DNA of 14,738 nucleotides from assembly GCA_014297435.1 (NCBI GenBank), contig JACOQA010000007.1:1-14738 (forward strand), written 5' to 3'. Each line of letters begins with the position of its first letter. Position 1 is the first letter of the stretch. The DNA comes from Candidatus Nanohaloarchaea archaeon. GTDB lineage: Archaea; Nanohalarchaeota; Nanosalinia; Nanosalinales; Nanosalinaceae. The position numbers were made by a program, and so were the translations under genes. This document shows, in pieces, positions 1-14,738 of the stretch. The notes beneath the pieces were generated by a model. That model saw nothing but the letters and a program-made list of their open reading frames with translations, was not told the DNA's origin and searched no databases.

Positions 1-905
1 TCTCTCATCTCCGGCTCCAGCTCGTACATCGCACGGATAAATTCTCTCCAGCCGATGATCTGACGCAGAAACCCTTCCAGAGAATTCATAAGGTAATTAT
101 GTTCTTCATTCGCTTCGAGTGTTTTCTCCACAACTTCTTCAGGTGTTATCAGCCCGATATTGATCGAAGAAGAGAGTAGCGAGTGGAATCCGAACTTTAG
201 GTCGGAGTCTATAGCATCTTGGTAGTCTCCAAACTTCTCTAATCTATTCTTTAGAAAGTCTTCCAGATTTTCAAGTGCCTGTTCGCGCGTGACCGGCCAG
301 AAAAAGCCCTCTATTTTTCCCGGATTGTCTGCAAAGTTCTCTTCAACATATTCTTTAGCTTCTTCAACATGTTCGGATGAGAACTGAGGTATTTCCGGCT
401 TTTCTACGTCTTGAGGCATTTTCTTCCTGTTTTCCGGATCGAAGCTCCATTTCCCGCCTTCAGGTTTGCCATCCTCGTCAACAAGAATATTGTACTTTTT
501 CCGCATTCTTTTGTAGTAGTTTAACTGGAAGTATTCGTGTGTAGAGAAGTAGTCCTCGTTAAAGTCCATGGATGCCATGAATCCTGGGTTTTGTTCGAAG
601 ACTAGTTCGGAATCATGTTTCTCAGCTAAAGCCTCGAGCTGATTCCTAACTTTGTGATCTACAGGGTCGTACATCCGGATTTCCGACTCTTTCTCAAAAA
701 TCTTGGCTATGTCTTGGTCGAACTCTACATAATTTACATCAAAGCGCTCAGAATATGCTTTCATAGATGCTCTGTGAAGCACCAGTTTCTTCCTGTGAAA
801 CTTGAAGTCCGTAAAGTATCGGGAGTGTTCAACAAGGTATTTTCTACCGGCTTCAACAGGCTCGGGAAAGAGCTGGTTAGGCAGAATAATGGAAGCCTTG
901 CTCAT
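1..905 (-). CDS. Cryptochrome/photolyase family protein, PhrB/CryB (FeS-BCP, DPRP/COG3046) type; 3' end lies outside the window
   Basis: Not in the ORF track; translated by hand. ATG at 905-903 gives MSKASIILPNQLF...FKFHRKKLVLHRASMKAY. Further in-frame segments read GKPEGGKWSFDPENRKK, FGDYQDA, FHSLLSSSINIGLITPEEV and NSLEGFLRQIIGWREFIR, all hallmark motifs of this family. The frame runs to the window edge. Confidence 0.93.
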   Translation of the reverse strand, partial: MSKASIILPNQLFPEPVEAGRKYLVEHSRYFTDFKFHRKKLVLHRASMKAYSERFDVNYVEFDQDIAKIFEKESEIRMYDPVDHKVRNQLEALAEKHDSELVFEQNPGFMASMDFNEDYFSTHEYFQLNYYKRMRKKYNILVDEDGKPEGGKWSFDPENRKKMPQDVEKPEIPQFSSEHVEEAKEYVEENFADNPGKIEGFFWPVTREQALENLEDFLKNRLEKFGDYQDAIDSDLKFGFHSLLSSSINIGLITPEEVVEKTLEANEEHNYLMNSLEGFLRQIIGWREFIRAMYELEPEMR

Positions 906-985
906 ACCAATTTTATCAATTCCAAAGTTAAATTCGTGTCGAAATCAGGTCAAAAAATAAGAGATTTTGATTAGCTCAAATAAGT

Positions 986-1519
986 ATGAAAGCGGATAAA
1001 CAGTTCATAGAGAAATATCTGGAAATATATTCCGAAACGCAAGGAGTTCTTCCAGAAAGACTAGAAAACTTCGGTGAAAAGTACAGGTCTCAAGGATATC
1101 TAACTAGAAAACAGCTTTACGAGATCGCGTATGAGTCGAGCACCAGAAGCGCATACCATGTCAAGAAGAATCCGAAAGAAAGATGTAAGGAGATAACTTC
1201 GAACGTTCTCGAGGTTGAAGGAGATTTCTCCAAGATGCAGCTCCTAACCGGTCTGAAAGGTTTTAAGGCGCCTACAGCCTCGTGCGTTATCGGTGCTTTG
1301 GACGGCAGCGAACATGCAGTGGTTGATACGAGAGTCTGGGCATCGCTCGAGAGACTAAACCACCTCGATTCACGCAAGGAAAGCTTTGAAACTGAAGATT
1401 ATGTCAAGATGATTGAACCTATACGTCAGATAGCAGAAGAGACAGGTTTTAAACCTGTCAAGGTAGGTTATGCCCTTTTTGCCCATGATTTTGACGTTCG
1501 GGAAGGCACGCTCCACTAA
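986..1519 (+). CDS. HhH-GPD superfamily DNA glycosylase-like protein (no FeS cluster)
   Basis: HhH-like LTGLKGFKAPTASCVI is followed by VVDTRV. Asp114 lies 18 residues after the position of the EndoIII catalytic Lys, the same spacing as EndoIII K120/D138. Transcribed divergently from the photolyase. Confidence 0.7.
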   Translation: MKADKQFIEKYLEIYSETQGVLPERLENFGEKYRSQGYLTRKQLYEIAYESSTRSAYHVKKNPKERCKEITSNVLEVEGDFSKMQLLTGLKGFKAPTASCVIGALDGSEHAVVDTRVWASLERLNHLDSRKESFETEDYVKMIEPIRQIAEETGFKPVKVGYALFAHDFDVREGTLH

Positions 1520-1527
1520 TTTAAATT

Positions 1528-1947
1528 TTGGAACTCTTCAAGACTGGTGTGAGCATCAAACACTCAGATCAATATGAAGTAGGAAGAGAGATAGTAAGAA
1601 CAGCCACCAATGAGGATATTCTTGCAGATATAAAGCAGGAGCTAGAGAATGTGCGTGAGCAAAAATATAGGAGCTCAGAACCTGAAATTTTCGCTTTAAA
1701 CAAACTGTACTCTGAAATGGAAACTCTAATTGATAACTCAGATGATTTAAACGAATTCCTTGATGGCGTAGAACAGAAGAGACAGGATTATTCTGAAGGA
1801 ATTAGAATAATGGGATTCGAGGTTGGAAAGAGCGAGTTATTTGCGTCGGAAAGAAGCTGTTTTGATAGTTTGGTTTTCGAGATTTGCGCTGGAGCAGTTG
1901 AAAACTACGAGAGCTCAGCTGAGGAGGAAGCCTATACATATCTTTAG
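1528..1947 (+). CDS. Hypothetical acidic, helical protein (start uncertain, TTG)
   Basis: 139-aa ORF filling the gap 8 nt after the glycosylase stop; halophilic D/E-rich composition; no recognised motif. Confidence 0.6.
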   Translation: MELFKTGVSIKHSDQYEVGREIVRTATNEDILADIKQELENVREQKYRSSEPEIFALNKLYSEMETLIDNSDDLNEFLDGVEQKRQDYSEGIRIMGFEVGKSELFASERSCFDSLVFEICAGAVENYESSAEEEAYTYL

Positions 1948-2008
1948 ATCCTTAAACATAGTTTCGAGATCGGGTCTACGTCCTTAGAAGTTATATTGAG
2001 CATTTATA

Positions 2009-5000
2009 TTAGAAATAGTCCATGATATTTTCTCGGTCAAAAATGTTTTCTTCTCCGACCTGTTTCTTCAACTTCTTCGCAGTTCTATCTCCGATCAAAC
2101 GCTTCAGCTTCTCGAATGAAACCTCTCTTATTGCTTCCCTATCTCTTATTCCGTGATCGTGAAGTTTTCTTGCCCTAACACGACCGATCTGGTCATACTC
2201 AACCAAGTTAAGAAGTTCTTTCTCGATTCCATGCTGCAGCCGGATACGGAGTTTTTCAAGCTCTTTCTCGTTCCCCAAGTCTTTCATCCGAGCCATTTCT
2301 TTTGCGGCGTAGAGAAGCCAGTCAGCATCCTTCATCTTTGCTCTGATACCGCCGGGTGCGACACCGTACTTATCCATCAACTGCTCCTCATCAACTTCCG
2401 AGATCCATCCCTGCATCACCATAGAGTTCTTCATACACTCCAGGAAGTGGTCGTACTCAGGATCCCATTCTAGAGGTGTATCCTCCAGTATGTACTTCTC
2501 GGCATCATTAAACGCCTGCTGTATGTCTGAACGCTCATCATCCTTAATCCTAGGTCTTGGCTGCATCTCCGTGGTCCTAGAAAGCATAAACAGGTAGGAA
2601 ACTGGTTTTGTCTCTTTCTCCTCAGTCCTTTTCAAGGATTCAAGCATCAAGTTGGCGGAATCCGGATCTATATACAGTTCAGAAACACGTTTTCCGATAG
2701 GCGTCGCATCGATCTCCTCATCTAAGAACTCGTACTCTATCAAGTCTTCTACCACGGACTTAACCTTGGATTTTACCTCGGAAAAGTCTCCGAACTGGTA
2801 AGCATAGAAAGTTTTGGAGTAAAACTCGTAGACATCCTCCATCGAGTTACAGTAGTTGGAAGCGATAAGAGACATTGTGTGCATACGCAGGATTGGCTCT
2901 GCCGCAAGTTTTGACTGTATTCTTTCCGGTTCGCCGAGAACAAAGCGTTCAAGTATTTTGTCTTTTGTGCCCGGGTTTTTAGCGATGGATATAGCTTCTC
3001 CGTAGTCATCGTACTTTGGGCGACCTGCTCTCCCGCAGTTGTGCAGTATGGCCCTAGATCCGGTCACGTAGTTGTGGTTGTCTTCTACCTCTATGTTGTA
3101 TACTTTTTCTTTGTTTCCCTTTCTTATATCAAGGATTTCTGTGTATTCTGCGGCTTTTTTTCTATGTTCATTTGAGTTTTGATAGTTGCTGTATTCTTCA
3201 GTTTCTATATCGACTTTAACAGGATCTATTTTCTCCGCTAACTTGTTTATGCTGTCTTTATTTCGTATTTTGAGGAAGTAGCTTTTCTTGTTCACTTCGT
3301 ACTTCTGTCCATCTATTTCTAAGTCCTCGATAAATTTAGAGTCTACTCTGGACTTGACGCCCAATCCTGCTAGAAGTTCTTGTAAGTCCTTACCAAACTT
3401 CTCGCTTGAACTAGAAAAATGAATTCTGCGCTTGTATTCTTCTTTATTCTCATAGTAAGAGCCGTCACCGTCAAAGACACCTTCTATAAAGCTAGCCTGT
3501 AGCCTTTCAGGTAGTTCAAAGATTATCTCAGAGACCTCTGTTTTCTCAGATTTATTTCCGTAAGGTATCTCGAAGACATCTTTCATTAATTCGGCGAGTA
3601 ACGTGTTTCCTACTTCTAACCGGTACTTACCAGGTTCTCTTTCCTCTTCATAGCATTCAAGTCCGAGGTTGTTGAACGCGGATTTGGCTCTTTCTATGAT
3701 TTCCTTGTTAGTGTTGAAAACTCGGATATTGGTATAAACGCTTCCGGTTCTTTTGTCTTCCGTTCTGTTCAAGTTACCGTCGGTCAACACAATGCCTAAG
3801 AGCCAAAGAAAATCTTCTGTCAATTTTTCAGGAATTTCTATTCGGTTGCCATAGCTGCTCTTTATGTTGTCTATATGTGCTGCAATTTCTCCCTTTGATT
3901 TTCCTAGCTCTTTACAAGCCTTCAGCATTCCATGTAGTGGAACTGCTTTCCTATTGTTCTTGTAATGATAGACAGTAGATTCGCTTAAATCGAGCCTTTC
4001 CGCTAACTCTTTATCTTTCAGATCGAATTCTTCTTTGTACTCGATCAGAACCTTTCCGGCGTCCTCGACGTAACATTCATTGGGCACTAGTTCGTAGAAG
4101 AAAGGTTTTCTATCGGACGGGTGACCGTTCCCAAGTTTGATCTTGTCTCCTTCACTCAGTTTTCCGGCTTCCAGCCATTCAAAATCATTTTCTTTCTTAG
4201 CTAGAACAGGGTGGTTCTCCGTTAGACGGAAGCTCCCTGTCTCAGTTTCTATCTCCGTGATTTGTGCTTGCCTTTCGAAATAGTCAGCAACCTTTTTTGC
4301 CTCAAGTCCTGAATCGCTATGTGAAACAACTTCTATCTCTTCTTTGTTCTCAACTATTTTACCTATCTTCTTTCGCCGACCGTTAGGTAGAACAATTTTC
4401 TGGTCGTAGGGGAGGCACATCTGCTCGTACTCAAGCACAGGAATAAACTCCATCCCTCTTCCCGTGTACCGCTTTAAGTCTCGCATTATAACTCTGAAAG
4501 CGGGGAGGTTAACTCCTGCAGCGAGCGTTGGAGTCGCAGAAACTGTTCTGATCAATCCTTCCTTGAAAGCTTTCTCGACCAACTGACGCTGTCTGGTAAC
4601 AAGTCCAGCGTGGTGATAGGCAGCTCCTTTCCTGACATTTTTCGCTAATCTTTTGCACTGCGATGTCGGAGATCCTAATACGTTCAATATGTCGTCGGCA
4701 TAACGTTCTAGTTCTTTTTTCTCTTCTCTTGAAAGACCGTCTCTAACGACGTTTCCACATCGATCTGAACTCTTTTCAGCGCCTTTCCTTGATGAACAGA
4801 ATATTATTGTCTGTTTATCTTTCTCTAGCGTATTTTCCACGAGGTTCAAAGTTTTCCTTCCGTGATGGTCGTCGACGAAAAACGTTTCGCTCTCGACCTC
4901 ATTTTCTTCCTCCTCCTGAAGTTCAGTACCGGTCTTGAATGCGGAAGCTCCTGAATCCCGGTCTTCATTCGCTTTCTCGTCCGAGTCCTGTTTTTCGTAG

Positions 5001-5659
5001 TCGTCAGGGTAGAAATCTACGGTGTTTCCCTCCATTATGCCTTCTTTAAGCTCTACAGGTCTGTAATCTGATTCAACTAGTTCTGCATCAAGCCATTCTG
5101 CAAGCTCGTTGGAGTTTGAGATTGTCGCCGAAAGTCCAAGCATCTGGAAGTCAAGCAGATCTCTTAGCCTAGTCAAAGTTACTTCTAGGGTAGGTCCACG
5201 ATTCTCCGAGGTCAGAAGATGTATTTCGTCAGTAACCACCAAGTTGATCTCGTGGATCCACGAAGGGTTGTGTCTGAGCATCGAGTCCAGCTTTTCAGAG
5301 GTCGTCACAACGATATCGGTGTTCTCTAGATAGTCGCCTTCGTCATCAAGATCGCCTACAGAAATCGATACGTTCAAGTCTTCGTAACGCTCGGAAAAGT
5401 CCTCGTATTTCTCTGAAGCTAGAGCTTTTAGCGGAACTATGTAAACTGCTTTTCCGCCGCCTTTAACGACCTGGTTGACCATTGCCAGTTCAGCTATGAA
5501 AGTTTTTCCGGATGCTGTCGGAGCAGCAACTATCATGTCCTCAGCATCCATCAGACCGGCGTCCACAGCTTTCTTTTGAGGAGGATTGAGCTCGGTTATT
5601 CCCGATTCTATATAGTCTGTTTTGATGTTTTCCGGTAGCTCTAGATTTTCTACTTTCAC
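2009..5659 (-). CDS. hel308: Hel308/Hjm (Ski2-like) SF2 DNA helicase precursor containing an intein; spliced product about 756 aa
   Basis: GTG start. Q motif LNPPQ, Walker A APTASGKT, PLKALASEK, DEIH, LSAT, HHAGL, ATPTLAAGVNLP; motif VI QM/CGRAGRP is split by the intein; C-terminal HhH IGRVRARKL. Confidence 0.93.
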   Translation of the reverse strand: MKVENLELPENIKTDYIESGITELNPPQKKAVDAGLMDAEDMIVAAPTASGKTFIAELAMVNQVVKGGGKAVYIVPLKALASEKYEDFSERYEDLNVSISVGDLDDEGDYLENTDIVVTTSEKLDSMLRHNPSWIHEINLVVTDEIHLLTSENRGPTLEVTLTRLRDLLDFQMLGLSATISNSNELAEWLDAELVESDYRPVELKEGIMEGNTVDFYPDDYEKQDSDEKANEDRDSGASAFKTGTELQEEEENEVESETFFVDDHHGRKTLNLVENTLEKDKQTIIFCSSRKGAEKSSDRCGNVVRDGLSREEKKELERYADDILNVLGSPTSQCKRLAKNVRKGAAYHHAGLVTRQRQLVEKAFKEGLIRTVSATPTLAAGVNLPAFRVIMRDLKRYTGRGMEFIPVLEYEQMCLPYDQKIVLPNGRRKKIGKIVENKEEIEVVSHSDSGLEAKKVADYFERQAQITEIETETGSFRLTENHPVLAKKENDFEWLEAGKLSEGDKIKLGNGHPSDRKPFFYELVPNECYVEDAGKVLIEYKEEFDLKDKELAERLDLSESTVYHYKNNRKAVPLHGMLKACKELGKSKGEIAAHIDNIKSSYGNRIEIPEKLTEDFLWLLGIVLTDGNLNRTEDKRTGSVYTNIRVFNTNKEIIERAKSAFNNLGLECYEEEREPGKYRLEVGNTLLAELMKDVFEIPYGNKSEKTEVSEIIFELPERLQASFIEGVFDGDGSYYENKEEYKRRIHFSSSSEKFGKDLQELLAGLGVKSRVDSKFIEDLEIDGQKYEVNKKSYFLKIRNKDSINKLAEKIDPVKVDIETEEYSNYQNSNEHRKKAAEYTEILDIRKGNKEKVYNIEVEDNHNYVTGSRAILHNCGRAGRPKYDDYGEAISIAKNPGTKDKILERFVLGEPERIQSKLAAEPILRMHTMSLIASNYCNSMEDVYEFYSKTFYAYQFGDFSEVKSKVKSVVEDLIEYEFLDEEIDATPIGKRVSELYIDPDSANLMLESLKRTEEKETKPVSYLFMLSRTTEMQPRPRIKDDERSDIQQAFNDAEKYILEDTPLEWDPEYDHFLECMKNSMVMQGWISEVDEEQLMDKYGVAPGGIRAKMKDADWLLYAAKEMARMKDLGNEKELEKLRIRLQHGIEKELLNLVEYDQIGRVRARKLHDHGIRDREAIREVSFEKLKRLIGDRTAKKLKKQVGEENIFDRENIMDYF
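3038..4417 (-). mobile_element. Intein (460 aa, precursor aa 415-874) with LAGLIDADG homing endonuclease and an HTH
   Basis: Block A CLPYDQKIV, block B LTENHPVL, LAGLIDADG blocks LLGIVLTDG and FIEGVFDGDGS, block F VYNIEVEDNHNYV, block G ILHN followed by Cys+1. Removing it restores EQMCGRAGRP. Confidence 0.95.
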
Positions 5660-5710
5660 ACTTGGTTATTCGTATTGAAAGCTTATCATTATCCTCTCTT
5701 ACACAAGCAG

Positions 5711-5718
5711 TTTTTAAG
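5711..5718 (+). promoter_or_regulatory. Putative TATA box of the 5739 ORF
   Basis: GTTTTTAA(G) about 21-28 nt upstream of the start, consistent with a leaderless archaeal transcript. Confidence 0.45.
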
Positions 5719-5738
5719 CAGAGATCTGAGTAGTAAAC

Positions 5739-6077
5739 TTGGTGAATCCGAAGGAATTTCTAGCTGCCTTCTCTCCATGGATGGCTGTGGATGAAGACGA
5801 TATTTTTACTAGAGAAGACGCTTACAGATACGAAAAAGAGTCTCGTCAAGATTTCGAAGAGGTTTATAGAGCCTTCTCGCATTATAAACAGGATAAAACG
5901 CTTTTAGATAAACATAAATGTGTTCAGTCTATAATAAACCACTTTGGTCTTAATGAGGAAGAGCATGAATCTTTGATGAGGGGAGAGCCGTTTGAATTAG
6001 CTTCCATAGATGAGGAATATCCTGGACGTGTTATAGTTGAGGTAAAAAGACACTATGACTTAGAGGACGACCTATAG
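5739..6077 (+). CDS. Hypothetical acidic protein (TTG 5739 or GTG 5742 start)
   Basis: 112-aa ORF with an upstream TATA-like element; its 3' end overlaps the folA 3' end by 25 nt; no recognised motif. Confidence 0.6.
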   Translation: MVNPKEFLAAFSPWMAVDEDDIFTREDAYRYEKESRQDFEEVYRAFSHYKQDKTLLDKHKCVQSIINHFGLNEEEHESLMRGEPFELASIDEEYPGRVIVEVKRHYDLEDDL

Positions 6078-6538
6078 GTCAGAAATGAGAGGTCTCCTTC
6101 TTCCTTTTCTCTGATCTTCACCCAATCATTCTCATCCCAATCAGGAAAGTATCTATCTCCCTCGTAGTTTTCATGTATGATTGTCAGCTCCATTTCATCG
6201 GCTTCGTTTAAAGTCTGACGGTAGATACTTGAACCTCCTATTATGAAGACCTTATCGCTTTTTTCACCAGCTTTCTCCCAGGCTTCTTCAAGACCCTTCG
6301 CCAGAAATACGTTTTCAGGTAGTTCTGGGTCAGAATTTGAAATAATTATGTTCTTTCTCCCAGGCAAAGGTCTATACTGTTCAGGAAGAGAGAAAAAAGT
6401 CTTTCTTCCCATGACAACCGGTGAACCCATAGTCAGTTCTTTGAAATGTTTCAAATCTTTCGGGTAGTGCCATGGAATGTCTCCATCACTACCTATCACC
6501 CTCTCTTCCGTCATAGCCGCCACTATAATCTTCTTCAT
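6053..6538 (-). CDS. folA: Dihydrofolate reductase
   Basis: IVAAMTEERVIG, IPWHYPKDLKHFK, VVMGRKTF, RPLPGRKNII, FIIGGSSIY, EGDRYFP. Confidence 0.97.
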   Translation of the reverse strand: MKKIIVAAMTEERVIGSDGDIPWHYPKDLKHFKELTMGSPVVMGRKTFFSLPEQYRPLPGRKNIIISNSDPELPENVFLAKGLEEAWEKAGEKSDKVFIIGGSSIYRQTLNEADEMELTIIHENYEGDRYFPDWDENDWVKIREKEEGDLSFLTYRSSSKS

Positions 6539-7185
6539 TTTTTTAGCGAGCTGAAAATGTATTCTCGGTTTTCAACATCGAACTCTACCTCGGAATTTTC
6601 CTCAAGCCTTTCCATTATTTCCCCGGCTCTTCTAAGAAGATCTGCTTTCTGACCAAAATCCAGTTCTTCTTCAACTTTCTGTCTCAGCTGCTCTTCCGGC
6701 ACTCTGTTAATATCTGAGTCGTCAGGAGTGAGCTCTTCTTTAATTCTCCAGCTTACTGATCCTGCTCCACTGTACTCAATTGCCTCTTGTTCCTCCATAT
6801 CTTGGAAGTAGACGAAGTTTGTTTCTGACTTAGTTCTCTCAAGCCCTACTATTTCGTAGACTTCGCTCAGAATTTTGCTTGCAGCCTGGTAGGTGATATC
6901 AGTCTTCTCCGCTATTTCCGGACCCCTAAATGCAACAGGGTCGATGCCGTCTATAACTGGTTTGAGGGTTTCTCTGTATCTTTTCAGGCTGTTACCGCTG
7001 TAGAATTGTACTGTGTCGGAAGATTCGTACAGGCGGTCTGTTGACCTAAGCACGTCTTCTACAGTCTCTGGTTCAAGACCTAGATTGGAGCTGAGTTCAT
7101 TCAGGTCTACCTCTTCACCGGTTCTGTATCGTTCTCTAGCGGTTTCAATGATAACTTCGGTTTCTGTTTCCCTGGCTTGGCTCAT
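6535..7185 (-). CDS. Hypothetical protein with two or three predicted (winged) HTH motifs
   Basis: HTH-like VDLNELSSNLGLEPETVEDVL and FRGPEIAEKTDITYQAASKIL. Start overlaps the thyA stop (TAATG) and stop overlaps the folA start (ATGA). Confidence 0.75.
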   Translation of the reverse strand: MSQARETETEVIIETARERYRTGEEVDLNELSSNLGLEPETVEDVLRSTDRLYESSDTVQFYSGNSLKRYRETLKPVIDGIDPVAFRGPEIAEKTDITYQAASKILSEVYEIVGLERTKSETNFVYFQDMEEQEAIEYSGAGSVSWRIKEELTPDDSDINRVPEEQLRQKVEEELDFGQKADLLRRAGEIMERLEENSEVEFDVENREYIFSSLKK

Positions 7186-8195
7186 TATTCTGCGATTCCA
7201 AACTTGATTCCTGGGTGTGGATTGTATTCCTCGAGTTTGAAGTCTTCGTACTCCATCTCATCTATTGGTTTGTCTGGAACTTTCATTTCAGGTCTTTCCC
7301 GTGGCTCCCTTGAGAGCTGCTCTAACATGCCAGGAACGTGGTCTTTTCTGTCTTCTGTCTGCTCTGGAGCATTATTCTCTATCCAGTTCTTTATTTCTAG
7401 GTATTCCTGTTTTTTCTCGGCTTCGCCTATCTTTTCCCTTAGTTTTTCCAGGTTTTCTCTGTACCATTCGCCTCTTTCTCCCTTTCCACAGTAGATGTGG
7501 GCGTCAACTATAGTGTGAGCGAACTCTCCCAGTTCGAGATCAGTTTGTTTTGCGATAATACGCATTATCAGCGAATATGCCGCTATATTGAAGGGTATTC
7601 CAAGGGCTATGTCGCCTGAGCGCTGTGTTAGGTGGAGATTCAGCTTTCCGTTCTGAACGTTAAACACGAAGCTGTAATGGCACGGAGGAAGCTTTGAGTT
7701 TGCTGCGTTAGAAGGGTGCCACGCGTTAACAACGATCCTTCGAGATTTTGGATTGTCGTTCAGCTGATCTATAACGTATTTTATTTGGTCAAAGGTTAAT
7801 CGACCGTCCTCTTCTTCATTAACCCATTTGTTGTCTTCAGAAGGCCATGCCTCACCTTCTAGCTGATCATTTTTTTCCGGTATAGGGAATCTTCTCCAGA
7901 AACGACCATAAGCTGTTTCCAGCAGACCTTCTTCGTCAGCCCATGCATCCCAGATCTTTGTCTCCTCTCTCAGGTTCTTTATGTGCTCTTCTCCGGAAAA
8001 GTACCAGAGAAGCTCGTGGATCAGAGAGTTCCATCTGTAACCCGAGAGATCTTTTGTCGTTAACAAAGGAAAACCTTCTTGCTGATCTATCTTGTAGAAA
8101 TAGCTGAAGTGCGAGATAGTATCGACACCGGTTCTATTGGGCTTGTAGTTGCCGTTTTCGAGAACGTGTCCGACTAAATCAAGATATTCTTCCAT
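7185..8195 (-). CDS. thyA: Thymidylate synthase ThyA, haloarchaeal long type
   Basis: NRTGVDT, GFPLLTTK, ELLWY, SRRIVVNAW, catalytic LPPCH, QRSGDIALGIPFN with the dUMP-specifying Asn, DAHIY, plus the roughly 45-aa insert seen in haloarchaeal ThyA. Confidence 0.97.
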   Translation of the reverse strand: MEEYLDLVGHVLENGNYKPNRTGVDTISHFSYFYKIDQQEGFPLLTTKDLSGYRWNSLIHELLWYFSGEEHIKNLREETKIWDAWADEEGLLETAYGRFWRRFPIPEKNDQLEGEAWPSEDNKWVNEEEDGRLTFDQIKYVIDQLNDNPKSRRIVVNAWHPSNAANSKLPPCHYSFVFNVQNGKLNLHLTQRSGDIALGIPFNIAAYSLIMRIIAKQTDLELGEFAHTIVDAHIYCGKGERGEWYRENLEKLREKIGEAEKKQEYLEIKNWIENNAPEQTEDRKDHVPGMLEQLSREPRERPEMKVPDKPIDEMEYEDFKLEEYNPHPGIKFGIAE

Positions 8196-8217
8196 TTATA
8201 CTTCCACTCCCCTATAG

Positions 8218-8223
8218 ATTAAT
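8218..8223. promoter_or_regulatory. Palindromic TATA-like element centred between thyA and the 8246 ORF
   Basis: ATTAAT with exactly 22 nt on each side to the two divergent start codons. Confidence 0.45.
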
Positions 8224-8245
8224 AGTTTCAAAGTAGTTTAATATT

Positions 8246-8491
8246 TTGAGATTGATTTCTGAAAAAGTGAGTCACGAAATACTATCGACAAATGAAGACA
8301 TTAGAGGACAGATAACTCTTGACCAGTCTATCGAGATGGGAGAGGGCGAAATATACATGTCAAGACCCTACTCCTCAGTATTCAATTGCGAAGCCGGCGT
8401 CGCAAGCTTAGCCTTATGTGAGGACGACGACTTCTATGAGATAGATGATCTAGATCCTCAAGACCCGGACTACGGTGAGATATATCGCTAA
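8246..8491 (+). CDS. Small acidic hypothetical protein
   Basis: 81-aa ORF with a TTG start filling the thyA-glyA gap; its stop overlaps the glyA stop (CTAA, 4 nt). Confidence 0.5.
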   Translation: MRLISEKVSHEILSTNEDIRGQITLDQSIEMGEGEIYMSRPYSSVFNCEAGVASLALCEDDDFYEIDDLDPQDPDYGEIYR

Positions 8492-9750
8492 AACTCAACC
8501 TCAGAGTCCTCATAGAGTGGAAACTCATCTAATAGTTTGGAGACAGTCTCCGAGATTTGTTCTGCTAGATCGCGGTCTTCCGGATTTTTGACTAGTTTTC
8601 CAATCATCGCTCCTATTTCACGTAACTCCTCTTCAGACATGCCTCTGGTGGTTAGAGCAGGAGTGCCTATTCTAATTCCTGAAGTTACCATGGGTGGTTC
8701 AGGGTCGTAAGGAACGGCATTCTTGTTGACGACAATATTTGCTTTCTCTAATAATTCCTCAGCCTCTTTTCCTGTAATTTCCTCTTCTCTCAGATCAACC
8801 AGAACAAGATGGTTGTCTGAACCGCCGGAAACCATCCTAATACCTTCTTTTCTAAGTCCCTCCACTAAGGCTTGAGTATTCTTCACAATCTGCTCCGAGT
8901 ATTCCTTAAATTCAGGTTTCATAGCTTCTTTAAAGCAGACTGCCTTTCCCGCGATCTGATGCATTAAAGGTCCGCCCTGAGAGTAAGGGAAAACCGCCGA
9001 ATCAACATCCTCTGCATACTCTTCTTTACACAGAATCATTCCGCCTCTTGCACCTCTAATCGACTTGTGGGTGGTAGTAGTTACAATATCGCACTCCGGG
9101 AAAGGGTTAGGATGTTCTCCGGTCGCCACAAGCCCCGATATGTGAGCGATGTCGCACATAAGCAGTGCGTTAACCTCGTCTGCTACCTCTCTAAACATCT
9201 CGAAGTCTATTTCTCTTGGATAAGCAGAGTAACCGCAGACAATTAGATCGGGGTCGTGCTCCCTAGCTGCCTCGAGGATGTCCCTCTTCTCGAACCTCTC
9301 CGTCTCCTCGTTGATTCCGTACGTTTCGAAGTCGAACAGGTCTCCTGAAAAGTTGACGCCGTGTCCATGGGTCAAGTGACCGCCATGGGAGAGCACAGGT
9401 CCTAGAATCTTATCTCCTGCATCGAGTTGAGAGAAATAGGCTGCGAAGTTTGCCTGCGAACCGGAGTGTGGCTGGACGTTAGCATGGTCTGCATTAAAGA
9501 TTTTACAGGCTCTTTCACGAGCTAGATTCTCTATCTTGTCATGGTGCTCGCAGCCAGCATAGTATCTTTTTCCAGGATAGCCTTCTGCATACTTGTTTGT
9601 GAGTACTGAACCTTGTGCCTGCAGAACCTGTTTAGGCACGAAGTTCTCTGAGGCTATCATCTCGAGAGATTCGCTTTCTTGTCTTTCAATCTCGTTCTTC
9701 AGGGCTTTATGGACTTCAGGGTCAGCCTCAGAAAGATTCTGATGATCCAT
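8488..9750 (-). CDS. glyA: Serine hydroxymethyltransferase (bacterial/haloarchaeal THF type)
   Basis: MIASEN, NKYAEGYPGKRYYAG, NVQPHSGSQAN, GGHLTHG, DIAHISGL, PLP-lysine TTTTHKSIRGARGG, SGIRIGTPALTTRG. Confidence 0.98.
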   Translation of the reverse strand: MDHQNLSEADPEVHKALKNEIERQESESLEMIASENFVPKQVLQAQGSVLTNKYAEGYPGKRYYAGCEHHDKIENLARERACKIFNADHANVQPHSGSQANFAAYFSQLDAGDKILGPVLSHGGHLTHGHGVNFSGDLFDFETYGINEETERFEKRDILEAAREHDPDLIVCGYSAYPREIDFEMFREVADEVNALLMCDIAHISGLVATGEHPNPFPECDIVTTTTHKSIRGARGGMILCKEEYAEDVDSAVFPYSQGGPLMHQIAGKAVCFKEAMKPEFKEYSEQIVKNTQALVEGLRKEGIRMVSGGSDNHLVLVDLREEEITGKEAEELLEKANIVVNKNAVPYDPEPPMVTSGIRIGTPALTTRGMSEEELREIGAMIGKLVKNPEDRDLAEQISETVSKLLDEFPLYEDSEVEF

Positions 9751-9793
9751 ATTTTATTAGCCGACACCGAGAATGAAGTTAGTTTCGAAAGAT

Positions 9794-9808
9794 GAAAACC
9801 ATTTATTG
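9794..9808 (+). promoter_or_regulatory. Putative BRE-TATA for a start at 9830
   Basis: GAAAACC-ATTTATTG, with the TATA-like part 22-29 nt upstream of ATG 9830. Confidence 0.45.
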
Positions 9809-9829
9809 TTTACGGATTCTAAGATCTTT

Positions 9830-10726
9830 ATGGCAGAAGACGAGTCCGGAGAACTAGATCGCAGATTGTGGGAACAATCCGGGCACAGATTCGTCAGCCA
9901 CGATTTAGATGAGGATGTCAACCATCTCTCCTCGAACATTTTCAAACTGGTGAGGGAGGAGGAAGATATTGAGGAAGCGGTCAAAGTCCAGAGCGATTTT
10001 GTAGAGGCTTATAAATTTCTTGAAGGCAGGAAAGACAGTTTTGATTCATCTGTAGGTCCGGATTCGGCAATTGAATTTCTTGAGAGCGTACGCATGGATT
10101 ACGATATTTCGAAGCTCTCAGCTGAAGGTATGTGTGCTGAGAAGGTTTTGGATAAAGCAATTCATCTTGGGAAAGTGGGAAGAGCGCTCGAAAGGTTGAA
10201 AACCGACTATAATGATGAGAGAAGCCGCTATGTATCGGCGGATATACTTATCCCTCCGTCTGAAAATGTTGAGTATGAATGGGAAGGTTCTGAAGATTTA
10301 GAGAAAGCAATTTCAGATTTGAATATTCCTGGTAACGAACTTTGGGGTCTTAGCCATACACTCGACAAAAATCACCAAGATCATGCCGAAGAATCCGGAA
10401 GCTTTAGGATACGCGCTGGCACCTATGAAATTGAAGATTTTGAGGAACAGTTTGAATGCGCAGAAGACCCTGATGGATACTTGTGGATGGAGTTCGTCAG
10501 TGAAGGCGGCTCATATCCTAGAGGGAAAAATATGACCGACCTAACTAGTTTTGATCCTTCAGATAGCTCCGGTCTAGGACTTTATGCATGGGATGCAACC
10601 GTTAAGGAGTTTGGTGGCGGTCATTTCATATATGAGAGAGACGGGGACTTTGTAGATGGAATTATTTTGCCTTATAGGGACGAACAGAAAGAGGGTGAAA
10701 AGAAAAAATTGGTTTCTCCTGTTTGA
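9830..10726 (+). CDS. Degenerate histidine kinase-like protein (HisKA-like plus HATPase_c/GHKL-like), no sensor or TM domain; the ORF can be extended to 9773
   Basis: H box-like RFVSHDL, N box-like LSHTLDKNHQDHA, G1-like MEFVSEGGSYP, F-like LTSFDP and G2 SSGLGLYAWDATVKEFGG...IILP, all in canonical order. Confidence 0.62.
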   Translation: MAEDESGELDRRLWEQSGHRFVSHDLDEDVNHLSSNIFKLVREEEDIEEAVKVQSDFVEAYKFLEGRKDSFDSSVGPDSAIEFLESVRMDYDISKLSAEGMCAEKVLDKAIHLGKVGRALERLKTDYNDERSRYVSADILIPPSENVEYEWEGSEDLEKAISDLNIPGNELWGLSHTLDKNHQDHAEESGSFRIRAGTYEIEDFEEQFECAEDPDGYLWMEFVSEGGSYPRGKNMTDLTSFDPSDSSGLGLYAWDATVKEFGGGHFIYERDGDFVDGIILPYRDEQKEGEKKKLVSPV

Positions 10727-11380
10727 CTATTCGTCTGCCAACATCTGCACCACGAGCTGTAAAATTTCTACGAAAACACCCATGAAAGCTGTGTAAAGGC
10801 CGATAGCGTTGAGGAATGGTGTTCCCGGTCTTGTCTTCGTAACATAGATCTGGTGAATCAGGTAGACTATGAAGCCCAGTAGCGCGAGTACGAAAGCAAT
10901 CATTACTGCGGTTCCGCTAAAACTTCCTAGGAAAGAGATTCCTAAAACTCCGAGAAACATATAGTTCGCGTACTTACCCCAGCTGGAGAAGTCATGTCCG
11001 GTTCCGTAAACCAATAGGCCTGAAAGCAAGGCTATAACTGAAGAAGCAACCGCTGTTATTCCAAGCGCTGCTGCCTGCAAACCAGGGGAAACCAACATGG
11101 TAAGTATTCCGGCCCCGAAGATACCGTAGCCTAGCTGTACTAGTCCGGTGCCTGCTACAGCTTTTTTGATATTCTCTGTCTTAATACCGGATCTCGAGAT
11201 CCATAAGCCTCCGCTCAAGAGCGCTCCATACACAAGGACTCCTACGAAGAAGTTGAATCCGAATACCAGGTCGTTAATCCCGGAAAGAGGGGTGAATACA
11301 AACATCCACATTATTCCGATGTTTAGAAGTATTAGGCCTGTAGCTATACCCAGACTTTTCAGTTGATCTTGATTAAACAT
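10727..11380 (-). CDS. Bax inhibitor-1/YccA-like multi-pass membrane protein (about 217 aa)
   Basis: About 7 hydrophobic segments; C-terminal AIGLYTAFMGVFVEILQL resembles BI-1 ALxLYLDFINLFLxLL. Start revised to ATG 11380 because the longer ORF overlaps tmk; a TATA-like ATTAAAA lies about 25 nt upstream. Confidence 0.65.
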   Translation of the reverse strand: MFNQDQLKSLGIATGLILLNIGIMWMFVFTPLSGINDLVFGFNFFVGVLVYGALLSGGLWISRSGIKTENIKKAVAGTGLVQLGYGIFGAGILTMLVSPGLQAAALGITAVASSVIALLSGLLVYGTGHDFSSWGKYANYMFLGVLGISFLGSFSGTAVMIAFVLALLGFIVYLIHQIYVTKTRPGTPFLNAIGLYTAFMGVFVEILQLVVQMLADE

Positions 11381-11450
11381 ATTAGAAAAGTTTTCTGGAA
11401 TTGTTTTAATTTCGATGGGTTCAAAACCTTCCGTTCCCAAGATCGGGTTT

Positions 11451-12050
11451 ATGAAGGAAAGAGAACTTCCCGGAAAGTTTATTGTTGTCGAGGGCGCTGA
11501 CGGCGCTGGAACGACAACCATGTCGAAGAAGCTGGCCGAGGAGGTCGATGCGTACTGGACACGAGAGCCGGCAGAGAACAGCATAGGCCAAAAAGTGGAT
11601 GAGATGATCTCCGGAGATAAGCACTCTGCGGAGGCGATTTCTCTGGCTTTCGCGGCTGACAGGATGATTCATCTGGAGGAAGAAGTTATCCCGCGTCTCG
11701 AAAAAGGTAAAACGGTGGTTTCGGACAGGTACTACCACTCTTCGCTTGTCTACCAGCCGGCCATGGGCGTCGACTTCGAGTGGAAGAAGCAGTTAAACAG
11801 GGAAGCCATAAAACCGGATCTGACGGTGCTGATAGATGTAGAAGCGGAGACTGGCATGGCAAGAGTGGAAGAAAGAGGTAAGGACGGTAATATCTTCGAG
11901 GAGATGGATTTCCAGCAGGAGGTAGTGATGAGATACAGACAGCTGCCTGAAAAGCTGGAGGAGCAGATCGTGAAGGTTGATGGGTCCAAAGGGATACAGG
12001 AGGTAGCACAGAGGGTGAAGAACGCGGTAAGAGGCCATATAGACGGGTAG
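11451..12050 (+). CDS. tmk: Thymidylate (dTMP) kinase; alternative start 11415
   Basis: FIVVEGADGAGTTT, TREP, LAFAADR, SDRYYHSSLVYQ, PDLTVLIDV. Confidence 0.92.
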   Translation: MKERELPGKFIVVEGADGAGTTTMSKKLAEEVDAYWTREPAENSIGQKVDEMISGDKHSAEAISLAFAADRMIHLEEEVIPRLEKGKTVVSDRYYHSSLVYQPAMGVDFEWKKQLNREAIKPDLTVLIDVEAETGMARVEERGKDGNIFEEMDFQQEVVMRYRQLPEKLEEQIVKVDGSKGIQEVAQRVKNAVRGHIDG

Positions 12051-12052
12051 AC

Positions 12053-12059
12053 TTTATAT
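12053..12059 (+). promoter_or_regulatory. TATA box of the DUF5828-like/PiT operon
   Basis: TTTATAT ending 28 nt before GTG 12088. Confidence 0.55.
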
Positions 12060-12087
12060 TCTGTAATCCGATGTATAACTTAGTAGA

Positions 12088-12644
12088 GTGCCTGAATCTA
12101 AACCAACGAACTCCGGCGTCGAGATGGAAGGGACGTGGGACGAAATAACAGAGTTCGGAAAGAAGGTTTCCGAGATCATAAGCCGTCAGCAAGATTGTTC
12201 AAGCAACGTTTTGAAGAATGGCGTCCTAAGAAAAAGGATGATAGCTCTAAAATGAAGCAGAAGACCGTTGAGAAAGCTTCTGTAGGTGAGAAAGATTTTG
12301 AGGATAAAAGCCAGGGTTTCCAGAGAGACCTCCGGTCCGCTTCAGCGAACACGGCGAAGGCCGGTAAAAAGGCGGTGAAGGCCGAAAACCCTGAAAAAGA
12401 GCTGAAAAATGCTTCGGAGGAAGCCGTAAGGCCTTTCCTCGCGGAGATAGTCAGGGTCTTAAGAGAGGTAGAAAAAACGGTTTACTCGTGGTTCTCCACT
12501 CCTCTGAATCCGTACTACTTTGACTCAGATAACTTTTCGGCGAGCCTGAGATCCAATAGTGGAGGTTACAGGATGGAGGTAAACTCGCCTAACAAAGAAA
12601 TCCGTCAGGATTTACAGGAAGAGATTAAAGAGGAAGACTGCTGA
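12088..12644 (+). pseudogene. Haloarchaeal DUF5828-like gene with a one-base frameshift near 12178-12205 (real lesion or sequencing error)
   Basis: The frame from 12088 gives MPESKPTNSGVEMEGTWDEITEFGKKVSEII and stops at 12255. The -1 frame carries FEEWRPK...KTVEKASVGE...LREVEKTVY...PYYFDSDNFSASL...MEVN. Both parts match my recollection of the family. Confidence 0.65.
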
Positions 12645-13570
12645 TGGATCCGGTGACGATATTCGCTTTGTTGGGCTCCGTGTTCATGGGTATCTCTATA
12701 GGTGCTTCGAGCGTCGCCCCGGCTTTCGGGCCTGTCAACTCCTCGGGGGCAGTGAACGTCCTTAGAGCAGCACTTCTCGCAGGTATATTTGCCCTTGTGG
12801 GCTCAATCGTTCAAGGAGGGAATGTGGCGAACACTGTAGGATCAGGTATATTGATGGGTTCCATTTCAGTGCTCCAGGCCGCGACCGTTCTAATAGTCGC
12901 CTCGGCTCTGGTTATAGTCAGCTTTCTCACCGATTATCCGATGCCCACCGCCTTTACAGTCGTCGGAGCTGTTATCGGAAGCGCCTTCTCGTTCGGGAAC
13001 GCCGTTTCATGGAGCGTATTTAGTGGCACCGCGCTTTACTGGCTCCTCGTACCCTTCTTCGCAGCAGGCCTAGCGTACGTTCTTGCGAAGGCACTCAGGG
13101 AAATCGTTCCGAACAAGGACTCCTCCAAATTGAAGTACCTGTTGGTGGTCTCCGGTTGCTACATGGCCTACACCGCGGGAGCCGGGTCTGTAGGTCTGGC
13201 GGTAGGCCCTCTTTCATCTCTCGAGCTTCCGCAGCTATTCCTCCTCACGCTGGGGGGTTTGGCGATCCTTGCGGGCTCCTGGATCTACTCTCCTCGCATA
13301 ATCAAGGCGGTTTCTTACGACTACTCGAACATAGGGCCGAGGAGGTCCATAGCTTCACTTCTTTCCGCTGCGTTTCTCGCACAGATAGGTATATTCTACG
13401 GGGTTCCAATATCGTTTAACGAGGCTATCATCGCGGCGGTAATAGGTTCAGGTCTGGTCGAGGGAGGTTCAAGCGTCGACGGCAGAAAACTGGGGAGAAC
13501 TGTTTTGGCATGGATCGGTGCTTTCCTCCTCGCAGGGGTACTGACTTTTGCCGTAGGTCTCCTGATCTAA
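12644..13570 (+). CDS. PiT/PHO4 family inorganic phosphate (anion) transporter, haloarchaeal divergent type
   Basis: About 10 TM segments with two-repeat architecture: IGASSVAPAFG, GGNVANTVGSG, PMPTAFTVVGAVIG, GVPISFNEAIIAAVIGSG. Start overlaps the upstream stop (TGATG). Confidence 0.85.
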   Translation: MDPVTIFALLGSVFMGISIGASSVAPAFGPVNSSGAVNVLRAALLAGIFALVGSIVQGGNVANTVGSGILMGSISVLQAATVLIVASALVIVSFLTDYPMPTAFTVVGAVIGSAFSFGNAVSWSVFSGTALYWLLVPFFAAGLAYVLAKALREIVPNKDSSKLKYLLVVSGCYMAYTAGAGSVGLAVGPLSSLELPQLFLLTLGGLAILAGSWIYSPRIIKAVSYDYSNIGPRRSIASLLSAAFLAQIGIFYGVPISFNEAIIAAVIGSGLVEGGSSVDGRKLGRTVLAWIGAFLLAGVLTFAVGLLI

Positions 13571-13589
13571 AACTTATCTGGCGAAAGGC

Positions 13590-13618
13590 CGGAAGTTTTC
13601 TAAAGTAGAAAAAATCCG
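13590..13618. promoter_or_regulatory. Inverted repeat (possible operator or terminator)
   Basis: CGGA-ag-TTTTCTA-aag-TAGAAAA-aa-TCCG, 11 of 13 positions pairing, located 11-39 nt upstream of ATG 13629. Confidence 0.4.
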
Positions 13619-13628
13619 TTACTATATT

Positions 13629-14018
13629 ATGGGCAGAATGGCTGAAGCCTTCGGAAATGACTCTCTAGGGTTGGCGCTGCTGGCGCTTGCAGTACTTACA
13701 GGTATAATTAATATCGCTGCAGGAATTATAAATAATTTTAGTGTTCTTCTGTGGGCTGGAGCCGGTTTTCTCGGAGGTGCAGCAATCTTTGCTTTGGGCG
13801 ACAGACTGGACTCGAGGATGGGCTTGGAACACGGTTTCACAAGAGCAACAATCGCAGGCCTCTCACTTCCCTACACAGGCTACCAGCTGGTGGCATACTA
13901 CGCTTACTATAGGTTGAGTTTCGGCCCTCTAGCGCTTATAGACAAGTTCATACAAGGAATTTTCTTGATTCTGGCGACCACCTACTTGTATAAACTTGTA
14001 TCAAAGAACTCCGGATGA
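13629..14018 (+). CDS. Small 4-TM membrane protein resembling a conserved haloarchaeal family (tentatively DUF7475)
   Basis: Hydrophobic segments with TGIIN, AGAGFLGG, LPYTGYQL and IDKFIQ patterns; family assignment from memory only. Confidence 0.6.
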   Translation: MGRMAEAFGNDSLGLALLALAVLTGIINIAAGIINNFSVLLWAGAGFLGGAAIFALGDRLDSRMGLEHGFTRATIAGLSLPYTGYQLVAYYAYYRLSFGPLALIDKFIQGIFLILATTYLYKLVSKNSG

Positions 14019-14081
14019 ATTACATAATTCTATACTGAACTCAAGTTCTTAAGATGGTTCAGAGAACTTTTGGTCAACGAC

Positions 14082-14738
14082 CTAGTTTGAATTTTGAACT
14101 AGGCACTGTTCGTCACTACTGGCCTCACCATTACTGTTGAATGGTCTGACTTCTACACAGATATTATCGCCACTGTTCCAACTGTTATCTGAAATTTGTT
14201 TACTGTCTGTAGAAGAACCTACTTCCACCATATTGGACTCATCGATACTACCTACTCCATAATAAATTCTGAATCCATTAACATTTGTACTGCTGCTGTA
14301 ACTAGACCAGTCAACACTCAAAGTGGTGGCTCCAACCGAGACTGTTTTAGTGGTGGTGTTAGTACTGCCGTCATCATCTTTAACTTTTAATTCAACAGTT
14401 TGATCTCCGCTGCTTCCAAAGCTGTTGGAAGGATTTTCTCCGGCGGATTCATAGGTTCCATCTCCATCCCAGTCCCACTCAAACAACTGGATACTGCCAT
14501 CACTATCACTGCTTAAACTGCCGTCAAAACTCACAGACTCACCAACAGTCGGCCCAGAAGGACTAAAGCTAAAATCAGCATAAGGAGAATCATTAGGATT
14601 CCACTTATCTGGAACCTTCGACCAATCACCATCAAAACCAGCTTTGTTCCAGAAATCGTCAGGTTTAGAATCAATATTTGGAACACCCCAAGAAGAAACA
14701 TCTTGATTAAAGGAATCGGCACTATAGAACATATCATC
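14082..14738 (-). CDS. C-terminal part of a surface/secreted protein: DUF285 (BspA-like) repeat, PKD domain, Fn3-like domain; 5' end outside the window
   Basis: Frame open to the window edge. MFYSADSFNQDVSSWGVPNI is a DUF285 repeat; PYADFSFSP...FDGSLSSDSDGSI...WDWDGDG...VELKVKDDDG is PKD; LSVDW...GFRIYY...VEVRPFNSNGE is Fn3-like. Confidence 0.85.
   Translation of the reverse strand, partial: DDMFYSADSFNQDVSSWGVPNIDSKPDDFWNKAGFDGDWSKVPDKWNPNDSPYADFSFSPSGPTVGESVSFDGSLSSDSDGSIQLFEWDWDGDGTYESAGENPSNSFGSSGDQTVELKVKDDDGSTNTTTKTVSVGATTLSVDWSSYSSSTNVNGFRIYYGVGSIDESNMVEVGSSTDSKQISDNSWNSGDNICVEVRPFNSNGEASSDEQCLVQNSN

Follow-up and report, generated by a model that had tools for sequence, protein, structure and literature searches.

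The window analysed here (the whole stretch of DNA, 14,738 nucleotides, contig JACOQA010000007.1 of assembly GCA_014297435.1 from a Candidatus Nanohaloarchaea archaeon) carries a histidine-kinase-like (HK-like) gene among genes of the thymidylate and folate cycle (Table 1). According to the list of open reading frames and its translation, the HK-like frame spans positions 9773–10726 of the forward strand, encodes 317 residues and ends with a TGA stop codon at 10724–10726. The ATG at 9830 is its second in-frame ATG (Met20), from which the product would have 298 residues; this second methionine is the start of both the gene-caller version of the protein (P0002) and the fragment P0004. The head-to-head arrangement with glyA that had been described in an earlier sequence-only reading was confirmed, with a gap of 22 bp between the two genes, or of 79 bp if translation starts at 9830. 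In a pairwise DNA alignment with the congeneric genome G044, positions 9751–9772 are poorly conserved, unlike the adjoining segment 9773–9829. The latter is either the first 19 codons of the HK-like gene or promoter DNA common to the two divergent genes, of which a promoter appears the more likely. The Bax-inhibitor-1-like neighbour on the other side also adjoins kinase genes in four further genomes (G017, G055, G029 and G045), and, as its open reading frame overlaps tmk, its translation probably begins further downstream than the listed ATG. Two other frames in the window were considered and rejected, namely an 81-codon frame in the thyA–glyA spacer (8246–8491) as a kinase remnant (family HMM E 3.6) and a 216-residue frame between thyA and the dihydrofolate reductase gene as a conserved partner, which is present in one of 50 genomes of the taxonomic family, its own.

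Table 1. Genes of the locus and features of the HK-like protein, with positions in the window and residue numbers counted from position 9773.
Feature	Position	Strand	Evidence and remarks
Dihydrofolate reductase gene	6053–6538	−	Pfam DHFR_1, E 4.8e-49
thyA (thymidylate synthase), downstream of glyA	7185–8195	−	Pfam Thymidylat_synt, E 7.5e-92
glyA (serine hydroxymethyltransferase), divergent neighbour	8488–9750	−	Pfam SHMT, E 6.8e-156
Near-invariant DNA block, window versus congener G044	9773–9829		Pairwise DNA alignment: long identical runs, third-position drift absent
HK-like gene	9773–10726	+	Family HMM E 8.8e-10; hhalign 94.2%; dN/dS 0.12 versus congener
Predicted DHp-like helical hairpin, residues 37–84	9881–10024	+	Helices 37–62 and 66–84 (AF2 model)
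H-box FVSHDLDEDVNH, His43-Asp44	9890–9925	+	His43 in the column of the family His (all 20 covering rows)
Predicted extra helical segment, residues 96–144, between DHp hairpin and CA domain	10058–10204	+	Helices 96–109, 112–115 and 122–144 (AF2 model)
Predicted CA domain (HATPase_c-like, Bergerat fold), residues about 150–304	10220–10684	+	VIA-align (r.m.s.d. about 3 Å, 125–135 residues aligned), Foldseek, ESM Atlas
N-box LSHTLDKNHQDHA, Thr196/Asn200/His204	10349–10387	+	Asn200 in 22 of 22 rows, Thr196 in 21 of 22
Eroded G1 box FVSEGGSYP	10493–10519	+	Ser243 for Asp, Ser247 for second Gly; Gly245 retained
G2 box SSGLGLY and EFGGG turn	10565–10624	+	SSGLGLY 10565–10585; EFGGG within 10607–10624
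Bax-inhibitor-1-like membrane protein, convergent neighbour	10727–11584	−	Pfam Bax1-I, E 7.8e-7, under the curated cut-off
tmk (thymidylate kinase)	11415–12050	+	Pfam Thymidylate_kin, E 1e-40

All of the histidine kinase boxes that had been quoted for this frame are present where they had been placed. The codon for His43 in FVSHDL lies at 9899–9901, and the His43-Asp44 pair sits in the predicted helix 37–62, with an Asp or Glu following the His in all 20 covering rows of the family alignment. The codon for Asn200 in TLDKNHQDHA occupies 10370–10372, LTSFDP is located at 10541–10558 and ILP at 10664–10672. The G2 box, which is GxGLGL-like and closes the ATP lid, is retained (S-S-Gly267-L-Gly269-L-Y), whereas the G1 box reads Ser243-E-Gly245-G-Ser247 (SEGGS) in place of the canonical DxGxG with its adenine-contacting Asp. 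His43 and Asn200 are exactly 157 residues apart. This long spacing, which in the AF2 model is accounted for by the helical segment 96–144 (matching helices 93–104 and 121–142 are found in the better model of the relative P0005), had been singled out as a deviation; the length itself stands, but it is a trait of the family (134–176 residues in 19 of 20 members) and not peculiar to this protein. No transmembrane segment (highest 19-residue Kyte–Doolittle mean 0.36), no signal peptide and no PAS or other sensor domain (Pfam, E ≤ 0.1) were found in the protein, in agreement with its original description as sensor-less. A homodimer prediction for residues 25–150 scored 0.00 without control runs and weighs neither way on dimerization.

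The AF2 model of the HK-like protein is of moderate confidence (pLDDT 62, pTM 0.59), and most sequences of its input alignment were canonical relatives, from which the predicted fold is partly inherited. The top Foldseek matches of this model are all kinases (E 2.7e-6), and VIA-align superposes residues from about 145 to 304 on the CA domains of solved kinases with Z scores of 10–11.6 and r.m.s.d. values of 2.6–4 Å over 121–154 residues. A single-sequence search of the ESM Atlas gave a feature score of 0.94 to HATPase_c clusters and TM scores of 0.47–0.58 to HisKA+HATPase_c clusters. The same layout is seen in the model of P0005, which has a pLDDT of 82. The C-terminal half is predicted to be a Bergerat (GHKL) α/β-sandwich of the kinase CA type, which is the fold that the sequence-only reading had made its test.

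Searches of Pfam, NCBIfam and PDB sequences returned no curated match that would mark the protein as a kinase. Neither HATPase_c (PF02518) nor HisKA (PF00512) matched it, even at E ≤ 0.1, and both NCBIfam and a phmmer search of the PDB gave 0 matches. An exhaustive phmmer search over 1.84 billion representatives retrieved one sequence, the protein itself, and a word-indexed search with the protein alone retrieved three, all from its own genus and one of them the record of the window. A search for related loci with protein P0001 as the query found no relative; locus L006 in G001 (tblastn E 0.0018) was dropped as a compositional match to a Glu/Lys-rich coiled-coil protein. A family HMM was built from 21 relatives, leaving out the clade of the HK-like protein itself, and was run on 328 pieces of a six-frame translation of the window. 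It matched the protein over residues from about 35 to 283 with an E value of 8.8e-10, and the next best piece scored 0.18. The alignment of the clade with the family by hhalign has a probability of 94.2% and an E value of 1.1e-7 over 214 columns. The protein is nested in the tree within the family clade of 27 rows, which has an ultrafast bootstrap of 100 and an SH-aLRT of 98; its branch, with 2.16 changes per site, is the longest internal one of the family. It is placed as sister to two other members with eroded G1 boxes (support 94/91), a grouping that could result from long-branch attraction; because the branch is long, the exact sister group is unsure. The family profile also retrieves ordinary HisKA+HATPase_c kinases from the protein database and the PDB. 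As judged from these sequence comparisons, the protein is HK-like and homologous to the family, with a resemblance beyond chance.

The family to which the HK-like protein belongs, as a fast-evolving member, comprises small (240–320 residues), soluble HisKA/HATPase_c kinases of nanohaloarchaea (Nanosalina-type) that lack a sensor. The frame had appeared to be an evolutionary orphan, a view that can be abandoned, as the family is present in at least 27 genomes of the order and Pfam HATPase_c matches 17 of its 22 aligned members at E ≤ 0.01 (P0005 with 39.4 bits against a cut-off of 26.4); HisKA matches three of the 22 at the same threshold. The His is found in 20 of 20 covering rows, Asn200 and Gly269 in all 22 rows and Gly267 in 21; Gly267, Leu270 and Gly282 are kept in at least 90% of the rows, and the N-box signature T-x-x-x-N-x-x-x-H is common to this protein and its thyA/glyA-linked relatives. 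The G1 Asp column of the 22 rows contains 17 Asp, two Asn, one Glu and two Ser residues, the last only in the present protein and its congener, and the column of the second G1 glycine contains 17 Gly and five Ser residues. Motif G1 or G2 is eroded in several members.

The genomic position of the family is conserved and supports its tie to the dTMP cluster, which had previously only been suggested: glyA adjoins 24 of the 29 family genes examined, 15 of which lie between thyA and glyA, and this one locus is kept across three taxonomic families of the order. In most genomes the kinase and the glyA and thyA genes are on opposite strands, and the gene order of the window (glyA, kinase, Bax-inhibitor-1-like gene, tmk) is also that of G017. 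Relatives such as P0005 (from Candidatus Nanosalina sp. J07AB43) resemble the present protein in size, helical insert, G2 box, neighbourhood and clade. They differ in that most of them have the G1 Asp and in that relatives such as P0005 are encoded between thyA and glyA, whereas the present gene adjoins glyA at its other end, in head-to-head orientation; identity to members outside its own genus is at most 22%, and the protein is retrieved neither by a BLAST-type search with P0005 nor by Pfam. A short glyA-adjacent kinase, P0006 (identical to L026 of G065), named 'HAMP domain-containing sensor histidine kinase' by NCBI, falls just outside the family clade in the tree. A profile match to the family is absent from 31 of 70 genomes of the order. 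In all five high-quality genomes checked among those with no profile match beside glyA, the glyA gene is intact and adjoined by no kinase frame, and thyA adjoins glyA in four of them; therefore, the enzymes do not need the kinase.

No REC domain (PF00072) scored above the cut-off in the window, as had been noted for response regulators, or in the 99%-complete genome, where the best match (E 0.12) is within a flavoprotein, a pyridine-nucleotide disulfide oxidoreductase. HisKA, HPt and STAS domains are likewise absent from this genome, and topoisomerase VI subunit B is its only other GHKL protein. We infer that the output of the HK-like protein cannot pass via a receiver domain of its own genome. 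Among the 25 genomes with a linked kinase copy, REC domains are absent in 14 (six of which are at least 90% complete) and present in 11, and the closest homologs do not fit the description of ordinary kinases that have a cognate regulator; neither of the refuting outcomes named in the sequence-only reading was observed. The reading frame is intact in both congeners, and comparison with G044, a single genome pair, gave a dN of 0.096, a dS of 0.79 and a dN/dS of 0.12; the gene is therefore maintained under purifying selection. Among the sequencing runs listed as matching, none is of RNA, and one DNA run contains a fraction of 0.13 of the sampled words.

The nearest known systems are the class I HisKA kinases, such as Thermotoga maritima HK853 (PDB entries 2c2a and 3dge), ThkA (3a0r), WalK/YycG (4u7o and 3sl2) and an EnvZ chimera (4kp4), the structures of which are matched by the family profile with E values of 1e-14 to 1e-9. 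These kinases share with the HK-like protein a helical hairpin with an H-box His directly before an acidic residue, the N-box Asn, which is a ligand of Mg-ATP (10.1101/2022.12.12.520123), the G2 box with the following glycine turn and, in the model, a superposable CA domain. They also possess sensor, transmembrane, HAMP or PAS parts that the HK-like protein lacks, whereas in the latter the H-box helix and the CA domain are separated by some 40 additional helical residues. Its spacing of 157 from His to Asn compares with 117 in SrrB and 114 in ThkA, both counted by hand from two alignments, as hmmalign placed both residues in only five of 117 database kinases. Further differences are SEGGS in place of DxGxG, a Thr at the usual first Asn position of the N-box, the missing response regulator and the missing Pfam match.

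Three other groups show partial resemblances. The repurposed pseudo-histidine kinase DivL of Caulobacter (4q20), which is among the structural matches of the model, has likewise kept the DHp–CA fold despite a non-canonical catalytic motif, and it is reported to bind an ATP analogue weakly and to work by protein binding (PMC4211667). In DivL the His is replaced by Tyr, and PAS domains and the partner DivK are kept; in the HK-like protein the His is kept and the G1 Asp lost, with neither sensor nor receiver partner. VanS of the VanA and VanC types, like the HK-like protein, has another residue in place of the G1 Asp and lacks the second Gly, and weak ATP binding of VanS is reported (10.1101/2022.12.12.520123). 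In VanS that residue is Asn, which is isosteric with Asp, instead of Ser, and VanS resides in the membrane and has VanR as its cognate regulator. The claim of a degenerate G1 box stands and extends to the second glycine, also replaced by Ser, but the pseudokinase status proposed along with it is unproven: the G1 substitution is the one feature that would point to it, and VanS-type kinases with a non-canonical G1 box are described as functional (10.1101/2022.12.12.520123). Finally, the mitochondrial-type GHKL kinases BCKDK and PDK (1gjv and 1jm6) have an N-terminal module of at least four helices followed by a Bergerat-fold domain, an arrangement like that predicted here. They are among the structural matches (Foldseek E 3e-5; Z 9.9), ranked below the HisKA kinases; the sequence profiles lead to HisKA kinases and not to BCKDK/PDK, and the His-Asp/Glu H-box is a HisKA feature.

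We favour, with moderate confidence, the interpretation that the HK-like protein is a soluble, sensor-less transmitter of the HisKA/HATPase_c type, a local and fast-evolving copy of the family in which ATP binding is weak or lost and which is tied to the thymidylate/folate cycle. The transmitter module would consist of the helical hairpin with His43-Asp44, two or three extra helices and the Bergerat-fold CA domain. Canonical members of the family would autophosphorylate the conserved His using ATP. In the present lineage ATP binding may be weak or lost because the adenine-contacting Asp is gone; this loss is read from one alignment column, and Glu244 beside Ser243 might compensate for it. Like a repurposed pseudokinase, the protein would then serve for binding or for signalling at low turnover, mainly by means of the conserved His/DHp surface and the CA domain. 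Input and output would probably be cytoplasmic and linked to glyA, thyA, dihydrofolate reductase and tmk, a connection to the dTMP genes that is read from gene position.

A possible but less likely interpretation is that the protein is still a working His autokinase with an unorthodox G1 box, which would use ATP or another nucleotide and pass the phosphoryl group from His43 to a non-REC acceptor. The retention of His43-Asp44, Asn200, the G2 box and Gly245, the low dN/dS of 0.12 and the presence of Glu244 next to Ser243 are all consistent with this, as is the report that VanS-type kinases, whose G1 box has Asn and lacks the second Gly, function although they bind ATP weakly, and that another kinase with an Asp-to-Asn change prefers GTP (10.1101/2022.12.12.520123). 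However, Ser, with its shorter side chain, cannot be isosteric with Asp or Asn, the clade occupies the longest internal branch, as expected under relaxed or changed constraint, and an acceptor domain of known type is absent from the genome.

More speculatively, and in our opinion doubtfully, the whole thyA/glyA-locked family might represent a receiver-independent histidine kinase output. Its members would be cytoplasmic, would sense a nucleotide or folate-cycle signal through the helical insert and would act without an intermediary on a target other than a REC domain, such as SHMT, ThyA or their expression, the present lineage doing so without canonical ATP binding. If true, this would explain why at least six near-complete genomes of nanohaloarchaea have retained the family as their sole protein of two-component type.

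It is improbable that the gene is a decaying, functionless relic of a lost two-component system. Such decay would fit the absent response regulator, the erosion of G1 or G2 in several members, and the 31 of 70 genomes without a profile match together with the empty slot in all five genomes checked, but it is difficult to reconcile with a frame that is intact in both congeners at a dN/dS of 0.12 and a dS of 0.79, with the conserved His, N-box Asn and G2 box, and with a locus that the family has kept throughout three taxonomic families. Attachment to haloarchaea is the way of life of nanohaloarchaea, and a role as an effector on the two-component systems of the host, in which the response regulators of the host would, for example, be titrated or phosphorylated, would suit this lifestyle, the lack of a receiver in the genome itself and the fact that the best non-family matches of the family profile include kinases whose source names are Halobacteriales, Natronomonas, Halorubrum and Halobaculum. 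We consider this role very improbable, since the protein has no signal peptide or transmembrane segment, the window contains no secretion or transfer context by Pfam, the conserved place among housekeeping nucleotide genes argues for a role inside the cell, and REC domains are encoded in 11 of the 25 genomes in which the kinase copy is linked; nothing was found in support of the interference with host signalling that had been suggested. That the motif series arose by chance in a protein that is not of the GHKL type is scarcely credible, because the profile, profile–profile, tree, language-model and fold evidence is independent and concordant, even though the protein alone has no Pfam, NCBIfam or PDB sequence match and its model is of modest confidence.

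It is the partnership with receiver domains that defines two-component kinases. The present kinase family keeps one chromosomal position, beside thymidylate/folate-cycle enzymes, in genomes that measure about 1 Mb, and those genomes that are free of receivers constitute a natural minimal system for histidine kinase function without a response regulator. The present copy is a second natural experiment, in which the His is kept and the adenine-binding Asp lost. Within the titles and opening lines of the abstracts listed on nanohaloarchaea and on archaeal or DPANN orphan kinases, we found no description of the family or of a kinase at a thyA/glyA locus; Table S3 of PMC5847659, which deals with unfinished genomes, may list members. 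The census in the same paper recorded no two-component proteins in the single finished nanohaloarchaeal genome that it covered (PMC5847659). The family shows that two-component-type proteins do occur in nanohaloarchaea; its most diverged members escape the curated models. Should the positional link to dTMP synthesis prove functional, it would point to a regulated supply of DNA precursors in an obligate symbiont.

The kinase-like open reading frame P0001 lies head to head with glyA (see the table). Its second in-frame ATG, at 9830, is used as the start in its database record, P0002 (298 aa). Pairwise DNA comparison with the congener (G044) showed that bases 9773–9829 are almost identical, with no drift at third positions, which favors 9830 as the true start; positions 9751–9772 are poorly conserved. 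This 57 bp block lies between, or overlaps, the divergent starts of glyA and the kinase gene, with T/A-rich stretches ~25 bp upstream of the ATG at 9830; judged from the sequence, it looks like a candidate shared promoter or regulatory region for both genes. The protein is acidic (pI 4.4, 23% Asp+Glu) and, as the sequence-only reading had held in describing it as lacking a transmembrane sensor, contains no hydrophobic segment (top 19-residue Kyte–Doolittle mean 0.36). The histidine-kinase motifs listed in that reading are all present and correctly placed in the translation, and His43 and Asn200, estimated to be about 157 residues apart, are separated by exactly 157.

Features of the window, in order of position
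Feature	Position	Strand	Description
Hel308-type archaeal helicase	2009–5659	−	1216 aa; interrupted by an intein (Intein_splicing, residues 422–874) with a LAGLIDADG homing-endonuclease domain (LAGLIDADG_3, residues 721–811)
DHFR	6053–6538	−	Pfam
216-aa ORF	6535–7185	−	Wedged between thyA and DHFR; start and stop overlap both
thyA	7185–8195	−	Pfam
81-codon acidic ORF	8246–8491	+	In the thyA–glyA spacer, opposite strand
glyA	8488–9750	−	Pfam SHMT, E 6.8e-156
Target ORF (P0001)	9773–10726	+	Open frame, 317 aa
Bax-inhibitor-like membrane protein (BI1)	10727–11584	−	Pfam
tmk	11415–12050	+	Pfam

Two of the neighboring frames deserve comment. The 216-aa ORF gives a sub-threshold HTH_10 match (E 0.0013) and is present in one of 50 genomes of the taxonomic family, that of the window itself (G000), being absent even from the congener. 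The BI1 frame as listed shares 170 bp with tmk. Its N-terminal 45–60 residues match in a separate frame segment in G044, and BI1 probably begins at an internal Met, with a short divergent spacer separating it from tmk.

Searches with the target detected no kinase in Pfam (E ≤ 0.1), NCBIfam (E ≤ 10) or, by phmmer, the PDB sequences (E ≤ 10), and very large protein collections yielded only the target itself, P0003 from the congener (81% identical) and P0004, a 175-aa fragment. Among 50 genomes of the same taxonomic family there was one weak match (E 4.3e-4), the 302-aa ORF P0005 of Candidatus Nanosalina sp. J07AB43 (G036), which is located between thyA and glyA and scores 39.4 bits against Pfam HATPase_c (cutoff 26.4). 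As a query, P0005 matched 22 of the 70 genomes of the order (E ≤ 1e-3), leaving G000 and G044 unmatched; the profile of a 22-row family alignment that includes the target and its congener (A1) matched 39 of the 70, a count that includes longer ordinary kinases. The family gene set comprises 29 short genes (≤ ~325 aa) from 27 genomes, with the partial gene L009 omitted from the alignment only. Excluded were two REC–PAS–kinase hybrids (L022 and L024; 471–473 aa), an N-terminally extended kinase of 349 aa (L071) and weaker A1-profile matches in ORFs of 390–1023 aa. Both profile and tree place the target within this nanohaloarchaeal family, and its earlier description as an apparent orphan does not hold in the evolutionary sense.

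When the window's 328 six-frame pieces were searched with an HMM built from 21 rows without the target clade (A3), the target ORF scored E 8.8e-10 and the runner-up E 0.18. An hhalign comparison of the three-sequence target clade with A3 gave a probability of 94.2% (E 1.1e-7), the 214 aligned columns running from the H box to past G2. Target residues His43, Thr196, Asn200, Gly245, Gly267, Gly269, Leu270 and Gly282 all fall in register within A1. HATPase_c matches 17 of the 22 A1 members and HisKA three (E ≤ 0.01); the target matches neither at this threshold. Searches with the family profile lead to ordinary HisKA+HATPase_c kinases: of 8000 candidates scored, 2437 proteins reached E ≤ 1e-3, and the PDB contributed 60 sequences of solved kinases. 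The 34 rows used for a maximum-likelihood tree comprised A1 (22 rows), seven additional genes, the kinase portion of a single hybrid and the C-terminal 260 residues of four database kinases chosen by hand from the family-profile matches. The 27-row family clade, including the target, received an ultrafast bootstrap of 100 and an SH-aLRT of 98. The branch to the target clade is the longest internal one (2.16 changes per site); its sister grouping with the G027 and G032 copies (support 94/91) may represent long-branch attraction, since those branches are long. Three thyA/glyA-linked kinases of a single genus (L021, L016 and L010, from G027, G028 and G029) fall in different parts of the tree, a scatter that, from the sequences, suggests either that alleles have been replaced between lineages or that long branches have distorted the tree.

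The AlphaFold2 model of the target obtained with A1 (pLDDT 62.4, pTM 0.59) consists of helices at residues 37–62, 66–84, 96–109, 112–115 and 122–144 followed by an α/β domain; as evidence it lacks full independence, since more canonical relatives make up 20 of the 22 rows of A1. Foldseek ranks histidine kinases highest among its PDB matches (4u7o, E 2.7e-6) and BCKDK next, in keeping with the original fold call, with low whole-chain TM-scores of 0.25–0.35. Residues ~145–304 superimpose on solved HATPase_c-like (CA) domains with Z 10–11.6 and an r.m.s.d. of ~3 Å for 121–154 aligned residues. In the ESM Atlas, the single-sequence model of the target (pTM 0.49) is associated with HATPase_c clusters by features (score 0.94, 196–204 of 256 features in common) and with HisKA+HATPase_c clusters by structure (TM 0.47–0.58). 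The model of P0005 (pLDDT 82, pTM 0.79) arranges its elements in the same order and matches kinases as well. The His-to-Asn spacing is 134–176 in 19 of 20 family rows and 107 in the canonical-looking L026, compared with 117 in SrrB and 114 in ThkA (hand count, two alignments). Thus, the spacing in the target is indeed longer than usual, as had been claimed, but is a family trait resulting from extra helices and not a peculiarity of this protein. The target is a sensorless transmitter module of the HisKA type that carries a helical insert specific to its family.

Within A1, the His is conserved in all 20 covering rows and is followed by Asp or Glu in all 20, and the N-box Asn (Asn200) and the G2 glycine (Gly269) are invariant in all 22. 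The G1 Asp column contains 17 Asp, two Asn, one Glu and two Ser, the latter being the target, as initially read, and its congener; the first G1 glycine is retained in 21 of 22 rows and the second in 17, with Ser in the other five. Five additional linked genes were read by eye: the G032 copy has an S-E-D-S-G stretch at G1, the G031 copy lacks the second G1 glycine and the G008 and G030 copies have weakened G2 boxes. In this family, therefore, the His and N-box Asn vary least, and erosion recurs in the glycine-rich nucleotide boxes.

Neighbors of the 29 family genes were mapped by tblastn with the window's own proteins. The juxtaposition with glyA is retained in 24 of the 29, and in 15 the kinase gene lies between thyA and glyA, usually in the order thyA(−), kinase(+), glyA(−). 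One further gene has thyA at the contig edge, and four have neither enzyme gene alongside (two at contig starts, two unlinked copies). G017 reproduces the order of the window exactly: glyA(−), kinase(+), BI1(−), tmk(+). The target is fixed in position among dTMP-cycle genes. In five high-quality genomes without an A1-profile match beside glyA (three without any match, two with only an unlinked longer kinase), glyA adjoins thyA or BI1, and an HMM search of ORFs ≥ 100 aa at these loci found no kinase ORF (nothing below E 0.03); the gene has therefore been lost repeatedly, and the enzymes can do without it. L026 (P0006, from G065 of another taxonomic family) is a canonical short HisKA kinase beside glyA, encoded in the same direction as glyA and thyA. 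It is placed outside the 27-row clade and reflects either an ancestral-like state or a kinase recruited to this locus for a second time. The 81-codon ORF of the window, situated where most relatives carry the kinase gene, has conserved counterparts in G044 (74% identity) and in two further genera (L075, 48%, E 2e-13; L073, 32%, E 6e-8) and belongs to no Pfam family; its score with the family HMM (E 3.6) rules it out as a remnant of the kinase.

A genome-wide search extended the missing response regulator of the window to the whole of G000 (998 768 bp, 15 contigs, 99% complete), which has no PF00072 match above the cutoff (best E 0.12, a flavoprotein oxidoreductase) and no detectable HisKA, HPt or STAS domain; its sole HATPase_c match is topoisomerase VI subunit B. 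REC matches (E ≤ 0.001) occur in 29 of the 70 genomes of the order. A thyA/glyA-linked kinase is carried by 25 genomes, of which 14 lack a PF00072 match, a criterion that a strongly diverged receiver might escape; six of the 14 (G000, G001, G015, G020, G029 and G045) are ≥ 90% complete and two of the six are single contigs. The available text of PMC5847659 lists no two-component proteins for the one nanohaloarchaeal genome that was finished in 2018, and some for genomes still unfinished. The fold and family type are already known, and NCBI names at least one short nanohaloarchaeal kinase (P0006) a sensor histidine kinase. A full-text search, judged on titles and the beginnings of abstracts, found no description of the thyA/glyA placement, the helical insert, the frequent absence of receivers or the diverged branch without G1.

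The reading frame is intact in both G000 and G044 and is under purifying selection (dN 0.096, dS 0.79, dN/dS 0.12 over 317 codons; Nei–Gojobori, one pair). Synonymous divergence from the congener (pS) is uneven (kinase 0.49, BI1 0.36, glyA 0.78, tmk 0.76), which could reflect recent exchange of a kinase–BI1 block between lineages or codon constraints.

The target lineage has lost the G1 Asp and has no receiver domain (PF00072). According to the available part of 10.1101/2022.12.12.520123, this Asp is normally salt-bridged to the adenine amine, and VanS, with Asn at this position and no second glycine, functions as a kinase despite weak ATP binding. The G1 substitution thus suggests loss of activity without proving it, and the main rival explanation, a still-active kinase with an odd G1 box, appears rather improbable to us. 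The observations of the sequence-only reading are confirmed, and its interpretation is borne out in part only. We infer that canonical family members would autophosphorylate on the conserved His and that the target, with weak or absent ATP binding, would act chiefly as a binding or low-turnover signaling module, a logic comparable to that of DivL, a repurposed pseudokinase (available text of PMC4211667). Its input and output would both be tied to thymidylate and folate metabolism.
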